This document shows positions 1 through 64,000 of a stretch of DNA of 64,000 nucleotides, in pieces. The stretch covers positions 124,001-188,000 of the forward strand of contig NW_026862606.1 in assembly GCF_026571515.1 (NCBI RefSeq), in the 5' to 3' direction. A model generated the notes under the pieces. That model was not told where the DNA came from. It saw only the letters and a list, made by a program, of their open reading frames with translations, and made no database searches. The stretch is from Ruditapes philippinarum (lineage: Eukaryota). How positions within the stretch are numbered: the first letter of the stretch is position 1; each line of letters starts with the position of its first letter. The translations under genes and the position numbers were made by a program.

Positions 1-485
1 AAAAAATGTTTTTATCTTTATTATCCTTAAGATATTTATTGACCTCAAGGGTGGGGGCATTTTGATTCTAGGTGCATGATTCATAGAGGTCAACTAGTCA
101 AAGCTGCATGCCAAATTATTAATATATAAGCTCTGGGCATTGTAGTTTGCCACAAAATGATAATATGTTAGTCTGTATTTTGACCTTAGGATCATGATTA
201 ATATAACTTTTGTAGAAGAAATTGATACTTCATTCAAAATATAGTAAAGAATCTCTGTATATGGTAAGGTTACAAAATATTAGATGTATGTATATCAATA
301 GTTCTCTTTCACTTTATAACAATTAATTAGAAGGCATATTTTTATGAATTTTTTTCCTGACTTTTTTCAATTAATCACAAGTGTTTTCAGGCAAAAGTAT
401 AACTCACAAAGTAGAAACAAAATTTCCTCTAAAAACACCTTTTAAGACTGAATTTAGAGTAAAACTTATCTTAAAATTATGTTAC

Positions 486-619
486 CTAACAAGTGACCAT
501 ACAATCACTAGATTATCTTCTCCCCCTGATATAAAATGACTGCAGTTATCTGTAAATCTTAAAACATTCACTGTCTGGTAATGACGACTCAAAACTGACA
601 TCAAATTTCCTGTACACAC
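486..619 (-). CDS. WDR18: WDR18 coding exon 4 (gene continues beyond the window start)
   Basis: ttccag| ... |gtaac, 134 nt. Encodes VCTGNLMSVLSRHYQTVNVLRFTDNCSHFISGGEDNLVIVWSLV, a WD40 repeat. Confidence 0.9.
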
Positions 620-791
620 CTGGAAATATAAAAACTTGTTTTCATTTTTCTCATCTGAAAAAAAAACTTCGCAAACTCATCATACCATTACTTTAACCTC
701 AAACATATTTTGTGGATTTTCATAACAATTTACAAATATCATAAATAAGTTGGAAGTATTTACCTACATTAAACAAAAGAAGTAATATTCA

Positions 792-1788
792 AACAAGAGC
801 CATGTCAACATGGCCACCCCCCGCCGAATGTGTTTGCTCATTGGAAGAATGTATATGTAGTAGAGCAGAATAATTCCATTTTAAGAGGTCTTTTGGCAAT
901 GAAAACTGATGGCTGAAGTGATTACAGATTTGAAACCTATGTGAATACTGATGGATGAAAATAACAAATGGCAATAACTGAAAAATAATGCAAGGTAGTT
1001 TATCATTCTTGTGTGCTGCACCCCTCCTCAGTAAAATCTATCCACCTATGAAGTTTCAAGTTGATACCTCAAATACTTTTTGAGATAAGCTCTGGACAAA
1101 ATTGTATGAAAAAGAACAAAGGGCAATAACTCAAAAATTATATAGGGAAGAGTTATCATTCTTATGCACAGCATTCCTCCTCAATAAGATCTTGCCATCT
1201 ATGACATTTCATGTAGGAGTGCAGTGCACAAGAATGATAACTCTACCCTGCATAATTTTCAATAACTCAAAAATTATATAGGGAAGTGTTATCATTCTTG
1301 CGCACAGCATTCCTCCTCACCTATGACATTTCATGTTGATATCTCAAACACTTTTGAGTTATGCTCCACTCAGGAAAAAAATTTAGTATGAAAAATAACA
1401 AAGGGCAATAACTCAAAAATTATGAAAGGTAGAGTTATCTTTCTTGTACACTGCACACCTCCTTAGTGACATTTATGCACCTATGAAGTTTCATGTTGAT
1501 ATCTCAAAGGCTTTTTGAGTTATGCTCTGGACAAAAATTAATTTTGAAAAATAACAAAGGGCAATAACTCAAAATTATGCAGGGTAGAGTTATCATTCTT
1601 GTGCACTGCACTCCTCCTCAATGAGGTCTATCCACCTATGAAGTTTCAAGTTGTTACCTCAAATACTTTTTGAGATATGCTCCGGACAAAAATGTCGGAC
1701 GGAAGGACGGACGGAAGGTCGGAAGGACGGACAGACCGACAGAGACTATTTCTATATCCCCTGCCGCCTTTTTGGCGGGGGATAATAA
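792..1788 (+). mobile_element. Non-autonomous Helentron/HINE-like element with internal tandem repeats
   Basis: AACAAG start, several ~140-150 bp internal units (AAAGGGCAATAACTC...TTATCATTCTTGTGCAC), a (GGAC/GGAA)n microsatellite, then the 3' palindrome CCCCTGCC...GGCGGGGG and ATAATAA. Confidence 0.75.
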
Positions 1789-1895
1789 TCAAGTAAAGTA
1801 CATATTCTAATTGACTTAAAGATACTGAGCTAAGACTTTATCAATTCATTTAATATGATTAATAAATTTATGATTTACTATATGCCTATTTTCAC

Positions 1896-2006
1896 CTGCC
1901 ATAAATGAATTTTTTCTCCCACTGCAGCAATACAGTATGTCCCATCAGGTGATACAGCAAGGGCAGTAACTCTGCCAGGACAGATAATCTTCAACTGATG
2001 CTGCTC
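1896..2006 (-). CDS. WDR18: WDR18 coding exon 3
   Basis: ttacag| ... |gtgaaa, 111 nt, phase 0. Encodes EQHQLKIICPGRVTALAVSPDGTYCIAAVGEKIHLWQ, a WD40 repeat. Confidence 0.9.
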
Positions 2007-2274
2007 CTGTAACATTGAAATACATGAACATCAACAAATTAAGGACACCATTGAAAATTCCAAAATTATATTTTATCTTTGAAAAAATATACATGTATGT
2101 GGTTTAATTAACCTACATAATTAAAGGTCTTAATATTCTATCATGTAACAAAGCCCATTTCAAAGATAATGATGCCATTGATTTATATTAATTTTGCTCA
2201 TTAAGCCTCAAAACCTGCAATAATAAATTGAAAAATAAAAAAATGTTAACCATGACTATCTGATTTCATCTTAC

Positions 2275-2466
2275 CCTTCTTTGTAAGGCCCAGACATGAA
2301 TGAGAGGTTTAGAACATGATGTTCCCAGTAAATACTGGTTACCAAGGATACACAATCCCCGATGATTGGTACTTTCACCTTTGTAAAATGTCAGACTAGT
2401 ACCAGTGTGTATATCCCAAACACAAGTATTCCATAACTGACCTGACAAATCACTTGTAAACAGTAC
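2275..2466 (-). CDS. WDR18: WDR18 coding exon 2
   Basis: ttgccag| acceptor and |gtaag donor, 192 nt. Encodes VLFTSDLSGQLWNTCVWDIHTGTSLTFYKG...KPLIHVWALQRR, matching the WDR18 N-terminal WD region. Confidence 0.9.
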
Positions 2467-2482
2467 CTGGCAAAATAAAAAG

Positions 2483-3600
2483 AACAAGCAATTATCATAG
2501 TATTGCAAGCAATCCATAAGTCCCCTACCGGTTAGAACCCCATCAACATTCTGAAGGGCCATTGGCCATTCACTAATGTTTCAATTTTTCTCTATTTTAA
2601 GTAAATTTGTTGGAAAAGTTCTTTAAAAGTGATCACAGGAAACAGTTTTTATGAACAGACAGACGGACTGAAGGACACTCTAAAGTTAATATTTGAAACA
2701 TCCCTGTTACCAAAATATAACATTTTAAAAGCAAAATTCTTAAAGAGGAGATAACTCTTGAATTAAAGATGCAATTTCATAAAAAATTTCAGCTCTTTTT
2801 GACTAATCACAAATATTGTTTTATTTGCCATGTTTTAAGCCTATTTGTTGCCAAGGCAACTGATATTTTATCAAAATAGGAAGAACGGATAAGACATGCA
2901 TAATCTCAAGACTGCTATCTACCCATATGTCAAGTTTCATAAAAATATTTCCAGTACTTTTTGAGTTATAACTGGATTCAGTTTATGTGTAAAATTTGCC
3001 ATATTTTCAGTCTATGTGTTGCCATAGCAACCAGAATTTTCAACATAGGAAGAAAAGAAAAAGACATGCATAATCTCAAGACTGCCATCTACCCATATGT
3101 CAAGTTTCATAAAAATATTTCCAGTACTTTTTGCGTTATCACTGGATCCAGTTTATGTGTAAAATTTGCCATATTTTCAGCCTATTTGTTGCCATAGCAA
3201 CCAAAATTTTCAACATAGGAAGAAAAGAAAAACACGTGCATAATCTCCATACTGCCATTTATTCATATACCAAGTTTCATAAAAATATTTTCAGTACTTT
3301 TCAAGTTATCGTGGGATCCAGTTTATGTGTAAAATTTGCCATATTTTCAGCCTATTTGTTGCCATAGCAACCAGAATTTTCAACATAGGAAGAAAAGAAA
3401 AAGACGTGCATAATCTCCATACTGCCATGTATCCATATACCAAGTTTCATAAAAATATTTTCAGTACTTTTCAAGTTATCGCGGGATCCAGTTTTGTGGA
3501 CGGACGGACTGACGGACTGACAGACGGACTGACAGACGGACGGACAGACGGACGGAGGGTAAACCTAAAGTCCCCTCCGGTAAACCGGTAGGGGACTAAT
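2483..3600 (+). mobile_element. Non-autonomous Helentron/HINE-like element with ~170-bp tandem units
   Basis: Subterminal inverted repeat AGTCCCCTACCGG (2519) / CCGGTAGGGGACT (~3586), about four 170-bp units, a (GACG/GACA)n microsatellite and a terminal hairpin. Confidence 0.8.
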
Positions 3601-4505
3601 AATGAGATTTTCTAACTTTGGAAGAACAATTATATCATTAATTGTGTTTTATCTATACAATCTATCTCTCAATAAATCTCAAATGGAAAAAAATTAGAGA
3701 AAGTGAGAGTTTCAAATCAGAACAATATTTTCACAAGTTGAATTTGTTAAATAGATTTTCCCTGTCACAGATTTGGGACAGTCAATTCAGAGCTTAAAGG
3801 ACTTCAATATCAAAATACATAAGTTGAGGTGCCAAGAGCATACAGTACAGCCTGGTTATATTGCACAGTGATGCATGCTGACCTTGTTGTCTACAGTACT
3901 GGTGGCAAAGGCTTTTCCCTTTTGGTTCAAGCATGTTTAGGATTTATTTATATAGGTTGATATACAGGGATTTTTTTGGCTTATTTTATAACCGTTATTG
4001 GGACATATTCCCAATTGAAAATAGTATATTATTTTCCCAATTTACAGGAAAAAATTCCCAATTGAAAGTTACAAAATAAAAATATTGAATAAAAAATCTA
4101 AAATCTTAGCAAATAAAGGCTTCTTCACTGTATTAGTGCTTAAATGTTTGAAGATGCCATCAAAGACAGTAATTGTTTGCATCCATTTAATCACGGCAAA
4201 ATTCATGTAATGCATTTTTTTGATGGGGGGATGTGAACCATGAAAAATAATGCAGCCCTGGTAAATTTGAGAAAGCTGTTATGTATAACGACAAAATTTA
4301 TTGGGGCTTCTTATTCGCAGGAGCCGTATTGAGTTTACAGGTACCAATGTGGGTGGGTCCTGTCTTACAAGAGTGCAGGGTTTACATCTTTAAACAGATT
4401 GGTGATCCGTATCACCAGTTAAATTCTGTTAAAATCGCTTGTATATTCAGCCTGTATATTACAATATCACACTTGACCGTTGGCAAAAATGGTTGTTTTC
4501 TTTGG

Positions 4506-6371
4506 CAGGCCTCGACACTAACTTTTTTAGCAGGTGGTACGCCGGACCACTAGATTTGAAAGTTAGGTGGTCCTTCCAGAAGTCAGGTGGTCAGTTATCA
4601 CTATTATATCATTTTACTGCAAATGTAGAAAAAATGTTTAAACTTTATGACAAAGATGTATTAGTAACCTTTAAAGAAAACAGATATTTTTAGATATACA
4701 GTTAAACTTCGTTCGCTCGAACTCGGATCGCTCGAATACCTCCCTTCGCTAGAACTCATCGCCCAGTCCCGGCAAAATTCCTATATAATATATATTGTTC
4801 TACCTCGGATCACTCGAACACCGATCGCTCGAACTCTCGAACCTGATCTCTGGTCCCTTCGGCAGATATATAGTGAAAATCACATCTTTACTTGTACGTG
4901 TGTTTATTTAAGTAAATGACTACAAATAAATGCTGCTGTCGAACTTTTTCTTAAATATTTCATTAATTTAATTTTTAAAATTAAAAAATCCCATTATAAA
5001 CATATAAATATATTTTGAACATTATTCAACAAATTTGGTGTGATTGCCCAATCGAACTCAACCAATTACAAGATGCATGCATATAGATTAACACAACCTA
5101 TCGTTAATACTTAATTGAAAACACTGGGATAATAATTCTGAATATGACATATTCGACGAACAAATGTACTAAAAAACAATTATATTTACGTATTTATCAT
5201 CCGACCAATGTATGCTATAAATCTTTAGACATATGATCAACTAATAATAGTTTGACCTCGGTTGGCTCGAACTACCGATCTCTCGAACAAATTTGCACAG
5301 GCCCTCCGAGTTCGAGCGAACGAAGTTCGACTGTATATTTTTCATCTAATCAGAAAAAGGAGAGCAAGTCAGTAGGTATTTTATCGCATTTGTTTTTATC
5401 TCAGTCAAAAATACACAATAGAGCTCTTATTTATGTTAACTTTTATATTAAAGTGATTTCTCCCTCAACTCAAGCTAGGGAATAGTGAAGCCATTTGTGT
5501 CTGTTATTTTCTTACTGTTATTCAAATATTCATTGCTGATACATGGTACGTCTTATAATCATGATAATAACATAGCATCTTTTATAGATTAATATTTTTA
5601 ATGGAACTAATAAATTTAACTTATTCTTGTCTTTGAAAACAAGGAAATATCTAAATCATTAAAATAATGACAACGTTATTATTTACTATAACTTATCTTA
5701 TTTTTCTCACAGATTTACAATACAGAATTTTATCTCCCTGTTTCTTGTTGGTTGATATTCATTTTTGACATTGGGTATTTTTAACCTTTTAAAATAATTT
5801 TAACTCTAGATGAAACAGATCTCTTATCGTTAAACAGTTAAAATAAAGATAAATAGCATAGAATTACTAGATGTATTTTTTCCAGTTCCTTTCGTTTGCT
5901 GTCGTTATTCAAGTATCTGAAATTTAAGTTTATCCAATATCATATAACTACCATCATCGGATACTCACGGTTGATTAACATGTAACATAACATAAATGTT
6001 AATGGCTCCGCTGTGGTTATCAGACGATGCATAATTACTAGCACCATTTGAATGGATTTTGTACCTAAATTTATATCACAAATTCTTAACTCTTTTAACT
6101 TGCATACTTAAAATGAAAGTTATTGATGACTTAAGAACTTCTTTAACTAATGATAATCAGAGATTAATGAACCATATACATGTACATCGGACATAGATTT
6201 TAAACAAAATTATATAACATGTTTTTGACCAAATCGCCATTCTCCCAAATGAGCCTTGCATCAACCAGAAAATTCAAGTGGTCCAATGGACCAGTGGGTT
6301 TTAAAATTAGGTGGTCCTTGCTAAAATCAAGTGGTCTCGGACCAACGGACCACCGCTAATGTCGAGGCCTG
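4506..6371. mobile_element. Non-autonomous DNA transposon with hAT-like termini
   Basis: TIRs CAGGCCTCGACA...TGTCGAGGCCTG with subterminal GTGGTCC/GGACCAC motifs. No clear 8-bp TSD. Confidence 0.65.
4699..5333. mobile_element. Tc1/mariner (pogo-like) MITE nested in the previous element
   Basis: TIR CAGTYRAACTTCGTTCGCTCGAACTCGG at both ends, flanked by a TA duplication. Confidence 0.85.
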
Positions 6372-6445
6372 TTTAGTGCATCTGTTCAGACTGCTGCCTC
6401 AAATAAAAATGAGAACTTTGTGAGTGGGACTGTGTCTGTACCTGG

Positions 6446-6643
6446 TTTAAACATATTTATTTAAATATTGCGAAACAAGTTCTTGCAACTTATATCAATC
6501 ACTTTCGAGTCCGCATCCTGGAACCAACCAGTACTGGTGTCTTATGGAGAAACATGGTCGTGACCCGAGTAGGGCTCGAACCCATGATCTCTGGGTTGAG
6601 AGCCTCAGAGGCAGACACCTTAACCATTAGGCCACCGCTCCCC
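6446..6643 (-). mobile_element. tRNA-derived SINE
   Basis: Minus strand has A box TGGCCTAATGG, B box GGTTCGAGCCC, a non-tRNA body and the tail AATAAATATGTTTAAA. Confidence 0.8.
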
Positions 6644-6959
6644 TTGTCTATACTGCCTAGAATTCTTACAGATACAGGAGAGGCATACACGTTGTAGTAT
6701 CAAACACTGACAGCGAAAATAAAGAAGGGAACTTTGTTGCATGAGCCTCTGATTTAGAGAAACCAAACAGGCAAAAGTCTTAGCTACACAGCGTATCGCG
6801 AAAACTAATGAAAACTCAGATATTGCTCCAATTCTCCAAATCAAAATAAAAGAAGAATTACGTTAGAATAAACATGGTTTTAATTATTCATATAATTGGC
6901 TTATCGATGTTTATGATCTTGTCTTAGAAGAAATATTTATGTATTTATGTACACATTAC

Positions 6960-6977
6960 CTCAATGGGGGCAGACAT
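6960..6977 (-). CDS. WDR18: WD repeat protein 18 (Ipi3 homologue), coding exon 1 (MSAPIE)
   Basis: Minus strand reads ATG TCT GCC CCC ATT GAG|gtaatg. This resembles the vertebrate WDR18 N-terminus (MAAPME-V) and joins exon 2 in phase 0. Confidence 0.8.
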
Positions 6978-7614
6978 TTTGAACGGCACAGTCTAAACGC
7001 GGACGCCTTAAGCAGTCAAAGTAGACAGTATAAACATAAATATAAGTTTGAATATATTTGAACACTTTGCATATGCAATGCGCGGACACTATAAACATAT
7101 AGGGAAAACGCTGACAATAAAGACAGAGGAAAAAAAGCGGACGATATAGATATACTGTATAGTGTAGATTGAAAATCTTTCCAAATATACAAATAATATT
7201 TACTTTGATTTGTAATTTACTTTTGTTTCTTAATTGCACATTTAATTGACATATTGGCTGAATCTTCTTTTGTTTGTGTACATATATAAATATGAAATAG
7301 TGGACGAATGAGTATGTTTTTGAAAATCACTGAAAATTAACGTTTACCGGTGAAAAAACACGTGTTGCAAATTAACTGGAAACATAACAATTAACTGCGA
7401 ATGACTGTCACATTATTAAAATTGTCGGCTCTTTAGATATTGAACAATTAGGACATTAATTTCAAAGAACAATAAACAACAAAACAACATTGGGACCAAT
7501 CATGATATTAATTTCAGTCGTCATGTTTTTGGTCTTCTGTATTTTTTTTTCTCACAACTTTGTAATTTCAACTTAGTTAATGGTAAAACTTTTAATGGTA
7601 ATGTATAAATACAG

Positions 7615-10600
7615 TCAAATGAATACATAAAAAATCTTTTTCAAGTATGAAAACTGTATATGTTAAATTATTTAATGTTATTTTCAATTCTGGTATTGTA
7701 CCAAATGATTGGACAGTTGGAATTATTAACCCAATATATAAAAATAAAGGGGATGTTAGTGACCCGTCAAATTATAGACCCATAACATTGTTAAGTTGTA
7801 TGGGGAAACTTTTCACTGCAATTTTAAATATGCGTCTGCAAAAATATACTGAAAATTATAATTTGATTAACGAATACCAATTAAGCTGTATTCCGAAAAG
7901 GATTTTCATCATTTTCTACACTTGATAATATGTTTGTACTAAATACTTTGCTTGATCTATTAAAAAAAAGTAAAAAGAAACTGTTTTGTGCCTTTGTTGA
8001 CCTTAAACGTGCGTCTGATAGTGTGTGGCGTTCAGGACTTTGGTGTAAACTATATGCTGTTAATTTAAATGGTAATTTTTTGAATGTTGTTAAAAATATA
8101 TATGAAAATGCAAAATCTTGTGTAAGGGCAAATATGGGAACAAATCAATATATTTTTCATGCACTGCCGGTGTAAGACAAGGTGAAAATTTATCGCCGCT
8201 TTTATTTTCATTATTTCTAAATGATTTACATGCTTATTTTTCCAACAGTGGTCTAGTCGAAAGCGTCAATTGTTATAATAATGATTTTGATGGAAATTTT
8301 ATGTACTTTTTAAAACTTTTTATTTTATTGTATGCAGATAATACTGTTATTTTGTCAGAATCTGCTAAAGATCTACAAGACGCTTTAAATGTCTATGCAG
8401 CGTATTGTGATAAATGGAAATTGGTTCTTAACACTTCAAAAACAAAAGTTATGGCTTTCGCAAGAGGTACACAAGTTCAACACAATTTTACTTATAATAA
8501 TGAAGATATCGAAATTGTTAATGAATATAAATATCTTGGAATTATCTTTAGTAGGAGTGGATCTTTTTTAAATGCAAAAAGCATATAGCCAAACAAGGAA
8601 CAATAGCAATGTATAATTTAATTTAAAAAAGGCTAAATCACTATACTTACCAATTGACATCCAAATAGATTTGTTCAATAAAACTGTTAAACCAATTTTG
8701 CTCTATGGATGTGAAATTTGGGGTTATGGAAACATTGACATATATTATTTATTCATTATTATAGTCTCATCTATACACATATATACATATAAAACATTTA
8801 AAACATTAAAATTGTATATAGCCATTCTCGAAAGAATTACAAGAGACTTGTTATAGCTAATACTAAGAGGGATAACTCCACAATCCATATTATAGAAATG
8901 TATAATATGTATTGTATATTTACCACATTCTCAACATTTACATCATATAAATCAATTGCAATAGGATGACATAATTGAACATTGTCATTATTAAAAAGTT
9001 ATTTGAGACATTTAATTACAAAATTATTGTAGACTTTTTACATTCTTAAAGTTTGATAACCTCTACTGACCTTGTCTTAAAAACTTCCATAAGAAACTAT
9101 ACTGTAAAATACTAAATTTTGTAATAAAAGCACTATCAAGCAATATAAAAAATGGTTTTACAAAATCATTTGTCACTCATGTTTAGACAATGGATGAACT
9201 GTTCAGTAGTGATTATCAAAACATAGGGATAAAACTTATTTATGAAATTAAAATATATCATATTCTATACATGTATTAAAATTTCCATGTGTGTAAAATG
9301 ATATTAACTGTTCACTCCAGGCATGAGGTGAGATACAGACATAACATCACATTCTTGTTTATGAATTAAGAAATGTTCTAAAGACTAACACTTATATTTA
9401 ACAAATAAAAATAGAATTTTCAGTGAAACAAACATACTAAACTGTCAGTATCTGTAAGTATACCCCATCTCCTACATAGAATGAGATAATATAACTTTGC
9501 TTTACACTATTTACGCTACTAATACTTATAATAAAAATAATATATGACTAATCCTGAAATGTAGTCTGTTAAACTATTTATATAAATGATTGTTTCTGGC
9601 TTTTAAAATCAAAAAGCACGTTTTGGAACTCACTTGTAACATATGTTCATTTGAGAGTACAAAGTTTAATTTATCCTGATCACATAAATTGTTAAATGAG
9701 GCATCAATCTCAATAGCTTTATTAACAATATCATTTCTGAGACTCTGATACAATGGGCAATGAAATAAAACATGAACTGCATTTTCCACTGCAAGTTCAC
9801 AAATCGGACATAGACGCTGTTCTTCTGGGATATTTTCATATCTCCCCGTTTCTAAACGGAGGTGGCAACTCCACATCTAAACTTAGCTAACGCACACTTG
9901 TATTTACTAGACAAAGTTGAACATTCAACATACTTTTCAGTTTCATAAACAGATTTAAACTGCGTATAAGTCCTAAGTTTATTTCTACCTCTACCAGAGG
10001 GACCCGTGACATTTTGAATACTGGTTCTCCAATCATGAATGAAAGTATCCATGGTGCACTTACTTATCTTATCACAAAAATATTTGGAAGACATGTTAAT
10101 ACAATCATTCGACAAATTCAATAAATTGTTTGACAATAGATGTTTCTTATACAGAAATTGCCATTTTTTGCAACTATTATTACCCTTACTGTCACAAAAT
10201 CTAAAAATCTTGAAATTAATTCTCTCACTATCCATTGACTTTACTCTATGCCAGCGTTGAGACACAGATCTCCACTGTTTCACATGAGGGGGTTGCCATG
10301 ATAGAAAGAGTTCAACTTAAGTTTTTAAAATATATTTTAGGATTAAAATCTTCTACCTCAAATACAATAGTGTATGGTGAAACAGGTGTAACACCGCTCT
10401 CAGTAGATATAGAATCAAGATTAGTTTCTTTTTGGGCAGATATAGTTGTTCCAAAGACGTTTAAACTAACGCAGACAATGTATTATTTTGCTCTTTATAG
10501 TAGTATTTTTTTAATACACAGCAAAGCAATAATTTTATGTGGATAACGTGTATTAGAGATATACTCGTCAAATGCGGCATGAACAATATTTGGGACACAC

Positions 10601-10930
10601 ATCTTTTTCCAAATCAAAAGTGGTTGACCGCAACAGTTAAACAAAAGCTAATAGACCTGTTTCTTAACAGCTGGTAACTTCTGGAAAGTGTAAAAATTAC
10701 AAGTTATTTAAACATAAATTCGAATTTGAAAAGTATATCACAAAAACACATCTTAATTTACTTAGATATCTGATTAAATTTAGAACAAGAAACCATAGAT
10801 TACCAGTAGAAACGGGATCTTGGCATGGGATAGAACTTAATATGAGAAATTCTACATTATGTAATTCCTCAGTTGGAGATGAATTTCACTACCTTCTAGA
10901 ATGTAAATATTTTGATCGTCAAAGAAAAAA
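7615..10930 (+). mobile_element. Degenerate 5'-truncated RTE-X-like LINE, split at ~8740/10290
   Basis: RT motifs NYRPITLLS, FVDLKRA, VRQGENLSP, LYADN, YKYLG and C-terminal FRTRNHRLPVETG...GDEFHYLLEC. Frameshifts present. IWGYGNIDI resumes as IERVQLKF after the insertion. Confidence 0.9.
8742..10290 (-). mobile_element. 3' fragment of a second RTE-X-like LINE, nested in opposite orientation
   Basis: ORFs 9574-10283 contain KFRCG..LRLETGRY..RLCPIC..HVLFHC (C-terminal Zn motif), followed by an ~800-nt 3' UTR ending in AATAAATAAT. Confidence 0.85.
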
Positions 10931-13866
10931 ATACACATGCACATCCCTCATTTCCGAAAAAAAAGTTACATGCCTTGAATTCATTTCATTGCTTACAAAG
11001 TGTTAATTTGAATTGGATTATTAAATTATTGTGTTCTTTAACTTTTAAAGTGTAATTGTGTATCAAATATTATATAAAGTGCTTTCACTAAGGTATTGTT
11101 AAAATGGCATTCGTTGTAGGACACAGTCAAGTAAAATATATGAGTGATTATTTGTGTCAACATTCGTACTGTGTTTTCCTATCCTGGATATAAAACCCGC
11201 CAGTTTTGTTTCGAAGAGAACATTTTTGAAGTTGCTCCATATTTTTCGGTAAGTTCATATCAATGATATTCCCCATTTTTGTAGTTTTATTAATATTTTA
11301 TCCATTAAGTAAGTAAAAAAATCTTTCTACTATGAATACATATTAGCTAATTGAAGTATCCACGGGTCACCTGTGTATGTACCGACACTTGTATATTTCA
11401 AGTAATCATACACCTCACCCTTGTATAACTAATAAAGTGGCTACAGAAAATGCGGACAATATAGACATATAGTGAAAAGCGGGCGATATAGATAAAGAAG
11501 GAACACGCTGACGAAATAAATGTATAACACGGGAGAATAGAAAACTGTTATGAATAAAAAAAAATCTGGCTTCTACCATGTATTTAATTAAGTTACATCA
11601 ATTAATTTTCTTTTATTCATCATATTTTTTAGTTTTATTTATATTTTACTTATTAAGTAACTAAAATACTTTCTGCCAATCAACAAATTCAAGTATCCAC
11701 GTGCCACCTGTGTATTTGACTTAATCACGCACCGACACTTGTATATTTCAAGTAATCATACACCTCACCCTTGTATAATTAATAAAGTGGGTGCAGAAAA
11801 TGCGGACAATAGAGACATATAGTGAAAAAGCTGAAAAAGCGGGCGATATAGATATAGAAGGAAAACGCTGACGAAATAAATGTATTACACGGGAGAATAG
11901 AAAAATGTTATAAATAAAAAAATATAAAATTGCAATGAAGTTCATTCTTTATCTTCGTTTTTATTACTGCACAATATTACTATACACTATCATTATCTAT
12001 TTTATTATAATTTTATGTGAGATAATAATTTTATCTCACACATCATTCTACACTATATCTGTAGCGCCCGCTTTTTTCCTCTATATCTTTATCGTCCGCT
12101 TTTTCTCTATATATTTATACTGTCCGCAAAATAGGGCAAAGAGCGGACAGGTTCAATCAGGTAGCATGTGGTTGACACTTATTTGTCGTTAATTTGCAAC
12201 ACGTGTCCGTGACAACAGTATACGTGCATGCCTTTATTTCTTTTTATCAACGACCTTTAAACTTTAAAACTACCTTAAAAACTTGAATTTATAAATAACA
12301 GTGTTTTTGTCCAAAAAGTATTGTACAAATGTGAATGAAAGTTTTTATCCTTATTTTTTTTTTCTTAAAATGTGGTCGATTTAGTATCATTCGTAATTTT
12401 TGAAAAATATTTTTTCCTCTATATCTATATCGTCAGCGTTTTCCCTATATATATATATTGTCCGCAAAATGCCTATCATGTTATCTCTAACCAAGTGCCG
12501 ACACGATTAATCAGTAGCATGTTGTTCACACTTAAAAAAATACCGTTAATTTGCAGCACGCGTTCGCCTATATTGTATGAATAAAAAGAAACAGACTTTC
12601 TTTATTAATTTATATCAATAACTATATAATTAAAAATTACTCTTACAAAATTTTCATTTTGAAAAATCAAGGTTTTTCTTTATTTTGCGAACAAAAAATT
12701 TGTCCGCCTACTGCACATAAAGACAGACAAAAACATTGCCAAAATGAAATACATATCCTTCATTACATACAGCTGTTGCCAATTTAGTAACATCATTGTA
12801 TTTTTTAAGACATTCATTTGATCACGGATTTATATGTCAATTAAAGTCCGTGATTTGATCCATTTGTGTCATATATTAGTTTTCAATATTTAGAAAGTCC
12901 AAAAATGTGTCATATAACGTAATAAAATTCATTGACATTCAATCATAAATTACTTTTATATTTTTCCCAATTAGCTAATTTAATATATTTTTTTAAATAT
13001 TGAAGTAAAAATCCAATTACACATCATTTTTATAAACTTCATCAATGCCCAAAATAATCACCAATTAGTCTACACTGTATATCTATATATCGTCCGCTTT
13101 TTTCCTCTTTGCCTATATTGTCAGCGTTTTCCCTATATGTTTATATTGTCCGCTTAAGGCGTCCGCGTTTTAGACAGGCCCTATTTTTGAATGGTCAGAC
13201 GTATCCATCAATTTTCCATATGCTAAGATGCCGAAACGACGAAACGATGCTCAAAACCACAAAGCTATTATTTTTGTAATGTAAGTCTCTATCATAACAT
13301 ACCTCAATTTTTATATCATTGAACCCTTGAATGATTTTATTAATACACAGAAGTTCACTACTGCAGTAGTCTATCAAAAATGATTTAGAATTGTCTTATC
13401 TGATTACAGCATGTACGTACATTGTTGTAAATGTCCAATTTGCCACAATTGCAGTTCGCAGTTTTTTTCTTGTTTTTATATATATTATTATTATTATTTT
13501 ATTTATTTTTTTTTTTGTGGGGGGGGGGTGGGGGGAGTAGCTGGGTTAAATACAAATAAGTTAACTAATGCTTTGAAATAAAAATACGTTTTTTTCCAAT
13601 CATTTTCAAAGGTCAGTTAAAATAATAAGTCTTATATCTATCTTTATCTCCTATATCTATCTCGATCTTCTTATCTTGAAGAAGGGAACAAATGACACGT
13701 GTCCTTTATTACCTAAACAAACAACTTAATTAGTATGAGAGTAGAGACACCTGTCTGTTGAACACAACTTGTATGCATGTTTGAGTGAATAAAAGATGTG
13801 TTGTGTTGTGTTGTGTTGAAATATAATTGCTACGTAAAATAAAAGAAAGCAAAAGTTGAAACAGAC

Positions 13867-26329: not shown

Positions 26330-29067
26330 AGGGCCCGTCTAGTGGCCCAGTAGTGGACCAGAATGAGCTCAAATCAGTAAGTGACATTATTTGTGAAACG
26401 AATTCTGTTTTGTTTGATACATCTTCAGTTTTTTTATAGAGAATGATATAGATAAATCTGCCATGGCACAGAATATGATCTCTCTAAGTACTGAGACGAC
26501 AATAGTATCAAATAGTGACATAATGGCGTTCCTAATAAACTTGGAAACTAAAATTGTTAGTGTTGAGACGCGCCTTAATAAGCTTGATTTGTTAGAGCAC
26601 AAAGTTACTCAATTTGATAAAGACATTAAAACTTTGTTCACACAAACTTACGATCATAAGAAAGCTACAACTGATAGTTTACACGGATTAGACGATCGTG
26701 TGGAAAGGGTAGAATTTATCAGTGCTCAGTATCAATCGCGCATTGAATCTTTAGAGAAAGAGAATGATGATCTGAAGGACCAAGTAACCTACTTGAAATC
26801 TCAATCAATGCGCAATAATCTCATTTTCGGAGGATTCAAGGAAGAGGAAAATAAAAATCTTGATGACTTTATGCGCAAATTCTTTGTGGATAAGTTAAAA
26901 GTGGCACAGAGCATTGTTGCTTCTATGTAAAAAGAGCGAGTACATAGATTAGGCCAAGTTCAGGGTAAACCAACGGAGCCTCACAAAGTTGTCTGCAGAT
27001 TCGCTTATTTCTCAGACCGTGAAATAGTTAGACGACAAAATAAACTTTTAGATCACACAGATTGTTTTTGCACGAGCAATTACCTCCTGAATTGTCGCTA
27101 GACACTGTAAACTGTTACCGAAGTTGAAAGCTGCTATAAAGGATAAGAAGAAAGCCTGGTTTGTTTACGACACCCTAGCTTAACATAGACGGAGCCCCAG
27201 TTAAGTACGAATAGGATTTATTGGAGGATGAATTAACGTAGTATTCTAGTATGGAATTTAAATAGTTTATCTGACACAAAACGTTCTGATAAAGATTTTC
27301 TTTCCATTTTAACTGATAATGATATTATTGTTAAAAGTGAAACATGGACCGATAAAAAATCAAATGTGTCTATAGAAGGCTATCATTGCTATAATTTATA
27401 TCGAAAGTTCAAACATAACAGGGCAAAATGTGATAGTGGTGGAACACAAAGAAATCTTTCGGCGCGGCCTTATAGCCAAATTACCCGATTTCAATAGTCT
27501 TATTATAAGTGTGGATTGTAGTGATTTTAATAGAATAGATTACACAGTGGATATGTTTACAAACATCATTTCGGAAGTTGCGTCGCCTCTGTCCAAACGT
27601 GAATATAAAAATAATGTACCCTCCCAAGCAAATCTAAATATATGGTATGATAAGGAATGTGTAGACCATAAAATATTTTATAAACGCGCGTTTCACAATT
27701 ATAACAGTAACCAGTCCGAAATAAATAGAATTGAACTTTGCAAACAGCGCAAAACGTATAAATATAGTGCACAAGAAAAAACGCGCTTACAAATTGAAAG
27801 AAGGTAGGAAGCTTTCGGAGTTAAGAAAAAGTAAACCGCGTGAGTTTTGGAAATATTTTAAATGTAATACAGTAATCAGTCATGTCAAAATGATATAACA
27901 GTCGAGCATTTTAAAAATTATTTTTCAGATTTGTTAAATAATATTCCTACAACTGTTATAAATGAGGTTGAAATTTTAAACGATAATAATGATTTAAATA
28001 AAGGGTCACAGCACTGTAGAGGCTATATTTGCATTACATAACCTCATAGAACATGTTCAATTATTTCACAAGGGTCACGTTTGCCATGTGCATTTGTAGA
28101 TCTGCAAAAGGCCTTTGACTCCGTTTATCGACAGGCACTGTGGTTTAAATTGTAACATCTTGGGTTGGATGAAAACTTTTAAAAATGTTTAGGTCTATGT
28201 GTAATATAGTTAAGTCTTGTGTTAATCATTCTGATTCCTATTCTGACTTTTTCAATATTTCTATTGGATTGAGGCAAGGCCTAAATAATTCGCCAGTCAT
28301 GTTTGCCCTTTTTCTTGAAGACTTGGAACTTTTCCTGCAAGGATCTATTAAATCAGGTTTATCTATTTATGATATTTGCCTTATCACACTGCTATTCGCC
28401 GATGATATAGCAATTATTGGACATTCTGTTGAAGATTTGCAGGCCAATTTAGACAAATTATACGAGTACTGCCAGTACTGGGGCCTACAAGTTAACACAT
28501 CTAAGAGAGATAAATACAGAATCCCTAAAGAAAGCCCAACACGGCAAAATTGAAAATGTTGCAGGCTCGGTTTGATTGAGCCTGTTCATGGACGGTACTG
28601 GAAAGTGCAAGTTACCGTCCACGCCCCCTAGCACCGGCTTAAGCAGAATTCAACATTTAAACGTGAAATAGTAAAATTTTGAATTTAGAAACATCCGCAG
28701 ATGTGTTCATACGGCGGTTAAGACTAAGATAGTGGTGTTTCGTCGTAGTAAAATTTTGAATTTAGAAACATCCGCAGATGTGTTCATACGGCGGTTAAGA
28801 CTAAGATAGTGGTGTTTCGTCGTAGGGGTGGGCTAAAATGTAATGAGCGCTAGCATTTCAATAATGTGCCTCTTGAAATAGTTAATGACTTCAACTACAT
28901 AGGGGTGGTGTTTAATTATACCGGCTCATTCGTATTAAATAACCAGTACATAGTCGGAAAGGCCTTAAAGCCTCAAATATACTGCTAAATAATATAAAAC
29001 AATATGAACTTAGCCCTGCGCTTCAGTTGTTTGATGCTTTTGTGGGATATATTTTAAACTATGCATG
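26330..29067 (+). mobile_element. RTE-X-like LINE, left part (ORF1 and degenerate ORF2)
   Basis: ORF1 from 26463 has a coiled coil, SMRNNLIFGG (L1-type RRM) and a C-terminal ..IDG.. motif. ORF2 remnants: WN..L, ETW, DLQKAFD, RQGLNNSP, FADD. Cut at NYA|C by the Ginger element. Confidence 0.9.
28506..28795 (+). repeat. ~210-bp fragment of the 630-bp tandem unit inserted in the LINE RT, plus a 77-bp tandem duplication across the junction
   Basis: Nearly identical to 62770-62980. Interrupts VNTSK|TKIVVF and is flanked by TAAGA on both sides. Confidence 0.85.
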
Positions 29068-29801
29068 TGTAACGTTGTAAAGTGACCCCCATAGAATAAT
29101 GACCCCCCGGTCATTATTTAATATAAAATAATGACCCCTTTCTATAAAATACTGACTCCCCTTATAAAATAATGACCCCCCCCCCCGATTTTATCTGTAA
29201 AATATTGACCCCCACTTACCCTGTTACTAACATATCCATATCAATTCAAGTCACTGTCGTGTTTCTATGGATTTTATATTTGTTGTTGTTGTTGTTTTTT
29301 TTCTTCTGATGCCGCTGCATGTTACTGCTGCTGAAGCTGCTGTGTCTACATCTATTGAAATGAAATATAAAATTGCTTCCATTTGAATTTCATTTAAATT
29401 ATCATCATTGTAATACAATATTCATAAGTCGCTTTAACGTAGTTGTATATGATTCAACTTCAAAGACAATTAACATTGTTCTACTTCATCTGACGTTAGA
29501 TAGCCTTTGTTCATACCGTGATGGCATTGCTTAAAACGAATGTGTTAAAAATGCAAGGCTTTGAGGAGCTATTTAAGCAGTCACTGTTCGTGCCATGACT
29601 TACATCAAAGTCCAAGATATCACTGAGCGGTGTTCTTTATGTTTTATGCAAACTGCATCATTTCTAAAAATAGTTCATTTTGTTTACCTCAGAAAAGCCG
29701 CTAACATCAAAGAAAACGACAGCGACCACCGAAAAGCATTCTACGTAACGCCGTGTATATATAAAGTCTGTGCGTAAGGCAGTCAGTCCAACCTGACAGC
29801 T

Positions 29802-30064
29802 ATGGACAAGAACGAGTTACACAGATTGTTCTAGAGTTATGTAAAAAATGAATATCCCGCTTTTCTGTAAAAGAACAAGAAAAGAAAGAGAATTTCGCTT
29901 AGAAAGTGCTAGTTAAACCATTATTTTTGAGTCGGGTTGTAATAAGAAACCAGGCTCATTCAAAAACGTCTGCAAGTTGTTAAGAAAGGGAAGACAGATG
30001 AAATCATTCAGAGCATGCATGCATCAGATCACGGAGGACATTTAAAATTGGGAGTTTTAAAAAC
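29802..30064 (+). pseudogene. Ginger transposase exon 1 (degenerate)
   Basis: TATA at ~29756, then ATG. Reads MDKNELHRLF*SYVKNEYP... and IIQSMHASDHGGH (HH half of the zinc finger), ending GVLK-AC|gtaagt. Contains stops and frameshifts. Confidence 0.75.
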
Positions 30065-30939
30065 GTAAGTTTGATACAATGATTTCAATATCATGACCAA
30101 AAAGGAACTTGTGATTCCTGTGAGCCTGTGTTAGATATGACATTTAAGATTATTTAAATTAGTACGAAAGCCGAATAACAAAAGCGTAAAAACATGACTG
30201 AACTCGTAATAACGAGGTAAATATCTCATAAAAACGACTTAGTATATCGTTATAACGAGACAACTATCTTGTTATTAGAATTGTACGGATTATGACGGAC
30301 ACGGACAATGAGAGCGAACAACCGACAGGCAGGGGATATACTCTCAAAGTTATTTCATGCTTTAAAACAGTCATGTATGTATAAATAAGGCGTATCAGAT
30401 GAGTCGTTTAACAAACTAACATTAAGCTCTAGATCTTTGTATCAGTTATGATTAATTTTCGATTATAATAACTGTAAATATATTGTGAGAACAAACCGAA
30501 CGCAATATTTTGGTTTTCGCTGACAAAACCATTATACTGAAAAAGGTAAAGAATATATAACGGTACTTTATTTAAAGTTGATAATATAGGTGAACAGGTC
30601 TTTGGATCATTCCATTATTAGATAAAACTGAAATAAAGTGTTTTGTCTATATATTGTCCGCTTTTTATGCCAATAGTTAATGATACTGGTTTATTTTGAT
30701 ATGCAGTGTGCAATATTTAAGTATAGTCCGTTTAAAAAAGCTGATTGTGAGATACGAGTTTATTAACAATAAATAGGGGTGTAATGATCGGATGACTCCG
30801 GGTAAATGTTATTGTTTTGATAAATATTTTATTTACTTGATGCATTAGCATATTCACTGACCTACGGTCAGCATTAATTTAATTGTCCTCTAAAATGCTC
30901 TGTATTAAATGAAATTACAGATATTAATTTCTCATATAG

Positions 30940-31305
30940 AGTCGCTGGCCAAGTGGTATCGTTCAGAATTATGACGATAGCGGTTGTGGGTTCGAACCTC
31001 AAGTGAGGAAGTTCTATTTCATTTTTGGAAAGAATTACACAGTTTGTATTTAGTAATGTTATGTAAGAATCTAAATCACGAGAACCTCACTTATCTCGAT
31101 TTTGCATGTATAATTCAAATAAGGTCCGAGTACACATAATATTAATAAGTAGACAGTATCCTCCAAGTAAACTATAAGAATGCCAGGAAAGTATTTGAAT
31201 TCCGCCGAAAAGGAAAAGGTTGTAGCTGTGCACTTATGAGGATCGAACCCATGAACATAACATGTATAGTGTTCCGCAGTCCTTCCATATATCACTACGC
31301 CACAG
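30940..31305. mobile_element. Two degenerate, convergent tRNA-like (SINE-head) sequences
   Basis: TGGCCAAGTGG...GGTTCGAACC on the plus strand and TGGCGTAGTGA...GGTTCGATCC on the minus strand. Confidence 0.4.
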
Positions 31306-32642
31306 TCATTGAAAGCTGCTTATGTAAACTCAAAACTAATTCAAATAATTCTATCGTCATTTAGAACATTTAGAACAACATGTATTGGATTTCAACTCAA
31401 CCATGAAATTTATGGTAATGCATGAAGTTAATAAAATTGCCCAATACCTAAAAATGGACTCGCTGTTTATAATCGTTCTCATTTGAATTTTAACGGACTG
31501 TATTTGCATAAAAAGAACATAAAGAAAAATAATTTATTTTGTCTATTGACCAATCAAGGCAATATTATATAGTTTGGTGGCTGTTTTATTGTTCCTACTT
31601 AGTTCCTCTATTTTTCGCCATCCAATTAGCGTCAAATTTAATAGACAAACCTATGTAAATGAAGCTTAAAAAAACTTCAAACAATATAATTACTAATTTA
31701 TGCATTTATGTTAATGTAGTTGCACAAACTAAATTCAAATATATTTATTTCCAAAATATCAATTGTTTATTTAGATATCATAATCATTTCTTGCAAATTC
31801 AAATAGACCTTAAATGACACAGAATGAAATATATTTTGTAACTAAATCCTTATATATTAAGAAGGAATTTACCTTTCTGAGTTGATCCAAATTTTGATCC
31901 TGATCCTAAAATTTATCCATATTTTTAGCCAACTGCTTTTGTATTCTATGCTATTACTAAAAATTTTATTCAGAGAAAGCAAAAGGATATGTATAAAATA
32001 GTGTATTTTACCATTTTTTATTGCATATAAAATGTGCTTTACTCAATTTCTTTAATTTTGAATTAAGGAAACAATTATGGAAACTAAATCGGGATCAGTT
32101 GATTCAGATTCTGAAATTTTCTAAGTAAACACGGGGTCAGATATAGGTAAACCAGATCTTTGGCAACACTTACAGTTTATAAAAAGGAGGTGACCCGAAA
32201 AAATCTTGCTAAAACTAAAACAAAATCTTTCCATCAAGTGTTTACATATTGCGATACTGTATCGATATAGGCTTCAAGTATCGTGATAGTATTTTGATGC
32301 ATTTCCCTGGGCGATACCCAACTCTAGTGTAGATGGTTTTTTGAAATAGTAAAAATGACTCTACTAAACTCCTGGTATTCAAGAAGTATCTTTCATATGT
32401 ACCAGGTTCGAAAAGAAAATCATGCGGCAACTCGGCATGACCTCGTTAACAGTTCCCAACGTGCTGTATTTGTCAATCCCTAACTGTGACATGAGAAAGG
32501 TAGACAGATACTTCGAATCTGCACGCTTTTACGTACCGCTACGAACTTTAAACCATGGACTGAGGATATCTAAATATGTCCTGAACTGTTTTTCTTGTCT
32601 CAGGTGCATCCATGGCCAGCTTCATTTTTAGTAATGATACTA

Positions 32643-34630
32643 CAGTGAAACTTGTTATAGGTGACTTTCCGTGAGACCTTATCAAAAAGGTCACGTTTGA
32701 CTGGGAGTCTTTTAATTCTGGTCCACTTCAAGTGTTTCAATTTATTATTTGTTCTTGTAAATCCTGATGCCTGTCTTTTTCTTGGATTATGGTATTTAAA
32801 TTGATAATTTTAAGATATTCCCTATTTAGAATATGTATACATATTTGCATTATTATTTCTCTAATTCCTTTTACTTGTTTTGCTAACCATTTTGTCTGCC
32901 GTGATATCATATTACTGCACATCGGTTGATTTTTCAAATCCCGCGTTTATTCATCGGGTAATGGATAGGTTTATATGAGATTATATTTCCATCATATTTT
33001 ATTATTGTTTGGTAATACTAATAGGATCAGGGATTTTGAAATTTCGAAATTTTAATTAGGTTGGTAGCTCTTATTCGATTTTCTCAAAAGAAAAATTGTT
33101 CGTACGGATTACATAAAATGCACTCGTGCATCCACAGATCGTCCAATTTTGGACATATTAGAAGTTATGGTTAAATTGACTTAACTCATATAATAAAAGA
33201 GAAAAATAAACATTTTTTGCCATAGCACACAGTAAAGTCAACACGCTGGTAGGAAATCCAAGATCCGAAGCGCTAAAACATGTTAATGACTGAAAAATGC
33301 ATGAAAATCGTTTAATTAAGCCATATTATCATCACGGGGTGCAAACATTACGGTCGCTGGTGGCGTCAGACAGGGAGTCTTTTAATTGAGTTAGTGATTT
33401 TTGTGGTATTTTTAGTTTCAACTTTTTGGCACTTTCTAGTTGGGTGGTTCCAATATTCCTACTTGAATAATGTTGAACCACCCTTAGGATATGTTGCCTG
33501 CTTTTTAAATTTGTCTTTTGACGTCCTATCTGTGGTACGCAGGGTTCATAACCTCAGATCCCCTTTCAAAATTCCATTTTATTTAGTTCCGCCCATTGTT
33601 TTCTCGTTTAGGGCACACGCATTTTTTTACTTGGGGACCATATGCCGCTTTTCATGGAATGGCACTACCGTGTCACATTGAAGGTTCCATGATAACCGCC
33701 ATATGAACACATCTGCGGATGTTTCAAAATTCTAATTTTACCAGTTCATGTTAAATGTTGAATTCTGCTTAAGCCGGTGCTAGGGGGCGTGGACGGTAAC
33801 TTGCACTTTCCAGTACCGTCCATGAACAGGCTCAATCAAACCGAGCCTGCAACATTTTCAATTTTGCCGTGTTGGGCTTTCTTTAGAGATTCTGTATTTA
33901 TCTATTTTATGATCACGTCCGTGTTATTTGTGCCGTGTGGCGGCTGAAAAAAGTCTCCCCGTACATTTAATCAATGATGTTATATTTTCGATCCTTCAAG
34001 ATCGTTCAGCACGACATTATTGTTGTGCTTGTGGTATTTTTAGTTTCAACTTTTTGGCACTTTCTAGTTGGGTGGTTCCAATATTCCTACTTGAATAATG
34101 TTGAATCACCCTTAGGATATGTTGCCTGCTTTTTAAATTTGTCTTTTGACGTCCTATCTGTGATACGGAGGCTTCATAACCTCAGATCCCCTTTCAAAAT
34201 TCCATTTTATTTAGTTCCGCCCATTGTTTTCTCGTTTAGGGCACACGCATTTTTTTACTTGGGGACTATATGCCGCTTTTCATGGAATGGCACTACCGTG
34301 TCACATTGAAGGTTCCATGATAACCGCCATATGAACACATCTGCGGATGTTTCAAAATTCTAATTTTACCAGTTCATGTTAATTGTTGAATTCTGCTTAA
34401 GCCGGTGCTAGGGGGCGTGGACGGTAACTTGCACTTTCCAGTACCGTCCATGAACAGGCTCAATCAAACCGAGCCTGCAACATTTTCAATTTTGCCGTGT
34501 TGGGCTTTCTTTAGGGATTCTGTATTTATCTACTTTATATAGATCTTTTTTTACGTCAGGCGGTCGTAAACAGGGTCGTATACGGCAGGAAGTGGTCTAA
34601 ATCAGTGAGTCGCTAAGGCAAGGTTGACTG
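32643..34630. mobile_element. Old Tc1/mariner-type MITE in Ginger intron 1
   Basis: TA|CAGTGAAACTTG ... CAAGGTTGACTG|TA, imperfect TIRs with a TA TSD. Confidence 0.6.
33390..34535 (-). repeat. ~1.8 head-to-tail copies of the ~630-bp unit (reverse of 62765-64000)
   Basis: Duplicated blocks 33400-33900 and 34030-34530, reverse-complement homologous to the array at the window end. Confidence 0.95.
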
Positions 34631-34678
34631 TATTTTGGTAACTTATCTGGACTAATAGTTATGATTGCTTTGTTTCAG

Positions 34679-34860
34679 ATGGGAAAAGATTTCGACTAGG
34701 TTTTACTGGAAAGGATTTTTCGAAGATGTACACATGTTTATACAGAACTGCGACAACTGTCAAAGAAAGGTGAACCTGAAGAAAGCAAAGAAGCCACTGC
34801 GACCTATTAAAGTTCCCACCGAGGCTTTCAAGCAAGTGGGCATAGAAACCTCTTATCAGG
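34679..34860 (+). pseudogene. Ginger transposase exon 2
   Basis: tttcag|A completes a Thr codon, then WEKISTRFYWKG...CDNCQR...PLRPIKVPTEAFKQVGIETSYQG|gt. Supplies the CC half of H2C2. Confidence 0.85.
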
Positions 34861-34942
34861 GTTTAGTTTTGTCTATCGGTTTGTTGGGCTGCTTTGGTAG
34901 ACCCTGGTGAATTTGACTTGTAGACAATATATGTTGGGGCAT

Positions 34943-36324
34943 TGTGGTGCCGCATAGCGGTGTTGCTGCATAAAGATGGTCAAAAATTGCGGCGATTTTC
35001 AACGCATAAAGAGGGCATGTTTAGGCGGCAGAAAGGCGTCCTTTCGCCGCATAAAGAAACCCATTAAAGCATAAATGATAATTACTAGTTACTTCTTTGA
35101 AGGTTCAACCAGACCAGGATCTAGTTTTATGTACTCACTCTCTCTTCCTCTGAAAAAGTCTTAAGTTCCGAAGGTCATTCCATCTTAAGTGGGGGCATGT
35201 TGTTTTATTCACTATACATTATATAGGGAAAAAAATTGTGAACGCAACTTCTCCTACACCGCTTGGTGGATTTCGTTCAAACTTTCACAGATGATCAACC
35301 TTAATGTGTAGATGATCGTAAAGACAGGAATTTTGGCTGTGATTGGTTTTAGCAAAATTATGGCCTTTTGATGTTTTATTCACTATACATTATATATGGA
35401 AAAAAAATTGTGAACGCAACTCCTCCTACACCGCTTGGGGGATTTTGTTCAAACTTTCACAGATGATCAACCTTAATATGTTGATGATCGTAAAGACAGG
35501 AATTTTTGCTGCGTTTAGTCTTAGCAGAATTATGGCCCTTTGTTGTTTTATTCACTATACATTATATAAGGAAATATTTGTGAAGTAATAATTTTGGTAT
35601 TAATATACTTATTAATTTCATATTTGAACACAACAAAGCTTTGAACTGGACCTTCAAAAAATTAATATGAAGATAACCTTGGCCTCTGAATGACCTTGAC
35701 CTTCAAATTTAAAGCCTCATAAGGCCTTTGTGTTTGGAGTGGCTGCCACTATTTTTGTGACTAAAGTATACTAAATAAATTATATATTTTTCAAGTTAAA
35801 TTATATCAGAAATAACTGTTTTCTTAAAGCTTTTTAACAAATTTGTACATCAAATAAGCATTATAAGGAAAACAAAATATTTTATTACCTCCCTTAATTC
35901 TTTTTACTATACGTTTACATGAAGGATAATTAAAAGTGAGTGTTTCTTTACGTTTTATTGTTGACATTCCCTATTTAGACAAATGTTAAACCCATTTTTA
36001 ACATAAAAATAAAAGCCTTATGGGACTTTAAAGTTTGAAATTTCCAAAAAGTGACTAAAACTTTGCTATTTATTTATTAGTTTTCTTCATAATTGAGCAC
36101 AACAACCTTTTTAAGACAAACGTGACATGCGCTTAAGGTCAAATGATTTGACATGTTACTAAGCATCATGTGGGGGGGGGCACCAGTGTCCTATTGACAC
36201 ATATCTAGTTGTTTAATGCGTGGCATGTCGCCGCATGAAGGTAGTCACCCTCTATATGCGTTGAAATCACCGCATAAACGAGTCCGACCACCTTTATGCG
36301 GCAACACCGCTATGCGGCACCACA
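34943..36324. mobile_element. Non-autonomous DNA transposon with a 6-bp TSD, superfamily unassigned
   Basis: ~33-bp TIR TGTGGTGCCGCATAGCGGTGTTGCYGCATAAAG and an exact GGGCAT duplication on both sides. Confidence 0.85.
35190..36210 (-). mobile_element. Helentron/HINE-like element fragment with ~170-bp tandem units
   Basis: About 2.3 tandem units (TTCACTATACATTATAT...CAAACTTTCACAGATGATC), TGACCTTGACC motifs, and the end GGGCACCAGTGTC...CTAGTT. Confidence 0.65.
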
Positions 36325-37190
36325 GGGCATAATAATGTTATGACCCCCGTAATAATACTATGACTGGGGGTCATAATACTATGATCAGGGGTTATAATAC
36401 TATGACCGGGGGGTCATTTAATACTGTGACCGGGTCATTATATTACGAACTCCTCCCACATAGGAAAATGCAGCTCACACCAAAACCACTTATGAGGGTT
36501 TATTTTCTGTGTGAGCAGAGTTGATATTGTTTGGTGCCCGGTCATTAAACTTGTGGACTGGGGTCATAATTTTACAACTCCCCTACACATAGTACCAACG
36601 GTTGCACTGCTCATTTTTAGTCATAATTATGCATAAAAGTAATGATGCGACTCATAAATCTATAAGGATCAGTTTGCTAAGTTGCAATATACTTATATTG
36701 ATAAAATCACCATGTCCAGTCTTCACGTGGTTTGAGGGTGAAGTTAATGCTAAATGATAGTGGAAAACAACCTACTTGGTATTTCACCTCTGTACCACCG
36801 TACTCATTTGAAACGTTGTAATACATTGTAATCACTTTTACTTGAGATTTTTAGCGGTAGAAACGTATCGGTAATGCACCTGTTGAGTGGTGGTAAACTG
36901 AAATAGATTTTACGATTAGTTACATGCAAAGCGACCGCCCAAGTGAAACCGGGCCATGTGCGAAAGCAACTGCATTTCATTTTAAGCACTGTAAATATAT
37001 GACGTATTTTTACGGGAAAACCATAGTTTATTAAATTAAATTTTGATAGTTCTGTATTTTTACGGGAAAACCATAGTTTATTAAATTAAATTTTGATAGT
37101 TCTGTAACTTAAACGCCGTCGACGGTTGCCAGCTGATATGTCAATGTACCAGCTTTTTATGACCTGTCAGTCGTCGAATATGATCAGGTT

Positions 37191-37600
37191 TATTAGTCCC
37201 CTACCGGTGTAACCGGAGAGGACTATAGGAATACCCTCCGTCAGTCTGTCTGTCCGTCTGTCCGCCTGTCCGTCCGTCCGAAAATCTGGATCCCGCGATA
37301 TCTCCAAAATACTTAGAATTTTTTCATGAAACTTGGAATAGTGATAAAGGGCAATATGGCGATTATGCACGTCTTTTTATTTATTTTGTTTTCGAATTTG
37401 CGTTTGTCTGTCTGTCTGCTTTAACATTCAACACATCTTGAACCTAACTGGATCCCACTATATCTCCAAAAGTACATTGAATTTTTTTTTTTATGGAACT
37501 CTCCTACCGGTGTAACCGAGATAGGATTGCCCTCCGTCCGTCTGTCCCGTCTGTCCGTCCGTCCAAGTTTTGTTTCCGGGCTATTTATTGAAGACTATTG
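37191..37600 (-). mobile_element. Helentron/HINE-like fragments related to 2483-3600
   Basis: TTATTAGTCCCCTACCGG...GGACTA hairpin, (GTCC/GTCT)n microsatellite and a partial core unit. Confidence 0.7.
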
Positions 37601-37775
37601 GCCAGCTTTCAATTAATTTTTTTAAGAGTTATAGCATTTGACTAGCAATTTGCAATTTTCAAGAGAAATGAATGGGGGAACTTTTTCTTAAAGTAGTTAG
37701 TATAGAACATATCAACTGTAAACTTGAGAAAGATATTACTAAGAAACAGAGTAGTGCTTTTTTATTTTCCTTCCA

Positions 37776-38130
37776 TTTTTGTCGAGCCCACCTTCGGTGA
37801 ACTCGACCCTTAGTCGCCAGTTTTTGATGTTCGCTATATGTGCGTGCATGTGTCCGTCCTGATTTTTACGAACCATAACTCCAATTTGAATGAAAATGGA
37901 GGAATTTCTGTAAAAACTTCGCACAAGTGATCACCTCCACGAGTTCTAGTTCTGCGCGCATGAACTGGGTTTATGAGTCAAAGATAAAGGTCTTCTTAGA
38001 GATCACTGATAAATGCTTGTGCAGGGCATATCTGGTAACTGCATGAAGAGATTTTTTTTACTATAACTTCACACAAATGTTAACTACCATGAGATCTAGT
38101 GTCGCACGCATCAACCAGGTCTCTAGTTTT
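37776..38130 (-). mobile_element. Helentron/HINE-like fragment
   Basis: TTTTTGTCGAG...CTCGAC terminal hairpin like the 46450-46485 end, followed by degenerate core repeats. Confidence 0.55.
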
Positions 38131-38347
38131 CTAGAGGTTATCCTATATGCATGAGGGAATTTTTATGCAACAACATATTAAAACTGTGATGCTGGCCCGT
38201 TGACATGCAGAATGAAATTCTAGTTTCTATGCAAATTCAAACTTGAAAAGAAACATCTATCGGCTTGGGATGTACTAGAATTGTCTTTGACAATGCATCG
38301 TTGATTAAAATAAGTTTTGTAAAATGCTTTACATTTAAACATTTCAG

Positions 38348-40189
38348 GAAACAAGTTCATCGTCGTTATAACAGAATATTTGACTAAATGGGTAGAGGCA
38401 GAAGGGATTCCAGACAAGTCATCTGAAACTATACTATCAGTATTCACGAAGTTTGTCACGACACATGGTTGCTCCAGTGTATTAATAACGGATCAGGTGA
38501 GAGAATTCTGCAACGACTTGAATGAAAAGTTTTGCAATCAGTTTGGGATAGAATATAGAATTGCATCAGCATATCACCCACAAACAGGAGGACATACTGA
38601 AAGATTTAACAGGACTTTGTGCGATATGCTTGTGCACAGTGTAGATTTGTCGCAGAAAAATTGGGACATTAAGTTACCATACGTACTGTTTGCCTATAGA
38701 ACGTCTAAACATGAGTCAACGAAACAAACACCATTCTATCTTGTGTTTGGAGGGCACGCACGCTTACCAATAGAACTAGACTTAGCAATGCAATCGGATG
38801 ATAACCAAGACTCTGAATTGTCACTAAAGGAAAGAAAAGACTCGTTCATTTAACTGTCGTGCAACAGAAAAAAAGCATCGTCCAATATTAAAACGGCACA
38901 ATCGAAGCAGAAGAAATATTACGATTCTTCACTACCTAAAGACGATACAGCAGGTTTTGAAGTCGGCGACCAAGTACTTCTTCATAACACCAGAAAATTG
39001 ACGAGAAAAGGAGGGAAATTGGGTCTTAAATGGAAAGGACCATTCAAAATAACAAAAGTAACTGGAAAAGGCACTTATTTCCAAGAAGGAAAGAAAACAA
39101 GTGTACGTGGGAACAGACTGAATCGCTATAGGCGGAGTAATGACCATGCTGCTACATATAACACAGAAAAGCGACCAACTGAAGGTCCAAAAGATGACCA
39201 CAGTCTAATAAACAAAGAAACAGGAACTCAAGCAAACGAGAAAGCGTTTGAAAGACCTGCAAAAAGAAACAATAAATCTGACGACTGCAATCTTCCTCCA
39301 AAAAAGAGAAGAGTATCGAAAGAAGATGTTGCAACACAAGCTACCAATTCTACAGAATCTACTAATCAAGAACCCTTACCATTTCAATTCAGACCATCTT
39401 ATCATGAATGGCAGGAACAAATCTCGAGTGTATTTAAGTCGGCAGTCAAAAAACACGTATGCATCCGGTCCAGACAAATATATACGACGAGATGCCAAAC
39501 CAACTTAAACTGTAAACATGCGTGGGGATTGCAATTGTTTGTTTAGAACATTCAGTTATTTAGTTTTTGGCGTACAAACACATCATAGCTTGATAATGCA
39601 AGCGATTGTTGACTTCATGAAAGAAAACGAAACTCTAATGAAAGGCATTACACGTGATTCGGTTTCCAGATATCTAGACACATCAATGATGGCCTCCGAA
39701 AACACTTGGGGAACAGAAATGGAGATATTTGCTTTTGCAACTCTCACCAGAAGCGTTGTGTATGTTTATTCACAGTATGGCAGTAAGGAACAGTGGCGTT
39801 GGTTAGAATACAAACCGTTGGGCCTCATTGGTGGTAATTTAAGGGGTCTAGCAGTGTACATTCAGAATACCAGCGACCATTTTGTCCCGGTGCTAGAGGT
39901 AGATGGCGAAGAGTTCTCAAGAAAGCCATACAAACGAATTCGGAACCACATTCCAGAAAGATACCTCGCCCTTATAAGTGATGACCTATTAGATGCTGCG
40001 TTAGTGAATTGTTACGCAGACGAAGCCTTGCTATTAAAACTTGACAAAAGTGTAAAGACTGTATATGTGAAGGCTTTTACTAACACGCTTTACAATGTAG
40101 AAGGGCTGCGTGGGTTATCTGACGAGGTGGATGCAAATATTTTCAATACAGCATGTGACTGGAGCGATGTCGAAAACAAACCTAATTGA
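38348..40189 (+). pseudogene. Ginger transposase exon 3: integrase core, GPY/F motif, OTU-like protease domain
   Basis: tttcag|GA AAC AAG gives GNKFIVVITEYLTKWVEA..., then ITDQVREF, AYHPQTGGHTERFN, WKGPFKI and GDCNCLFR...WG...HF. Stop at 38851 plus frameshifts; AATAAA near 40208. Confidence 0.92.
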
Positions 40190-42780
40190 TAAGTGACACG
40201 TGCAAGAATAAATCAACAAATTAGTGGAGAACGATACAATTTATGCTAAATTTGGTTTAAAATATTGCATCTGATGAGCATAACAATGCGTGCTAAATAT
40301 ACCTTGTGTGATTTACTAACTAAAATAATAGCTTAAGATATAAACAGATGTGACATGTAGTTTTACCAAAGCACAGGTCAACACCCTGGGACGTTTTGTT
40401 GGATTCGCCTCTATATTCCATACAGTTTTAAATAAAAAGTCCTTTCGTTTATGAAATTGTCCTTATTATATACCGAACAACACTCCCGAACCACGGATAT
40501 ATAGGATCTCACATGAGTTATCATATGTGCAACGTGGCCGCCCAGCCACTGTTACAAAGGGATTCGTCTAAACCTGGCTTGAGGCTTTGATACACTTATT
40601 TCATAATGGAAGCTTGACAACGGAGGCGATAAACATTTAACACGTTTTATTTAACTAGAAACCTTAACAATGAAAATGGTAGCATATTGTAATTATTAAG
40701 AGTAAGTGTATAAGATGGTAATATAACGATAAATGTTCTGTTAAATAACAAGTATCCTTCTGTATATAAAGTTCACGAGTTCCTTCTTACTCTATAAAAT
40801 ACTTCAGTTCAACTTAAGTTAATAAATGTGAAAGAAATAGTCACTTATTTAGTATGTAAGTTATTCCACTGAATGTTTATGTTCAATTTGATATGATTAT
40901 GGTAGTGTCAGTTAGTTAAAAGTCAGCTTGATAACATCTTCACCAGTGTAAGAGAGCAACGTCACTTTATCACGTTATTGTTGATTAAGAATAAAGGTAT
41001 CTAAGTGTTCATCTTTTGTTCATCTCGGCGATTACACTTCTTCTTCTTCCCGGTTTTAAACATCAGTGAAAAAGGAGTACTCTATATATGTAAAAGGTCC
41101 ATAGTTTTTAGTGTTTCTCTTTATTTAAAGTACTCTTCAACAATACTTATATATATATATATATATATATACATGAGATAAGTATCATAAGTTAATCCCC
41201 TTTGACGGGACCGTAGAAATGAGAGGATTTTATTACTGCTTGTAGCACTGCATTGACCGTAGTATGTACGTTAAATTCTGAGGTGTTTGACGATAATGTT
41301 ACTTCCTCAATCTCTCCTGTAACTATAGTGAGGTGGTAGCTCCAAAAGAATAGTATCTGACGGTAATTGGTCAGATAGACGGTAGGGTACCACAAGAAGT
41401 AGTAGAGTATAGATTCTTCTCACAGATATAGTGGTAAACTGCAACTGGACGGTAAAGTAACACTTTGGATATCAACGATGAGCAAATTTCCACACACTTG
41501 TTATATATGCGATGGAATAGTATATAAAAAACCAATCACACTGATGACACTTGTAGAAATAATTCTATTTTAATATATTGACCGATATGGTTTTGTAGTC
41601 GATATTTAACTCGGATGGTATTATATGTTGTTGGGAATTTCAACAGCACCACTTCTTTATTAAGGTTAAAAACAGACTCCTTACTCAATAATTGTTGACG
41701 GTTCTCACATAGAAATTCATTCCTATCGGCGACACTGTAGCACTGTATATATATTTATCCTTAAATGACACTTTACGGTAATTAAAGACATCACACACTT
41801 GCAGAATTATAAATATTTGATTATGGATCAGATTATAAAAGGCACTTATACTGACGGTTATTCACAATAAAGATGACACTTAAGCACAATAAAACACTGA
41901 TGATCCCTTATGTATTTACTTAGAATATAATTAAGATGACGGTAACCAATACTGACGACGTTCCTCTCCGTTGGTAGTAACACTTTACATTAATTATATT
42001 TATGAAGCACTGATATTGATAAGATCATGTGATCTTTATTGCTGCATTAATTTCTTACACATTACCACACTAAGATATTTGTATATCCATGAAAAAGCAC
42101 TGACGGTTATATTGAACACTTCCTTTCGTTTCACATTCACTCACATAACGGCACTTTACCCTTAAAACAGCTTAATAATGACGGTATTTTAATCACTGAA
42201 GCACTGACGGTCCTTATGGTCATTGACGGTACTTTAATCACTTAAACACTGACGGTTGTACTGTTCTGGTCACTGACGGTAATTTCGGACCTTACTTTAG
42301 ATTAACGGTACGGAACACCAGTAGTTGATGGTATTTAAGACATTATTAACACATCCTTTGCTTACCAATTCATACACTTAACGGTACTATAACCGTATAA
42401 TGACTTATAATTGACGGTATTTTATCACTTAAACACTGACGGTTCTTCTGGTCACTGACGGTAATTTCGGACCTTACTTTATATTGACGGTAAAGAACAC
42501 TGACGGTATTTAAGACTTTAAGAAGGAATCGTAGGTGTTGTATATTACCTTACGGTTATGTATAATCGAAGAACTTCTCAGTAGACGGAGGGTGTTGGAT
42601 GACGGTTGACGGTAACGTAGGTTTACATAGTGCAGAAGACGGTTCCTGCCGGGAGACGGTAACCTTATTACGGTTCTTGTACCCTGACGGTTGTAATCAT
42701 AAGGTTCTATACCTGCATCATAACGATGGTATCCGTAATCTTTGAAGATTGCCAACACAAATGGTCCAGAGACTGGCTCC

Positions 42781-42812
42781 GACTATTTATAAGACTGAAC
42801 TCATGACGTCAC
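42781..42812 (-). promoter_or_regulatory. LTR promoter: CRE palindrome and TATA box (second copy at ~44612-44643)
   Basis: Minus strand GTGACGTCATGAGTTCAGTCTTATAAATAG, identical in both LTR copies. Confidence 0.65.
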
Positions 42813-43533
42813 AACAAGTGCTCGCTTCAAATAATTAGTTTTCGCGAGTATCAATTATGGCTGTCTTAACTACTTCTGCCGAAGTTGGCAAAGTCATTTT
42901 GGCTTGTTTTGGAGCTATTTCAAAGTCCACTTGAAGATGTAGATACTAAATATTGTCTTAGAAGCACGATATATAATTAAAGGGTAATTATTTAGGAAAA
43001 ACAGACATATATTTCTTTTATTAACATAAAAACGATTTTGTTTATATGTAAATTCGGTGGGTGGGGTAACGTTATCGCACGTTTTGCACTGTAACTCAGC
43101 TATTCCTTTACTGATTTAGACAAATAAGGTATCGTTGGAATAGTTGTAAGACAGACATCATATCAGAGTATATATCTGATAAATATTTCAATTCTAAGTG
43201 GCTTTTAAGAATTAAAATGTTCATAAAACAGGAAACAATAAGTTTCTGGTATAAATCGACCATTTCTTCTCATTCAATAAATATGGACTTGATAACTTAT
43301 GGTTATATATAAACATTAATTCTTGGAGGTTCGTTACATTGCCCCCTTCTAACTCTGGATTTGGTCCCCAAATTGGTTTGAGGTAAGTATTTAATGAGAA
43401 CACCAAAACTTGAACTTATACCCTTAAATAAACACGAAAAGAAAATGAACATGAACTTTATTTAATTGAACACAGTAACTACGCTTAAGTGTAAGTGTCT
43501 TCTTTTTCATGGTTTCACAGTTTGTGTAATGAG

Positions 43534-43896
43534 TCACTGATGAGCTGTGTACGTCCACCTCGGAAAAGCTAGGGGTGATACTACTGTTAGTTGTTCTAAT
43601 TTTGACACGATAGCCCTCTGAAGAGCACCTAGTTCGTAGTATTGGGCCTCCTGCAAACACTCCAATAGTTGACCAATAGTGTCTGGTAATGTTCTGGTGT
43701 CGGTGAACAATCTGTTTCTAAGATGGTTTATTACCATTCGAAAATGGGTGGGATCTCTATCGAATGTTAGGGTCCTCGACTCCCCCAATTCCCCATTTCT
43801 CAAAGACAGCGCAAACAGACTGGTTTGATCTAATGTTAGAGTTTGAATACTTGTTTCATAGTATGTGCCGCCTATGTTAAGAAAAACTCTATCCAT
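43534..43896 (-). CDS. KCTD-type (T1) BTB/POZ domain protein within the LTR element
   Basis: MDRVFLNIGG.YYETSIQTL...FDRDPTHFRMVINHLR...LP...EAQYYELGAL fits the KCTD BTB consensus. Intronless, no stops. The frame is open upstream to the deletion breakpoint. Confidence 0.85.
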   Translation of the reverse strand: MDRVFLNIGGTYYETSIQTLTLDQTSLFALSLRNGELGESRTLTFDRDPTHFRMVINHLRNRLFTDTRTLPDTIGQLLECLQEAQYYELGALQRAIVSKLEQLTVVSPLAFPRWTYTAHQ

Positions 43897-45826
43897 TTCG
43901 GAGACACTATATCCCCTTAAAGTGGTGTCTGAAGTTAGTCTATCCTCTTTAGTATCGGTGGCTTCACTCACATAACGGCACTTTACCCTTAAAACAGCTT
44001 AATAATGACGGTATTTTAATCACTGAAGCACTGACGGTCCTTATGGTCACTGACGGTACTTTATTCACTTAAACACTGACGGTTGTTCTGGTCACTGACG
44101 GTAATTTCGGACCTTACTTTATATTAACGGTACGGAACACTGACGGTATTTAAGACATTATTAACACATCCTTTGCTTACCAATTCATACACTTAACGGT
44201 ACTATAACCGTATAATGACTTATAATTGACGGTATTTTATCACTTAAACACTGACGGTTCTTCTGGTCACTGACGGTAATTTCGGACCTTACTTTATATT
44301 GACGGTACAGAACACTGACGGTATTTAAGACTTTAAGAAGGAATCGTAGGTGTTGTATATTACCTTACGGTTATGTATAATCGAAGAACTTCTCTTTGGT
44401 AATGAAGATCAGTAGACGGAGGGTGTTGGATGACGGTTGACGGTAACGTAGGTTTATATTATGCAGAAGACGGTTCCTGCCGGGAGACGGTAACCTTATT
44501 ACGGTTCTTGTACCCTGACGGTTGTAATCATAAGGTACTATACCTGCATCATAACGATGGTATCCGTAATCTTTGAAGATTGCCAACACAAATGGTCAAG
44601 AGGCTGGCCCCGACTATTTATAAGACTGAACTCATGACGTCACAACAAGTGCTCGCTTCAAAGAATTAGTTTTCGCGAGTGTCAAATATGGCTGTCTTAA
44701 CTACTTCCGCCGAAGTTGGCAAAGTCATTTTGGCTTATTATGGAGATATTTCAAAGTCCACTTGAAGATGTAGATACTAAATATTGTCTTAGAAGCACGA
44801 TATATAATTTAAAGGCAATTATTTAGGAAAAACAGACATATATTTCTTTTATTAACATAAAAAAGATTTTGTTTATATGTAACTTCGGTGGGTTGGGTAA
44901 CATTATCGCACGTTTTGCACCGTAACTCGGCTATTCCTTTACCGATTTAGACAAATAAGGTATCGTTGGAATCGTTGTAAGACAGACAGCATATCAGAGT
45001 ATATATCTGATAATTCTAAGTGGCTTTTAAGAATTAAAATGTTCATAAAACAGGAAACAATAAGTTTCTGGTATAAATCGACCATTTCTTTTCATTCAAT
45101 AAATATGGACTTGATAACTTATGTTTACATATAAACATTATTTTTTTGGAGGTTCGTTACATATGATATAAGATTTTATTAAACGAGCTCAAGAAAATGT
45201 TATATAGCGAGCCTCGGACGAGCTTTATAACATTTTCTTGAACGAGTTTAATAAAATATTTTATTTTTTGACAACGAATGTGAGATTCGTTTTATCACAT
45301 GAGTTAAAACATAAAAATAAAACATAGAAAATAAACCCTTTTTAACGCTATGAATACGCACGCTTTTCACGCCTTTTTTCTATATGGAATGTATTGGCGG
45401 AAATGAGTCACGTCAAAGTTATATTACACGTGTTAAATATAAAGAAATTCGTAATGATTATATTACATGAAAAACAAGCGATGTCATGTGATAAAATCAG
45501 ATCTAGCAAATTCAACGATAATGCTACCAAGACCCGTATCTATATTCACACAAAAGTAAAAACACTCTAGAGGCCACATTTTTATACGAATCTTTATAAA
45601 ATTTGGTCAGAATGCTAGTTAATTCGAGTGAGTTTAAAACTGAGTCATGTTAGGTCAAAATTAGAAGTATGTCCGTCCGTCTGTCCGTTTGTCCGTCCGT
45701 CCGTCTGTCTGTCTGTCTTCCGGTAATGTCAAACATCCCCGGGGACGTAGACATGGTTGCGCTTCAAAATCGCAAGAAGGTTTAAAGAGTAGTTTAAAAA
45801 GATTTAAAAGAATGTTTAAAAGGGTT

Positions 45827-46485
45827 AACTAGAAATACATTCTGCATGCCCACGGGCAGAATGTCGAGCCCGCTTTGTAGGTTTAAATTTTCACAGAAAG
45901 ATTCATAATGGACATTTGTGAAGATGAAAGAATGATAATGACCTTGACCTTTGATATTGTGACCCCAAAAACAATAGGGGTCATTTACTCAATATGGGTG
46001 ATCATCCTATCAGGTTTGGCAGCTGAAGGTTGAACAATAATTAAGTTATTGAGCGGAAACCGTTTTCAGTTTTAAGGTCTATGTAACCTTGAACTTGTTA
46101 TTTGACATTTGACCTCTAAGTGTGACCTTGACCTTTGCCACAGAGACCTAAATTTTTCGCGCGACACACCGCCTTGCCATGGAGAACATTTATGCCAAAT
46201 TATATTAAAATCCCTCCATCCATATAGAAGTTATGCTCCGGACACGGATTTTGCGCCGACTCCAAGTGTGACCTTGACCGTTGACGAGCGGATCTGGGTG
46301 TTGTGCGCGACACGTCTTCTCATTAAGGTAAACATATATCTCAAGTTATTTTGAATTCCTTCAAAAAATGAGCGAGATATAGGCCGGACAAATCCGGACG
46401 GACGGACGGAATACGCACATACACCGAACCAAACTGCCAAAAGTGGCGACAAAGTCGAGCTCACCGCAAGCGGGCTCGACAAAAA
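45827..46485 (+). mobile_element. Non-autonomous Helentron/HINE-like element
   Basis: AACTAG start, subterminal IR GTCGAGCCCGC / GCGGGCTCGAC, TGACCTTGACC cores, (GGAC)n and a 3' hairpin. Confidence 0.8.
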
Positions 46486-46499
46486 TCAGGGGGCTGTAC

Positions 46500-46650
46500 A
46501 ACTAAGGCGAGACATGTTCAATGCTAGATATAGCTGCACTGAACTGCTCAGGGGTAGGGAGGAGGGCAACAGTAAGTGGTAGGTTGTTCCAATGGTACAC
46601 AGTCCTGGGGAAGAAAGAAAATTTATGATAATAAGAGGTTGCTGTAATTA
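46500..46650 (-). mobile_element. CR1-type LINE 3' fragment
   Basis: Encodes HKFSFFPRTVYHWNNLP...HVSP*, a typical CR1 ORF2 C-terminus. Confidence 0.7.
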
Positions 46651-47120
46651 ACCTGTGACTTAGATCTATTGCATGAATTGTTTATCCTTTTTGTGCTAAA
46701 TGATTTCTAAAACCACTTTTCGAATGGTCATGAAAAGAAAAAAAGGTTATTCATCATTGCTAGTTTCATTAGTTTAACTGTGTGGGACGTTTAATCACTT
46801 TACAACTTTGATGACTACGAAAATGATTCAAACCACTAACAAACACTTGTCACTTACAGTGCACTTACAGTGATTCTGCTTGTATAATAAATAATTATTT
46901 GAATTCAATCGCAGAGAGGTTTAAATAATTGACTCATAATCCAGGTGCCCAGATTCGATTCCCAGGCGAGGAAACTATCGAAGTATGTTACATCAGATCA
47001 GGAGTTCTTTATCGCGGAGTCAATATGTTATATAAAATAATGACTAGGGTCATTATTTTATATAAAATAATGACCGGGGGTCATTATTCTATATGGGGTC
47101 ACTTTACAACGTTACACCTG

Positions 47121-47752
47121 CCCGGTTTGGGGCTTCACTAAGTCCAAAGAGTTAGAACGTGTACATCTCAAAAACTGTAAAACGATTTTGGGCGTTAAAT
47201 TTAGTACAAGTAACGTATCGGTCTACGGGGAATTAGGAGGTATCCGTTATTTATCACTAGGTACACACATATAATAAAGTATCTGTTTAAATTACTGAAC
47301 ACGGATAACATTATGTTAAAATGCATTTACGAAAAGGCCCGTGACAAATGTGAAAATGGCACAAATATCTGGCCATGTAAAATTAAAAAACTGCTTGCGG
47401 TACTTCCCGAAATATGGAATTTTCCCGATAGTGTATTGTTGAAACAGTTTTTACCTATTTTTAAACAAAGACTTATTGATTGTTATTTACAAGAATGGCG
47501 CGCAGATGTATCTAGTAATGGTGTGCTTAGTCATCTATATTCATACGTAAAAGAACAGTTCTGTTATGAATTATATTAAGATAAGATTAATTGAAAAGCA
47601 TGTAGAAACGCTCTTATACGCCTTCGAGTGTCCTCCCACAGACTTAGAATTGAGTCCGGAAGGTATGGTCGAGGCCGTGTAGAATGCCACGAAAAACTTG
47701 TCAATTATGTGATGCTAACGAACTCGAAGACGAATATCATTTTGTTTTACAA
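47121..47752 (+). mobile_element. RTE-X-like LINE, right part (continues the 26330-29067 element)
   Basis: Reading resumes CPVWGFTKSKELERVHLK, then RLRVSSHRLRIESGRY and EDEYHFVL. Confidence 0.9.
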
Positions 47753-48139
47753 GACTCATGCAGGCGTCACACTGTCCCGAAATTGACACTAGATTGACAT
47801 ACGAATATGGAATTTTTAATTTCATGCGAAGATAGCCCCGAAATTGGTCGACAGTCTCTCAACAGCCGAAACAAGTTCGATTCCTACAGAAGGTCACACG
47901 ATCGCATCCGAGTCACACACGTTTCCTACCGAAGGTCACGCGATGGCATCCGATACACACACGAAGTCATCTCAAAGACGCAATTTTGTACAAAGCAGTT
48001 TACCAGCAGGACACGCAAATGTCACAGGATAGGTACACGACGTCGTATTTTGAGTAAGATGCCTTCTTACGTGGATACGAAGGCGTTAAGTGACCTTAGA
48101 TTTATTTCGGCAAAGGAAGCATATACATAGTTGACAATA

Positions 48140-49402
48140 TAACATAGGATAAAATAATGAGCATTATTAAATACTATATCACATACGAGTAAAACTATGA
48201 CATGCTCACCAAAACCAAGGATAGCACAAAAAAGGGCAAAAAAGCTCTTATTTCCATTGTGGTCCTTTGTATTGGCGGCATGACATAGAGAGGCAAACCT
48301 ATATATATCATCATGTTTTAAAATACTAATAAATCATAAAAATGTATATCACAGTCAAATCTTGAGTTAATGATACTCCTGTTTTCAGCTAGTATTTAAA
48401 ACACATTATTAAAATTGTAATAAGATAAATGGCAGACAATTTAAAATCCTGAGCCGAAATATGTAAAAACATGTTTAAAATTTTTTTTAAATACTGTTCA
48501 TAAGATGACTTTTGATGGCAACCTTAAAACTTTGTAATCTGTTGATCTCCGTTAACTTTACAGGTAAATCATTCCATAATTTAATACCAGAGAAAGCAAA
48601 TGATTTAGAACCCTGGCCTTTGACCTTAGGTAGACAATATCCACCCTTTTGACTAAGTCTTGTACTATAATTATGAATGGAATCTTGTGAAATAAAGTGT
48701 TCATACATGTAATCCGGAGATAGGCCATTTTTTATCTTAAAAACATGACACAACATTATCTGTTCAACTCTTTTGTGGACCGGTAACCAGTTAAGGGACT
48801 TAAAGTGGGATGGGTCAATGTGGGCTCTAGAGTCCAAGTCAAGTACAAATCTCATTATTTTGTTTTGACAAGTTTGTAACTTATTTTTAAAAGACTGTGT
48901 CAAGCTATTATACCAAACAGAGCATGCGTAATCATAGTGACACTGAATAAGAGACATAACCAGAAGTTTCTTGGTATGCTGAGTAAGAAACTCTTTCTTG
49001 CGGTAAAGAAATTTTAACCGAGAGTTGGCCTTCTTCAGAACAGACTCGGCCATGGCGCAAAATGACAAATTTTGGTCTATAGTAATCCAAAGATACTTGA
49101 TAGATGAAGTTGATTCAATGGATGTACCAGAACAGGTTATATGCAGGTTAGATTGTGACCTAAGTTTTTGCCTGGACCCAAATAAAATTGACTCGGTTTT
49201 ACCCAAATGCAATGACAACTTATTGTCCACTAACCATTGGCTGACCAATTCCATATCATCTGTCAATGCCTTTTCAACAACAGATAAACTTTTACCAGAT
49301 ACAAGGATACCAGAATCAATCGGCATACAAAAGCAATTTATTTTTGACCACAGCTGACATATCATTTACATAAATTAAAAAGAGAAGGGGTCCAAGGATT
49401 CA
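48140..49402 (-). mobile_element. L2-clade LINE, 5'-truncated
   Basis: ILGPLLFLIYVND, LYAD(+1 nt)D, NKLSLHLGKT, LNWLP, HNYSTR and LWNDLP motifs (ORF 48487-49365), plus a 3' UTR. Confidence 0.9.
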
Positions 49403-49544
49403 TCCATCTTCGGGTGGTATACAACCCACGGCCAACCGCGGTAAATTTCAATTGCAGATAGTATTGGGAGCTTATATAACTGCGTTTAAACTCTATTTTA
49501 TTTTGGCTCTTCATATTTTTATCAAAAACAATTCACACAAAAAC

Positions 49545-50050
49545 ATATGATACAAGTGATGACTTTGATTATGGTATAGTAAACTATTCATGCACATTTA
49601 GATGGAGACGTGCCGCATGGAACATCTGACTGGGTATATTATATATCTCAGTAAATTAGATTTGGTAGAGCTTTTAGCAACGTGAGGGATTTTAACAAGC
49701 AAAAAATTTTCATTACTAGCAAGCTACTCAAACAGGGCTACCGCTATTATAAATTACGTAAATATTTTACAAAATTTCACAATCGTAACTTTGATTTAAT
49801 CTCAAAATTAAGTAGTGATTCAAAAATGATTTTAATGGAGATGTTATTTACAAACTTTGCAAGATATTTGGTCATTGTAATTTTTCTGTTGCCTTTACTG
49901 AAATCATTAAACGTTTAACCAAAAGAGGTTTTGACCCTTCTTTTCTTGGATATACCGCATGCTTAGTTTTCAACACTTTAATGGTTGGTCCTTTCCTCTT
50001 TTGATTACATCTGACGGACCAAGTGGGATACTCTATGATGGACAGTTCTT
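49545..50050 (+). mobile_element. Penelope-like element RT C-terminal remnant
   Basis: Degenerate YD..DDFDYGIVNY..LDGDVP..G...YISQ*IRFGRA..DFN...LLKQGY motif. Confidence 0.65.
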
Positions 50051-53000
50051 TATGCCCTTTGGTACTGAATTGCCTTAATTTTCATCTTTTGCCTTGTACT
50101 TATGCTGCTGACCGGTCCAAGACGGTCCCCTTCTTTGTTCCTCAGATGTATCTCTTTGTTGCTTCATACTGTTTTTGGGACACTTGTCGTTTATTTGTTT
50201 TCTTTGATTTCCTTGTCATTTACCATTATTTCGTCATATGTATCATTTAAGTGAAAAGCCTATCCGTACTCTACCTTTTACCCTGTCCAATTTTCTGGGG
50301 GGTTCTCTTGTGTTACTTGGTTCTTGTTGCTGGGTCGTGTGGGGGTTGCCCTCATTGAATGCTGCCTTTCCTTGTTGATCTTGTTTATCATATTTGATAA
50401 AACTTTAGCATGCCACCCAAGGTGGGCCTGAGGGCCTAATCATATTTTCTAAGGTGTCTTTAAAGTAGCAATGCTGCTGCTTTCTTTTTCTCGGTAGTCT
50501 CATTATCAAAGCATGTAATTCAGCAGGAAATAAACTGAAAATAATTGTAAATCAATTGCAAATAATGGAAGCTTTTGATGTTTCTGTAGAGATGTACAAG
50601 ACTGACAGATGAGGAAGATGGTCTTGCCGTTTATATGTCCACCATTGTAAACATGCAAAGCTTGAGACACTAAAAATTGACTTCTTTGTCCTCATCGTGG
50701 TCCCATCTCGATGACATCGTACCAAAATACGATGGTGACACGACGGTATTGCGGGCCTTCACGTAGTCGTGTTCCCTTTTTAAGACTATCGGGAATCTTC
50801 GTGTTTACTTCGAATTGTCTTTTTGAGGCTAAAAATGCCAGATTGCATCGCTGATCACACGAAGAAACACTACACGATTTGACAAGATGGCTTCACAACG
50901 GCCTTACGAAGGGCAAAATTGACATACGAATTCAACACGAAAATGAACATTCGCAATGTTTTCGGGCAATTTTTTGGCATGCCAAAAATTTTGGCACCGC
51001 TCACGAAGTTGCTGCTGGAGCTTGTAATATTCAGCCGGGGATCATACGATGGCAAAAGATGCCTTCATGAATGGCACGATATTATTACGATCAGATTCGA
51101 ATTTGAACATTTCCTTCTTCGTGTGTCCATCTGATACCGAATACGGGACAGTGTGACGCCTGCATCAGAAATGGACTACAGATGGTCACGTAATCGTTTC
51201 CGATCCACACACGATTCATACCGAAGGTCACGCGATGGCATCCAATCCACACACGAAAGTCAACTTAAAGATGCAAATTTTACCAAAAAGGTTACCAGCA
51301 GGACATGCGATAGGGAAACAACATCGTATTTGATTACGATGAGTTCGAATATGGTCATGAAGGCGTCATGTGACCTCCGGGTGGTATAAAACCTTTAACC
51401 AACAGCGGCCAATTTCAATACCTTATAGTATATGGGAGCACAACTAAACATTATTTCAAAATTGATTGAACTTTATCTTGCCACCCAAGGTGGGCCTGTC
51501 AGAGTTGCTCATCATGTTTTCTAAGGTCTTTCAAAAGTAAAATTTACTGCAGTTCACATATATACTAAAATGATGAAGTTCGACTTTTTTTCGGTTCCAA
51601 ATATGTTAAAAATTAACTTCATTGTTTCAAACAATATTGCAAATACTGTCAAAATGTAACTGCATTGTACAAATATGTAGGAGAAGACCTTCATAAGCTT
51701 TATAGCTTTCAACTCTAATCCTTTTTCATTCGTGTATCTACTTATTGTAAATGTATTAACAACATGTTGTATTAATTGTTTTAGAAATAAACTATGTTTC
51801 AACTAAAGTGATGAACAAAACAAGCAAATCATGCTCTTTCAGTTACCAATTCTTCTTTTCATATTTATGACAGGAAACATTTTACATTGTTTACAATAAA
51901 AAACAAAAAACATAAACATAGATTATAAATAAATTACAAAAAAGCACAGTCGTGATATGGTTATTACATATAAAAAAGTGACAAATATTTTCATCTTAAT
52001 AGAATAGATAGATTGACAAAATGTTACGAATGCCAAATTTTGATTCCAGATATATTTTTTATTGATTTTTTTAGCAGTTGGAAGGGGGTTTATCAAAATG
52101 TTATATATTCTTTTTGTCTTAAACAGCAATTATTAAATACATGTATATGAAGCTGATCAACTTTTCAAAGTCATATTAAAGTATACAAAAGAACCATATC
52201 CAACGGCCAAACATGAAATAGATCAACAATTTATGGTGGCTCATTTGTGTTATTCGTGTTTTTCGCCCCGCGACTATAACACTTGTGATTAAACCATTTT
52301 TTTTTATCTTTTGGCAATTTACATAACATAACATTATCTTTATTTCTCTCAAAATTTATAAATGATATAATCATTCGAGGCTCGCAAAAGGTGACACATA
52401 AAACATGTTAATCGATAATTACAAGTCAAGAACTATTGCGATATAAATAACATACGTATTTTCAGTGAATAGTTAAGTTTTTATCTTTTGATTAATACAT
52501 TTAACAAATTTACACAATTTGAGAAATTTAGATTTGTTTTTAGTACATAAACTCATAAAGTGAAAATTAACATGTTTAAATCGCGGGTACGCGGTGCGAA
52601 AACACGCTTATTAGCGGGGGCTCTGCATCCCCGCCGTTTGTTTTTTGTTTGATTTTTTTTCTTAAATCTCGCACCGCGACCCCGCGGGGCGAAGTTTAAT
52701 TACTTTTTAACGAAAACTGGCTTATTAGGACCCTGCAAATAAGCGTGATTTTGCACCGCGCGCCTGCGATTTTAACTTGTTAATTTTCGACTTACAGAAC
52801 TGAACAGACATTATATTTGTGACTTGTACCTAATACATCGTCTTGCAAATATATATATATTATACAGTATATCATGTCACATGGTTATGTTTACACTTGA
52901 AAAGTATATTGATTGCACAATAATACATACTAAGTAAAACAAAGCAGGAACAGTATTTGAGATTTGTGCAAAAGTAATTCATCATACAATAAACACATAT

Positions 53001-55047
53001 ATGCAATCATATTATTTAAATTAATTATGTGCATAGGTCGAGAAACCATTTTAACAAACAGATGAAAGAAATTTTATTGTGTTCAAAATCTGAAGAACAT
53101 TTGCTTGTAATCATATAATTTGATACCAATTAAGATTAAACAGTATAAAGAGGATGAACATTGTGAAACAGTATACAAAGGATGGGATGAACAATGTACG
53201 TGAATATCAGTTACTTAACAGTGAAAGTCGTACGTATGTAGCGGCTTTAATATATTTTTGCTAGATTTTTGTTGCAGTATAATTTTTATTTGTTAGCAGC
53301 TGCATCATTTTAAACACAATCGGCCTTTGAAAAAAGTATCTTTTAATGTAATTCTTCCTTATATCTTCATAACATGGGCATTTAAATAAAAAGTGAAATT
53401 CATCTTCTAAGTCTAACAAATTGCATTACAAACAATATTTTTTCATTTCTAGGTATTCTATTTCTTGAATAACGACCGGTCTGTATCCTAAGTGAGTGTG
53501 CTGATAAACGAAGTTTTGTATAAAAACTTCTTTGATTAAAAGGTAAAATATCCAAATAAGTTTCATACCTTAATTACCTCTTGCTTAATATGTATATAAT
53601 TTTCAAGCACTGCACAATTATTTACTAATGCGTTCCAATCTTGTTTATAACAATCAACAATTCGTGTCTTAAAAATATTAGGAATTTTTTTCCAAATCAA
53701 CCGATCTAGGATTGAGGAAAACATCTGCAAATCCATAAACACTTAGTAATTTTTGAACGTTTGAACCCCAGTTTTTACGTCCTTTAATACAATTTATCAA
53801 ACCCTGTTCATATGTCTTTAGTAAAATAATATTATATGACTGTTGCAAGTTACACCAATATTTTACAATTCTTACGTATCTTGTTATATATAGCGGGAAT
53901 CTTCCTAACTAGTCGTAAACACTAGCACTTCCGGTTGAAATTCTAGCATTTTAAATACGTTTGCAAAACTTAAGATGGATTCTTTCAATTACCTTTGATT
54001 TTGTGTAACCCCATAGTTTTGATGAATAGTTTAATATAGCACCAACAAATGCATCAAATAACTGACATAACAGTAAGGGTTTTAATTTAAACTTATTACA
54101 TTTTACCAAGAGCTCATTCAGTGCCTTTAAAGCTTTACCTGATAAGTGCTCCTGATTCATTGAAAAATAACCGGTGTAGTTAAACACCGTTCCAAGATAA
54201 TTAAAATCATTTTCATTTTCAATGTTATGGCCATTGTAGGTCCAACTCTCGTTAGGTAAATAAACTCTGCACTTTCTAAACACCATGATTTTTGTTTTCT
54301 CCGCGTTGACCTCCAAACCCCAGGTATCACAATATGTGTGTAAAAGATCTAAACTTTTTTGCAATTCCGCAGGAGTCTTTCCTAGAATGACCATATCATC
54401 TACAAACAACAACAAAATTAAAACTATGACGTCTATTCATATACCAGGGCTTTCGGGCGATTGTAGATGCAATTCTAGATCCTCAACAAACATTACAAAA
54501 AGTAGAGGGGATATTACCTCCCATTGACGTAAGCCTAATGCATAACAGAAATAGTCAGAATATGAATTATATTTCTTAACACAAGATTTGACATTAACAT
54601 ACATATTTCTAATTATTTTAAGCAATTTGCCTTGTATCCCCTGTCTATAAAGCTTAAGCCATAAAGCATTCCTATATATACTATCAAAACACTTTTTAAA
54701 ATCTATAAAAGCTGCGTATAATCGTTTATTTTCATTTAGGAAATGTTGGATAATAGACAATAAAACAAAAGCAGCATCTACGGTTGAACGGCCTTTCATA
54801 AAACCGAACTGTGCGTCGAATATAACATTCTTGCTTTCACAGAAAGAAATAATTCTATTATTAAGTATGCTAATGAATATTTTTGATAAGCAACTAACTA
54901 AGGTTATGCCACGATAATTATTTACATCTTCCCTGTTGCCCTTTTTAAACAATGGTATAATCACACCTTTGTACCATTTTTCCGGATAAATACCAGAATT
55001 TAACACCGCGTTAAATGTATCACACAAATGACTAGCAATAATATTTA

Positions 55048-55990
55048 TTACCCCTCACTTTTTTCGTAATGCTAATTTCCCATAGGCCTCTGGGAGTTAT
55101 TCTTACTGTTAATGCAAGTGTACCACGTGACTACGAATTTTGTACTGTTACATAGGTAACAGTATTTTTAACAGTATAAAATCTGGTCACATGGTCTATT
55201 TTCTAAATAAAATGAAATAAAATGGCCGCCATTTTTCTCTCGATTCATTCTTATTTTTGACGATAGGGCATCGCCGAAGTAACTATTACTCTGATTAAAT
55301 TTAGTTCTTTGCAACCTAGAGTCCCTTTCGCGTATTAAATATCTTTTTGTTGAATAGTCAACAGGAAGCATCCGTTTTCAACGGAAGTAATTGTAATGTA
55401 AATAATTTTGTGTCAAACTGGAACATGCAGACAATTAAAGCATGCAACAAAGGATAATTTAACAATTTTAACCAGTAAAACGTTACAGATAGAGTTTGTG
55501 GACATACATCTGTAAGATATCATCGTTATTTTCTAAATGCACTTTGTCAAAAACCATGCGAAGAATATTCTGGATGTAGAAGGATCAGATTTCACAGATC
55601 ATAACCTTATAAATGGGTTAGTGTTTTGCTTTCTGAATAAAACACAGCTTATTTTACGTTTATGACTGGTAGATATCATCACTTGCTTAAAGAATAAAAA
55701 AAACAGCTTCTCAAGTAGGCCTACAGTGCACTTAAAACTTGCAAGGTAAGGACAGTTTAGTTATTGCTTCTCTTGGCTTATTTTTGTTACAGTTAGATTT
55801 AGTTGCCAAATTCAGATCATCACAGTATTTGTTCGGGGTAATAAAATAAATAACACATGGGTTTGTGGGTAACAGTAAAAATATCATCCCTCGTATAAAT
55901 ACTGTTACCCTCGGCTACGCCTCGGGTAACAGTATTTTCCTCGGGATGATATTTTTACTGTTACCCACAAACCCATGTGTTATTTATATA
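55048..55990. mobile_element. ~940-bp non-coding insertion ending in a ~138-bp near-perfect hairpin
   Basis: Interrupts LINE ORF2 between EYFMESI and IIASHL. Palindrome 55848-55985 is centred on GGCTACGCC. Confidence 0.75.
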
Positions 55991-57269
55991 CTATACTCTC
56001 CATAAAATATTCATTCATCATTATCCCTTTTTAGTTGCTTAACAACTTTTAAGATTTCCTCAACTGTAATTGTACAATCTAATTCTGCGAATGGGCAGTC
56101 AATATCGTCAAAGTTATGAATGGAACAAAACATTTAAGCTTCTTCATTTTTACATTGAAATAAATCGGTTTCTAAGTTTGAAAAAAACTAAAAAAAATTC
56201 ATCTAAAGAAATATTAGTTTCTCCTTAAACATTTTGTTTTTTATCAAAATACTTCCAAAACTGTTTTGGATTACAACATTTTAACTTCTCAAGCTCCTTC
56301 ATTTTTTTTATTTCAAAATAATTTCTTTTCTTTCTACGGACAATAGCCTTGTATTCTTTATTACATGAACAAAAATATTCCCTATTTTGCTGAGATTTAA
56401 CCACTATTAAATACTCGCAAAGAATCTAAATAACAAGTTCTTGCATTTTGACATTCAATATCAAACCAATCATTATTTTTCCCCATGGGCGTATCACAAA
56501 AAGTTACATTTTAGTTACAATTGATAAGTTTCGAAAATATAGGATCGGCTACTTTTCTAACAATGCTTGTATAACTATTAACTGTATCATTTATTGACGA
56601 CCTTTGCTTAATATCAATACTATTCGTTATTCGATTTAAATCTTCTTCACGAGATACGTTTAATTGCCTTTGGCATGATAAAGAAAATATTATGGGTGCA
56701 TGATCACTCCATTCATTTATACTACAAATTTCAAAATTACAGATATTTTTAAAATAACATTCTTTTGTCAACAAATATTCTATAACAGATGCCCCATTTT
56801 GATTTACAAAAGTGAAATTACCAATATTGTAGTGATCACATATAATCTGTCGTTAACTATGCGTAAACCCGTGCTTTTACAAAGATCAATGAGCCTTTAA
56901 TCCATAACTGTGAATCAAAATCGTTTATATCATTTTCTAACAAGCCAAATAAGTCAATATTTACAACATTGTACGCGGGAGAGTCTTCTCCCCAAACATA
57001 CCTATCACATATATATACATCATTGTCAAGGTTAACAAATGTTTTATCTAATCTTAGCCAAATTATAGTGTAATAATGATTTCTTACAAGTTCAATACCA
57101 CCTGATAATGAATCTTTATAATACAACACAATACCCCCGCTAGATCTCTTTGCATTACGGTGTTGAAATTTTCTGTAGAAATTGAAACTTTGATAACCCG
57201 AAAGTTCAATGTTATTGTAGTTATTTGTCCAAGATTCATATCAAAACACAATATCGTTATCGTCATGTA

Positions 57270-59398
57270 TAAAACATTGTAACACTTTTACAGATTTTTT
57301 CGATATTTCGCTAGGTTTGAAACAGGGCATAAATAATTCGCCAATTTTATTTTCTCTGTTTTTAGAGGATATTGAACTTTTTCTACAAGAAAATATTGAT
57401 TGTGGTATTTTATTATCCGATTTTTGTTTAAATTTTTTGCTTTTTTGGCCAAAACCCAAAAATGGCTATTCCCTTTCCCAAAATCCTACCCGGGTTTTTC
57501 AAAAAAAAGTTTTAAAAAAATTATTAATATTTTATTAAAAAGGGGTTAAAGAGGGGAATACAAAAATTAAAACCCAAAAAAATGGTTTTTAGGAAAAAAA
57601 GGGCCCTTTTAAAAAATAAGAAAATTTGGGATTATAAAGATATTCTTTTTGAATTGCTGACAATTTTAACTATTTTAGGGGTAAATTTTTAAAAAACAAT
57701 GGGGCTTTTTCACTTAATAAACAAAAACGTAATTTGGGAAAAAGGGTTTAAAAAGGGAATGGGCCCCCGTTTTATTAAAAAGCATAAAAATTTTGAGTTA
57801 AAACCCCCAGCTTTCGGGAGATTTTTGCTCTTGGTTGGGTTTTTTCCCGCTTTATGGTTTTTGGGGGTTTTTTAAAACAAAAGGGAAAAGAGCGGTTACA
57901 TCTTAAATTCTGTAAATCTATATATAGGAGTGAAACAAAGTACTTGTACTGCAGCAATCTATAGCGAATTAGGTCGTTATCCATTATTTATTAAACGATA
58001 TGTGCAAATTATTACATACTGGCTTAAAATAATTATAACAGCGATAATATCATTTTTGAAAACTGCTATGTACGCTTCGTTTGAATTACATGAAAACAAC
58101 AATCAGTGTTGGGCTTCTAAAGTACAATGGAATATTAAATGAGTACGGTTTTTCTGATGTTTGGAACAACCCATTTCAATACGAAGCCAAATATTTTGTT
58201 TAACTTTTTAAACAAAGAATGATTGACTGCTTTTTGCAAAAACTTTCTAGCGATATTTCAAACAGTCCATTGTTAATTAATATATATGTACATTTGTATA
58301 ACTCATTTGAAATGGCAAACTACTTGAAAAAAAAATCTCCATAACAGAACTGATAGAAATTGCATAGCAAGGTTAAGATTATCGTCACATAAACTTCGGA
58401 TTAAAACAGGTAGATATGGTGCTAATAGATTACCCCGGGAGGAACGCATATGTCAGCTTTGCGATAGTAATTAAATAGAGGATGAATTACATTTTATATG
58501 TGTTTGTAAAAGTTACTCTAATATACGTTCTCTTTACATTAAGCAATACTACTACAGAAGACCAAGTATGTTCAAATTGATCGAATTAGTAAGTACTGAA
58601 AAGAAGTCTGAATTAATAGGTTTAGGTAAATATTGTTGTATCATAGTTTGGAGACCTTTCTGTTGAAAATGTGTCGGAGTTAAATCGTATACATATACAT
58701 GCACAGTGCGTTAACTGGAGTGCGGGTATTAGTTAACCGCACTCCAGAGCATGCCCATTGATTGGCTCATTTTTGCTGGGGTTTACATATTGTGACGGCA
58801 GAGAAAGGGAAAGCAACAGAAATGTCATATTCAGATGTTCGTTCATTGGTTCATTTTTGCCGGGGTTTCATATTGTGACAACAGGGAACGTGCTTTTATG
58901 TTTGACTATGATACAAAAGAGAAAGAACACCAAATCACTCGGCAATCTGATTAATACTCGGGGGCTACGCCCCCTCGTACAAATCAGAAAGCCTCGTGTT
59001 TCGGTGCTCTTTCTATTACTTATTATGCTACAAAACATCGAATTGAACTACTAAATGTTCTGTAAATTATTGTATAAATTTGTCTCTTTGTATTTAAAAG
59101 TGATATTATTATTTCTTGAAATAACTTGATAATGTGTCTAGTATGAAACATTGTTAAATGGAATCATATCACAGCATATGATTAAGTTTAAAATCCATTA
59201 TTTTTATATTTTAAAGAATGTAAACGCTTTATAATAAATAAGCTCACTTTAGTACTAAATGGTGTTAACGTTCATTCTCCAAAAATATGTAAATTGAAAA
59301 TTTGTGCTACAACTTTATTCATGTACCATGATATTGTGTTTGATTGTACTATATAAATGTGTGTAATATGACTATGTACTGAATGTATACGTCAATAA

Positions 59399-59436
<38 letters not shown>
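57270..59436 (+). mobile_element. 5'-truncated RTE-X-like LINE with a (TATC)n tail, nested in the minus-strand LINE
   Basis: KQGINNSP, YSELGRYPL, RLRLSSHKLRIKTGRY..EDELHF, then AATAAAT(TATC)n at 59395-59436. Carries a hairpin-ended insertion at ~58640-59020. Confidence 0.85.
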
Positions 59437-59437
<1 letters not shown>

Positions 59438-59694
59438 GAAATAATTTTCACAAAATCGTATTATCCACGTTTACCTCGGGTTAATCCATTAACATTCCAA
59501 GACAGAATCTTAAGGTCATCCTCTCTGAGTCCCTAATCCTTCACTGGTCGCCCGTCAATATAGAGCGTGTCGTACGCCAGCCACGCCGTCTTCCTTTGTT
59601 TCCGCGCTTCCTTCATCTTTGGTAGTAAAAGCCTTCATTTGTCGCTAACCTCCCTTGGGAATTGTTCATGAGTTTATATAAATTGTCAAAAGAT

Positions 59695-61232
59695 GAAGAT
59701 TTCAAGATTCAAGATTCAAAATTTTTATTTGCAAAAACATTTTACAATGTCCATTGCCATGTTCGGTGGTTCAATAAACACATAATGAGAAAAGTACATA
59801 CATAACGAGAATGAGATAATTATAAATTAATTAGTAAACAGATTAATTAACCAATCTTTTTAAGTCTCTTACCAAACATTCTTCCAATTTCTATTCGAAG
59901 TAAAAAAAGAAACCCACTAGATAAGTGCATAGAACATAAATATGAGACATAAACATACAGCATATACAATCATTGTGAGAACTGGTGAAGGGTATATTGG
60001 AAAATGATATATAATATAATTTTAACCGCTTTTGAACCTTATGTTCCTTACAAAGACATGCTATACAATAAATAGCATATCAGAAGGAGCTAAGTAGCAA
60101 CGTAACACGTACAGGTACCTCTTTTTCGAAACAAAATAAAAAAGAGTACCGTTACATGATAATCAAGTATATATTTAGATAGCTACAAGAGTAATTGACG
60201 TCAAGTCATCGCTTGTAAGACAATTTTGCTAGAATGGCAAAACTTTTATCAGTTTCGTTGCTGTTATCCAGCACCAGTTCAGTTGACATTAACAAACTAT
60301 ATACATACGCATAATTCATGACAATAATTTTGTTAAAGTGTATAAAGCTATATATCCGCTTCAATAATTTAAGTTTATATCTGAAAAAGAGAATACTTCC
60401 AAAATGTTTGTATGAATTAAATGATACATGTTGTAAAGATTATAGCTTTATACCCTTTGAATAAACGCACATGCATATTATCCTATTGTTAAATTATATT
60501 TATTAACAGGGCACTTATTTTATTATAATTATTTGATGTTAAATATTTTTAACCGATATCATGTTTATTAGACATTCATATTGATCAGTTAATTAGTCAA
60601 CTTTAGTTGTTATAAACTATAATTAAATTGTATACTATGAAGTTAAAAGACATAATAGAAAAAGATGTACTGGTACATTGATTAATCATTATATCTGTTT
60701 TTCTATCTTGCTATACATATTGAAAGAGTAAAAGGTAGTTAAATGAAATTAAATAATTTGGTATTTATTCCTACTTACACTTGTCTTTAAAATACAGGTA
60801 TAGTGAAATGACATGTTACTTGCCAAATAAATGAACTTAGCTGTTTTATTCAGCAACTGAGCACAATTTGTATTCATTAAATATTTGAATTTTTCCATAG
60901 TAACCAAACACAATAATAGCTGGGTTATCATTCCCATCTGAGATCTCTATACTTAGGACATACTAACAGAAAGTGGTATTCATTTTCTACTTTGTTCATA
61001 TCACAATTAATACAAATTCTATCATTTCTTTAAATATTTCTGTATCTGCCTACCTATTAAAAGTCGATGTGCTGAACATCTAAATCTTGTAAACGCTATT
61101 CTATATTTTTCATTTAATATCAGGCGAAAATACCTCTTGTAGCTAAATTCAGTTTTGAATGTACAGTAAGTATCTAATTTCGGAGAACTTTGTATATCAC
61201 TTAGTCACTGTTTATGTAAATTGTCAAAAGAT
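59695..61232 (-). mobile_element. 3' fragment of an RTE-X-like LINE with a (TTGAATC)n tail
   Basis: FTRFRCSAHRL...CINC...ENEYHFLLVC, a long 3' UTR, then AATAAA and the short tandem tail. Confidence 0.75.
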
Positions 61233-62330
61233 AAAAAGAATTGGTTTAATCACGAGTGTTATAATGTCCGAATTCAATGTAGCGAGAAATTACTATTTAA
61301 GTCATAAAACAATAGAAAAATAAAAAAAAATGAATGAAAAAAAAAGTATAAAGTGTTAATAATAAATGTCAAAAAAAATTTCAAACGTAACTAGGGTAAA
61401 CGTGTTTCAAAATTAGCAAGTTTAAATCCAAAGGCTTTTTGGAAGGATGTTTAATCTCAATAGAAACAAAATAACGGGGGTCCAAATAATAATATATCTA
61501 TTGACGATTTCTATATGCATTTCAATAATTTATATAGAACGCAATCTATGTCGCACTATAACTTGAATGAATAACAAGAATAAATTGTCCAAAATGATTG
61601 TTTAGATGCGTTATTTACTATATCTGAACTGAAATATGCTGTTTACAGTCAAAATAATTTAAAAAGTCCGGATGCAGATCACTTAATAGCCGAAGTGTTT
61701 AAGTACTCCTTCGATATTATTTCCCCTTTCTTACTTCAATTGCATAACAAATTATTCATTGAAGGTATCTTCCCAGCAACTTGACAACAAGGTATATTAG
61801 TTCCAATTTTCAAGGGCGGGACAGCCGAAGCCAAAAAAATCGTGGAATCACATTGAATAATATGTTATTCAAAATTTATTCTAAGATGCTAATAGCGAGA
61901 CTTACTAAATGGGCAGGCAAAAAATCAATATTAATAGATAACCAATATGGTTTTCAAAAATCAAAATCAACACATGAATGTGCAATCATTCTTCATGCTG
62001 TTATATTGAAAACATAATCAATGAAAAAGAAACTGTATGTAGTATTCTTAAACAAGGAAAAATGTTTGATCAATTAGATCAAATAATGTTGAGGCAAAAA
62101 TTAATTACTGCAAATGTAAGCACTAAACTTATTACAGCTTTAAAATCTAAAATCTGTAATCCAATATAATTCTACAAATTCAGATCCCATAACATCTTTT
62201 ATTGGAGTAAAACAAGGAGACCCAGCTAGAAGCATACTCTGTCTTTTTTTCCTAAATGATATTGTAGAAAATATTAATAATAACTTCAATAGAATTTTAA
62301 GTATTTTTATTATAATTCGCTGAAAACGGT
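61233..62330 (+). mobile_element. Degenerate LINE ORF2 fragment (linker and RT)
   Basis: WFNHEC, KSPDAD, ILVPIFKG, NRGITL, QYGFQK and GVKQGDP motifs with many stops. Confidence 0.75.
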
Positions 62331-62764
62331 GCATAATTTGCTTATGACCCTCAATCTCAGACTTACTGTCATACATGGAGATTTCGATAAAACGTCAGTA
62401 AAACCAAAATAATGTTATGTTTTCTTTCATTCCATTCAGCCAAACATAAATAGTTTATCATTTAACTCCATAATTAATATCCTACATTGATAAAAAATAA
62501 ATAAGAAAGACTATGTAGGAGTGGCTGCTACAGGTTAACTTTAATTTATTATTGAATAAATATACATTCATACACATCGACGACACTTGGGAAAAAACAC
62601 TTTAAACTGGTGAGAAGTGTCTCTGCACTAAACATTTGCTAATATAAAAGTCCCATGTCGTCAATCCGATCATTCAAAAAATTGTGGTTCCGAGTAATCC
62701 AATTGCACTGTATGGAATAATGTTTTAATACACACAAATATGTTACCTCAAAGTCAGAACCACA

Positions 62765-64000
62765 AAATAGATAAATACAGAATCCCTAAAGAAAGCCCAA
62801 CACGGCAAAATTGAAAATGTTGCAGGCTCGGTTTGATTGAGCCTGTTCATGGACGGTACTGGAAAGTGCAAGTTACCGTCCACGCCCCCTAGCACCGGCT
62901 TAAGCAGAATTCAACATTTAAACATTAAATAGTTAAATTTTTAATTTAGAAACATCCGCAGATGTGTTCATACGGCGGTTATCATGGAACCTTCAATGTG
63001 ACACAGTTCTGCCATTCCATGAAAAGCGGCGTATGGTCCCCAAGTAATATAAAGCTTGTGCCCTAAACGAGAAAACAATGAGCGGAACTAAATAAAATGG
63101 AATTTTGAAAGGGGATCAGAAGTTATGAAGCCTGCGTATCACATATAAGACGTCAAAAGACAAATTTAAAAAGCAAGCAACATATCCTAAGGGTGATTTA
63201 ACATTATTCAAGTAGGAATATTGGAACCACCCAACTAGAAAATGCCGAAAAGTTGAAACTAAAAATACTACAAGCACAACAATAATGTCGTGCGGAACGA
63301 TCTTCAAAGATCGAAAATATAACATCATTGATTAAATGTACGGGGTGACATTTTACAGCCGCCACACGGCACAAATAACACGGATGTGATCATAAAATAG
63401 ATGAATACAGAATCCCTAAAGAAAGCCCAACACGGCAAAATTGAAAATGTTGCAGGCTCGGTTTGATTGAGCCTGTTCATGGACGGTACTGGAAAGTGTA
63501 AGTTACCGTCCACGCCCCCTAGCACCGGCTTAAGCAGAATTCAACATTTAAACATTAAATAGTAAAATTTTGAATTTAGAAACAGCCGCAGATGTGTTCA
63601 TACGGCGGTTATCATGGAACCTTCAATGTGACACAGTCTGCCATTCCATGAAAAGAGGCGTATGGTCCCCAAGTAATAAAAAGCTTGTGCCCTAAACGAA
63701 AAACAATGAGCGGAACTAAATAAAATGGAATTTTGAAAGGGGATCAGAAGTTATGAAGCCTGCGTATCACATATAAGACGTCAAAAGACAAATTTAAAAA
63801 GCAAGCAACATATCCTAAGGGTGATTCAACATTATTCAAGTAGGAATATTGGAACCACCCAACTAGAAAATGCCGAAAAGTTGAAACTAAAAATACTACA
63901 AGCACAACAATAATGTCGTGCTGAACGATCTTCAAAGATCGAAAATATAACATCATTGATTAAATGTACGGGGTGACATTTTACAGCCGCCACACGGCAC
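62765..64000 (+). repeat. Tandem array of the ~630-bp unit (about two copies, running off the window)
   Basis: 62770-63397 repeats from ~63398 onward at high identity. Confidence 0.95.

Follow-up and report, generated by a model that had tools for sequence, protein, structure and literature searches.

An internally deleted LTR element in a venerid clam retains the end of a zinc-finger-BTB gene, a hint that mobile elements may carry an accessory gene not yet described

A 4,634-bp insertion on the minus strand of the DNA that we analyzed (positions 40528..45161 of a 64,000-nucleotide stretch, referred to here as the window) is best explained as a dead LTR retrotransposon copy from a venerid clam, and its coding remnant hints that mobile elements carry a so far undescribed accessory gene, represented in its genomic setting by one copy. 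Our analysis supports the identification of the locus as an internally deleted LTR element without PBS, gag, or pol. We lean, if only slightly, toward an overall explanation in which the element derives from a lineage with a zinc-finger-BTB protein as its third gene, the product of which would form an LTR-binding ring; native carriage of such a gene by the parent lineage appears somewhat probable, and the LTR-binding mechanism is a speculative component that we regard as rather doubtful.

The anatomy of the insertion is that of an LTR element read on the minus strand. It lies between two copies of a TATG TSD (40524-40527 and 45162-45165) and has TGTAACG...CGTTGCA termini, of the TG..CA type; the same ends delimit a complete 3' LTR of 2,811 bp (40528..43338), the start of which adjoins a polypurine tract (PPT; 43339..43356, 15 of 18 positions purine). 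The 5' LTR, identified by alignment to the 3' LTR, is a deletion-cut stump comprising its first 1,199 bp (43963..45161). An earlier note, made from the sequence of this locus, had reported the TSD, termini, and PPT, as well as a 5' LTR cut at 43963, joined to the BTB region, and a lack of PBS, gag, and pol, and we found all of these at the positions that it gave. Aligned over 1,182 columns, the two copies of the direct repeat (42136-43338 and 43963-45161) show 36 mismatches and five indels (K2P 0.031; 39 mismatches when 10 extra flank bases are included), placing the 5' stump and the 3' LTR 3.1% apart. The 3' LTR contains internal repeats of 45 bp and about 180 bp as well as a (TA)12 run (41148-41171). 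An internal repeat that crosses 42136 connects its unduplicated part to the duplicated one, as do seven ACCGTC motifs, against 0.18 expected. A plus-strand orientation was rejected: a TGG-type PBS is expected next to an LTR and none follows 43338, whereas the minus strand has the PPT there. Because the terminal part of the 5' LTR is deleted together with the sequence downstream of it, the missing PBS is uninformative about the parent element; a tRNA scan gave no matches, and no pol was found among the ORFs of this copy. An integrase-OTU frame at 38323-40189 was rejected as the pol of the element, being on the opposite strand and outside the TSD.

Strong evidence for insertion comes from the host sequence. 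The element has split a palindromic repeat, the left part of which occupies 40496..40527 and the right part 45166..45296, with hairpin arms at 45166-45208 and 45222-45264; a single Rfam match, with an E value of 0.12, falls on this hairpin. The 32 host bases to the left of the insertion match the mirrored right arm in register at 22 positions, a score reached among 127,969 32-mers only by the insertion site and the self-match, whereas the element's own end matches the arm at only 10 of 32. The TSD and terminus pattern is by itself weak evidence, since at one mismatch or fewer it occurs four times in the window against 1.34 expected and five of 100 shuffles reach four, and the score of a loose gapped flank test was met by 133 of 9,040 control 50-mers. 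These data show that the element inserted with a 4-bp duplication into the palindromic repeat. It is exceedingly unlikely that there is no retroelement here and that a local tandem duplication or an assembly artifact surrounds a host BTB exon, which the earlier note had named as a possible refutation. The commonness of the TSD-terminus pattern, the absence of gag, pol, and PBS from the region, and the length of a 2.8-kb LTR would suit such an origin, but repeats differing by 36 substitutions and five indels are no assembly echo, both copies share the TG terminus at which they begin, which in one follows the PPT and in the other the TSD, and the host hairpin continues in register on the far side of the intervening 4.6 kb.

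Between the PPT and the stump lies a BTB-coding remnant on the minus strand (43534..43962; 142 codons and a stop), recognized by Pfam, by its relatives, and by its fold model. The frame at 43534-43998 is stop-free, intronless, and in sense orientation, with a Pfam BTB_2 match (E value, 3.3e-12) and a BTB domain at about 43621-43887, and its stop codon is separated from the PPT by a 177-nt spacer (43357..43533) without a poly(A) run; the stop-free T1-BTB ORF described earlier just before the PPT is therefore present, and it is "uninterrupted" only in having no stop codons, for it is not a whole gene. Its 5' end is cut by the same deletion junction that cuts the 5' LTR (minus strand, 43960..43965, between 43963 and 43962), a single junction that joins LTR position 1,199 to mid-coding sequence, with an overlap of about 3 nt as judged from a Ruditapes relative. 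This is not a clean splice junction, and an origin of this copy from spliced RNA was rejected since the nearest GTGAGT donor hexamer, 8 to 10 nt before it, is retained; the lack of any pyrimidine-rich acceptor between 44100 and 43890 also counts against that origin. Nor can the open frame be taken as a sign of selection: under neutrality at half the LTR divergence, the probability of having no stop is 0.75, and that of having neither stop nor frameshift is 0.36, so the frame would be intact by chance in 36% of cases. The in-frame ATG (43896) is unconserved in all three relatives that cover the position (I, A, and T), and seven ATGs, the first opening a 4-codon frame, precede it in the inferred 697-nt leader, making expression of a BTB-only protein from this copy unlikely. 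The remnant is probably silent here and not translated.

The relatives of the remnant indicate what was lost. Clam proteins 68 to 89% identical to it match up to the junction and then run on upstream, from which it follows that the remnant is the C terminus of a longer gene. The BTB-only accessory gene proposed earlier is accordingly not supported; what we favor is an accessory gene of an LTR lineage in finger-linker-BTB form. In full-length relatives, two zinc fingers are followed by a long charged linker and then by a single T1-type BTB at the C terminus, as exemplified by P0004 (CxxC..HxC finger, linker, and terminal BTB), and this layout is common to about 60 divergent clusters with less than 50% identity between them. 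In two tree groups, 59 of 60 proteins have a single BTB, and the protein ends within 40 residues of the last BTB motif in 50 of 60, versus 14 of 91 outside these groups. When P0004 and P0006 were left out of a profile of the N-terminal module, the profile still recovered both, among 186 proteins (E values, 2.6e-11 and 4.3e-11). The ESM Atlas gave a weak match for the full protein and, for the N-terminal module, only hypothetical or C2H2 clusters; a prokaryote genome scan confirmed none of 199 pattern matches. Eight models continue beyond the first finger on its upstream side, and six of them carry F/L-Q at the same place, the pattern that, to judge from these protein models, a read-through splice acceptor would give.

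Native carriage of this gene by the parent lineage is argued for by the insertion anatomy and in-register flank, the sense frame near the PPT, the upstream extension of the relatives, the N-module profile, the single terminal BTB, the F/L-Q pattern, and the lack of a relative above 90% identity. Our overall explanation is weakened by its dependence on a single DNA locus, by the absence of a pol-linked BTB, by a weak branch joining the remnant's group to a 55-row group (79 in a quick tree of 150 of 152 rows, two short rows having been dropped), and by P0162 and P0163 of Mercenaria, which have long extra N termini without the F/L-Q pattern and might be host multi-exon genes. The DNA setting of the BTB gene is that of this one locus, its relatives having been compared as proteins. 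Cluster size was rejected as evidence of copy number, the family (1 to 25 members) and ordinary genes (8, 19, and 33) not being separated.

A fairly unlikely, though by no means negligible, alternative is a one-off or lineage-limited capture, in which the 3' end of a member of an expanded host family was acquired by template switching or recombination and replaced the interior of the element. The direct fusion of the LTR to mid-coding sequence with an overlap of about 3 nt would fit such an event, as would the annotation of the named Ruditapes and Mercenaria relatives as host genes, the apparently multi-exon structure of two Mercenaria models, and the absence of any pol fusion among long matches (best 8,000 candidates scored). 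Against it, no parent was found at the identity above 90% expected of a recent capture despite LTRs only 3% apart, although the host species may be unannotated; the frame stops neatly short of the PPT and no poly(A) run follows it; and about 60 clusters less than 50% identical, with models having many different starts, would be unusual for a host family. The host mRNA capture considered in the earlier note survives as a rival for a zinc-finger-BTB family member, and is unlikely for a canonical KCTD, because in KCTDs the BTB is N-terminal and is followed by a C-terminal domain (PMC5664961, available text). A viral source was also rejected, the BFVD matches being giant-virus and poxvirus BTBs of which the top ten are 20 to 26% identical and no closer than KCTDs, as was a link to the KCTD1-Crypton case, which in the part of the report available concerns a different domain, DUF3504 (PMC3212892).

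We consider it very unlikely that the BTB is a chromodomain-like C-terminal extension of Pol and no separate gene. Its position matches the expected end of pol and its frame is open up to the junction, but the relatives lead upstream into the charged linker and zinc fingers and not into integrase, and none of 35 long matches (best 8,000 candidates scored) pairs the BTB with reverse transcriptase (RT), RNase H, or integrase; no such domain accompanies the BTB in a further 54 and 12 scanned proteins either. At the protein level, this absence fits a separate ORF and offers no link to pol.

The structural models place the remnant near the KCTD proteins. The remnant model (pLDDT 84.6) has the BTBs of KCTD5 and KCTD17 as its top fold matches, the closest folds being those of KCTD5, KCTD17, KCTD13, and KCTD10 at only 25 to 35% identity; KCTD chains scored higher (Z, 12 to 15) than ZBTB-type chains (Z, 8.6 to 11.6), and BTB matches filled the listing for a full-length relative. 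A four-copy ring was predicted through the usual KCTD interface with a score of 0.81, against 0.00 for the best control, with 100% agreement of contacts and a pLDDT of at least 88. Of 30 solved pairs, 21 attain the mark applied to this score, as against none of 23 single chains; on eukaryotes, the figures are 17 of 29 and none of 30. The prediction may stem from memorization of similar complexes, which have been solved.

This fold raises the prospect, which we judge unlikely, of a native accessory gene acting mainly through ubiquitination, with a ring that would recruit or sequester Cullin-3 and a finger module that would select a target, protein or RNA, for instance a silencing factor. It shares its origin with our preferred explanation and differs in mechanism, transferring the adaptor or decoy idea of the earlier note to the full-length protein. 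The nearest folds are Cul3 binders (PMC5664961), and mobile elements with the ubiquitin-system domains OTU and Ulp1 are described (PMC2836005), in the available portions of both papers. However, identity to Cul3-binding BTBs is only 25 to 35%, KCTD16 has the same fold and does not bind Cul3 (PMC5664961), not every KCTD binds Cullin-3 (PMC4431850), as far as these texts were available, and the polarized motif array in the LTR would be left unexplained.

That array gives our preferred explanation its candidate target. In the 3' LTR, ACCGTC occurs 22 times in sense and never in antisense (minus strand, 41359..42691), against a mean of 0.5 and a maximum of 3 in 500 shuffles, and 16 copies lie in the 5' stump (minus strand, 44007..44522). 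The array is partly the product of internal duplication and could alternatively be the target of a host factor or have a role at the RNA level. The minus strand of the 5' LTR also holds a putative promoter, a CRE-like palindrome (TGACGTCA) followed by TATAAAT (44616..44642; 3' LTR equivalent, 42785-42811), and, as a lead only, a candidate first mini-exon (44544..44593; 3' LTR equivalent, 42713-42762) with a putative start site, a first ATG at 44552, three codons, and a donor-like CAG|GT site that matches six of nine positions of the consensus and was noticed post hoc.

We suggest that a deletion took out everything from the remainder of the 5' LTR through PBS, gag, and pol to the first part of a third gene, which would sit natively in the env position of the parent lineage and be expressed from a spliced RNA starting in the LTR. 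Its product would begin with two N-terminal zinc fingers and a helix and end in a C-terminal T1-type BTB, with a long, charged, disordered linker between them; the BTB would assemble a ring, whether or not Cullin-3 is recruited, and the several zinc-finger arms of this ring may attach to the one-directional array of motifs within the LTR of the element itself and so promote or protect its transcription. The one-directional ACCGTC array and the predicted ring both count in favor of this mechanism.

The third genes described in LTR elements so far mostly encode envelopes or else membrane and nuclease enzymes, and we found no description of a zinc-finger-BTB third gene in the literature searched. 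If our explanation is correct, the zinc-finger-BTB gene would be an accessory gene with a regulatory role and would come paired with a candidate target in the LTR of the same element, a pairing that is directly testable; a large unnamed BTB family and some clam "Cul3 adapter" annotations would then derive from mobile elements. The earlier suggestion that annotated KCTD-like genes may be transposon cargo is plausible in this respect, the 89% identical Ruditapes relative being named a BACURD3-like Cul3 adapter. The wider proposition that a diverse bivalve LTR lineage encodes its own sequence-specific regulator, with dozens of KCTD-like or uncharacterized clam proteins as its cargo, is one that we think improbable as matters stand. 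Should the family consist of host genes, the locus would amount to an unremarkable decayed element that had captured a fragment, and the protein architecture would still be undescribed.

Among known systems, the element resembles Gypsy/Metaviridae members in its TG..CA ends, 4-bp TSD, and PPT (PMC12440569 and PMC13524379, available text) and in a TGTNR-type 5' end (TGTAA in the clam), which is typical of them and not exclusive (PMC2836005, available text), but it has no RT or integrase by which to be placed. Ginger1 DNA transposons, with terminal inverted repeats of 40 to 270 bp and a CCGG or CCGT TSD according to the available part of the same source (PMC2836005), are a poor match for a terminal inversion of only about 7 bp and a TATG TSD. 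TRIM/Helenus elements, as described in the text available (PMC10886601), similarly combine two LTRs, a PPT, and, in animals, a 4-bp TSD with a lack of gag and pol, but their LTRs are whole and they have a PBS, whereas the clam copy has a 5' LTR cut at 43963, no PBS, and a coding remnant. The third ORF of env-carrying errantiviruses encodes an envelope glycoprotein, while Pfam finds only BTB_2, and no envelope family, in the remnant and its closest relatives; BTB domains are not mentioned in the available text of the errantivirus paper. The LTR families of bdelloid rotifers, by the available account (PMC5408684), have ORF3s of GDSL, DEDDy, coiled-coil, and TM types, with non-env ORF3s typically expressed via spliced messages; they share with the clam copy an extra sense ORF shortly before the PPT, but their ORF3 has a post-pol position where the clam pol is deleted, and that portion of the account mentions neither BTB nor any finger-linker-BTB type.

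The clam protein is like KCTDs in its T1-type BTB fold and its predicted ring via the usual interface, but the order is reversed, with the zinc fingers and the disordered linker preceding a terminal BTB. ZBTB transcription factors, in which a dimeric BTB lies at the N terminus and the fingers at the C terminus, likewise unite a BTB with C2H2-type fingers in one protein, but here too the clam family has the opposite order, and its BTB is T1-type. The VANDAL transposons of Arabidopsis, dense same-orientation motif arrays of which are bound by the anti-silencing protein VANC21 (PMC5735166, available text), are plant transposons of another kind with which we claim no sequence kinship, and binding in the clam is hypothetical; by analogy, however, the clam element may likewise place a candidate element-encoded binder beside a dense same-orientation motif array spread by tandem repetition, and a spliced third gene with a BTB ring and finger arms on the LTR array could, although we would not expect it, prove to be a retrotransposon counterpart of VANC.

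The LTR element that an earlier note had placed, with its BTB domain, at 40528-45161 is real: it lies on the minus strand, spans 4,634 bp, is bounded on both sides by TATG as a target-site duplication (TSD), ends in TGTAACG and CGTTGCA, and retains an LTR pair, a polypurine tract (PPT, 43339-43356) and a junction at which LTR and BTB sequence meet. Between the direct repeats (42136-43338 and 43963-45161), the alignment shows 36 mismatches in 1,182 columns, 18 of them transitions, and 5 indels, for a K2P of 0.031; on the minus strand, the same TG terminus opens both, one after the TSD and the other after the PPT, and the tract preceding one repeat has purines at 15 of 18 positions. The TSD-plus-terminus pattern alone is weak evidence of insertion, with four matches in the window at no more than one mismatch against 1.34 expected, and the score of a loose gapped comparison of the flanks was reached by 133 of 9,040 control 50-mers. 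An in-register flank test was stronger than either. The right flank opens with a host hairpin (arms 45166-45208 and 45222-45264), the outward continuation of which mirrors the 32 bases to the left of 40528 at 22 positions (21 of 28 once the TSD is left out); of the window's 127,969 32-mers, only the left-flank site and the self-match reached this score, the element's own end scoring 10. It follows that the unit as a whole interrupts a single host palindrome. Duplication in place of a retroelement, which the note had raised as a local tandem or assembly artefact that would undo its reading, is extremely improbable. The target (40496-40527 and 45166-45296) is a palindromic host repeat, presumably akin to the non-autonomous repeats common in molluscs; Rfam returned a single, chance-level match for its hairpin (E 0.12).

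Because an internal repeat crosses 42136, linking unduplicated 40528-42135 to the duplicated part, and the LTR signature motif continues there (7 copies against 0.18 expected), we assign that segment to the LTR, and the 3' LTR is therefore 2,811 bp long and the 5' LTR a 1,199-bp stump. Mismatches are unevenly spread: 200 columns contain 1 to 4 of them where the motif array lies, and 10 in two blocks closer to the start of the LTR; the low figure in the array may reflect constraint or conversion.

The window looks like animal DNA, with a GC content of ~33% and LINE remnants, including minus-strand LINE-type reverse transcriptase frames at 14498-17491 (RVT_1 E 2.8e-37, spanning an assembly gap of N) and 54437-55054 (E 2.9e-19). 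On the plus strand, broken integrase core, SH3/GPY-F and OTU protease frames at 38323-40189 (stop at 38851-38853, frame change near 39509-39546) share their layout with Ginger1-type DNA transposases, as far as PMC2836005 describes these in its available text. A ~630-bp unit forms tandem pairs at 33401-34538 and 62761-64000 (98% identical within a pair, 94% between the inverted sites), with a 220-bp piece at 28502-28720. An intronless 229-codon frame at 22628-23317 (plus strand), for which Pfam gave no match, begins, by eye, much like a signal peptide, contains a dibasic KR site and ends in a hydrophobic tail of ~50 residues rich in Cys and Gly; it may encode a secreted, possibly antimicrobial, peptide precursor.

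The element's BTB frame (43534-43998, minus strand) matches Pfam BTB_2 at E 3.3e-12; KCTD17 and KCTD5 are its closest solved relatives (E ~1e-8), and their BTB chains are the top fold matches of its predicted structure (pLDDT 84.6). When the 142 codons within the junction were used as query, 24 candidates of comparable length yielded 3 matches and 653 longer candidates yielded 1: a 208-aa Ruditapes protein (89%) annotated as a BACURD3-like Cul3 adapter, a 202-aa Mercenaria protein (68%), a JGI fragment (90%) and a 443-aa ENA protein that has no name (71%). The nearest named proteins thus come from venerid clams, which points to a venerid host. The three relatives that cover the front align as far as the junction (tblastn matches start at 43965 or 43959), extend upstream of it as charged low-complexity sequence and have no Met where the in-frame ATG of the window lies (0 of 3). 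One junction therefore cuts both LTR and gene, which bears out the proposed joining of a 5' LTR cut at 43963 to the BTB region; the supposedly uninterrupted BTB-only ORF is instead the truncated remnant, in the env position, of a zinc-finger-linker-BTB gene. The Ruditapes alignment reaches one codon into LTR-derived bases, suggesting an overlap of ~3 nt such as template switching or a short-homology deletion may leave. When mutation was simulated at half the LTR divergence, the frame stayed open in 36% of runs, so its openness is no sign of selection on this copy. Because its inferred leader contains seven ATGs and it shows no evident acceptor, this copy is probably silent.

A family search over 1.84 billion representatives returned 1,010 matches, the best 150 of which were examined. 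In a quick tree (150 of 152 BTB rows), the window falls in a 6-row group (support 98) beside a 55-row group (support 88), on a weak uniting branch (support 79). A single BTB is present in 59 of the 60 proteins of the two groups, and the protein ends within 40 residues of the last BTB motif in 50 of 60 against 14 of 91 others. At the N terminus of full-length members stand two fingers, first a C2H2 and then a CxxC..HxC type, and after them a conserved helix; this module is predicted at block pLDDT 84-94 (residues 1-90 of the family protein P0060) and is followed by a charged linker of ~40-690 residues (16 proteins measured). A module profile from which the two full-length relatives nearest to the window were left out recovered both (E 2.6e-11 and 4.3e-11; 186 proteins), which links the window's group to the family by a route other than the tree. 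All members with a name are from Ruditapes or Mercenaria, which is no measure of range as the remainder are nameless. Two Mercenaria proteins (P0162 and P0163) carry 200-620 extra annotated residues before the fingers and could be domesticated copies, copies with several exons or fused gene models. No reverse transcriptase or integrase domain was fused to BTB in 35 long matches among the best 8,000 candidates, or in 66 scanned proteins, and a BTB serving as a Pol extension is very improbable.

We consider it somewhat probable that the finger-linker-BTB gene was the third ORF of a parent element that also had gag and pol; capture of a member of a host finger-BTB family is possible but rather unlikely. 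In the part of the LTR downstream of the TATA box, ACCGTC has 22 sense and no antisense copies (mean 0.5, maximum 3 in 500 shuffles), part of the array having arisen by internal duplication; ACCGTCA occurs nowhere else in the window. A four-copy BTB ring was predicted at 0.81 against 0.00 for the best control, with contact agreement of 100% and pLDDT of at least 88. In calibration, 21 of 30 solved pairs reached this mark and none of 23 single chains did (17 of 29 and 0 of 30 in eukaryotes). Since like rings are already solved, the prediction shows likeness, not binding. If the third ORF is the element's own, its product might assemble as a ring bearing several finger arms, which would bind the LTR array and favour the element's transcription, a tentative scheme that taken whole is unlikely. 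VANC21 binds dense same-orientation motif arrays within its own transposon (available text of PMC5735166). That the accessory gene, of the same origin, acts as a Cullin-3 adaptor or decoy is doubtful; Cul3 binding is common among KCTDs and not universal, KCTD16 being a non-binder in the portions available of PMC5664961 and PMC4431850.

Eight models reach 7 or more residues beyond the first finger on its upstream side. Six of these share a pair of positions at which F or L is followed by Q, and the two exceptions are Mercenaria models with long extra N termini; by eye, the family proteins P0095 and P0073 also fit. We read this pattern as gene-caller read-through of a pyrimidine tract and CAG, so that, judged from protein models, a splice acceptor probably marks the start of the gene. 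Both LTR copies carry a CRE-like palindrome and TATA box, then a first ATG, three codons and a donor-like CAG|GT, a candidate splice donor that is a lead only, spotted after the fact among hexamers of a kind that occurs at 0.0006 per base. Spliced messages are typical of rotifer LTR-element ORF3s, according to the available text of PMC5408684.

The element has the structure of an LTR retrotransposon by the criteria available in PMC12440569, and its TGTNR-type 5' end fits Gypsy (pattern in the available text of PMC2836005), a likeness of terminus and not a placement by pol, which is absent here. It does not belong with TRIM/Helenus elements as set out in the accessible part of PMC10886601, with env-carrying elements or with Ginger1, and its family differs from the KCTD family in that the BTB comes last. 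No BTB-bearing ORF in an LTR retrotransposon was reported in the full-text literature searched, as far as its texts were available; supplements, Repbase, Dfam and subscription journals lie outside that scope and may record the family. The available main text of PMC10886601, PMC13524379, PMC6238403, PMC8905726, PMC5408684 and PMC10294476 makes no mention of BTB, and in a fungus, the accessible text of PMC8647823 discusses high-copy BTB genes with Mutator-like elements, not inside LTR elements. Within this literature, a zinc-finger-linker-BTB gene in the env position is undescribed, and its novelty as an LTR-element gene holds if other copies confirm the linkage to LTRs.
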